56,171 nt of DNA, taken from Chiloscyllium plagiosum (taxonomy: Eukaryota). The stretch spans positions 57,802,042-57,858,212 of the forward strand of contig NC_057718.1 of assembly GCF_004010195.1 (NCBI RefSeq), given 5' to 3'. This document shows, piece after piece, positions 1-56,171 of this stretch; position 1 is the first letter of the stretch, and every line of letters begins with the position of its first letter. Under the pieces are notes generated by a model. That model saw only the letters and a list, made by a program, of their open reading frames with translations. It did no database searches and had not been told where the DNA came from. The translations under genes and the position numbers were made by a program.

Positions 1-685
1 TATCCACTACACTCTCGCATTAAAACAAATGCACCCACACCACCTGTCACTTTGTGTTCATCATCTGCTCCCTGCCTATTCTTCCCTTTAGTCACACTGA
101 CTTCATTATCTAGTTCCTTACAGGCTTTAGTTACTACCTCCTTATTGTCCACTAACCTCCTCATTTGGTTCCCATTCCCCTGCCACATTAGTTTAAACCC
201 TCCCCAACAGTGTTACCAAAAACACCCCCAAGGACATTGGTTCCGGTCTGGTTCAGGTGTAGACCATCCAATTTGTAATCGTCCCACCTCCCCCAGAACC
301 AGTCCCAATGTCCCAAACATTTGAACCCCTTTCTCCTACACCATCCCTCAAGCCATGCATTCGTCCTGTTTATTCTATTATTCCTACTCTGACTAGCATG
401 TGGCACCAGTAGCAATCTTGAGATTACTACCTCTGAGGTCCTACTTTTTAACTTGGCTCCTAACTCGCTAAATTCTGCTTGTAGGACCTCATCCTGTTTT
501 TTTTACCTATATCATTGGTACCTATATGCAGTTCACCCTCCCCCTTCAGAGTGTTCTGAGCCAATCTGAGACATCCCTGACCTGTGCACCTGGGAGGCAA
601 CATATTATTCGGGAGTCTCATTTTCGACCACAGAACCGCCTATCTACCCTTTTCAATTGAATCCCCAATAACTATAGCTCTGAAA
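1..685 (-). mobile_element. CR1-clade LINE fragment: ORF1 SGNH-esterase region and start of ORF2 (disrupted)
   Basis: ORF 188..415(-) NAWLEGWCRRKGFKCLGHWDWFWGRWDDYKLDGLHLNQTG carries the DGLHLN motif of CR1 ORF1 esterases; HIGTNDIG is encoded near 505-530. Confidence 0.85.
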
Positions 686-687
686 AG

Positions 688-907
688 CATCCCACCCAGA
701 CCCCACCCTATTCCTGTAACCCTGCATTTCCCACGGTCAATCGACCTAACCTGGTCTTTGGACTGTGGGAAGAAACCAGAGCACCCAGAAGAAACCTATG
801 CAGACATTGGGAGAATGTGCCATCTCCACACAGACAGTCACCCAAGGCAGAAATCCAACCTGGGTCCCTGGCACCGTGAGGCAGCAATGGTAACCACTGA
901 GCCACCT
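688..907 (-). mobile_element. tRNA-derived SINE (HE1/V-SINE type)
   Basis: Minus strand starts GGTGGCTCAGTGGTTACC (A box) ...GGGACCCAGGTTGGATT, then V-domain-like GGGTGCTCTGGTTTCTTCCCACAGTCCAAAGA. Confidence 0.85.
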
Positions 908-1127
908 GTCTTACTACTGAGTGCTCTTCTATTCACTTCCATCAGACTCAATCCAAGAAAAGGACACAAAGTGACCTGACAGAAGCAATGAAAGTCAGAA
1001 CTGCTCCCAAACCTCCAAAGTAACGTGCTGAAGGTTTGAAGTGGTGTTTGAGTTGGTTTCAGGGTAAGCATCATGATATGGTAAAGCTGGTTGTTTATTC
1101 CTTACTAATCTGAATCCATAAACTCTT

Positions 1128-1224
1128 GAAAAAAAAGTTAAATCCTTGATAGTCTAAATTTTTATTAACATCTAGAAAAAAAGGTTAAATCCTTGATATT
1201 CTAAATTTTTATTAACATCTAGAA
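1128..1224. repeat. 47-bp tandem duplication (2 copies, 2 mismatches)
   Basis: gaaaaaaaagttaaatccttgatagtctaaatttttattaacatcta at 1128-1174 repeated at 1175-1221. Confidence 0.95.
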
Positions 1225-1454
1225 TCAGTTTCTTTTGATTTTTGTTATATTTTCCAACTTTCTCGCCATTACTCATGTCACACAAGCAGGAAAAAAATTG
1301 ACACATTCTCATGCTTAGTGATGTTTGTGATACTTGAATAAGGGGAGGGTTTTTGCAAATTGATAGTTTCTACTTTACAACTATTGTGTCATATTTCTTG
1401 ATTTTCTGAGCTAAGATCCTTTCTCTCGACTGTCTTTATCCCATTCCAAAGCAA

Positions 1455-1990
1455 TGGCCTTAACCACTCAGAAGGACAAGGGCAGCAGATGCATGGGAAA
1501 ATCGCTACCTCCAAGTTCCTCTCCAACAAATCAGACATACGGATTTTAATTTGGAACTTTATTATAGGGTCAAAATCTTAGATCTCCTCTCCGAACAAAT
1601 GTTTCCTAACAATGAGTATACTTGTACCACATGGGCTGTAATGGGTCAAGAAGACAGTTTGACATCAACTTGTCAAAGGCACAGTAGAAATATCACTGAA
1701 CTATGAATACAAAGGCCCAAGCTAATGTTTTGGGGACACAGGTTCAAATCTTACTAAAGCAGCTGGTGCTATTTAAATTCAATTAATACATCTGGAATCG
1801 ATCGCTAGCCTCAGGAATAGTGATCTTGAAATTGCCATTCATAGTAAAAGCCAATCCAGTTCATTCACTAATATTATTTCGGGACTAACATCTGCTAACC
1901 TTATCCAGTTTGGCTACATGTGACTCCAGACACACAACAAGGTGATTGGCTATGATCTGTCCTCTCAAGAGGTCACTCAGTTCAAGGGGG
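1455..1990 (+). mobile_element. Decayed LINE 3' end (about 1455-1685) followed by a decayed tRNA-derived SINE (about 1688-1990)
   Basis: ggcagcagatgcatgggaa...gggtcaaaatc LINE tail; SINE has B-box-like ggttcaaatc and ggctacatgtgactccagac, with a homologous inverted copy at 24955-25292. Confidence 0.55.
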
Positions 1991-2524
1991 AGTTTCTTAC
2001 TGTTATTTTAATCTTATTTATTTCAAATGCTTCACACATGCAAACTCTATACTTTGAACTTTGACAATTGCTGAATTTTTATGAACTAACTTTGGGCTCT
2101 AATATCTTAATATCTTTGTTCTTTCCACTGCTCCTCCCAATCTGCTCTGTGTATTTTTTTCCCAAACACTGCACTGCTCCATCCTTTCCTGAATTCTTTC
2201 TCTACCTACATCCACTCCAAACCTCTTTGTAAAATAAGGCTGTATCTATTGCCCTGGTCATTTCATTCATCTGCTATTGGTTCCAGCCAGATTTAAGTGG
2301 AACCAATCCCAACAAAAGAGTCAGCCGTATGTTTAATCCTCTCAAGACTGGGCATCCATGAGGTGCAGTATGCCATCAACAATATTCAATTCTGGGCAGT
2401 TACTAGACCCCAGTCAGAACTAGAGAAGATATGGCACTTGCTGCAAGCCCACAAGGGAGCGTTATTATGAAACTGTGTGCTCTATGATAACTCAAGACTG
2501 AACAAGCCTTGAAACTGGTTGATG

Positions 2525-2597
2525 CTGGAAAAGCGCTGTGCTTTTCCAGCAACACATTTTCAGCTCTGATGTCCAGCAGCTGCAGTCCTCACTTTCT
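2525..2597 (+). mobile_element. Short Penelope-like element terminus with 18-bp TSD
   Basis: gcttttccagcaacacattttcagct matches 47925-47950; ccttgaaactggttgatg is duplicated at 2507-2524 and 2598-2615. Confidence 0.85.
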
Positions 2598-3169
2598 CCT
2601 TGAAACTGGTTGATGACTCACCAGTGCTCACATGACTCACTCCTTAAAGGAACAGTGTCCCAGTATAGTATATCCCAAATATAATACAAAACTAACAACT
2701 GCAAAATTGTCTTCAATTACAATCTCACGGCTTGGCATATCACCCGCTGTATCATTAGCAGAAATCAGGAGATCAACACTGCTTCAATGGAGAATGCAGG
2801 AGGGCATGTCAGGAGCAGCACTTATTATACCTAAAGATGAATCCTTAACCTTTTAGAACAATCACACAGGACTATTTGCATGCAGAATGTGAAATACGCA
2901 GCAAAGGAGTAACACAACGAATGGATCAGATTCGAGCTCTGCAGTACTGCCACATTCAGTCATAAATGGTAGTGAACAATTGAACCAAGAACAAGTGTAG
3001 GAGTCTCAATAAATAGCTTCATTTTCAACATCTCAGCACATGATTGACAATGCCATCAAATGGCTCTCACTCAGCAATAATCCACCAGCTGATGTTCAAT
3101 TTGTATTCCAGCAAATGCTGGCCCAGCCCACAACGCTCACACCTTTGTATAACTTTTTTAAAAAAAATC

Positions 3170-4945
3170 TATAAGACCATATGAAATAGAAGCAGAATTA
3201 GGCCATTAGGTCCATTTCTCCTTCACCATGAGATCATGGCTGATATGTTTCTCAACCCTATTCTCATGCCTTCTCTCCATAACCCTTGATTCCCTAACTA
3301 ATCAAGAAACAATCTCTCTCTGTCTTAAATACACTCAATGAAGTGGCCACCACTGCCTTCTGTGGAAATCAGTTACACAGTTACACCACACTTCAACTGA
3401 AGAAATTCCTCCTCATCTCAGTTCTAAAGGGTTGTTTCTTCACTTTAAAGCTGTACCCTGGGTCCTGCTCTCTCCTACAAGTGAAAACATCTTCTCCATG
3501 TCTACTCTATCCTGGCCTCTCAGTATTCTGTAAGTTTCAATCAGATCCTCCCTGACATTTCTAAATTCTATCAAGTACAGAGCTATAATCCTCAACTGTG
3601 TCTCATATGACAAGCCCTTCATCACAGGATCATTCTCCTCTGAATTCCCTCCCAGGGCAGCATTTCCTTCTTTAGAGATGGGGACAAAAACTGTTCACAA
3701 TATTGAATTGAATTTAATTGAATTTATTGTCACGTGTACCGAGGCACAGTGAAAAGCTTTGTCTTGCAAGCAATACAGGCAGATCACAGAGTTAATAACG
3801 TAGATAAGTAAATAATAGGTAAACACTGGCAAAAACCAAAACATAGGTATAGGCGAATGCTAGGAGTTTGTGAGTCCATTCAGTATTCTAACAACAGTAG
3901 GGTAGAAATTGTTTTGAAACCAGCTGGTGCGTGTGTTCAGGCTTCTGTACCTTCTCCCCGAAGGTAGAGGTTGTAGAAAAGCATTGCCAGGGTGGGATGG
4001 ATCATGGAGAATGCTGGCGGCCTTTACTTGACAGTGGGCCTGGTAGATGGATTCTATAGAAGGGGGGTTGGCCTTTGTGATTGCCCGAGCTGAGTTCAGC
4101 ACTCCAAATGCAGCTTGGCTGGGGCCTTATACAGTCTCACCAGTACATCTCCTCTCTTGTATTCTAGCCCTCTTGAAATTAATGCATTTGCCTTCCTAAC
4201 TGCCAGCTGAACCTGCATGTTAACATTAAGAGAATCCTGAACTAGAACTCCAAAGTCCCTTTGTGCTTCAGATGTCTGAAACCTTTCCCCATTTTGAAAA
4301 TAGTCTACGTCTGAACCTCACATTTGCCCATATTGCATTCCATTTGCCACTTCTTTGCACAGTCTCCTAGCCTATCCAAGTCCTTCTGCAGCTTTCTGAG
4401 CTCCTCAATACCATCTGTCCTTCCACTTATTTTTGTATCATCTACAACTTAACAACAATGTTCAGATCATTAATGTGTAACATGAATAGTTGTAGTTCCA
4501 ACACTAAGCCCTGTGGAACTCCACTAATCACCAACTGCCATCCATGAAAAAGACCTCTTTATTTCCACTCTTTGCATTCTGCCAGTCAGCCAATCCTCGA
4601 CTTATACCAGTTCCTGCCCTGAACAGTCTTATCTTAGCAATCTTGTTTGTGGCACCATGTCAATGACCTTCTGGAAATCTAGATAGATCACATCCACTGG
4701 GTCTCCTTTGTCTAACCTGCTCATTACCTGTTCAAAGAATCTGAACAAATTTGTTAGGCATGACCTCCTCCTGATGAAGCTGTGCTGACTCAGCCCTATC
4801 TTACCATGTACTTCCAAGTACTCTGCAATCCCGTTCTTCATAACTGACTCTAAAATCTTCCGAATCACCAAAGTCGGGCTAACTAGCCTATAGTCTCCTG
4901 TTTTCTGTGCCCCTCACTTCTTAACTAAGGGTGTTCATTAGCCAT
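3170..4945 (-). mobile_element. CR1-clade LINE, 3' part of ORF2 (RT) and 3' UTR, disrupted
   Basis: ORF 4629..4871 QHSFIRRRSCLTNLF...PVDVIYLDFQKVIDMVP (RT); ORF 3440..3625 REDLIETYRILRG. Confidence 0.9.
3704..4102 (-). mobile_element. Rex1/Babar-type LINE 3' end nested in the CR1
   Basis: ORF 3860..4102 DPSHPGNAFLQPLPSGRRYRSLNTRTSWFQNNFYPTVVRILN; (TTCAA)n-like tail at 3704-3722; host CR1 resumes on both sides. Confidence 0.8.
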
Positions 4946-5349
4946 GCAGTTCCTGAACATACTGCTGGTAGTTGTGACAATCCAAGATGATTTTTCTCTC
5001 TCTTTAGATGTTTAATTTGGTGAGGTCAGTTGTTATGTATATTTTCCCTCCATTATCCCATGCAATTAAAATCCTGAAATATTCAATAAATCACCATTGC
5101 TCAGTGATTCTGAACATTTTCATTCCTTTGCCACTGACTATTACAACACCCATTGGCCAACATACTGAAATAACAGACACTGCAAAAAAAAATTCAAAGC
5201 AACTTAATGATATTTCCAATACTATGTACTAAACTGAAATATTGACCCTTGTGTATTCCAAATGCTTATTTGTAAATAAAGAAATGTTATTAAAAAAAGA
5301 AAAATTAAAATGAATACAAAGTAAGACAAAAGAATACTTATAGGAATGA

Positions 5350-7080
5350 AGTCTCAATATGTTTCTGTGGTATGCCATTGGGATCTGTTGTTAGAGTTTG
5401 TTCTTGCTGAAGTGAAGAGCTTAACACTTGAAGCTAGACCCAGCAGCTGTGGTGGCTTCTGTGGATGAATAGTTGGGGCTTTCTTGCACAGATGGGCTCA
5501 GCAGGACATCAGATTTTGGGAGAGAATGAAGATTCCTGGTTTCTAATTCTACAGGCCTGGCATTGTAAGCTGCCTAGTTGCTTTACAGCAGTGCACTGTT
5601 TCAAAATGTCTCTTTCTGTCTCTCTGATCAGGGGAGGCATTTCTTCCAGATTCTTCAATGTGGCATTTCTTTCTGTATCAGAAGCCCAGTTGCCTTTCTG
5701 GGTATTCTTAGATAGCGAGCTAAAGTAGTTGCTCTTACCACAGGACTTAGGCAAACAAAACTGACTAATGTACCATTTAATGCTCCGGTGCTTTGAAAAC
5801 AAAATCCGTTTTTCAACTGTGGTTCTTAACATCCTAATATCGAATTTACGTTCTCACAATGGGGTGTACCTGAAACTTCAATATCTGTTGGACAAGACTG
5901 CAGTGAAACATAATCATATTGAGGTCTATCAAGTGGAGACTCAGTTTGAAATGCACAATTCTGACAGGGCCTGGGCCCATTTTGAAACAGCAAAGGATAT
6001 TTATTCCCCAAGAAAGAGGAAAAATGGGAGACATTCAACAGTTCTTTTAAAATTTACTGGATCATAACAACACAGTTGTGACACAGGTCAGTACAGGGAA
6101 GTTTTTCTTTTGAAACACATCCAATCCCGAATCTTTGATCACATGCACTGTGTTGCTTACCAAGATGACTGTGTGGAGTTTGCACGTTCTCCCCGTGTCT
6201 GCGTGGGTTTCCTCCTGGTGCTCCGGTTTCCTCCCACAGTTCAAAGATGTGCAGGTCAGGTGAATTAGCCATGCTAAATTGCCCGTAGTGTTAGATATAG
6301 GGGTAAATGTAGGGGTATGGGTGGGTTGCGCTTTGGCGGGTCGGTGTGGACTTGTTGGGCCGAAGGGCCTGTTTCCACACTGTAATGGAATCTAAAAAAA
6401 AAATCTAATGACACTGTCAATACCCAATCTATCACATTTTGTGATTCAGGGCTGTCATCTCTGTTTCCACATCGGCAGAAGTGACTGCGATGTTTTGAAG
6501 GCAATGTGTAATTGCAGATGAGAGAAAGGAATAGGCCTTACCTCTTCACTGTAGAGATGGTGAATTAGGAGATATCTCTGAGACAGAGTCACTGAAGTTG
6601 AGGCAACCCGCACTAATTACCACACTTCAAACTCAACCCCTGTGAACATTATCATCCCTTAACACTTGCAAAACAACATTGGCAGTTTCAAAAAAAGATA
6701 TGCGATTTGTCCAAGCAGTGTTTCTGCTGTAGCATCATTTACCCACCCCAGGCAGTATCCACTACTGACATGTGGTAAAGATTGGGGAAAGCAACCACTT
6801 TGCTGGTGTTTGTCATTCATCAGACAACACAACTGCAATGACCGATCCCTCATGCCACATACATATATCACAGCGAAAGGGTGAGGGATTGAGTGACCCC
6901 TGTGCTCTCTTTTGGACACAGCAAGTAGCCACAATTTACAAATACCACTGTTGACTGTTGGATATAGATGATGTCATTGTTACAAGAGCATTTATCAAAG
7001 TTAACCTTCATGGCTGCCCTGTCCTCTTCAAACCAGGGAAACCAAAAATGTTCCCTTCCAACAGTGACAAACCGCTGAAG
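5350..7080 (-). mobile_element. Ancient hAT-superfamily transposase fossil (DUF4371/ZMYM1-like), frameshifted
   Basis: Ordered degenerate motifs on the minus strand: LV*RGQGSHEG (about 7040-7005), HPFAVI..GMRDRS, DATAETLLGQI..LKLPMLFCKC (ORF 6659..6934), EATTAAGSSF near 5460-5430. Confidence 0.55.
6166..6403 (+). mobile_element. 5'-truncated HE1-type SINE inserted in the hAT fossil
   Basis: tgtgtggagtttgcacgttctccccgtgtctgcgtgggtttcc...gggccgaagggcctgtttccacactgta followed by an A-rich tail. Confidence 0.9.
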
Positions 7081-8419
7081 CTTCTTGGAATATTTGCAAC
7101 TCCAATCTCATTCAAAGAATGAATACTATGTACTGTGTCATTCCTGGACAATGTAACACATTTATCAGTATCCATGGGCAATAGATCTGACCACATTGAA
7201 AACTTATTCAATAAAAATGCGATAATTGTTTAATATGAACAGTCAATAAAGTAGAAATATCAAAGCTTATTCCTATACAAACCCCCAAATCAAACATGTG
7301 AAAAGAAAATACAAAATCTGTGACATTTCAGGAAACCAGAAACAAGCACAGATTTCTCTGCAGAGTTTGGTTTTCTGAAAATAAAACACATTGCTCAATG
7401 GATTATTCTTGAATGTAAAAGGATAAACATTTAAGGTGCTGTGGAGTTGTTGCTCTGGTAACAGCCCTGCACATGCTTCCAAATAAATTCCTCAAGGACT
7501 TCCCTGAAGGTTTGAATGAAATTTGCTGCAGCCAGCACAGGTTCATTGACCAAGAGTTTTCAACTTCTCAAAAAATTGCTTGCCCTTCCTGACCACACCA
7601 TCTTGACGTTTTTTAAGCAAGCCCATTATTGGATCAGTTATAGTGTTTATATTTTGTGCAAACTTGCGGTAAGAGTCAGACATTCCCCCAGAAATCTCAC
7701 TATTTCTCAAGTAGTTTAAGAGCATGAAATTCCAATAATGTTTGTACTTTTGGTAGTCTTCTGCTTGCCTTAGGATTTTCCCAAAATAGATTACTTGCAC
7801 CTTTGCAAATTTCCCTTTGGGCAAGTTAATCATCAAGTTAACCAATTGTAGTTTCCCAAACAAGGCTTTCAGTTGTTCTAAGGGATCCTCCCAAGTGGAT
7901 CACTGTATAGCACTACACCATTGAGGTAAATTGCACAATTTGGAACACTGGCTATCACTCGATTGTTTAGTCTTTGGAAAGTTGCTGCTACATTTTGCTT
8001 TTAGCCCAAATGACATCATTCAGTATTGGAAAAGATCATCTGTTGTGACAAGGCTGATATTCCTTTACCTCTGGATGTTAAAAGGACATTCCAATCCCTT
8101 TTTAACAAATCTATTTTGGTATGAAATCTGGCACTGCCAACCCTATCAATTCAGTCTTTCAACTGATGAATAGACAGGTGTCTGTCTTTGAGACTGCATT
8201 GACTTTTCTGTTGTCAGTGCAGAATCTGGCTAATCCATAAAGTTTAGGTATTAATACATCTCAGGAACTCCAGTGTCTTTAACTGGGTTCATTTCTGTAG
8301 CTTTCCAACCTGTATTAGATTTCTGCTTTTACCAAAGCTTCTTTCTCTGGAATGCCAATTTATAGGAGAGGATTCTCCTACATCCATATCATATATTGTA
8401 AAAATCGTACACTCAAATA

Positions 8420-8650
8420 AAAACAAAATACCACGGATGCTGGAAAACTGGAATAAAAGGAGAAAGTGCTGGAGAAACTCAGATACCTGGCAGCATCTGT
8501 GTAGAGAGAAACAGAATTAACATTTTGAGTGTGATATGACTCTTTGTCAAAACTTTAAAAAGTTAAATCAGACTTGCAACATTAACTCTATTTTACTGTC
8601 TCCACAGATGCTGCTGGCTTTGCTGAGTCTCTCAGCACTTTCTGCTTTTA
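8420..8650. mobile_element. Fold-back pair of old PLE termini
   Basis: agaaagtgctggagaaactcag...ggcagcatctgtg (8461-8501) versus ccacagatgctgc...ctgagtctctcagcactttct (8602-8643) in inverted orientation. Confidence 0.6.
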
Positions 8651-8845
8651 GGTTATGGTGGCCAGATCATCGAATATATTTAAAACTCAGCTGGATAGAT
8701 TCTTTAATATTGAAAGGATCAAGGGTTACAGGGAGGAAGTAGAAGAATAGAGTTGAGAAACTTATCAGGCATGATTGAATGGTGGAGTAGATTCAATGGG
8801 CTGAATGGCCTAGTTTCTGCTCCTTTGTTTTATGGTCTTATGGTC
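8651..8845 (+). mobile_element. CR1 3' end fragment
   Basis: ggatcaagggttacagggag...atgggctgaatggcctagtttctgctcct...tatggtcttatggtc tail. Confidence 0.75.
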
Positions 8846-9637
8846 TTTCTTTTTGCAAACGGTACATACCCTGATTTGGCCAGATAGAATCCTTTAAATT
8901 TTGGGAGTAACATTGTTATGTCATTTTGTTCTTTTATGGTTAAATATGAAAGCCTGATCTATTATCTTCCTAATAGTTCAATGTTAGCTAACCAGACAGT
9001 AATGGTTTGATATGGGAATGGTTTAGGCCTCTTATATCATCCTCACTATCTTCTTCACCCTCAATTGTGCTTATTGCCTGCACTTGCTTATCCTCCTCCT
9101 GACAGTTATTATCTTTGAAGATATTAATGTAGCACAGCAAATTCTGGGGGTATCAATTAGATACTGACCAACTCTTTAGAGTTCCCTACATGGACCATTG
9201 AATCAAGTTTTGAATAGTTCACTCTGTGAAGGAAGTAATCTTAACACTTCACTCTCTGACTGAAATGCTTCGGATTTGGCCTTATGCTTGGCTTTTTGTT
9301 TCATGGTTGTTTCTAATGCTCCAAAGAGTTTTTAAGTTACTCCGCAGGCTCTATTGAGCTGTTCCCCATGCACAAATATATAGTCTAATGTGGATGATTC
9401 ATCCTTCATATGAAAAACATTTCCTTAATTACTGTCAAAGGTCCCCTACCTCATTGCCATAAACTTATTCCAACGGATTAAAACCAGAGAACTCATTGGG
9501 TGAATTCCAGGCGACAATCAAAGAACATTCCAGTACTTTGTTACAACCGTGGAGGTATTCATCACCATGTGCCCTGATTGTCACTTTGAAGATTTGGTGA
9601 AACTGTCCTCAAGACCCTTGTGTCTGTGAGTGATACT

Positions 9638-9935
9638 ATAGAAACCCTGCAGTGTGGAAGCAGGCCATTTGGCTCATTGGGTTCACACCGGCCTCCTGAA
9701 GAACCTCCTATCCAAACCCACCTCCTTACCCTCTCACTGTATTTCCCATGTCTATTCCACCTAACCTGGATATTATGGGCTGGTTAGCCCAATCCACCTA
9801 ACCTGCATATCTTTGGATTATGGGAGGAAACTGGAGCACCTGGAGGAAACCCCAGGCATGGGGAGAAAGTGAAAACTCCACATAGCCAGTCACTTAAGGG
9901 CAGAATCAAACCCAGGACCCTGGTGCTGTGAGGCA
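9638..9935 (-). mobile_element. HE1-type SINE
   Basis: Reverse-complement homology to 6166-6403 and same orientation as 688-907 (tgggaggaaactggagcacctggaggaaaccc...ccctggtgctgtgaggca). Confidence 0.85.
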
Positions 9936-10689
9936 TGCCATGAGAAATTGAAAATTTTTAAATAATTATACTCAGACTATTCACTTCTTTTTGAAACATG
10001 TTAGACATTAAATTGGAATCTTGATCAGAATAGATCTCCATCAATAATCTGTATCAAGGGAAGAACTGAGTTAATGTCTCCATCACCACCTAACCAATGG
10101 ATGTATGGATATGTCTCTGGGACCTGGATGGAACAGCTGTCACCTTTGTCACACACAGTGAAAGTAAAAGGCCAGATGGACTATTACAACCAAAGGCACC
10201 GCAGAGTCTGCTTCTGACTTGCAGGCGGCTGATCAGGAGGAAGTGAACACACAACCTAAACAAATCATACATCAGCCATTAGACGCAGAGATCCACAACA
10301 ACTCAGCAAATGAAATAGAACACCAATGACTACCACAGCACCAATAAATGACACATAAACAACAATCCGTAGTGAAAAAAAAGCCCAGATTAACAGCAAT
10401 GACACCGAATATGCATGCATTTTGGCATGTTAAGTGGCCAACAATAGTTAAGGACTACTTGTTCAATAACGAAAATGATAGACTGTTAAGGTGTGAGAAC
10501 AGTCATGCATACAGTTGGGTAACCTGGAAAACTGAAAGGTACATGATAGTGCATGCCATGTTTTCTTCTTTTTTTGTATCAAATAGGGGATGCTTGTGTG
10601 GAGATGCAATCATGTACAAATGGTTTGCCGTCGTAATGTGGCACACGCCCTGTGGATAGACATCTTAAGACTCCCTTCACTAAAGTCCT

Positions 10690-13476
10690 CGTGTTGAACA
10701 AATTGCTGTGTTGTAAATTGAAACAGTTATGATACGATAGGGCAGCTCAGTGACATGGAATGGCTGTCCTATGGAATGTGTGGAGTCATGGACACTTCTG
10801 GTGAACTTATCGAACCCACCAGCAGGAAGTGTCACCGTTACATAAGCTTGAGCTCTGGATTTCAGAGCTTGAACAGCAACTCGAGTCAACAAAGTGCATC
10901 TGCGAGGCAGAGGCCCACATGAATAGAATGGTGTGCACACTGCAAACTAGGGACAAACAGATAGACAGGGAATGTATGACCACCAAGCAATTCATGGGAA
11001 AAAGCAGGTAGGGAAGGAGTGGCTGCTCACTGACTGGCTTTCTGTTCTGCACACTGGAGAATGTGATGAATGCTTGGAGGAATGCCACAAAACCCAAGCC
11101 CTTGGCATCACAGAGTGATCCAGCAGCGCAGGAGTGAAGAAGAGATGAGTCTTTAGGTTGGGGAACACAAAGATATTTCTTGGGCTGTCAACATGACTCC
11201 AGAATGTTATGCTGCCCCCTGTGGGGGGACAAGGATGTCACAAAATTGTTACAGGACACACTTTTGGCTGAAGGCAAACAGGTAGAGACCATGGTCAATG
11301 ACATCAGTAGGAAGTTAAAAATTACACAACACCAGATTATAGTCCGACAGACCTGACAAAGGAGCAGCGCTCCAAAAGCTTGTACTTCCAAATAAACCTG
11401 TTGGACTATAACTTGGAGCTGTGTAATTTTTAACTCTGTCCTTCCCAGTCCAAAATCGGCGCCTACACATCATTGGTAGGAAGAGGAATGTTGTCCTGAA
11501 ATTAGAAACGAGGGAGTTAGGTAGAAAATTAGCAAGCAGAACGTCAAAAGTAGCAATTTCAAAATTACTCCAAGGCCACGTGCAAGTGAATACAGAAATT
11601 GAAAGATAAGACAGATGACAGCATGGCTGAAAATTTAGTGCAACAAGGAGGGCTATAGAGTCCTTGGATTGGCACCTGGATGGCTGGTGGGGAGGTTAGT
11701 CACACTAACTCAGCAGCAGTGTGGGAACCAGGAGATACTATTAGGTTGCATGGAGAGGCTGAAAACACTGGAATAGAGATATTAGTCAGTGGAGTCAGCG
11801 TAAGGGAGAAAGAAATGAATTCTAAATGAGCATTACACTGCCTGTATGTGAATGGACAGAGTTTAATTAATAGAATTGAGGAGTTACAGGCACAGGTTGC
11901 CGTGTTGAGATTATGATGTGGTGATAATGGAGACATGGCTCAAGGAAGGGCAGGCCTGTGTTTTAAATATTCCTGGCCCCAGGATGTTCAGAAAAGATAG
12001 GATAGGTAAAGAAAAAGTAAGGAGGGGTGGTGTTTTTGATTAAGGACAATCTTGCAACACTGGAGAAAATGGATGTTTCAGAGTTCAAGGACAGAATAAA
12101 TTTGTAGGAATAAGAAAGATACAGTGACATTGTTTGGTGTAATCTAATGACCACCACGAAGTGGGAAGAATAAACAGCATTGAAGAATAAACAGAATAAA
12201 CAGAGGAATAAACAGCATTGAAATTCAGAAAGGTGCAAACATCGTAGACTGGTTATAATGGGAGACTTTAATTACTCAAATATAGATCGGGATAATTGCA
12301 GTGGGGGATAAGTGTTCTAGATTGCATCCAGGAGAATTTACAACAGTATTATGTGTCCAGTCCAACAAGAAAAGGAGACATTGCCAGACCTGGTTCTTAG
12401 AAATGATGTGGGCCAAATCAATCAAGTGAAAGTGCAAGAACATTTGGGGAAAGTGATCATTGTATCATAAGGTGATAGTAGAAAACAACATTGGTCAATC
12501 CAGAGAAAGAATAATCCGCTGACAGAAAGCTGGCCTCAGTGTAGCAAGAACAAAGTTGAGTCAGATAGACTGGAAGTGAAGATTGGTGGGGGATAAAAAA
12601 TAATAGTTGAATATATGTTATATTCAAAGAGGTTTGTAGTGGAGATCCCCAGCTGATATTATTATCTAAGTCCTGGCATGTGGGAATCTGGGGGAGGCAG
12701 TTTCAAAGTCTGTGAATGATATGAAACTTGGATAATTATAAACAATGAGCAGGATAATATAAAACTTCAAAACCAAATTGCCAAGTTTATAGATAGCCAA
12801 TGTGGTTCAGTGCAGAAAAGTTTCAAGTGATGTACTTTGGTCCAAAGAACATGGAAAGACACTTTAAAATAAAGGGGCTATTCTGAAAGGAGTGCAGGAG
12901 CATAGAAACCTGGGTGTATATGTGCATGGGTCATTAAAGGTGGCAAGGGCTGTGGAAAAAAACAAAGTATTCTAGACTTCATAACCAGGAGTTTAACTTT
13001 CAAGAGCAGGGAGATTATGTTAAAGTTATATCAGATATTGGTTAGACCTCAGCTGGAATACTGTGTACAGTTCTGGATGCCACATTTTAGGAAGGATATA
13101 ATTGCATTGGAGCGAGTACACTAGAGGTTGACAAGACTAGTTCCAGGGATGAGAAACATCAGTTATGAGGTTAGATTGGAAAGGTTGGCACTGTTTATCT
13201 TGGAGAGACGAAGACTGAGGAGAGATTTCAGAGACATTTTTATAATTACGAAGGGTCTGTACAGTATAGATTGGGAGAAAATGTCTCTACTCATAAAAGA
13301 ATCAAGAACCTGAGGTGCAGTTTTAAATGTTTAGCAAATGTGAGGTGAGAAAAGCTTTTTCACACAGAGAGCTGTTTGGATTTAGAATGCACAGCCTAGG
13401 TGTGTGGTGATGACAAGCTCATTTGAGGCGTTCAAGGGGTTTTTGGTGATTATTTAAATAGAAACAATTGGCAGAA
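10690..13476 (+). mobile_element. Old, long CR1 LINE (ORF1 relic, endonuclease, internal deletion, RT C-terminus)
   Basis: LHKLELWISELEQQLES coiled coil (ORF 10829); gagacatggct (ETWL) near 11930; atgggagactttaat (MGDFN) near 12258; ORF 13128 TRLVPGMRNISYEVRLERLALF. Confidence 0.8.
11315..11470 (+). mobile_element. PLE terminus (second family) with inverted arm, inserted in CR1 ORF1
   Basis: 11312-11350 is the imperfect reverse complement of 11398-11435; decayed hammerhead ctgacaaaggagcagcgctccaaaagctt; gtaggaag duplicated at 11307-11314 and 11476-11483. Confidence 0.75.
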
Positions 13477-13477
13477 T

Positions 13478-14270
13478 CTAATAGGGGCCTAGATGTGGCA
13501 TGACCAGAGCCTTATACTGCCTCAAAGCTATATTTCTGCTTTTGTATTCTAGAGGTCTTGAAATGAATGCTAACATTGCATTTGCCTTCCCAACTACCAA
13601 TTCAATCTGCATGTTAACCTTAACAGAATCCTGAACTAGCTCCTTCCCAACCAGGAACCTATCTATCTCAGTCTTAAATACACTCAATTACTTGACCTCC
13701 ATAGCCTTCTGCGGCAATGAGTTTCACAGATTCACCACCACCTGCCGAAAGAAATTCCTCCATATCTCAGTTCTAAAGGGTCTTCCTTCAAACTGTCGCT
13801 GTGCTCTTGTGTTCTAGTCTCTCCGAGTAGTGGAAAGATTTTCTCCACACCCACTCTATGCAGTCCTGACTGTATTCGGTAAGTTTCAATGAGATCTCAT
13901 TCTTCTAAACTCCATTGAGTACAGACCCAGAGTCCTCAACTGCTCCTCATATGACAAGCCCTTCATCACTGGGATCATTCTTATAAACCTCCTCTAGATC
14001 CCCTCCAACGCTAATGCATCCTTCCTTAAATGTGGGACCCAAAACTGCTCACAATATTCAAAGCTTGGTCTGACCAGACACTTATACAACCCCAGCAATA
14101 CATTTCTGTTCTTGGAGAATGCAATCATTATATTTACCTTCCTAAAATGAACTTGCATGTTTACCTTAAGAGAATCCTGAACTGGGACTCCTAAGTCCCT
14201 TTGTGCTTTAGATTTCGGAAGCCTTTCCCCATTTAGAAAATAGTCTATATTTATATGATCACTACCAAAC
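13478..14270 (-). mobile_element. Two adjacent CR1 ORF2 C-terminal fragments
   Basis: ORF 13994..14272 QRDLGVPVQDSLKV...LVRPSFEYCEQFWVPHLRKD; ORF 13478..13687 KANAMLAFISRPLEYKS. Confidence 0.9.
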
Positions 14271-16029
14271 ACAGTTCACAAATCACCCTTGAGCAAAATC
14301 GTCTATCTTACTCAAGTGATTATTGCCTCAACTTACTATTTTTAGTTGGTGAATAATCTTTCATCTTACTATACATGACTGAATGTGTTGTTTAATGACA
14401 CAGAAGATAAAATGTGTAATATTATTTCTGTGAAGTTGAACACTAAAATTAAATTTAAGTCTACTGTTTACACTTCTGAAAATAAACTATTGAAATATGC
14501 TGTGCCTCTCAATTATGAATAAGGAAAGGGCTGTAATGTATTGAAAATTGCATTGTGTACTTTGTCCACTTCAGGTTACTATACAACAGAAAAGGGAGTC
14601 TGGAAAGAGAGTAAAGAAATCCAGTACTTTAGCAGTATCAACAATTCTGCTTCTTACTAAGTTTCCATCCTATAAACTTTGTTATAATACAAAAGTTTGA
14701 GATAATAAACACATTTGCCTGAATGCGTCAACAGGAATAGGGGGTTTACTGGGACTGTGAAAATGATCATGTTTAATGATAAACATTTTTGTCCTGGGAG
14801 TTTATTCACACACAGCCTGGAGGGGGCAGGGAAGGTGAAGGAGTTTTGCTCATATTTTCCATAATGCAATGTGGTAACTGCTTGAAAAAATAGGTATTAT
14901 GATTTGGATTTTAACAACTTTCAAGGTGTGCTAGGTGCTTGACTTTATCCAGTACTGCAATCAGGCTTTTGAAAGTTTTAATGAAAACATGATTGTTTAT
15001 TTTCTGCATGAAAGGAATGCACCTAAAACTCAAAACAGCATAGCTTTTTATGTATAAGGTAGAGAAAGTTAATACATAGAACAATATAATTGATGGATTA
15101 CAATTGGAATGTTCATATATTCATTTATTTTGATGCAAGTCTCTTCAGATTTCTCTTCTATTGGTTTAAGTGTTTTCATAAATATCTAAGCTGCACATTG
15201 AAAGTTTGCTTAAAAATATCTCTGCTGGTTTCTTTTTGTTCTCATATTTAGCCCAGCAGTTCTTTTATAATTGGTTAACATGGAGAGGTTTGGCATCAAA
15301 GAAACCGCTGGCATCACAAACATGCTTCTGTTTAAAAATGATAAGCAATGTCTCCGTGAATAGAGGTTCAATTCTTGCTTTGTGCTGTACTGGCTGATCT
15401 CAGAACTGGCTAATTGTTGGAGAGAAAAGATATACACTATTGGTTCTTAGTATGTAGTGACACCTGGTGGAAAGAGTTTGTCATTGAATGGCCAATAAAT
15501 GCTGGCCCAGCCAACAACACCCATATCTCATGAATGATTAATAAAAAAGATAGTTAGAACAAAATAGTAAAACCAAAATGTTATGAACATCATGCATGTT
15601 TACCATGTTGTAACTTAATATAGTTCACAGTGTCTCCTTTTAATTTGAATGATTCAAGCCATAGCAGACTAACTTTTGTTTAAACAGGTTAAAGACAAAA
15701 GAATATTTACAAGAAGAAAGTCCCAGGAAGTCTTTACTGTTTATAGTTGGGGCCCATTGCTTGAATTTCTTGCTGTTAGCACAAACACAAGTCAGATCTA
15801 CCATTTGTGATGGTTTCTGCAGTTGAAGAGTTAATGTTATTTTGTTTATGCTGACCAGCAGGGCAGATAATCTAGGAGAGAGATAAACGTTCTTGTTCTT
15901 CACCAGTTCTATGATTTTGGCAATTTCACATTCCCTGACTTTGCTTCAACAGAAGAACATTTGGATTTTGGATATCTTTTCCCTCTGTCCTCTGTCATGC
16001 AAAGCTCCCCAACGAGGGATGGTTACATG

Positions 16030-18580
16030 TGAACATGCGAATTAAAAGCAGGGGACAACCCTTGAGTTCCAGAAGCTTGCTCTGCCATCCAGGCTGACCT
16101 GACTATGGATTCAGGATTGGTTAAAAAAGACTGCCTTGTCTCTATCTGACTTGACAGACCTTTTGTTTTTTATTGAAAAGAAAAATGTTTTTGGGTTTTT
16201 TTTTACAAATTTACAACATTAATATAAAATAGTGTAACCACTTTACAGTATAATAACAGCATCGATATAAATAAAGAAAACAAACTACTAATCTACTCAA
16301 CAAACTACCAAAACACAAAGCAAGATATAAGAAAAAAAGAACTCTGTATTAAAAAACTACAATACAGTACGTAACTTACAAAAAAAGAAGATAAATAAAT
16401 AAATAAGCATTCAAAATAAAATTCTATCAATTCATAACAAGAGCTGTATTTATATGGGATTCTTCCTCCCAGGGGCCCCAAAACCAACAAACGTCATCCT
16501 CTCGGCTAAACAAGGGCCCTAGATAGTATGGCCGATACATCTGCATTGGTGTAGCTCAAGAAGGACTGCCATGTTCTATAAACAATTCCGTTTTTTAGTG
16601 CACCATGTTCGTAAGGAAGTCCAGGGGAAAATGTTCCATAGCTATCCAAGCAAATTCGAAAGTCCTGGAGGATTTTTCTGATACCCAGCTTGCTAAAATG
16701 TTTTTCCTCGCGCAAAAGGAAAGGATAGTACCTAGCTTCTTCCCGTATGCATGTAGAGAAGGAAGAATTGGAAGGCCCAAGAGGAGAGACACCAGGTCTA
16801 ACCCAATCTCCGTTCCCAAAATCTTTGCCAAGGCATTCGCTACACTGTGCCAGTATCTATGGATCTTATGGCATGTCCACAGACAATGAGTGAGGGTACC
16901 AACTTCTATATTACATTTAGGGCACACTGGGGACACTCCTGCCTTAAACTTTGCAAGCCGCTCTGGTGCTATATGGACCCTATGAAGTATCTTCAATTGA
17001 ATAACTTGAGTCCTATTACAGATACACATCTTCTTTGCATTTTCCCAGACATCCTCCCTCATCTCTAAGGAGATTTCCATCCCTCATTCTTGAGTCCAGG
17101 TTTTATATAACCGTTCCATGTCCTTCGATACCTTATTACTGATCGAGTGATAGAGTACTGACTGAGGGTGTGCCCATCTTTTTTTGAATGAAGGTCCTTG
17201 CTGGGCAACCTGAACTTCTGACGTAACTGTTCGAAGGACATCATGACCTCCCCATCTAATCGATCTTCCAAACAGGAGATACCTCTGGACACCAAACTTT
17301 AAATCCAGCATCTATCGAACCTGGCTGAAATCCCAACATTCCCACTATCAGAGTAAAGGGGGAGTTTTTTTGTAGATTATCCTCACCCTGTCGAATCATC
17401 CTCCAAGCTTTGATTGTGTTTAGAACAATCGGGCTTTTACAATGATCCATGACAGTTCTCATCTTACCCATAAATAATAAATTGGTGAGGGGGCATTTTG
17501 CTTGGGAAACCTTGGATATCCAACCAAATTGATTGCGGAACACGAGAGGCCCAATCAGCCGCATATGATAGCAGCAAGCTTAGTTGGTATTTCCTAAAAT
17601 CCGAGAAATCTAGACCTCCCCTTTCTTGTGGGAGCTGCAATTTATCTAATTTAATAAGGGGCCATCTATGATTCCAAACAAAGGAACTGAGCAAACCATA
17701 AAGCTTACACAATGCCTGTCTCAGCAACATCAAAGGAAGGATTCTCATAGGGTATAATAGGTGAGGGAGAACATTCATCTTGACCAGAGCTATTCTTCCT
17801 AACCAGGATATCGGGAGATCTTCCCAGTGTTGAAGGTCCTGCCTTATTTTCTCTAATGGATGCGTATAGTTAGCTTTACATAGCTGACCAAATACCGGGG
17901 TGACCTTTTGTTTTTAAACAGTGACCTCACCCCTACCCTGGTTCTCGATTCTTCCACAAGAAGAAATATCCTTTCCATATCAATCCTGTCAAAACACTTC
18001 AGGGTCTTCTATGCTTTAGGGTATATATGCTTCACCTGTTCAATCGTTCCTCATAAGTCAACCTGCTCATTCCAGGTATATATCTGGTAAAGCTTTTCAG
18101 AACTGTATCCAATGCAATTATATCTTCATAACTGAGGATACCAACTCTGAACACAATACTCTAGACGTGGTCTCACCCATGATCTGTGCAACTGAAGCAG
18201 AACTTCCACATATTACCTTGTTCCCCTCTTAATAAATTATCACATTTTATCAGCTTTCTTATATGCTGTATCTACATTCTAACTTTTCGATAGTCATGTG
18301 CCAGAACATGTAAATCCCTCTACACCTGAGCTCTGCAATTTCTCACCCTTTAGATGATATGCTTCTTGTTATTTTTAATGTCAAAAACGGCAATTTCGCA
18401 TTTTCCTACATTATACTCCATTTGCTACATCTTTGCCTACTCACTGTCTATATCCTTTTGCACCCTCCTTTTGTCTCTTCACACTTATTTTCCAATCGAT
18501 CTTTGTGTCATCAGCAAATTTCTCAATCAAACCTTTTCATAAATTGTAAAAAGTTGAGTCTCCAGCATTGAAACCTGTAC
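16030..18580 (-). mobile_element. Old CR1 fragment split by the L1 insertion (16030-16156 and 17916-18580)
   Basis: CR1-like text either side of the L1: tttttaaacagtgacc...ctggttctcgattc; cacaatactctagacgtggtctcacc; tgtgtcatcagcaaat (FADDT). Confidence 0.6.
16171..17901 (-). mobile_element. 5'-truncated L1-clade LINE with 14-bp TSD
   Basis: ORFs 17464..17778 (MNVLP..LQLPQERGGLDF) and 16595..17080 (CPKC..GTLTHCLWTC zinc knuckle); A-rich tail; gaccttttgttttt at 16157-16170 and 17902-17915. Confidence 0.92.
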
Positions 18581-19279
18581 TTTAACATGCATTACTTTGT
18601 GAAGTTCTGTACAGTTACATTTCAAAACAGTGATATGTTAAATTTGAGAAGTCAACTGTTCCTCAAAGTAAAAGAAGTCAACTATGCTGAGTCCCTTTTG
18701 ACATTCTTCTTGCTGTTTGCTGTTTCTCTCCAAAACTTCAATTCTCACATCTCCACTCTCTTTGCAAACTCCTGGCTTTTCAAGAGTTCTTACATGTCTG
18801 GTCATGTTACTTTGCAATCACTCAGAACTTGTTAGCAGTACAGTCAGATCACTTGTCAGATTTTAAAAAATATATATTATTTTGCCTGCTTAGATTCAAA
18901 TTATTACTTTACCACAATCTGTAAGTTATAATTGCTTTGCCCAGACAAATATTAAAGATGTAAAATCTCACAAATTTGTAGGCATAATGAAAAATGGAGC
19001 AAAAGTAGACTAAATGAGAAATAGGCTGTTGAAACAATTTCTAGATTGTGATCTAAATGATGTAATTTATGAATTTTTCAATACCGTTTATTTGCAAGTT
19101 TGGATTCTTTTTAGGTTTGCAATATAGGTTTTCTGTGTGTCTGAAGTTAATAATTAATTTCTATGTACTTCTGCATCCATGGTGATTTCTTTTAAAGTAG
19201 ATTTTGAGGATTCATGTTAGAATTAATGTTTGTTTTTTGGACAGAGCTAATGGATTGTTGTTACTTTAGATTTTTTTTT

Positions 19280-20650
19280 GACCCAGCGTAACTATAGGTC
19301 GATTAGTCTGACCTCAGTCTCTGGTAAGATTTTAGAGTTCATTATTAAGGAACAAATTGCAGAGTACTTGAAAGTGCTTGGTAAAATAGGGCTAAATCAG
19401 CATGGCTTCATCAAGGGAGGTTATGCCTGAAAAATCTGTTAGAATTCTTGAAATAATAAACATGTTAGACAAAGGAGAGCCAGTGGGTGTGATCTATTTG
19501 GATTTCCAGAAGATCTTTGACAAGGTGCTGCATGGGAGCCTGCTAAAAAAACATTAGAACCCATGGTGTTCAGGGCAAGGTGCTGGGATGGATAAAGAAT
19601 TGGCTGACTGGCAGAAGGCAAAGAGTGGGGATAAAGGAGTCTTTTTCAGGATGGCAGCAAGTGACAAGTGGAGTTCTGCAGTGATCAGTGCTGAGACCAC
19701 AGCCACTCATGTTATACATTAACGATCTAGATGACGGAGCTGAGGGCACTGTTGCTATGTTTGCAGATAACACAAAGATAGTTGGAGGGACAAGCAGCGT
19801 TGAGGAAATAGAAAGGATGCAGAAAGATGAGGAGAGACAAGGAGAGTGGGAAATGAAGTGGCAGATGGAATACAACGTGGGAAAGTGTAAGATTATGCAT
19901 TTGGTAGTAAGAACAGTGATGTAGACTATTTTCTAAATGGTGAAAAGCTTTAGAAATTGGAAGGACAAAAAGGCTTGGGAGTTCTAGTTCAGGATTCTCT
20001 TAAGGTTAACATACAAGTTCAGTTGGCAGTACGAAAGGCAAATGCAATGATTGTAGTTATTTTGAGAGGCTTGAATACAAGAGCAGAGATGTACTGCTGA
20101 GGTATTATAAGGCTCTGGTCAGACTGCATTTGAAATATTGTGAGCAGTTTTGGGCTCTGTATCTAAGGAAGGATGTGCTGCCATTGGAAGGGTTACAAGA
20201 ATGATGCTGGACCTGGAGGACTTGTCATATGAGGAATGGTTGAGGACTCTAGGTCTGTACTTGATGGAGTTTAGAAGGATGACAGGGGGATCTGATTGAA
20301 ACCTTACCGTATACTGTGAGGCCTAGATAGAGAGGAACATGGAGAACATATTTCCACTAGTAGGAGAGACTAGGACCGAGGACATAGCTTCAGACTGAAG
20401 GGGTAACTCTTTAGAACTGAGGTGAGGAATTTCTTCCACCAGAGGGTGGTGAATCTACAAAACCCATTGCTGCAGAGGGCTGTGGAGGCTAAGGTAATGA
20501 GTGTATTTAAGACAGAGATCGGTTCTCCATTGATAAGGGGATCAAGGATTATAGGGAGAAGGCAGAGGTTGAGAAACTATCAGACATAAGTGAATGGCGG
20601 AGCAGACTCAATGGACCAAAAGGTCTAATTCTACCCCTTTATCTTATGGT
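19280..20650 (+). mobile_element. 5'-truncated CR1 LINE (RT to 3' UTR)
   Basis: ORF 19688 LYINDLDDG...MFADNTKIVG; gtgatctatttggatttccag (VIYLDFQ); CR1 3' UTR ending tcttatggt. Confidence 0.92.
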
Positions 20651-21427
20651 TGTATAACATTGTAAATAACAGGGTGACTAGGTCTGAAAGAGATTTATGC
20701 AATTTCTTTTAAGGCTAAGGGAAACACCCTTGAAAAGAGAAACTCTTTTTTTTAATGGTTTGCTTTGTCTTTTGAGCAGCTCTGTAAAGTCCTTGGATGA
20801 AAATAGCTGCATAAATCCATGTCCCTGAGAAAGGAATGATATAGTGAACTGGGATAATGTAGAGAGGAGAATTAGTGTTAGTCCCAGACCAGTAATATTG
20901 AGATAAAACCCTGAAGAGGTTACTTAAAACTAAATATGTCTTAAACTCAATTGTGTAATAGTTCCAGAAAGAAGTGATGTGATGTTCCAGTTAAACACAA
21001 CTGACTTAAACTTATTGAAGTGTTAGTGATATGGATTTTGGTGTGAGTATTGTATGAGTGGTGTTTTGGGGTATTATGTAAGATGTGTTTTTGATTACCG
21101 AAACAGTGTATGTTTTAAGCACTATACTAAAACTATTTTACCTTCATATTTCAATTTATATAGGAGTGTTTTGTGTTAGTGAATACTTTACCTATGTGTT
21201 TAAAACCTATGAATTTGTGTTATAAGTTGATGGTTTGATTTATTCTGCATTTCCTTTGCTAATAAACTTCTGTTTTATTGTTAAAATAAAATCTGCAACA
21301 TTACATGCTTATGGTTCATGAAAAGACCACTTTGTTAAAATCGAAACAAAACGAATCATGATCTATTAAGCCAGGTTTCAAACTGGGGTCTGACTTATTC
21401 AGTAATAACATCAGTGGGGACTGTAAC
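20651..21427 (+). mobile_element. Probable solo LTR
   Basis: Begins TGTA and ends gactgtaaCA, with aataaa at 21260 and 21285; no coding motifs. Confidence 0.45.
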
Positions 21428-22189
21428 AAAATTTGAAAGCAAACATATTTGAAAATTCAAAGCAGTAGCCATCAATGCCTTTCAAGACTTAACAACATTA
21501 AATGGATAAGTGGTGGATAGGATGCTGTGAGATATCAGTGCATAATATTAAATTATTTATTGCAAAGTACAAAAATGACATTCTAGACAATAAATAGTGA
21601 TGGCAATGTTAGTTTAGATTTTCAAATATGAATGTATCATAACATAGTACCTTTCATGTTGCTTGATTCAAAATAATGATGGGGGAAGTATCCAGTTGAT
21701 TTAAATCATAAAGCAACAATGCACATGTTAAATTGTTACATTTTGTAGAGATTAGCACTGTTAATTAACCTCACACTGAGTGAAGTGAATACAAATGCTA
21801 TTCTCTAAAGATGTCAGGCCAAATGAGCATTTATCACAAGTTGGTGCTTATATGGATAACTTAAACACTTAAAAAGTGATGTTTCCTCATACCACCATAC
21901 AGATTGGATGTGTAAAATTAAACTTCCATGCACCACTTTATTCTAAAGGAATAATTTGGACATTTAGATAAATCTGTAGCTCATACAGATCAAACCACAA
22001 TTATCTTCTGAAAACTGCTGGTTATATAAATGATAAGAATAAGGGAAGACCTATCAGAAGAAAAATTGTTTCATATAACTCAACATTCTAAGTTTTTCAG
22101 GTGAAGTCAGAAATAATATGAACTATTAGTATTTATCCAATATTATTACCGTGAAAAAAATGCAAAGGTAAAAAACAGAGAGGGCAGAA

Positions 22190-22760
22190 AAAGCTAAATG
22201 AAATTGATAAGCAAACAGATATCAAGTCTTAAAGTGAGAGATTAAGAGGAGTGACCAAACGTACAATGAGAGAAATGTGCTTTGGAAGATTTCTAAATTT
22301 AAGGAGGAGGGGTAGAGAAGTTTCAATGAATAGGAAAACCATGATTGCAGACTGTGCCACCAAGGGTATTGTAAAGGGATGGGGTTAGGCATATGATTGC
22401 TGAAAGGAAATTGATGAGATAACATAGGCTGAGCTCACTCAAGGTTGAGGGCCTAAAGTTGAGCATTTCAGATTGAATGTGATTGTGAGTCTCAGAGCCA
22501 GTATGGGCCAATAAAGAAGTGAGGAGGAGTGGAGATTTGGCAAGTGGTATTTTGTACAGATGGGATATGGGTTGTTAAATTTAGGCACAGCTGGAGTTTA
22601 TGACAGGAAAGCAACATAACATCATTAAAGTTGCTGGTTTGGAATTTCTAGTGCCCTTCTTTCTGGTATGAAGGCAGTGGAGTAGAAACAGGACTGAACA
22701 TTGCCTTAAGATGCAGGGTCCATCCCAGATTTCAAATAGAAGGCCATTTATATACCTCTG
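22190..22760 (-). mobile_element. Highly decayed L2-like RT fragment
   Basis: Minus translations NFLSAII...TLGGTV and WFSYSL resemble the L2 DLSAAFD...G..L.WF.SYL region. Confidence 0.4.
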
Positions 22761-23071
22761 ATAGGCTGCTAGAGCTTCAAGGGCCATTAACAGCATTCAT
22801 TCCAATTTGAAGTGGTTGTAAAACCAATTTTTAAAAAAGGCTCCAGATCCCAATGGGAAATTGGTAATCTCTTCCATGATTAGTTATTCAATTTTACTAA
22901 AGGTTTTAAGCCTTCCGAATGCTTTAAAGGATTTCTGCCTGGTCTCAACTGTTATTCAGGAGTTTAGGATAGTTCAAGACCAGTAGCTGAATGGATAAAT
23001 GTGAATCAATGCCTTTCTGAAATAATGTGCAATACTACTTTTACTAATTTATATTTCTAACTTTTCCCAAT

Positions 23072-23195
23072 TCCAATGAAGAGTCAAGGTCTGAAACATA
23101 AATGGTTTCTTTCCCCATAGATGCGGCCAAACTGTTGTGTATTTCCAACATGTTCTTTTTAAGATTTCCAGCACATGTACTATTTTGATTTTGTG
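23072..23195 (+). mobile_element. Very old PLE terminus
   Basis: aatgaagagtcaaggtctgaaac...ccatagatgcggcc...tatttccaaca...gatttccagca resembles the right arm of 8420-8650. Confidence 0.4.
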
Positions 23196-24954
23196 TTCGT
23201 GTTTAATTCACTGTCAGTTAGCTTTCAGGAAAGCCCGCTCTGAAGCGATTTTGCTTTCTTCCCTGATGGGTTTTCCTTTGGACTCTTCCACCATATTTAT
23301 CTTCTTTATTTCTTTTTTATTTCTTGCCTTTGATCTACCAAAACTCACTTTCATTGCCATATTTTCTTCTTGAATAACTATTCCCAGTTCCAAATACTCC
23401 CTAGCATGTTCCAAATGAAATTTTACTCTCTTTTCTAGATCCAGTCACTAATACATATTGATTCTATCTACCATATTTACTGACTCAATTTCTCTCTCTA
23501 CAGATACTGACAGATTTGTTGAGTAATATCAATATTTTCTTACTAAATATGAGACACAAAAAAAACACTTAATTGTATTATTAACCAGGATATCCAGGTT
23601 CTGAACACACACACACACACACTCATTATTCTGTTGTACAGATAGTAAGCTTAATGAACAATTGCTGAGGTTGATTTTTGATTTCAAAACATTTTTAATA
23701 TTTTGTTTCTCTTTGTAGGACATTATGCTACACCTGTTTTCACACTGGCCTGATGGGTTCCATCAATGTTCTGCTTGAATAACATCTTTATATTTGAGGA
23801 GCATTTTTACCAACCAACCAGCTGTGAATAATTTCATGTACATGGACCAAGGATCTCAAGTTACCTCATTTACCTGTCACATTTGAATTATTTCAATTAC
23901 TCTCTGATAGAGACCCCTGACTGATGAAGGTGGTAAATGTAAATGCTGCCTATTGCAATAAATTGCAATCACATTTGGTGCACAAGTGCATTTATTTTAT
24001 GTTGTCTCAATTCCCACAGGCCATACTGTCACAATCCCCTTGGCCATTGTCTCAAACGTTAGAAGTCTTTTTTTTCTGAACAAAACCCCATGTTCTATTA
24101 AAGCTTTGCAGTTTGTCAGTGGAATAACTGTACACTCATTCAGCATCATCACTGCACCCATTCTCTGAAATAAATTTGTCTCCTGCCCCTTTCTTCAGTC
24201 CTCCATTTTATGTACATTTTAAATTTTTGTATGAACGTTACATTTGAATCAGTTTCCATCAGCTTTTCAAACAATACAATCTGGATCATAACAGTTTGCT
24301 GAGGAAATAAACATTTAATCTTTCCCAGGGTTTTTTTTGCCATTTGTTTTAAACATGTCCCTTAAGGTGATGATCCCACTGCCAGTGGAAATAGTTTATT
24401 TGTATTGACTCTATTTGAATCCTTCAACATTTTTACCTTCTCTCTTAAAACTTCCCTAAAATTTAGTTGCTCTCAGGGGAAAAATCTCAGTTTCTCTAGT
24501 TTCCCTACATGATCAAGTCCGCTCATCCTTGGTTTTATTCCATTAAATGGCCTTTTCACCCTTTCTGAAGTGAAGTACGAAGAACTAAAATTTCAGACCC
24601 TTTAGCTAATGTTTAAACTATGATTTATAAAAGCTTGCCATAACTTCCTTGATTATATACATACCTCTAATTATAACGCCAATGATCCAGATGCTTTGTA
24701 CCAATTCTATCAAGCTACCTTGCCACCTTCACAGAATGTGAAAGCCCAGGCTTTTCCATTTCTGCATCTCCTTCAAAATGTTACAATTTAATTTATATCA
24801 CCTCTTGTTACTTTTACTTCCAACTGCAAAATTTCAACATCCCTCTGCATTTACTTTCAACTTGGGCCTGCTGATTTCACCTGTCTGATCTGAAGAATGC
24901 TAAATTCCTTCAGAATTGTACTTCATACACCCAAATCTAAACTATTTTTAAAAA

Positions 24955-25292
24955 AATTCACTCTTGGATGTGGGCATCACTGTATGGGTCAGCATTAGTT
25001 GATTTTTGACAGAATTGAATGGCTTGAGAGGCTATTTCAGAGAACAGTTAACAGACAACCACACTGCTGCGGTCTGGAGTCACACGTCAGCCAGATTAGG
25101 TAAGGATTGCCATTTCCTTCCTTAAACTACATTCATCAGCAGATGTGTCATGTGACTTCTTAAATGCTCTTAATTTCAGTTCATTTGAATTCCACCATCT
25201 GTTGTGGTGGGGTTTGAACCCAGGTCCTCAGAACATGAGCTGGATTCCTAGATTATTAGCTGATTGACAATATTGCTAGGCCATTGCCTCCC
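24955..25292 (-). mobile_element. tRNA-derived SINE (same family as 1688-1990)
   Basis: Minus strand gaggcaatggcctagc (A-box-like)...cctgggttcaaaccc (B box); ggtctggagtcacacgt is the complement of the shared core. Confidence 0.7.
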
Positions 25293-25879
25293 CCAACATA
25301 TACATTGTACATTAAAAAGAGGAACCTGAAACAGTTGTTCATCTCTCTGTTAACTATCTTTTAGCCAATGTCATTTCCATACAGCCTTTGTTCCTTTAAT
25401 TTCATGGGCTTCAATTTTATTAACAAGCCTATTGTATGGCACTTTATAAGTCCATTTGCACAAAATTAGCTGCACTGTCTTCATCAGTCTGCTCCAGTAT
25501 TTTATTGAAATAGTCAATCTGGCTCAACAAATATGCAGTCTATTTTTTATATTTTTCCAAGTGACAATTCATTCTGTCTCAGAGCATTGTTTTTCTGGAA
25601 GCTTCTCCACCACGGACTGGCCAATAATTACCTGGTCTACCTTGCTGTGTTTTTGATGATGAATTTTTTTATTAAAGCTATAGTACATGTTTCTCTAGGT
25701 CTCAGATACAGTATTTATCAGAATTTGTTTGTTACTTAGTTTGGTACAATAGCAAATTGCTGTACCAACAACTTATGCTGTGCCTAGAAACTAAAACACC
25801 ATAGCATGTAATTCTAAAATTAATGAAATAATATTTCTCCTTCAGAAATCTCCACAGCAGTATTTATTATCAAATTGCT

Positions 25880-26860
25880 TTACTGTCTGAGTAATTTATC
25901 CACATTCTTCCCATGAACTGGATCTAAATGGCAAAAGGAGATGCTGTATGATTAAACTTGAGTTTTTTTTTATAGATACCACTAAAGCTATTACAGTGAT
26001 TTAAATTTGAACTATATTACCATGCAATTGACTACAATTCTATTGGGTTCAGATAAAATTGCTGACCTTTTCAATGTTCATTTTGCCACATCTTGCTAAG
26101 CAATCAATGCAAGCCTCATCATTTTTAAAGTTTTATGGCGTTGATCCCATAAAGTCACAAATACGGGCGACTGGCCTCTTGTTACGGTTAAATTCTACTT
26201 CATTAGCTGCACTGTAATAGCATACGTTCAATCGAGTTAATAAAAATCTTTAGAAACTGTGAGTAGATGCATGCTATTTTCAAACTGTTAATACAGCAGT
26301 AGCTTACCTCTCAAAACAAATTAGCTCTTGGTGCCACTCACATCTTCAATCAAGAACGTCATTTGTATTAAAAAAGAATACACAAGGCTTTGGGTTACTT
26401 TACACATGTCGTGTTTGCCCTCAGATGGTACTAGCACCAGTCTCACTTCTTCAGTTCACTGTAGTCGAGGTTTCAGGGCCATGCAGTCTCAATATCTGCC
26501 CATTGCAAGGTCAGTACCTCCTTTTAACCTGACATTCCCTTCCTGTCTCACTTTATTGGTCCAATAAATTAGAAAAGTCTGTTTTAATAGCTTCACTTCT
26601 TAATTTGGCTGCTTAACTGAATTTTAAAAATAGAACAATATTAAATTTCAGGGCTCTTCCTAACCTCTTAAAAAGCAGATAATGATCCAATCAGTGTCTT
26701 AGTCCATTGCACGGTAATTTGTATTACCATTTAGCCCAGAGACTCCACTTTGACGTCGGATAGATTCTTGCAACTTTTATTATCAGAACTGAAATACACT
26801 ATGATTTACCCAGCTGTTTTCTTTCCCAACGGTGAGTGGCTTATGCATAGTGTCTCTCTT
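25880..26860. promoter_or_regulatory. Candidate conserved non-coding element / enhancer
   Basis: No recognisable transposon; inverted TTTATGG (26132) and CCATAAA (26147) pair, CAATCAA (26101), CCAATAAA (26561); several retained CpGs. Conservation untested. Confidence 0.35.
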
Positions 26861-28247
26861 GTGTTCCATAGAATTGTAATCTTCAAGGCCCCCGTTTGAT
26901 GTCCAAATTTCCCAGCTTAGAACCAGCTGTTATTTTCAATGTTAATTATAGATTGGACAAACATTTTCCTTATCTAACGTTAAAAACAAAGCCAACTAAT
27001 TCAAAATATGCCCAGATTAGATTGATTACCCACAACCTCCAGCATGTAAAACACACACATACACACACAGTCATGTACTTTGGTGCACATTGGAAAAGGA
27101 AAAGTGTTCTATCTACAGTTTGTTTTCCAACTATTTTCTCCAGTTGCCCTCTGAATTATATCTTTAATCGGTACAATTTGAAATAGAAGTGATTCCATTA
27201 ACCCGTGGTTTATGTATCTTTCCTGTAAAATTTCAGAACAGCCTTTCTCAAAGGAATGTAGCCTCCTAGTAGACAGGGAGCAGGTGAAGCAGGGGCTTGA
27301 TCTGTTTCAGCTTTGGACAATGTCATTTTTAAACACAAGGAAGTTGAAGCACAATTTTGTGGTAAGGTTTACATATGTTCAGCCTGTAATGCTAAATAAC
27401 TGAACATTATAACAATATGAATGTTCAAATTTAAAGCAGCAGAAATTAGGAATAACTGCACATTTAGCGGCTTAAGAGAAATCTCAGCAACCACCAGCAA
27501 AGATGTCCAGCATTTCCCTTGCACACATCCTGTCTGATCAACACCGTTATTTCTCATTTATATGGTCTGTGATGGTGTCTTGTTCAAGTGCAGGTATTGA
27601 TTTTTGGTGCCAAAATGTAACATGTTCTGAGAGTAAACAATACTCAGGGCATACGAATTGCACTGTGAAGGGAGAAGGTGACACATTAAGGTCCATCCAA
27701 TAATCTTGCACTCTGTGGTTGTATTTGTTCACTTAGACCATGGCTCCCTGCTAGCTTACCAAGTCTCTTTCCAACTATTTCTTGTTGGAATTTTGTTTTT
27801 CAGTCTCTTGCACATCTTTTTCAGATATAGTTTGACATTGTTTATCATGATGACAGTTCACCTTCTTGTTATTGCTCTTATAGTTGCACAGATCCTCGGG
27901 GACTTATTTGTATTAATACATTAATGCTGAGGTCTGTTTGGTGTTTGTCAGCTAGAATGTATAAATTATTTGCTCTTGCAAGAAAGACATGATTTACAAT
28001 TTTTTTTTTTGCTGTCCATTTAAAATATCACAGCAATACAACTTGTTGTGCATTTTGGGTATGTAGCAGCATTGGAAAGAAAAAGTGAATATTGCTTTAG
28101 GATACACAATATATTTGTAAGGAGTAATCATTCAGAAACACTGGAAATTCTGTGAAGTACAGAAAAATATTAATGCCCAGGGCAGTAATTAAGCTAGATG
28201 CAATTTTGAGATTACACAGGACACATGAATTGATAATCTCCAGTGTT

Positions 28248-28338
28248 AGGAGACAGTGAGGTCTGCAGACGCTGGAGATCAGAGCTAAGAGTGTGTTGCT
28301 GGAAAAGCACAGCAGGTCAGGCAGCATCCCAGTCCTGA
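28248..28338 (-). mobile_element. Short PLE terminus
   Basis: gtgaggtctgcagacgctggagatcagagc...ggaaaagcacagcaggtcaggcagcatcc matches 47773-47846; ccagtgtt flanks both sides (28240, 28339). Confidence 0.85.
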
Positions 28339-28684
28339 CCAGTGTTGTGCTGAGATTACAGAACAGCCAGTCAAGCTGATTGATTGACAGCTCTTGGAGG
28401 TGGGATATGCTTCTTAGTGAGGACTACAAGAGCTACCCCAGCCAATTAACACTCTCCCAAGCACAAATTAGCTGAGCAGCTGCTGCAATCAATAGGATTG
28501 CATTCTCCATTGACTATGGGGAGGCAGATCACAAACGTCATGACCTGAATAATCCTATTCATTCTGATTTGTAGTGATTGTAATAATGTCACTAAATGGA
28601 CCTCATAGAATATGAATTCTCTGATTGGGGCTGTTAACCTGGCCCAATCAGGGAGTCCTGGCTCATAGATAGAAGCAAAAGAGT

Positions 28685-28870
28685 TGCCTGCCCCTCTTCC
28701 GCGGTTACGTTAGGTCCCGGGAGAGGTGGGCGCCGCAGGGATTGGAGTCTTTCACTGTGTCTCACACCTGCACACACACAACATGGGTGCTGGGGAAAAA
28801 ATAAGCACTACCGCACTTAGGTGGTAGTGTGGGGGTTAAATTTAAAAAAAAAGAAAAAAGAAAAAATATA
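28685..28870 (+). mobile_element. Internally deleted mini-copy of the Tx1-like LINE 3' end
   Basis: Three blocks match 29286-29322, 29373-29403 and 29574-29639; A-rich tail. Confidence 0.85.
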
Positions 28871-28919
28871 TATAGCTAGGAGATAAAAAAAACAAAAAAA
28901 AAATATATAAACAGGAGAT

Positions 28920-29665
28920 TGCTCTCTACGCGGGAGTCCCCCCCCTTTCTCTCGGGGATCTGGGGTGGAGGGTGCTGCATGCAGCAGTCTCCTGCAACCG
29001 CAGATTGCGGTGGTTCACGGACTCCCAGCTCAACTGCTTGTTCTGTGGCGCTGTGGAGTCCGTGGACCATGTATATATTGGGTGTGGGTGTTTGCACTCC
29101 CTTTTTGATTTTCTGAAAAACCTCCTCCTCTGCTTTTGGTTGCACTTCAGTCCCACGCTCCTGATCCCGGTACGGAGGAAGGAGGGCAGGTCTGAAGACC
29201 TCCTCGTGGGTCTGCTCTGGGCCTGGCCAAACTGGCCATCAACAGGTCGAGGCAGCGGGCCGTGGAGGGGGTCGTTAGGGCCGACTGCCTGCCCCTCTTC
29301 CGCGGTTACGTTAGGGCCCGGGTGTCCTTGGAGAAGGAGCATGCAGTGTCGACCAACACCCTGGAGTTGTTCAGGGAGAGGTGGGCGCCGCAGGGATTGG
29401 AGTGCATTATTTCCCCCTCCAACTCTATTTTGATTTAGTCCCTACCCTCCCCTTCACTGTTTTGATCACACAGCACTGCCCTTTGATGTGAAGGGCAGTG
29501 TTTGTCACTGGCCACCCGGGTGTTTTCCTATCTTCCTGGTGGTGGAATTTGAATAAAGATTCGTGCACTTTGTGTCTTTCACTGTGTCTCACACGTATAC
29601 ACACACACCATTGTTGCTGGGGAAAAAATAAGCACTACCCAGAGAAAAAAGAAAGAAGAAAAAAG
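28920..29665 (+). mobile_element. 5'-truncated Tx1-clade LINE (ORF2 zinc-finger C-terminus and 3' UTR)
   Basis: LGDLGWRVLHAAVSCN...CLFCGAVESVDHVYIGC (ORF 28972); GC- and CpG-rich; aataaa at 29553; A-rich tail at 29641-29664. Confidence 0.85.
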
Positions 29666-29696
29666 GAAACAGAAGAGTCAGAGGTTCTGTTCTCCT

Positions 29697-31588
29697 TAAG
29701 TAGGTTCAGCAGGGGTTTGTGGACCATTATTATGACAAACTTACAACTGTAAAGGTATTGGAACTTCCTGACTCTGAATATGACCACCAAATCTTCTTTC
29801 TCCGTCTGCACATAATTTTGCTCTGCAGTAGCCATTGTCCTGGACGCGTACTCTATTGGCTGTTCCTCTCCATTGGGCTATCAATTAGCTAATACTACCC
29901 CAATGCTGCATGGGGAGGTGTGTCAATATCAGATCTCATTTAGGATGATAGTGTGTGAACACCTTAGAGGTTGACAGCTGCTTCTTCACATCCCTGAAAG
30001 CTATGGCTTGGCTACTCAACCATTTCTCAGGCTAATCCTTTTTAAGAGTTAATGCAAAGGTGACAGGATGGAGACCAGCTTATGTATGAATTTTCCTTAT
30101 TAATTTACCAGCTCAAGGAAAGACCTAAAGTTCTAGTGCAGACGTGAGATTCAGGGTAATTTGATTGCGCTCACTTTATCTTCCAGCAGGTGTAACCCGT
30201 TGTTGACTCTGTCGCACAAGTAGGTCACTTAGGGTGCCTGAAACACACATTTTTCCCTTCTAATGCTTACAAGTGTCTGGGAGAATCAGCTAAGGACTAT
30301 GTCAAAGTTCTCTAAGTGCTCCTTATTGGTCTTCTTTGTTATTAGCACATCATCTAGATAAATGATGACCGGGGGTAGACTTTGTACAATGTTCTCTGTT
30401 GTCCACTGAAAAATTTCACAAGCTGATGATACCCCAAATGGCGCTCATTTTTATTGGTACAAACTCTTAGGGGTATTGATTGTAGCATATTTCTGGTAAT
30501 CCTCAAATAACTGCATGCCTCTTTGCTAAGGGCAGCACCCCTGCTAGCTTTGCTTTTAAACAAGGGATTGGGTATTTATCTAGCTGCAAAAAGCACTTTG
30601 CTGTCTGTTTAAAACACCCACAAAAGTGAACCAAACCATCAGGCTTCACAATTGATATAACTGGTGTTGCCCATTCTGCAAACTGGATTGGGTTGATAAT
30701 TCCTTCCCTTTTTAGGTTTCTGATTTCTGTCTCTACTTTTTCCCATAAGGTGAATGACACTGGGCAGACCTTGCAAAATCATGAAATTGCTTCCTGCAAT
30801 TCAATATGCAAGATGGTCAAGGTTCTCTTGATAGTCCCGAGACCTTCCTGAAAACTTCCAGGTATTTAATTAGGACTTCATTCAGGCAGTCATTCTCTAA
30901 CTGAAAAACACGGAGCCAATCTAGGTGAATCTTTCTCAACCAATTTTGCCTCATCAAGCCTGTGTCGAGCCTTTTCCTACAATCAGTGGTAACTGAACCA
31001 GCTGCTTCTCATAAAAGACCAGAAGCAAAGGCGTACCCTTCATTTGTAAAGCTTCCCTGGTATAGGTTCTCAGTTTGGCTGAGGTCTTACGCAAACTGCA
31101 CGGTTGGAGTCCAGAGATAATTTTTTAAAAGACCGCTTCTGTGATCACTAAAATGGCTGTGAAGGTATCGACCTCCATTAGAACTGGGTGACCATTTAAC
31201 CAGATGTTTATTTTGATTGGTCCTAATTTGGATGTTGCTAGGCAATTTAACTGATCCAAACCAGACGTAGGTGGACTTTCCAGGATGTGCACTCTCTTCG
31301 ATACTGGCCTATGAATTCTGGTACTCAATTTAGACCTTGTGGGATTCTTTTGCTGCCTCGAGTCCGCATATCAGCAGCAACTACAATGGCTTGCTGGGCT
31401 GGATCCTGAAGAAAGTTTTAACCCTTTGGCCAAGGCTTGGCTTTGTTTTGGGATCTTGATGTGGGCTGACTTCGAGTCCCTCTGTTCAGGATATGCCCTG
31501 ACTGATGCTAAGTAACTGCCTTCATTCAAATGGTGTTTCCCAAGTTGAGTTAGACTGGTGAGGGTGTCCACTTGCATTGAAGTACCCT
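29697..31588 (-). mobile_element. Gypsy internal region (gag end, protease, RT, RNase H), disrupted
   Basis: LNGHPVLMEVDTFTA (protease, ORF 31125); EWATPVISIVKPDG..DKYPIP (RT, ORF 30503); AEQNYVQTEKEDLVVIF..HKPL (RNase H, ORF 29635). Confidence 0.92.
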
Positions 31589-32076
31589 GCAAACTCTCAA
31601 ATGGTGCGGGAGCAGAACATGCCCAGGCCCTTGATTACTTTCTGACTGTTACGGAACCCTTGCATGCTCCCTTGCCATCAAGCATTGAAGAAACTTTAGA
31701 ATCTGAGATGAACACAGCAGATGTCGCTGCCTCAACGCCTTTGCTGCCAGAAGAGGAGAATCAATTTCTTTCGAGATGGTCCCGATGCAAGAGGCAAGCT
31801 ATTGTGTGTTACGCGCAACCCATATCAGTGGCAGAGTTACAAAAGCAAAAAAACCAGCCTATGTCCTCGTTCTCTGGGGTGGAGCGATATAGTGATTGTT
31901 ACAAAGTTAGTCTGATTAAGAAAAAAGCCCCTATCAGGGAGCCATGGCTGACAGAGAATAACAGGAGTGTCAGAGGTTCTGTTCATTCTAAGCACTGGAT
32001 CAGCGTCAAGGACTCTGCACAGGTTAATAAAGGGTGACTTGGTGATGAGGTTATTGGCCTCTGTGGAGTTATTTCA
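31589..32076 (+). mobile_element. Gypsy pol C-terminal tail, polypurine tract and right LTR (31888-32076)
   Basis: LSRWSRCKRQ resembles the LRRSxR tail; ggggtggagcga precedes tatagtgattgt; aataaa at 32026; ends ttattTCA. Confidence 0.7.
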
Positions 32077-32144
32077 TGGCTATTTGCCTGGATCTGAAAA
32101 TATTCAAATAACAAGTGGATAATGAAACTTCACTCATTGTTTTT

Positions 32145-32262
32145 CCTGACTTCACCTGACGAAGGAGCAGCACTCCGAAGGCTTGTGATTTCAAATAAAC
32201 CGTTTGGATTATAACCTTACTTCTGACTTTGTCCACCCCAGTCCAACACCGGCACTTCAATG
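32145..32262 (+). mobile_element. PLE terminus (second family)
   Basis: cacctgacgaaggagcagcactccgaaggcttgtgatttcaaataaacc...ccacccagtccaacaccggc-like tail; homologous to 11351-11470 and 36236-36350. Confidence 0.75.
32152..32188 (+). ncRNA. Minimal hammerhead ribozyme-like motif (GAAA mutated to GAAG)
   Basis: UCAC-CUGACGA-A-GGAG cagca CUCC-GAAG-GCUU-GUGA; helix I (UCAC/GUGA) and helix II (GGAG/CUCC) are intact. Confidence 0.6.
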
Positions 32263-33179
32263 TGGATATTGTCACAAATGAAATCAGGCAGAATAATGTA
32301 CCAAATGCAACACAAAGCAGATGTTATTTTCTTGGCAGGGGTTATTCAGGTTTTCCACCCTGTCACCTGAAATACATATTGGGGCTTATATCACCATTGG
32401 TCACAGCAGTCCCGAAGTCAATCTGTCCAAGGAGCATTAATTAGCTGGAGATGGGACTTCATTATTCAGGACAGAATCTAATGGGCCTCTGTAATCCCAA
32501 TCGAGCCAATAATATCAGTGGAACAACATTTGGTTCTCAGACCATTTGTCTTGAAATCCAGGACTTGATGGATGTGATGCCTCCATTGTGCCTGGGGCTT
32601 GAGCCGAAAAATCTGACAGGGATAATCCCTACCTCAGAATGCTTCCCACCTGCCTCACACTTGAAGCCAGGAGGGAAGCAGCCCTTGGCCATTTAACAGC
32701 CTCAATTCCCTACTCCTGTCAGATTGGAACAGGGAGAGGTTTTGGGAAAACCACAGTGGGGCGTTTGCAGGCCCCAGCCTGCAAACACATTGATGGGGAA
32801 GTGTAATCTCACTTCCAAGAACATTTGCAGACATAGAGTTAAGTAGAACAGCTTAATGTGTCCAGAATGCCTCGGACCAGAGAGAATCACATACCTAAAA
32901 ACAATACTGTTTTTGTTCACACATTGACTAAAATGGAAGATAATCAAAACTGAATCATAGCAAGTCCATTTGACTTTCTGTGTCTGTGCTGTTCTTTGCT
33001 TCAGGGGCCATATTTAGTCCCACATTTCAACTATTTTTGTGTAACCTTGTAAGTTCCTCTTGTCAAATGTCCATTGAAACTTATTCATAGGATAAGCATC
33101 CATGGCCTTTTCAGGACATTCCAGATCCCTGATAATTCTTTGAGTTGAAAGAAATCTGTTCTCATTTTCAGTAGTTCTT

Positions 33180-34650
33180 TTCTAGTAGTTTTGACTCTCT
33201 TCTAGGGAAGATACCTCTCCAGAGACCTCCTCTGAGAGTGATGCAAATATCTCACTAGCTCTACCTATGAACTTTGTTTGGATCAACAAAACCCAGTGGT
33301 CACTGGCCACTTCATTTGTTCAGCCACTTTCTCAAATAAAATGATTGAGGCTTCTAGATCCTTGCATTTATCAATGCTTGGACATGTTTAAACAGAACCC
33401 CACTAGGCCTTCGGCTATGAAGGATTTGCTCATCATCACTACTCTCCTCACAAAGCCTGCCTTCTACCTTCATCTCCATCCATTTAAATCAACTTTCCTC
33501 TCCAATTTCCAACTTCTGACATGCAAACTCTCTCTTTTCTGCTTTTCTTTTCTCTCTTTCTTCTGCTGGGGCCTCCCTCTCCTTTTTCCTCTGCTTTTGA
33601 TTGTAATTCAAACTGCTTCATTTCCTTATTCATGTTCTAACTGCTTCATCTGCAATTAAATTTTAGCCATTTCCGAAGATTCCAATGGCATCTCCAATTA
33701 TTTTAAACATTGAGCTATTGTTCCAATTGCTTCTCCTTTTCTTGCAGCCACAGGCAACTTCAACTCCAGCTTGTCTGCCAATTCCAACAGCTTTGCCTTG
33801 CTCACTTTTGTATAATTCCCAAAGTCACTTCTTCTACACCCAGAAAACTCTTAGCGACTGACAGAGCCATTATTACACCCTGTTTAAACCAACCAAATTC
33901 AACACCTGAAACAAAAGACACCAACACACACCATTCCCCACCTTTGAATCTAACAATCCTGAATCCAATTTTGAATCATAAATTTTGATCCCGACATAGA
34001 CTCCAATTTGTTATGGATCAGACCAGACTCTCCTTAAATATTTTAACAAGGTAGCCTAAACCCTAATTTTTTCTTATTTTAAAGGTAGATGTGAAGTGTG
34101 GTGTTCCAGTTGTGATGTGACTGATCAAACTACTCGATGTTAAGCAAAACACAATTTATTTAAACACTATAGTTAAAATACAAACAAAAGAACAAGGAAT
34201 TTAGAATGACTTAACTATTGGAAACTTTAACAAAATAATAGATACAGTAGCTATTGCTAATTAACTGTTCAATATAGTAACATCCCATAAACACACCCCT
34301 TGGCAAAAATGGCAAATTTAGACACAGATTCTTACATGCGATTTTCCAATCCAGGAGGAAAAAGCATCAAGAGAAAGTTCAGAGAGAATAGCAGCTAGGA
34401 ATCCTTCCCTAAAGCTTCCAACTCTTTTTAGACTCCAAAGGCTTCTGATGCTACTGAAAGAACCAAAACTCAGAAATCTGGATTGGTGACAGCTGGCCAC
34501 ACCCATTCAGGCTGCTGCTTTTGTTCCAACTTCTAAAAGAAAACAAGGCCTCATAAGCTGCTCACTTAAGTTCAGTTCAGTAGCCAGTTCATTTTCTCTG
34601 CCTTATAACCTCACTTCAAAAAAATCTTTTAAAATGAGAACATCATCACA
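33180..34650 (-). mobile_element. Gypsy 5' LTR (34009-34650), decayed primer-binding site and gag start
   Basis: TG...CA-bounded block; adjacent minus-strand tggagtctatgtcgggat matches the tRNA-Pro primer site TGGGGGCTCGTCCGGGAT at 12/18; downstream ELADKLELKL..LQMKQLE coiled-coil gag-like text. Confidence 0.6.
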
Positions 34651-35221
34651 GTATGGTAATCTTGAATAGGCTGATAATGAAATAAAATTATCAATTGTTG
34701 AAGTTGTCTCTAGTCTCGTGAAAAAAAATTCAAATAGATAGAATGCTATCAGAACTGTTGCATCTAGCAAAATTAGAGTTGGCGTTAACTCCAGTGATGA
34801 TTATTTTTGATGTGCAAAAGAACTATCATTGAAGCATCAACAACAATAATCTCCCAGACAGAGCTGCGACTTGTCCAAACAATGTTTCCAGTGTTTCCCC
34901 ACAATAAACAGAGTATCCTGCTGCAGGGAAATAGTGCAAAATCCGTAGTAAACCTAACAACTTTGCTCATGTCTATTCTTCATTAGCATTGAGGCAGCTG
35001 AATGTGAAAATAACTTCCGTGCTGTCCTTTAGACATAGCAAACAGCCATGTGTGACGTTGGCCATAGGCTGCCCAGATATAGATGCTCACATAGATTCAG
35101 GTGCATGTTAATGAATTTGGAGCTAAAACATAAAGGAACTTCAGGATTGCCCCATTCTCTTAAAATCTAGGGATAAGTAAACTTTTTCATATAACATAAT
35201 AAAACACTGAAAATTCTCAAT

Positions 35222-35555
35222 CTTAGAGTAATAGAGTCATTGAGATGTACAGCATGGAAACAGACCCCTCGGTCCAACCTATCCATGCCGACAGATATTC
35301 CAACCCAATCTAGTCCCACCTGCCAGCACCTGGTCCATATCCCTCCAAACCCTTCNNNNNNNNNNNNNNNNNNNNNNNNNNNNNNNNNNNNNNNNNNNNN
35401 NNNNNNNNNNNNNNNNNNNNNNNNNNNNNNNNNNNNNNNNNNNNNNNNNNNNNNNNNNNNNNNNNNNNNNNNNGCAACATGACCTCCCAACTCCTGTACT
35501 CAATACTCTGACCAATAAAGGAAAGCATACCAAATGCCTTCTTCACTATCCTATC
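35222..35555 (-). mobile_element. Young CR1 (HER1-like) 3' end spanning an assembly gap (N 35356-35473)
   Basis: KKAFGMLSFIGQSIEYRSWEVML before the gap and KGLEGYGPGAGRWD after; tail homologous to 47451-47580. Confidence 0.9.
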
Positions 35556-36235
35556 TTGTTGAAATGCAACTCACATTCAAAGACACAAGAACTTCCTCTG
35601 GCAGCTCATTCCATGTGACTTGCTTATCAATTTCTACACAACCACATAAATGCCCATGATTGTGGTTATGTACAAAATATCCACCCATATCATTCTCAAG
35701 AAAGCATGTTATTCACTTCATCGTTATTGGCAATCTGAAAGGTGTTCCAAACAAGCTGCATTTAGAGTCCAATATGCCCCCAATTGTGCATCACTAACAA
35801 TGGATACTGTTTCATGTTAGGGAGCAAATGAAAAGAAATTTCAACCTCCACTTGATCTTGACGTTATTTGAAAGTTAGCAATGGAAGTTGGGACTCAGCT
35901 ATACAAGTTGCCAAGAAACCCAAAAGTGAGAACCAAAATGGAACAGTGTTGACATGCAGTAATGGTAACTGATTGGAAAGGTACAGTGTAGGATCAATAC
36001 TGACACACAGTGACTTTACTTCCTACTAAATAATACATAGCTATAATTTTTCTTAAAATAAATGATAATCAAAGTACTGAGGATCGGGGTATAATTTTAT
36101 CTTGAGGTGGAAGTGATCACAAGAAACTACAGCAAGTGTAAATAATTGGCCCCTCAATGTGTTCTGTCATTTAAAAATGTGATGGTTGATCTCATTTCCT
36201 CATAACCTTTGGCCTTTTTGTTGTATGAATGTCTG

Positions 36236-36350
36236 TGATGTGGAGGTTGGACTGAGAGGATAAAGTCAGAAGTCACATGACACCAGATGAAAGTCTAACA
36301 AGTTTATTTGAAATCACAACCTTTCAGAGCGCGTTTCCTTCGTCACTTCA
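36236..36350 (-). mobile_element. PLE terminus (second family), decayed
   Basis: Reverse complement gtgacgaaggaaacgcgctctgaaaggttgtgatttcaaataaact matches the 32156 family. Confidence 0.65.
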
Positions 36351-38156
36351 CTTGTATGAATATCTGGTTAACACAGTCTTGAAAATATTCAATAATCTAC
36401 CCTCCACTGCTCTCTTCCTAGGCTATTGATTGAGGGTGGAATCAAACCTGGGTTCCTGGTGTTGTGAGGCAGCAATGCTATTGATTAGTTTCATTCTATT
36501 AAAGTTATAGTATTAATAACTAAATTGTTAATTTTTGTTATAAACCTGATGTCTGATATATTTTATTCTTAAAGTCTAGCTAGGAACCATTGGGGCAATT
36601 TTGAGTGTCATTGAATGTTTTCCATTTATTATAGTATGAATTTGGAGATAGGGAGGCTGATTGATTTGGCTTGCTGTTCCCATGTCATGACATTGTGGAC
36701 TCCTAACGGTCCTCAGTGAAATGGAAATTCTTAACAAATAGATTTATTTAATCAGCTTTATAGATATGGAACATCAACCAGGCAACAGTCTCCTGGAAAT
36801 GCAATGAAATTGTAATTATGTTGAGTGAATACAACATGTTGGAGGTACACACTCTCCTGACAGTTCACTTTAATTGTGTCTTGCTGTTGGCATTTTGTTA
36901 TACATGTAAAAGGACACCCAGATCTCTCTTTACGATAGCATTTTGCAATTTTTCTCCATTTAAATAACATTCTGTTTTTCCTTTCTTCTCTTTATTTGTA
37001 TTCTTTTAACTTGTGGTACTTGGATGGGTTGGGCTTGATAGTAGCCACTAAACAGAGGAAAAAAGTTCCATGGGAAGGCAAGATCTCAATGGTGAATGAG
37101 CAATGGGCAATTGCATCACTGTCCAGCCAGCTAGAACACAGCAGAGTTCTGTACCCAGTTAAAGAAGCTAAAGGCATCTATGTTGCATAGATGTAATTGG
37201 AAAAGAGATAGAAGTATTATCATTCCCATTTCCCTATTCCATCAAGGAAACACAAACTGAAAAAAAAACTGATTTTCTTTTAACAATTTTTGCTCACCTT
37301 TAAGCGCTTAACCTATTTTAATGACAGGAATTCAAAGGAATTAAGAAGTAAATGCAGATATTTCCATTGTATATAGCATGTTTAAATGTCAAAACAATGT
37401 TTAGGAATCATCAACCTTCCATCAAAATTTCAAATAGTTTACATTTATTTATTTAACATGTGTGAAGTTAACAATGTTGAGTTATGCACTGAAGTCCTGG
37501 GAAGGGCCATTCAAGTTGGTTATGAGTTAGTTGGGGAAGGACTGGTGTTGAGGGGGGGTGGTGATGGGGGAACTGAGGACGGATGGAGACAAAGAGATAT
37601 GTAATTGGTGAATGATCAAGATTCCTGGTACATTCCTGTTCTTTCTACTCCATACGACATAACTTCCTGAAATTGGCAGCAGTAGGGAGCACTTTAGGTT
37701 CTCTGGCAGGGTAGACCTGACACATTCACTGCTCATCACAGGCTAAATTATTGCTGGGGTCCTTTAATAGGTTTCAGGTCTCTAACATGTAGATTTAAAG
37801 GATTTAATATCTGTTGTAAAATAAGGTCCACATAAATGTAGACCAAATCTTGCTCAGGTCAGTGACTGATATCAAGTAGAGACAGTTGGGTCGGTAAATT
37901 GTTTTGAGTCCATTTAATGAGCAAACAATGTCAACATTTGATCATTTCTGCCCCAGTAAATTCTTTACCAATTGCTTAACATTCTGACCATATGGTGAAG
38001 TACATTTTGTAAATTTATGGACTAGATATCTGATGCAGCTGTGAAATATTGTGACACGATAATTTTTCCGATATGTTTCTGAATCAATGAAATACTTATG
38101 AAGTGTGGTCATTGTCATTAAGTAGACAAATGCAACAGTTAATTTGTGCAAACAAG

Positions 38157-39088
38157 CAGGGTCTGGAAGAACACAACAAGCAAGGCAGCATCAGGAGGTG
38201 GAGATGTCAACGTTTCTGGGCATAACCCTCCTTCAGGAGGGGTTGGGGTAAGGGAGCCACAGATAAAGAGAGGGAATGGAGCGGTTATGGGTGGGAAGAT
38301 GGGCGGACTGGTGAGGTAGTGATAGGTGAACACAGGTAGAGGGCACAGACTTGTTTGTTGATGGGAGGAATGAACCTGGTTGGTAGCTGGAAGGAAGGCT
38401 CGTTCAGAGGAATGGACTGGAGGAGGCTGCCTCTCCTCCATCGTAGTTTACTGAATACAGTGTTCCTGATGTGGCCTTTTCTACATTGGTGAAATCAAAT
38501 GTAAACTAAGGGAATGTTTCACCGAGCATCTCAGCTGTGCCTGTAAGCACCAACCTGATCTCCTGGTCATAGCCCATATCAATTCCCCATCCCACTCCCT
38601 CTCCGACATGTCCATCCTTGGCCTCCTCCATTTCCACTGCGAATCTGACCACAAATTGGAGGAACACCATCTCATCTTCTGCCTGGACAGCCTGCAGCCT
38701 ATAGGACTCAACATTGAGTTCTCCACTTTAAAAAACATCCCTTCCCATCCCCCACTCCCTTTCCAGCCCCTCTCCCTCCCTTCCCTTCCTCTGACAAACC
38801 TTTCCAGCTACCAAACGGATTCATTCCTCTTATTGACCAACCTGGGGCTGTGCTCTCTACCTGTGTTCACCTATCATTACCATACTATTCCGCCCCTCTC
38901 CCCATCCATAAACCTTCCCCCCAATTTTTATCTGCATCTCCCTCTACCTCTACCCTCAGTCCTGAAGAAGAGTTATACCCGAAACGTTGAACTTCTTCAC
39001 CTCCTGATACTGCCTGGCTTTCTGTGTTCTTCCAGCCTCCTGTTGTCTACTTTGGATTCCAGCGTCTGCAATTCTTTTTATCTCTAAA
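38157..39088 (+). mobile_element. Penelope-like element: inverted terminus (38157-38425) plus GIY-YIG endonuclease relic and terminus (38428-39088)
   Basis: One frame from 38443: VVY*IQCS*CGLFYIGEIKCKLRECFTEHL...HINSPSH..DMSILGL..KLEEHHLIFCLDSLQPIGLN; 18-bp TSD (16/18) at 38139-38156 and 39089-39106. Confidence 0.92.
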
Positions 39089-40276
39089 TTAACTTGTGCA
39101 AGCAAGGTCCAACTCCATATGCTCCATGACGCCTCCATGTTCCAATATCCACCACCATTAATATCTATCCCATGTGCCTATACCATTTTCATGCCCCAAT
39201 ACTCCCATGTATCTACATACCCTCATATCCCTTGCTACCACTATGGCCTCCATACACCTTATCCTTCCCCTATGTCCCTGAAGCCAAGTTAAAAGCCATT
39301 CACATAGTGAAAACTATGACCAGAGAACAGCAGATCCAAGTTAATGATGTTGTGAAAATAAAAGGATTTCATATTAACACAAATAGCATCTAAACATTGG
39401 CTGTACTTTGATATCTGTTGAACAAAATACCCAAACACCAATATCATGTCTTGGCCTCTCAAATTGTTACAAACTATAACTATATTGAAGAGTGGTAGTT
39501 CCAGTTGAGATGTGTTTATAATATTTACCAATTAACTAGCATTGCTAAAACTGTTGACCACATTGATAATTATGGAAAAATGTTATGTGTAAATTAGCTG
39601 CTTCATCACTGCATTGTGTTAGTATCTATACTTCAAAAGTACTTTCTTGACTTTAAAGGATTGTGAAAGATGCTATATAAATGTAAATCTCTCTTGCTGT
39701 CTGCTTCTAGAGCACCAGTGCACTGTGCAGTTTTATCCAAACTGTCTGACCACTTGGATTAGACACTGGAGAGCTGGATGGATGCACACATTTCAGCATA
39801 AAACTACTGCCTGCAGAAGAGTGAAGAGTATTGGAGAAAACTTGAAGAAGAAAGGGTACTAAAAATTTTAAGCATAAATGATTTGGGCATTCAGGAAAAT
39901 TTTGTTCAGAATTTTAATGTGCATAGAACCATAGAGATGGAAGCCAGTAAAGTCTGAATGGACTGAACCAGATTTATTTCAGGGTCCAGCAATTCTCATA
40001 TATCATTTCTTTCACAAAAAATTATATGATCATGACCTCAACTGCAAAAGGCCATAATAACTTGCTCACAAGTGCTTCGGGACGTATTTTTTTCTTCCAT
40101 TGGTGAAATATTATCGTAGTTCAGTGCAAATTGATTTAAGGGCGAAATAATAGAACCATATCAGAAGAGCACTTTTCCAATTTCCTGCAAGCTTTATAAT
40201 GAGCTTGTTATGGCTACCTAGTTGCTGCCCTCAACACTTAAATTGTTTCAATTAATAACTGTTCTCATTTTAAATG

Positions 40277-40495
40277 CAGGTCATTCTGTTAAAACGTGCG
40301 TTTCATCAATGCAAATTCGCTGTAATGCGATTGACGAATTGGGGATGCTGCTTCTGCAGTGTGAACTTCTAAAATGTGTGTTGGCTGTAATGTGATTACA
40401 GCACTAACACATTAACTGCTGTTTCTAAAGTGCTATTTTTCTATAATGTGGGGTTGCACAAAAACGCAACCATTGTGCTACAGAAGAACTGACTG
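40277..40495. mobile_element. Tigger/pogo-like non-autonomous DNA transposon (MITE)
   Basis: CAGgtcattctg...gaagaactgaCTG followed by TA; imperfect terminal inverted repeats; repeated internal gctgtaatgYga motifs. Confidence 0.5.
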
Positions 40496-43400
40496 TACAC
40501 AGAAAGAAAGCAGTTTACTGTTTAGTTTAAACTAAATGGAAAAGTAAAGATTTTTGAGAAAAATAAATCAAAATATATTAGCAGCCATGGCAACTTACGT
40601 AGTAAATTCAAGCTATATGTTTAGTATTCATTATATTTTTAATTGTGATGATATTACAAAATCTGCTCTTTTATAATTTATTCAAACACCCATAGAACGT
40701 TCAGAAAATACATTACCTCAGGACAATGCTATGCCACTTGTTACCTGTAGGGATGTTGTACCTTGAGTGACTACCTCACAATGCCCTGGAATGCTACATC
40801 TTGCATGCACCTGTCAACTTGTACACTGGGGTCAAGGAGGCCTCTGGTAAAGGTAAATGCCAGCTAAGCTCTATAATGTATTCAATGAGCTTAAAACAGA
40901 GTTACAAATATTTAGGTCCCATGAGAGGCTTCTACTCGCAAATCAGATCTTTATGTTAGACGGTCTATAGTTACTTTGGTCTTTTCTATTAGCTGCTTGT
41001 AATTAGTTGAATGCTTCATTGCTGTTGTCAGAGAAAAGAAATTGCCAGAAGTTAATTGAAGCCTTACTGAACATGTTATTTATGCCAGTTTCTTAGGGAT
41101 TGGACATTTTCTTCAGGTTTGGTGTCCCCCTTCATGTTTTCATGTTTTGGGGGAGAAATTGAAAGATCAGAGGAGACATAATACCTGGATGTCTTTTCAC
41201 ATCAGGAGATGAGTTCAGAGCTGTACTTACAAGGTGAATGTAACACCATACCCAGCCTTTCACTTAAGGACATGCAAATGAATCCTATAGATGGGAACTA
41301 TAATTTCCTGATATGGTTGTCACTGGAATTTTCGCACAGCCAGGCATGCACTCCACCTACACAAAATGGTTCACTGTGTCATTCAATGGCATTAGCCTTG
41401 ATGCTTTAGAATAATTTCAATCAACAACATGTAACTCCTGTGTTCCTGGAATAACAACTGAATGTATTTTAATTTAGCTCATAGCCAAAGAACTATCAGA
41501 AAATGAAACATTTTTATAGATCACTAATTGTTATGGATCCTAATGGTATATAGTAAAATGCTTTGACATTGATATTCTCTGGTGTTTGCTGTATGTGTAC
41601 CTTGATACATATGATAGTTCACCATTGAGGAATCCATGTGCTGTGTGTATACAATGTTGTGAATCTGCCTGGCAGTTAGTCTGCTGTAAATTTGCAAGAG
41701 CGCATACAGAAATTATTTAGTTTGCTGCAATATCTATTTCATAACTTACAGTATTTTTCTGTTTTAGATAAACTAACCCACACCATTATTCATTTCTTAA
41801 CACTTGATTGATTATTAGACCATTATTATTAACATGACATTGTTTACTATTTACTATTTGGAAAATTGTATGGAGCATTGTTGCCATTCCCTGTTCTTTC
41901 CCTAGACCTACAGGTGAAACGACAATAACAACTTTGTCATAACTGCTGGTCCTCACGTCCTGTCTTGTGGTCATTCACTAACTAAATTCCCTGTGAATAG
42001 AGATACAGTCGAGTGGACTGATCTTGAATTATCGTGCAACTATGGGTCAGCTTGTTTCATTGCTGGCACAAGCAGTCCCTGACAAGCAGATAACTTGGCA
42101 CTCAGACTATCTTTTGGCCTCCATAGTTTCTCACAAACATTTATCATATTTCCAGCTCCCTCTGAGCAATGACACAAGTGATCTACCAACATATTTAAAT
42201 TGTCTTTAATCTCATTTTCTATTTTGGAATCTCCTCCTACTGCTACATAGAATTATTGCGAAGTCTTGCATATCTCAGTTAAATTAGAGTACCCATGACC
42301 CTATCACTAAATTAGAGTATGACAAAATGTTATACTTATGGTATCCATCTAACTGTAATTAAAATAAGTATGTTTTTTTTCAATTATGTAAAATAAAACA
42401 GTAAAGAAACAACTACTCAACTTGGATCAAAAATTATAAATATGTTCCTAATAGTATCATGGCATCATAATAAATTCTATAACATTTTGTAAATTTTCAA
42501 ATTTATGATCTATTTTGTAGATTTAACAAATCATGATGTTGTGCACTGCAGTTGTACAGATGTCAGCTTTTCATCTTCAATACAATTTTTTATGGTCAAG
42601 CAGATGAAGACAATTACTAGTGATGATATTAATTTGCAGTAATCTTTCTTCATGTGAATCATGGTTTTCCAAAGGATGTTGGATGATTTTGAGCTGAAAG
42701 ATTTTGAAAGAAACTGTAGGAAAAGGTCATGGGAATTGGAGTAGCTGAGTTACTTATGCAGAGAGCAAGTAAAAACGTAATAAGCCAAATAGCCTTATCA
42801 GGACTGCATTATCATGTAAGACTCTGGCAATGGTAAACCAGAAGTCAATGTATAAAAATACATGGCAAACACGACCAGAACAGAAAGACATTTCCCTATA
42901 TTGGTCTTTGACTATTGGTTACTACCAGGAGACATAGCTGAGCAATAACTTTTTTTTTGTTAAAAATCACTCAATATTCCATTGTAAAATGTGTTTAAAA
43001 ATCTTACACTGTAATAACCCAGTAGGAACTCATAATAAAAGTTTCAACAGTCAAGTGCAATATCTATGATGCCTGGAGATGTGGCAGTTGGTTTAAAAAA
43101 GTGATAAATGTGACATAATGTTTGTTGCTAAAAATTAGCAGCTGTGTAAAAGCTCAGGAAACTAATACTAAAGAAATTCTGAGATTCTGTACACAGTAAG
43201 CTGTTTTGGCCACTGCATGTCACTATAGAGCATTTGTTTCGAGCAGACTGGTACAGGGAAATAAATCAGGTAACTGATAAGTGTTGTAAATAAATCTGGT
43301 TTTGTAGTTTTTCTTTGCCCTCTGTCATCTCTTCACCCCTTTGAGATTTTTGACTTTGCCTGCTCTCACTTTCTGAACAGTCATCTATCCCACAGACTTT

Positions 43401-43789
43401 TAAATGCTAGAAAACCAGATTCCCAGCCTTGGGAATGGCCCTTGTCTTTTCAGTCAAGCCCCATCCCCATATGGCCTCCAACATCTCCAAGGGGACTGGA
43501 CACCTCTTCAACTCACCCCTCTGTTGTGCAGCATCTTTTGTCCTGCCACTCGCTAATCACTGAATATTGAATGCTATGAAATTCCACTCTCCTACTCCCA
43601 GAACTTACGTCAGCTGCAGCAGCCTGATATTCAACAACTTATTAAGGCATTGGCATCTTCTCTAAGTAATATAAATGAGGCTTGAAATCAAATTTCAAGA
43701 CAGATCTGCCAAAAAATGTTTTGGCTCTAACATTCTAGACTTAAACCTTGCAATATTTACTTTGTAATATCTAGTTTCATAACCAGTAA

Positions 43790-44100
43790 ATGCTGGAACA
43801 GGGAATATAGGTGGTGTGGCAGTGATGTAGGTGGGAGAGCTGGAATTCTGCAATGTGTGCTTTATGAATTGGACAGGTCACTTGCCTGCAATTTGGTCTG
43901 ATTAAGAGAGTTGCTTTCCAGACACTCAGGAAGACTCCAGGGTAGGTTGCAGGAACAGGTATGGAGCAGCACCAGGGGACACTCCTGCTCCCGCTCCTGC
44001 TGTTGAACAAATTGCGTTTTAAAGACATTGAGCTCCTCACTAAAGTTGTGCTCACCTCTTGTGAAGTGTTGGGTTTCTGAAATCCAGAACCTAGTTGGTT
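43790..44100 (+). mobile_element. Possible very old RTE-like LINE C-terminal fragment
   Basis: Degenerate GQV..., PG... and RFKD (cgttttaaagac at 44015) in RTE-like order. Confidence 0.3.
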
Positions 44101-44339
44101 CTCAGAAACTATCAACCTTCATAAAATAACTAGATCTATCTTCTGGTAACAGCCCCTTATCCCACTTCCACTAATTTGTCAGGTGGGTTGGACTCAGGTT
44201 TCAGTCTTTAAACATTTGACCATCTGTTCCTATTGGGGCTTTAAAATCAAGCTGTATGTTTGCAAGTCCCTTCAGTAGTTTCAGACTGCCTTAACTGTTG
44301 AACTGAAGCATCCTTTTCCATGCTGTATGACTCTATGAC

Positions 44340-44772
44340 ATGCTCTTCAGGCCCTATTTGCTCTCTCAATGCACATTAGCAGACCATGGCAATATTTTGA
44401 AGAGACCATTGGGTTATCCCTAGGGGAGCACTTTTGCCCAAAACGTTGATTTTACTGCTCCTCGGATGCTGCTTAAACTGCTGTGCTTTTCCAGCACCAC
44501 TCTACTCCAGAATCTGGTTTCCAGCATCTGCAGTCATTGTTTTTACCTGGTTATCCCTAGGGTCCTACAAGTATTTATGTCTTAGTATATGTCACAAAAA
44601 TGGATTATTGGATCATAATGAAATTGCAGTTTTTGGGGAATTTTCTGTGCACTCACTGGCTGTCACCTTTCCTGCTTTACACCAGTGGCTACAATTTGGA
44701 AGTTCTTCACTGACTGTAAAGCACTTTGGTCTCATGCAGTCATAGAAGTCAGCTATAGAAATGTAAGTCTTA
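44340..44772 (+). mobile_element. DeuSINE (AmnSINE1/SacSINE1-like) fragment interrupted by a PLE piece
   Basis: aggccctatttgctctctca...ccatggcaatattttgaaga core and cactgactgtaaagcactttgg...gctatagaaatgtaagtc tail; related tails at about 39585-39690(+) and 38075-38150(-). Confidence 0.6.
44426..44548 (+). mobile_element. Short PLE terminus with 14-bp TSD
   Basis: Reverse-complement homolog of 55691-55822; ggttatccctaggg at 44412-44425 and 44549-44562. Confidence 0.85.
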
Positions 44773-45049
44773 TTGTCATTCATACTATAATTTGCCTCTG
44801 TGAGTCTAAGTTACAGAGAAGAAAATTGACACAAAGTTCCCACTGCTGAGTTCTGGAAGTGCACGCATGGGCTTCAAGTAGGGATCATATTAGACTCAAT
44901 GATGATACCTGCTACAGTCAAACAGTCTGTGAATACGCACTGTCAAAATATTGACATGAAGAATATTACATGTGCTATTTACCATAAGATACACAGTGCC
45001 TTTGAAGTCTATCAAAATTTACAGCTCTAGTTACATTCTTGGAGAAGTC

Positions 45050-45240
45050 CAGTAGATTTATCAAGCATGATTTTCCCTTTGTAAATCCATGCTGACTGTA
45101 TCTGATTCTGCCACTAAATTCTCTGCTATAGAAGTGAAGTATGAACTTAGTTCGTCAGACATTTCGTTGTTCCCAATTTTAAATTCCCGAATTTCTGACT
45201 GTAAGGGACCTACATTAGTTTTCACCAAACATTTTCGCTT
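45050..45240 (-). mobile_element. CR1 fragment
   Basis: ccagtagatttatcaagcatgattttccc...gtaagggacctaca closely parallels 46561-46760. Confidence 0.75.
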
Positions 45241-45939
45241 TGCAAAAGCCTTTGGGAGTGAAGGAGAAGAAATTTGGCAAAGGAAATTAATGAGATAAAT
45301 ATCTTAACTTTAAAGAAATCATTTGCTTTTTTTCTATGATGAACTTGTGCAGAAAAGTAGGGTAAAGTTGGCTGACACATGATTTTTGACATGAGGCAGA
45401 TGTAATGATATTAAAAGTTTATGAGAATTTTTTTTGAAGTTTTCATTATGGGAGAGTTACATGTAAACCAGGTGATATAACTGATGCTATTTTATAAGAC
45501 AATCCCACCGTTTTGATTTACTGATGGAAAGGATAGTTTCACTGAGAGTCGGCATACAAGAACTCCTAATTTGACACCAGGCTTGTTTGTTATTACCAGA
45601 TAAAAATTTGTATACTAATTTCTAAGCCTCAAAAATATTAATTTATGCACTTGAAGCCCCAACAAAATAGCAGATGCCAGGCAGGTAAGCTGAAACCCAA
45701 GTTTGAAAGTGCATTGAGATATTTAAAGAAGGTTAGGACTGACAATTTTTTTTTATCCTATTAAGGGTAAAGAGGAAAACTGGCTCCTGGAGAGCTGGGT
45801 TCAGAAATTTTTCATTTTACATACCCATCTGTGTCCATCTCCCATCGATCAATCTTTTCCTCTAAATTTTATCTTCTGCTCTTCAAGTTCAGCTGATTCT
45901 AGCAGTGAGTGTCATTTTAGCCTGCAACACTTAGTTTAA

Positions 45940-47190
45940 ACATAGAAGGTATGAGCAGGAGGAGGCCATTCAGCCCCTCGAGCCGGCTCCATCATTCATT
46001 ATGATCTCACCTTCCCCTCACACCCTTTGATCCCTTTAGCTGCAAGAGTTATACTGACCTCCTTTGTAAAAACACACAATGTTATGGCCTCAACCAATTT
46101 CTGTGGTAATGAATTCCAGAGGCTCACCACTCTCCACATTATGTTGCAACTGCCATGCATTTGCCCATTCACTTAGCCTGTCCAAATCATACTGAATCAT
46201 CTCTGCATTCTCCATCATATCTCACCCTCCATTAACCCTTGCGTCATCTGCAAATTTTGAGATAACACATTTAGTTCCATCATTTAAATCATTAACATAT
46301 ATATTGTGGGGTCCTAGTACCAATCCCTGCAGTAACCCACTAGTCATTGCCTGCCATTCAGAAACAGACTCATTTATTTTGTTAGCAGACAGGAAACAAC
46401 TTTTCAACCCATCTCAATACATTACCCCCAAACCTGTGTGCTTTAATTTTATAACCCAATATCTTATATGGGGCTTTGTTAAAAATCTTCTGGAAGCCCA
46501 AATAAACTGCATCCACTGGTTTCCCATTATCAACTCTACTGATTACTTCTCCGGAGAATTCCAGTAGTTTTATCAAGCATGATTTTCCTTTTGTAAGTCC
46601 ATGCTGACTGTATTTTATTCTACTGCTGTTTTCTAAGTGCTTTGCTTAAAAGACAAAAGTGAAATGTGAATTTAGTTCATCAGCCATTTCTTCATTCCCA
46701 ATTACAAATTCCCCCATTTCTGACTATAAGGGACCTACAATAGTGTTCACCAAACTTTTTCTCTTGATATATCTATAGAAGCCTTTACAGTCAGTTCTTA
46801 CGTTCCTTTTTCCAATGCTATGGCCTCAACCACCTTCACCACTCTCCACATTATACTGCAACTGCCATGCATTTGCCCATTCACTTAGCCTGTCGAAATC
46901 GCACTGAATCATCTCTGCATCCTCCATCACAGCTCACCTTCCATTAAGCCTTGCGTCATCTGCAAAGTTTGAGATAATACATTTAGTTCCATCATCTAAA
47001 TCATTAACATATATATTGTGGGGTCCTAGTACCAATCCCTGCAGCACAGGTCACTTGTTTTTTCTCTTTACAAGCTTATTGATGCTTTTATATAGTCAGT
47101 TCATATGTTCCTTGCAAGCTTGTTCTTCTATTGTTTTCCTTTTCTTAATCAATCTTTTTATCCTCATTTGCTGACTTCTAAAGTGTTTCA
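45940..47190 (-). mobile_element. Rearranged CR1 with internal duplication
   Basis: ORFs 46222 (YVNDLNDGTKCVISKFADDA) and 46382 (PVDAVYLGFQKIFNKAP); 46077-46332 is repeated at 46813-47044. Confidence 0.88.
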
Positions 47191-47450
47191 TTTTCAATTA
47201 TCAATTTCTCTTGGGCCCTTCTTTCCTGCTCCCTGTTAGTACAGGATATAGTCCTGAGACTCAATATACCACAAAATGATTTTACAAAGTATAAATGATA
47301 AAAGTTGTAAATATTTACCTGACCTTACCTACTAACCAGCTATTTTACCAGACCTACTAACTAATAAGCTGTCTCCCTTTAATCTACTCCAGGGTAAGAC
47401 CACTCTGGTTTTCTTGTGGTGTCATTTTTTATTTCTTCTCAGTACGTAGG

Positions 47451-47756
47451 TCATAGAGTCATAGAGTCATCGAGTCATACAGATGTACAGCATGGAAACA
47501 GATCCTTCCATGCCGACCAGATATCCCAACCCAATCTAGTCCCACCTGCCAGCACCCTGCCCATATCCCTCCAAACCCTTCTTATTTATATACCCATCCA
47601 GATGCCTTTTAAATGTTGCAATTGTACCAGCCTCCACCACTTCCTCTAGCAGCTTATTCCTTACACGTACTACCCTCTGCATGAAAAAGTTGCCCCTTAG
47701 GTCCCTTTTATATCTTTCCCCTCTCACCCTAAACCTATGCCCTCTAGTCCTGGATT
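47451..47756 (-). mobile_element. Young CR1 (HER1-like) 3' end
   Basis: ESRTRGHRFRVRGERYKRDLRGNFFMQRVVRV; 8-bp tail repeat (tcatagag)n at 47451-47479. Confidence 0.92.
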
Positions 47757-47769
47757 CCCCCTTGCGTAT

Positions 47770-48143
47770 AAAGTGAGGACTGCAGATGCTGGAGATCAGA
47801 GCTGAAAATGTGTTGCTGGAAAAGCGCAGCAGGTCAGGCAGCATCCAAGGAACAGGAGAATCAGGAAGGGCTTATGCCTGAAACGTCGATTCTCCTGTTC
47901 CTTGGATGCTGCCTGACCTGCTGCGCTTTTCCAGCAACACATTTTCAGCTTCCCCCTTGTGTATCAAGGATCTATACATAGCTTCATGCAGTCACATATA
48001 AAGCTGCAGCATCCAAGGAACAGGAGAATCGACGTTTCGGGCATAAGCCCTTCCTGAAGAAGGGCTTATGCCCAAAACGTCGATTCTCCTGTTCCTTGAA
48101 TGCTGCCTGAACTGCTGCGCTTTTCTAGCTACACATTTTCAGT
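47770..48143. mobile_element. Two consecutive fold-back PLE termini with duplicated flank
   Basis: Perfect 63-bp inverted repeat 47800-47862/47888-47950; 48-bp inverted repeat 48006-48053/48059-48106; 57-bp direct repeat 47950-48006/48144-48200. Confidence 0.92.
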
Positions 48144-48379
48144 TTCCCCCTTGTGTATCAAGGATCTATACACAGCTTCATGCAGTCACATATAAAGCTG
48201 GCCATCAGGATGAGGCCGTCATGGCCTTGATCAAAACCTGGTTGAGGGGTGATGACATAATTTCCCTTAATAAAGTATCCCCCCAGGTGATATCACCTAT
48301 CATTTGCCCAGCCCAGCCCAGCCTATTATCAAAGTGTACTATGGCCTGACTCCCAGGAGCTAGTGTTTTTCCCTTAATT

Positions 48380-50470
48380 CAAGTATATCATCTGATATGA
48401 CACTTTCATCTCTCATTCAAAATTCTCATTCACTACCAGTCTGCCAAGTTGACTTATTTTCTCAATCTTAACAATGTCCCATCATTGATGTTTTCAACCT
48501 CCATCTGAACTCATCCTTTCTGCCCTCACAGTTCACTAATCGCTTACTGTCCCTAAATATGTTCCTCCTTGTAAACTTTATAAACCATATTTTCAGCAAC
48601 ATCCTTGACTTTATGCCTCATGTTGTATTTTCTAGTCCCATCCAATCTTTTAGAGGTAAATGAATCCCCGATCACTTCCTTATATCCTTCTTGTCCCCAA
48701 CAAACCTACTGTTCCTGAATCTACACTTGAGAAAAACTATTTCCCAAGTAGCTTGCACTTTTGAAATCCCAGCATTTAACCTTTGTCCATCTGTTCAGCA
48801 CTTCAGTCTGCAACTAGTGATTTGCTCAAATTCACACTCGCCTCTACATTTTTGACGGTGTAGTCCCTAATCAAACAATAAGATCTCTCAGCCCGGCTAC
48901 AACTCCTGGTACAGCCTGCAACTCTGCTCCCTTAAGTCATAGGGATGTGAGCACATTCTCCAAAACTGTTCACCATTCCAGGATCATCCTGGAAAACAAA
49001 GATTAAGTTCAAGTTTCTTAACTGTACTGTAAACCATCTTCTTAAACACCTCTTCCTATCCCTCAATTCCAATAAAAGAGCAAGGTACACAGTCACCAAG
49101 CTCATGACCATCTGATCAGTTGCCTTTGTCACTTTCTTTTCTTCCATTCACCCATCAGGTCAAATACTCTCCAAAGCCCATGTTCGGAATTAGATTTCTG
49201 ATTCATCTATGATCTCCTCATACTGCCCCGAGCTCTGCTTGTCCCTGAACCCCATTCCAATACTCATGAGACTCTATTCCTGCTAATTGCTGACTACCAA
49301 CGTCCCCTTACCATCCCATTTTAGCCAATATTGTTGGTGGTTCTCTGCCTTTAAATCACCACTCCCTTCAAAAAAAATTAACACTGATTTCACCTTTCTG
49401 GTAGATAACTGCCCCATTTCAAAGCTCCCTTTCTTTCCAAATTCCTTAATGATGATGTTTCCTCTCAAATCTGTGCATATCCTTCACAGAATCCCATGTT
49501 CACATGCCTCCACAGATTTCTACTCCTCCTAAAGTACTAGAAATGACTCTTCCCTAAATCACAAGTGTCATCATAAGTGACTGTGAAGAGTGACTGTGCA
49601 TAACATGAGTTTACATATATCCTAACGACACCCAGTTCTCGCTCATCACCACCTCGCTCAGTTATTTCAGCCTTGCTAACTAATCAAATGTTTATCAAAT
49701 GTGAAGATACTTTCTCCAAATAAATACCAGGCTGAAGCTGTTGCTTTCAATCCAAATTCCGTTTTCTAGCTACCGATGTCATACCTCACCTGGCAATAGT
49801 CTGCGATGAAACAACTTTGCTGAAATATTTGGCACTGAAATGAGCATCTGATCACATATTTATGCAATAAATACTCCCATCTCTGTCACATCACCTAGAT
49901 TTGCCATAGCACATCTGGATCAGAAACTTTTCATCATGTCTGGTCTCGATTGTTTCAATACACCTATACCTGGTCTTCCACATTCAACCCTTTGTAAACT
50001 TGAGGATATCCGAAACAATCCTCTTAAATTGCAGCAAGTCTCATTTCCCTACTGACCTTGTTCCCGCCAAACTTCATTGGCTCCCAGCCAAGCAGCAGCT
50101 TATTTTTAAAATTTTCATCCTCATTGTATTATTCCTTCTTCTCTTTGTAATTTCTCCAGTCCCACACAACTCTATGAAATAACAATGTTCCTCTAACTCT
50201 GGTATCTTGCACAGCCATCGTTTTAATCATTTCCATTATTAATGGCTATGTCTTCAGTTGTTAAGTTTCCAAATTCTACAATATCTTCTGTATATCTGTC
50301 CACTTCTCTACCTCACATCCCTTCTTTAAATCACTCCTTAAAAACTACCTGTTTGACTAACTTTTTAGTCATCTGTCCTAATATGTCTTTTTATGTCTTG
50401 GTTCCATATTTTACTTTACAATGTTTCCACAAAGTGCCTCGTACTACATTTTAGATGCTATAAAAATATA
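48380..50470 (+). mobile_element. Ancient L2-clade LINE ORF2 relic
   Basis: DNCPISKLPFF (NYRPISNLPFL-like, ORF 49287); tatcctaacgacacccag (YADDTQ-like, 49618); LHWLPAKQQLIFKIFIL (ORF 50000). Confidence 0.7.
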
Positions 50471-51739
50471 AGATGTCGTTGCCATAAACAAATGTGGTGC
50501 TTGAAGATTAACTGCCTTATCGGTAAGCACTGAATTGCGCCCAAAAATTTCATATTCAGCCCATCACTTAAATTAGTTGCATGCCTACACAGACAGAGCA
50601 GGGGAATGGCTCTACAGAAACAGGATTGCTCTACAAGAGAGCTGGCATGGATTCAATGGGCTGAATGATGTTCTTTAGTGCCAACATGACTCTCTGGCTG
50701 CCAGTTTTAGCTCAATGCTCCTTTCCATTATCACTTCTTCTTCCAGTGTTGCAAAACCTTCATTTGTGCTTTTTTTAACTGATATTTTGTGGGTGACACT
50801 TATACCTGGCACCTTATAGTTGGCACTTTGACAGGAAATCTACATGACACTTTATTTGTACCCAAAGTATACCAGTACACTCCCTACAATGACAATCGGT
50901 TGTCTAAAAAGCCAGATCAGAATATAAATATTATGGTTTGGCTATAACATTCAGAGAAAAATATTAGCTCACATGTAATATTGTTAAATTTTCAGACACC
51001 ATTTGTGTATTTTAGAGCACTTTGTGAGCGTTAGAGTAACCTTGAGCCACTAGAATGAGTTTTAAAATAGAAATCCTAATCTTATTCAAAACTAATCCTC
51101 TGTAGCTACTCTTCCAATGTTAGTGATGATATGAGTAACAGTTGAACTTCTTGTTAATTAAGCTTTCATTTCCTCATGCAAATGCGAATAACAAAATGTT
51201 CCTTGTACCAAACCTTACGGAATAAAACTGAATTGAAGTGAACTCTTTTCGAAGAAAGACCTTTTGAAAGCCTCTCTATAAATTGTGATTTGAAATATAG
51301 ATTGTAATATCATATCCTTTTCACGGTACCTTCTTCTCAATGTAAGATCGGCTATGTTTGAGAACATCAGCTGTTATGTTTGATTATGCTTTCCAATTGC
51401 TTTTAGTCTTGGATAAGTAAGAATAAATGAAAAGAATTAAATGAGGAGTAGCAAACTACTGCATAAAAACAGCTTACGATTTGAAGTGCTATCAATTTAC
51501 CAAAATAATTATATTTGTGTCATTCAAAATACAAAGGAAACTCGGTATTCAGAAGGTTAACCCTGCATTGGAGCATTTTGTATGACTGCACTTCCAAAGA
51601 TCAAGAGGAAATTATTTTTTGGTTCCAGAACACCCAAACCAAGGCTCACAAAAGGAGATCAAGAATTAATAGCTGACCACAGTATGACTACTTGCCCAGT
51701 TGTTAACCTAAACCGACTAAAGAAGGGAGCAGGGACATG

Positions 51740-52520
51740 ACTGCAGGATTATCTAGAGAAAAGCATTCTGCTGGCACACTGCAATACTACTGCGGTGTCA
51801 GCATTGTCAAGCACAAGAGTGGCCTGAAAGTGATCATTATTAATAATGTCAAATTGATTGAAAGTCTGCAAGTGAAGTAAGCTGGGTGAATTGAAATTAG
51901 CCTGCAGCATTGGCCCACAGAAAGAAAGTTGACACAAATTAGACACTGTCTTTCCTGGCTGATGCTATCAGCACTTGTATAGTGATGACAGAATTTGACA
52001 GATGAATTGTTTTTCATATAAACATATGTTCTTTCCTACCACCCAGTATTCCATGTAAAACTAAACTTCAATATTGCTTCCTACTCTTGTTGGCCATCAG
52101 CATTTTGAATCTATACACTAGCTATTTGCCCAGCTAGAGTGTTTAGCCTTGCTGATTATCTGTTATCTGAATATGGTCTCACCTTCCATCATTTTTTTAC
52201 CTTGGGCTTGTTGCCAAGTCTGTTTCTTTAATCCCTCTCTACTCTGCAATGGCTGAGCTCTATGGTAATCCAAATGGAGCAAAGACTGGATAGAATCTGG
52301 AGAGGAAGAGAAAAGATTGTTGTTCATGTCACAGTGACAGACTGGCTTACAATAAAGTATGGCTTCATCAGAAATCTGGTTACGTGTCAAAGACAATATC
52401 ATCCTCATCAGCAGTTGCTGTCCGATTAAAAAAAATTGCAATCAATTAGCACTTGCCAGTGTCTGAACTGATACGTGGATTAATCTTATAAACTGCTCTA
52501 ATGTTAATACATGAGAGTGG
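51740..52520. promoter_or_regulatory. Candidate conserved non-coding element / enhancer cluster
   Basis: No recognisable transposon; six TGACA/TGTCA cores within 51796-52000, TGATTGA at 51855 and several TAAT/ATTA cores. Conservation untested. Confidence 0.4.
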
Positions 52521-53929
52521 GCATCTCTGTAGGTGCAGAGGATACAGACAAAAACAATACATATTCTATATTTATGCTTATGAACTTAAATAGAAAAATA
52601 ATTACGTTAAAAGTTGTTATCACTTCACCTCATTTTTTTATTCGTAACAATTAATCTATTCAACCTAAAGAAATAAGAAGAATTATTAGGTAATCAGAAC
52701 AAATAGTTAAAAGGTAATTGTTACTTGTGGCTTTTACCACAATATTATGTCAGTCATAAATACTTTCAAATAGAAGTTATTTTGAAAAGGAAAATCACAA
52801 TTTTACCACAGTTATGAGTAAATAGACTAGAATTACCTTGACAGTTAAAGATTGCTTTCTTTCCTTACTCTTCTTTCAGTTGTCACCTAGTTCAAGCTAA
52901 TTTCTCGGTGGGAACAATTCCTATATTCTTCCTGTGTAAGACGCTTGCCTCTATGTGTTCACAGTGTACATGCTGAGCTTTGATTCCAGCAGTGACTGGA
53001 CTCTTCGAGTGAGGCTGTCCCTCTGACTGGCCTTTGGTTGGGAGGAGGTGGTGGGGCAAAGAGAGAAGAGAGGTCGAATGACGTGTGCTGTAGATCAAGA
53101 ATCCATCTCTTCTCATGCTGTTAATTTTAATGTAGCCCCATTAATCTCATGAATACAGACCTGAGTCAAATCAACTGATATTCTGCAACCTATTTTGCTC
53201 TGTCTTTAGCTGCTGGAGGGGGATTATCACAGCAGAATAAATTGTGACCATTAGAAATAATTACTGCAGTCCAGTTCACCCCCACACCTCTCTGCTCAGG
53301 GCCCCAGCTGATTCAAGCTGCATCCGTCCATACATAAATCATTCCCTTATTCCATTGGCTACAACCTACATGGCAAGTATTGATTTTTCTCTCTCCTTAT
53401 TTCCAGGGAACCTGTGGTGTTTGTTTTCAAAAAATTCTGGAAACATGATTTTCTTCGGGGAGTTTTATTGAAATGACTAAAATAGTAAAATATGTAGTGA
53501 CACCCGATGCCACAGGTATTGGCTGAGATTAGGCTTCGTAGTTACCTGCTTTATAAGCCTGTGAATATTATTGAGTTCTTCACTGTCTCAGAGTGGCCAT
53601 GAACACGACTGATGCTAACAGCTCTGTTGTAAAAAGCTTGTGCCCTATAACCTCTGCTATCAGTATCCTTCTCCTCAATCCTGAGAGGGAGCAGCTGGCT
53701 TTCAGTCCTGTGTGCAAGTTACCCGGAAGCACTCCTTCATATCTTCCCTTGATACTCTCTTATCTTGCACATTTCTTTCATAAGAAAAATAACCTTTTGG
53801 TTTCCATTATTTAACGAGAACCTGTGTGTTGTGCAGTTAACATCAAGACAGCTCTATTCTCCAGAAAATTTTCCACCTGATAATCAGAGCCAATGTTTTC
53901 TATATCTTACATATTAACTGAAAGTAACA

Positions 53930-54128
53930 ATTTGGACTTTTAATCTACACATGTTTACATATTTGTTGGAAAATAATACAGTGTAAAAGACAGCTTCAAT
54001 TGCATTTTTGATCAGTATTTTATATATAAAATATATAAAATACTGATCAAAAATGCATTTGAAGCTGTCTTTTACACTGTATTATTTTCCAACAAATATG
54101 TAAGCATGTGTAGATTAAAAGTCCAAAT
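53930..54128. repeat. Near-perfect palindrome, 98-bp arms, 3-nt spacer
   Basis: 53930-54027 is the reverse complement of 54031-54128 with 2 mismatches; followed by (TA)n. Confidence 0.97.
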
Positions 54129-55690
54129 ATATATATATATATAAAATACACACACATCATAATGATTGTGCCCATTAACTCCACAATAATGTGGACACAA
54201 TAATATTGTCATCTTAAACCTCTGGCGTACTTTTATTCAGCTTGAATATTCATGGTCCTCTGGTGTTGTTTTAATGTGTATGCACAGGGAGAACTCTATT
54301 TCAGTTTCCCAATAGCTGCTTATTTTTCTTGCTTTGTCTGCTCTGTGAAACCAATGTAGGTCACATATGATGGTAAACAAGGCTTGCTGTTATCTAAATT
54401 AGATCTAATTTTACCAGCGTGCACCCTTTCTAATTACTGCAAGATAACCTAGATTCCTTATAGCCAAGTCCAGTATTAGATGACGTCAGTAGACAGGAAT
54501 ACTACTTATGATTCAGCATGACAGAAAGATTCAGAATTGATTCATATTGATCTGATGGAAACCTTGAGGCCATTATCTTTAACTTCAATGACTTTTAGGC
54601 AGCCAGTGAATGTGAAATGTATTGGATGGCCTAGGTATGAGTCCCTGGGATTTTATCTTCCAGGCCTTATCAATAGAAATTTGACTACTAGAATTGGATA
54701 GAAGGTAGCAACTGACTCGGAGGAGAAGGGGGAGAACTTGGGAAGTGGGTAAGTCACAGAGAGGGTGGGGTTGTTGGGGTGATACTTTGTGGGGTCCTGT
54801 GGGAAAAGAGAAGTGGCCTCCATGCCAAAGCACATCACAACTTTTTTTAAGGGGTCCAGAGAAGCCTAACTACTGCTTGCTTGAGGCTGAAGGTTTTACA
54901 TTGGCCTTAAAGGTTCCTTGTGTCTCCAGATTTGACACATACATGCTTCAATCCATTTGGAAAACTTCAGCTATATCATTGTCAGTCTTCTTTTAAAGTG
55001 CAGTTGGGTTCCTTTTGATGTAATAGGACCTTAATTTCCAGAAAGCCATGCCTCATTTACTTGCAGTACTCAGCAGCTTAAAATGAGCAATGTTGGGGAA
55101 GTCTAGGTAAGAGTTGGAAAGTCATCATCTTATCCTGCAGATTACACTCACAACTTATCCTGTGCAATTCCTCTTGTATTGGTATAGCCACGACAAAAGA
55201 TCACAAAACTTTGAGTCCAAATTTCCTCAATCTTTTGTGATATTTTGGAAAACATCAGGCTAGAAACAGATGCCCAGGGTCATGTCACCCATATGAATGA
55301 TTCAACATTGGCAGTTTCTGCTAGGTCTGCCTGATTACATGATTATGGGCCATGGTGTACTTTGTGGCAGAATTCTTTCTCAATGTCAGGTGCATCTCAC
55401 TCCATCTTACATGCTTTTTCCACGTGGTGTGACGAGTTTCTGACTAGGCAACAGAGAATTGCCAATTAAGGGTGATTATTGCTTGTTAAATACATTATTG
55501 ATGATGAAACTTGCCTCAATATTCAACTTCCTGTCTTAGCAAGTTAGATGTTGAGAAACTGCAACATGTTAGAGTGAATACCTGACAAGTTCAATTCATC
55601 ACTCGCTATGAGGAGCCTTCATGTTGAACAGCACTAAACAGCATCTCAGGGTACAATTGATGGGCACCAGCCGTGCACCCCTCAACCCTT

Positions 55691-56171
55691 GGTAAAAACA
55701 ATGACTGCAGATGCTGGAAACCAGATTCTGGATCAGTGGTGCTGAAAGAGCACAGCAATTCAGGCAGCATCTGAGGACAGGCAAAATCCGAGGACAGGCA
55801 AAATCAATGTTTCGGGCAAAAGCCCTTCATCAGGAATAAAGGCAGAGAGCCTGAAGCGTGGAGAGATAAGCTAGAGGAGGGTGGGGGTGGGGAGAGAGTA
55901 GCATAGAGTACAATAGGTCAGTGGGGGAGGAGATGAAGGTGATAGGTCAGGGAGGAGAGGGTGGAGTGGATAGGTGGAAAAGGAGCTGGGCAGGTCGGAC
56001 AAGTCCGGACAGGTCAGGGGATCGAGTTTCTGGAGGTTAGAAGCTAGGATGAGGTGGGGGAAGGGGAAATGAGGAAACTGTTAAAATCCACATTGATGCC
56101 CTGGGGTTGAAGTGTTCCGAGGCGGAAGATGAGGCGTTCTTCTTCCATGCGTCTGGTGGTGAGGGAGCGGC
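55691..56171 (-). mobile_element. Penelope-like element 3' end (continues beyond the window)
   Basis: Minus strand from the window end reads RSLTTRRMEEERLIFRLGTLQPQGINVDFNSF (GIY-YIG domain C-terminus), then a pyrimidine-rich UTR and terminus. Confidence 0.92.
55803..55836 (-). ncRNA. Minimal hammerhead ribozyme-like motif in PLE terminus
   Basis: UUC-CUGAUGA-A-GGGC uuuu GCCC-GAAA-CAUU-GAU: both core boxes and helix II intact; palindromic helix III (ACGU in other copies) is mutated and helix I is weak. Confidence 0.6.

Follow-up and report, generated by a model that had tools for sequence, protein, structure and literature searches.

The closest described systems are found in the Tx1 clade of LINEs. 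Tx1L of Xenopus laevis inserts in the DNA transposon Tx1D through a sequence-specific endonuclease (PMC1950540, PMC4494074), whose nicks are almost confined to the target (PMC1950540). Tx1 families preferring Mariner, Harbinger and 'specific groups of LTR retrotransposons' have also been reported (PMC4494074, Kojima 2015), with preferences ranging from 13% to 90% by family and with tandem insertions that sandwich a TSD. In the same paper a Tx1 family was called target-specific when more than 20% of its flanks were of one target type, independent truncation points were used as a test against hitchhiking, and transcription from the flanking target was raised as a possibility (PMC4494074).

The crocodilian Tx1-clade LINEs Tx1-8_Crp and Tx1-4_AMi resemble the family described here in their preference for LTR retrotransposons; they belong to a different host lineage, and the main text of the paper names no LTR family, position or motif for them (PMC4494074). 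Tx1-8_Crp is given there as LTR-preferring in section 15 and as preferring Mariner position 830 in section 16, one of which may be a slip. Tx1-Mar and SINEU-3, in Mariner-N4_AMi, likewise occupy a fixed position in a fixed direction in an old, abundant transposon and form TSD-sandwiched tandems, but their target is a DNA transposon and their TSD is another sequence (PMC4494074). Tx1L, the closest named protein to the shark family (42-47% over the C-terminal piece), also targets a specific sequence in another transposon; its target is the DNA transposon Tx1D, in contrast to the Gypsy LTR found here, and the endonuclease of the shark family is absent from the window. The locus is a new example of a site choice already described for the Tx1 group in frogs and crocodilians, and the targeting principle is not new: the initial annotation had proposed a transposon that targets another transposon, for which published precedent exists in the Tx1 clade (PMC4494074, PMC1950540). 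No paper on a Tx1 family of sharks that occupies the TATA site of an LTR was found in the literature searched, to which subscription journals, Repbase and the supplement of PMC4494074 did not belong.

The window, i.e. the whole stretch of DNA analysed, consists of 56,171 nucleotides of the Chiloscyllium plagiosum genome. Features of the part with the stacked insertions are listed in Table 1. Public data were mapped on positions 28400-32200 at 80% likeness and comprised four of 24 listed runs, namely two raw-read runs (X21 and X22) and two contig sets (X1 and X5); the raw-read runs and one contig set came from one organism (A), the other contig set from a second organism (B). Taken together, the locus and these data indicate that an abundant Tx1 LINE family probably prefers one TATA-like site of an older Gypsy LTR family, where it inserts in the sense direction.

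Table 1 Features of the split LTR, the units inserted in it and the surrounding Gypsy element (positions in the window)
Feature	Position	Strand	Remarks
U3-like 5' part of target LTR	28570-28671	+	starts with TG; runs to the TATA-like site; promoter labels putative, from sequence
Inverted pair CTGATTGG / CCAATCAG in U3-like part of LTR	28621-28628, 28644-28651	+	
Target motif copy 1, the most strongly decayed; TSD on the 5' side of the stack	28669-28684	+	empty-site reads continue from 28671
Mini copy of Tx1, truncated at the 5' end, lacking 54 and 172 nt of the long copy at two internal points	28685-28837	+	
Decayed poly(A) tail of mini copy	28838-28866	+	family reads become A after the GGGGGTT end
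Target motif copy 2	28867-28882	+	3 mismatches to copy 3 (at 28870)
Bare A-tract: tail-only insertion or local duplication of tail and motif	28883-28903	+	37-nt spacing, 88%
Target motif copy 3, ATATAAACAGGAG	28905-28917	+	identical to empty-site reading
Long Tx1 copy, C-terminal ~170 codons of ORF2, CCHC zinc-knuckle region	28921-29438	+	tblastn to Tx1L
Tx1 3' UTR, AATAAA at 29552	29439-29640	+	
Decayed poly(A) tail of long copy	29641-29666	+	
Target motif copy 4 and LTR resuming	29667-29692	+	ends after 26 nt at rearrangement
Inverted, decayed Gypsy interior, many stops and frameshifts	29693-31590	-	RT_RNaseH E 2e-13, RVT_1 E 5e-5; right border approximate
C-terminal tail of Gypsy pol, in LTR orientation	31590-31875	+	25 relatives
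Purine-rich tract before right LTR, PPT-like (putative label)	31876-31887	+	
Uninterrupted right (3') LTR, empty target site 31955-31976, AATAAA at 32026	31888-32076	+	alignment; contigs leaving at 32076

The stack of LINE copies inside the LTR was confirmed when the sequence was re-read. The left LTR (28570-29692) is interrupted at the motif by a mini copy, a bare A-tract and a longer Tx1 copy, all on the plus strand, and the five motif copies are found where they had been annotated, at 28671-28684, 28872-28882, 28905-28917, 29667-29684 and, in the right LTR, 31957-31976. A decayed motif resembling ATATAAACAGGAG flanks every unit of the stack, and the four copies in the stack differ from one another. 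The left piece (28570-28683) and the right LTR (31888-31967) are identical in 60 of 80 aligned columns (75%), and the sequence that resumes behind the stack (29667-29692) is identical to 31959-31984 of the right LTR in 23 of 26 columns. Local alignment of the 5' piece of the left LTR gave a score of 38; 2000 shuffles scored 16.9 on average and never more than 34.

The motif copies on their own are weak evidence; it is the split LTR and the reads that carry the case. With up to 3 mismatches allowed, the 13-mer motif matches at 34 places within the window (16 plus-strand, 18 minus-strand), and of the four copies in the stack those at 28671 and 29663 fall outside this threshold; the 17-mer motif has 2 matches in the window with 0.23 expected, a number reached in 4 of 100 shuffles. 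The left LTR begins with TG, the right LTR begins with TA and finishes with CA, and 362 contigs of X1 and 375 of X5 exit at 32076 into dissimilar flanks. The target motif sits behind two CCAAT-like boxes and approximately 70 nt ahead of AATAAA, a position that fits a putative TATA box of the LTR. To the right of this LTR, at 32153-32240, lies a very abundant short repeat (depth ~2,100), of which there are more copies at 11351 and 36247-36345.

Given the RT and RNase H matches in Pfam, the TG...CA ends and the order of parts in a relative, P0038, the target is a Gypsy-type LTR retrotransposon. What the pair of LTRs encloses is no ordinary Gypsy element: the stretch of approximately 29693-31590 codes on the minus strand, whereas the pol tail, the purine tract and the LTRs lie on the plus strand. 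All ten of the pol-tail relatives that were examined, out of 25, are whale-shark gene models. One of them, P0038, matches the RNase H region on the minus strand and the pol tail on the plus strand, and runs from RNase H into the tail preceding the LTR. The right LTR thus stands after the pol end and the purine tract, as a 3' LTR should, and most of the interior is inverted. The left LTR has lost its 3' half, and the integrase core is absent from the element in the window. Remnants of integrase, which we take from motifs to be such, are present in P0018 and P0038, and the gag end and protease-like labels within 29693-31590 are likewise our assumption from motifs, with no Pfam match for either. 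Pfam searches of the plus-strand pol tail and its relatives gave 3 weak matches, under the cut-off, among 23 proteins. The two LTRs may stem from one insertion; the letters flanking the pair, TGATT and TGGCT, agree in 3 of 5 positions, the LTRs are 75% alike and the interior is inverted.

One X1 contig spans 29584-30019 with 0 differences, which confirms the assembly in this region, and a contig of organism B, which differs at 12 letters and has 16 gap letters, spans 29659-30005 and includes only 8 letters of the tail, so that the rearranged left junction is common to organism B. Among the contig pieces listed, none spans 28570-29584.

That the LINE is of Tx1 type, as the initial annotation had suggested, agrees with the comparison of its ORF2. 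The piece in the window has 47% and 42% identity with the ORF2 of Xenopus Tx1L (P0007; E 8e-28, tblastn; 45% in BLASTP) and is 58-67% identical to four unnamed proteins and one sturgeon protein. The longest relative, P0001, has 41% identity with Tx1L over 617 residues (481 bits) and only 29-31 bits with human L1 ORF2p. Because the similarity of ORF2 is to Tx1L over L1, the LINE is filed as a putative member of the Tx1 clade, the placement being one by similarity scores with a single named Tx1 reference and a window copy that is without an RT domain. Features of the Tx1 type are present, namely a C-terminal CCHC knuckle, a poly(A) tail, 5' truncation and TSD-like motifs; the zf-RVT match in the long copy (E 0.0012) is under the Pfam cut-off, and the CxxC...H...C pattern is visible in the translation. 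The ORF2 of the long copy has one frameshift, near 29216, and ends with a stop at 29436-29438. Neither Rfam families nor tRNAs were detected in the window, and an snRNA or tRNA target is accordingly unsupported.

A decayed 3' part of another LINE lies on the minus strand at approximately 16200-17900, with a zf-RVT match of E 0.012 and a T-rich 3' UTR; judged by its motifs it is presumably L1-like. It was considered as a second copy of the family and rejected, as it had no match in self-BLAST and no tblastn match with Tx1L. Outside the shark data, no match to the Tx1 3' end was obtained in DNA scans of contigs from metagenomes, viruses and prokaryotes. In protein-based scans, 0 of 22 candidate stretches were confirmed in viral contigs and 3 of 204 in metagenomes (L001-L003). 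These three were rejected as loci of the family and attributed to chance, having 61-71% GC, no A-tails and E values of 1e-4 to 2e-3 against P0001.

Two or three successive insertions had been proposed for the stack. In favour of this, the mini copy has a 5' junction of its own and retains a 3' end that is absent from the long copy; 578 reads of X21 and 534 of X22 continue from 29639 with the letters of 28813-28837. The family homology of one X5 contig starts at 28921, the first position of the long copy, and three additional letters (28918-28920) lie between this copy and motif copy 3. The number of insertions is less firm, as two minority letters are common to the mini and the long copy and the A-tract unit is similar to the one beside it. 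There may have been one insertion here, with the mini copy and/or the A-tract unit arising by local tandem duplication and deletion, a course of events that would be compatible with targeting elsewhere and that we consider possible although not probable. The mini copy corresponds to three separate parts of the long copy in collinear order, with 7 differences in 133 nt, and its deletions join at GGG and GT microhomologies; splicing was rejected as the source of these deletions, since the joins carry the microhomologies and give no clean GT-AG fit. The two copies have in common the minority letter at 29397, from which 4,133 of 4,356 X21 reads and 3,744 of 3,989 X22 reads differ, and that at 29315, from which 2,327 of 3,174 X21 reads differ, so that the shared letters are present in about 5% and about 27% of reads, respectively. 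Such sharing would equally fit one source subfamily, and at 29612 the majority letter is found in the mini copy, whereas the long copy has one from which 882 of 926 plus-mate X21 reads differ. The close alignment of 28846-28882 with 28883-28917 is also as expected of a local duplication, but the four motif copies are not identical. For the bare A-tract unit itself, slip duplication and tail-only insertion have near even odds.

In the reads of the family, tails start at many points past the AATAAA at 29552, i.e. at 29563, 29576, 29585, 29593, 29604, 28800 and 28837. The scatter of these A-rich positions downstream of the signal suggests variable polyadenylation.

Both partners are abundant. Read depth was 0.86 and 0 in the unique flank, ~2,500 in the left LTR and ~4,000 at 28795 in the Tx1 3' end, and reached ~5,900 in the 3' UTR region at 29416-29542 (X21). 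Towards the Tx1 3' end the depth in X21 climbs through 1,430, 1,880, 2,260, 3,840 and 5,910, as expected from 5' truncation. For an assumed genome of 3.0-4.5 Gb, these depths correspond to 3,800-6,000 LTRs like the left LTR and ~6,000-9,400 Tx1 3' ends. Within 29289-29542 the depth leaps from ~2,260 to 5,900 and most reads differ from the window at 29315, 29342, 29345 and 29397; a large short subfamily or a SINE-like derivative may share the Tx1 3' end there.

The left LTR is exited at 28671 by 559 X21 reads, most of which continue into the motif and the remaining LTR, and an X1 contig links 28671 to 29667 with one letter in between, which together demonstrate that the empty site is real. The joint of the Tx1 3' end with the LTR motif, from 28800 to 31960, differs from the window's own layout and was present in all four runs, among the best 15 of 2,632 joints, with 6 reads from 6 starts in X21, 8 reads from 6 starts in X22, 4 contigs in X1 and 3 contigs in X5. 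Among the 12 listed of 800 rows with intervening letters, 3 were empty LTRs, 1 was internal and 8 had a Tx1 end; of these last, 5 carried the motif, 2 lacked it and 1 was ambiguous. The 5' half of the LTR and the motif were followed by a Tx1 start at 29316 (X1) or 28762 (X5), and a Tx1 tail and the motif by a start at 29413 (X1) or 29477 (X5; two rows, one point). Contigs bearing the motif had depths of 32-49, compared with 15-26 for single-copy pieces, which identifies the motif-bearing junctions as low-copy loci. A listed junction needs both sides inside the window, and unrelated flanks are invisible to it, so that these counts measure recurrence and not proportion; a further 9,288 loose ends stand outside the listing of joints. 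The reading of the initial annotation, in which the LINE enters the LTR at a single site and in a single orientation and the target is regenerated as a TSD-like motif, is supported, and the same junction is present at other loci and in two organisms.

Together with the window (28921 and the equivalent of 29286), the two starts in X1 and the two in X5 give six distinct 5' truncation points behind one motif. These, and the recurring motif junctions, argue against chance and against hitchhiking, in which a single early chimera of LTR and Tx1 would have been multiplied by the Gypsy element. The abundance of both LTR and Tx1 and the occurrence of the 28800 to 31960 joint in all runs would suit such a chimera, but several different 3' ends are found beside the motif, and the LTR looks older than the LINE, with a CpG observed/expected ratio of 0.0-0.12 in the LTRs versus 0.48-0.59 in the Tx1 copies. 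Because the truncation points are independent, hitchhiking is refuted by the test which Kojima used, and we regard it as scarcely probable.

How strongly the site is preferred depends on how the joints are counted. The raw share of the observed depth at the site was 0.0015-0.0021, compared with 1.4e-5 of copies under a uniform insertion model and 0.0026 under a loose preference for TATAAA. Calibration used the frequency with which reads from empty LTRs show up as joints, with an assumed read geometry and with listed rows only; it gave a share at the site of 0.14-0.16 (~15%) for one 3'-end class, a value that is uncertain several-fold.

The similarity of the raw share to the TATAAA-only prediction would allow that there is no targeting at all, and that an L1-like, loose AT-rich preference, a huge copy number and an abundant LTR led to occasional insertions; the motif is indeed AT-rich and its copies are decayed. 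However, under the loose model a genome should contain 0.03 LTR sites that were hit twice, yet stacks were found three times (in the window and in contigs of X1 and X5), orientation and position are both fixed, and the calibrated share is ~60 times above the TATAAA-only prediction. Absence of targeting is thus very unlikely.

The initial annotation had gone further and proposed a family specific for the TATA-like region of this LTR. The preference itself held up, in that it recurs at the site; exclusivity was less well supported, as the share is roughly 15% and other spacers occur, and the preference of the family for the LTR site is strong but probably not exclusive. The Tx1 3' ends outnumber the LTR copies and most LTR reads follow the empty site, which means that many copies of the family probably sit outside the LTR site. 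Both observations speak against strict specificity, under which nearly all copies would lie at the site, in this LTR family, in diverged subfamilies of it or in earlier stacks, as does the absence of the motif from 2 of the 5 Tx1-Tx1 rows listed, which are also the deeper ones (95 and 210). Conversely, 5 of the 8 listed rows with a Tx1 end carry the motif, the calibrated share includes only the last unit of each stack, one 3'-end class and LTRs at least 80% alike (those less than 80% alike are missed), and there is a precedent in SINEU-3, with 313 of 347 copies in its target (PMC4494074). On balance, strict specificity seems rather unlikely.

The two tandem Tx1 joints without the motif (29563 to 29479 and 29593 to 28769, both in X1) have A-rich spacers unlike the LTR motif, and their depths are those given above. 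They possibly represent a second target or an amplified variant.

The preferred reading remains a recurrent preference for the LTR site, and target-primed reverse transcription with a sequence-reading APE endonuclease is, by analogy with Tx1L, a likely mechanism for it. The APE-type endonuclease of ORF2 would nick the bottom strand where the motif is rich in AT, and the T-rich 3' end released there would serve as primer for reverse transcription, with the poly(A) tail as template. A second nick, perhaps 10-15 nt further, would produce a TSD of about ATATAAACAGGAG, the nick positions and the TSD length being predicted, and 5' truncation would be common during insertion. In the putative order of events, each insertion would restore the target on both sides, so that later copies could stack head to tail.

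A bolder reading, which we consider unlikely, is that the LINE is a promoter parasite or a TBP-guided LINE, with the pol II core promoter of a different retrotransposon as its target. Sense insertion with a TSD would place the CCAAT boxes and the TATA box of the LTR before the 5' end of the LINE; a full-length copy could then be transcribed from the LTR promoter, which would at the same time be severed from the Gypsy element. The site might in that case be found via bound TBP/TFIID and not by sequence read-out of the endonuclease alone. If promoter borrowing were true, one retrotransposon would take over and silence another.

For Tx1-clade endonucleases, which are of interest as natural sequence-specific integrases, the preference for the LTR site means a further chosen target, defined and 13 nt long, from the genome of a cartilaginous fish. 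The family has thousands of copies, and its stacks preserve the order in which units were inserted, which makes it suited to testing how target choice changes.

Elsewhere in the window, an assembly gap of 118 N is present at 35356-35473, outside the LTR/Tx1 stack. A long inverted repeat (38152-39046; 77% over ~280 nt) surrounds an open frame of 205 codons, which has no Pfam match and the start of which we take to resemble a Penelope-type GIY-YIG end. Two recent local direct repeats occur at 46124-47044 and 47865-48200; they are 209 and 142 nt long, respectively, and both show 94% identity.
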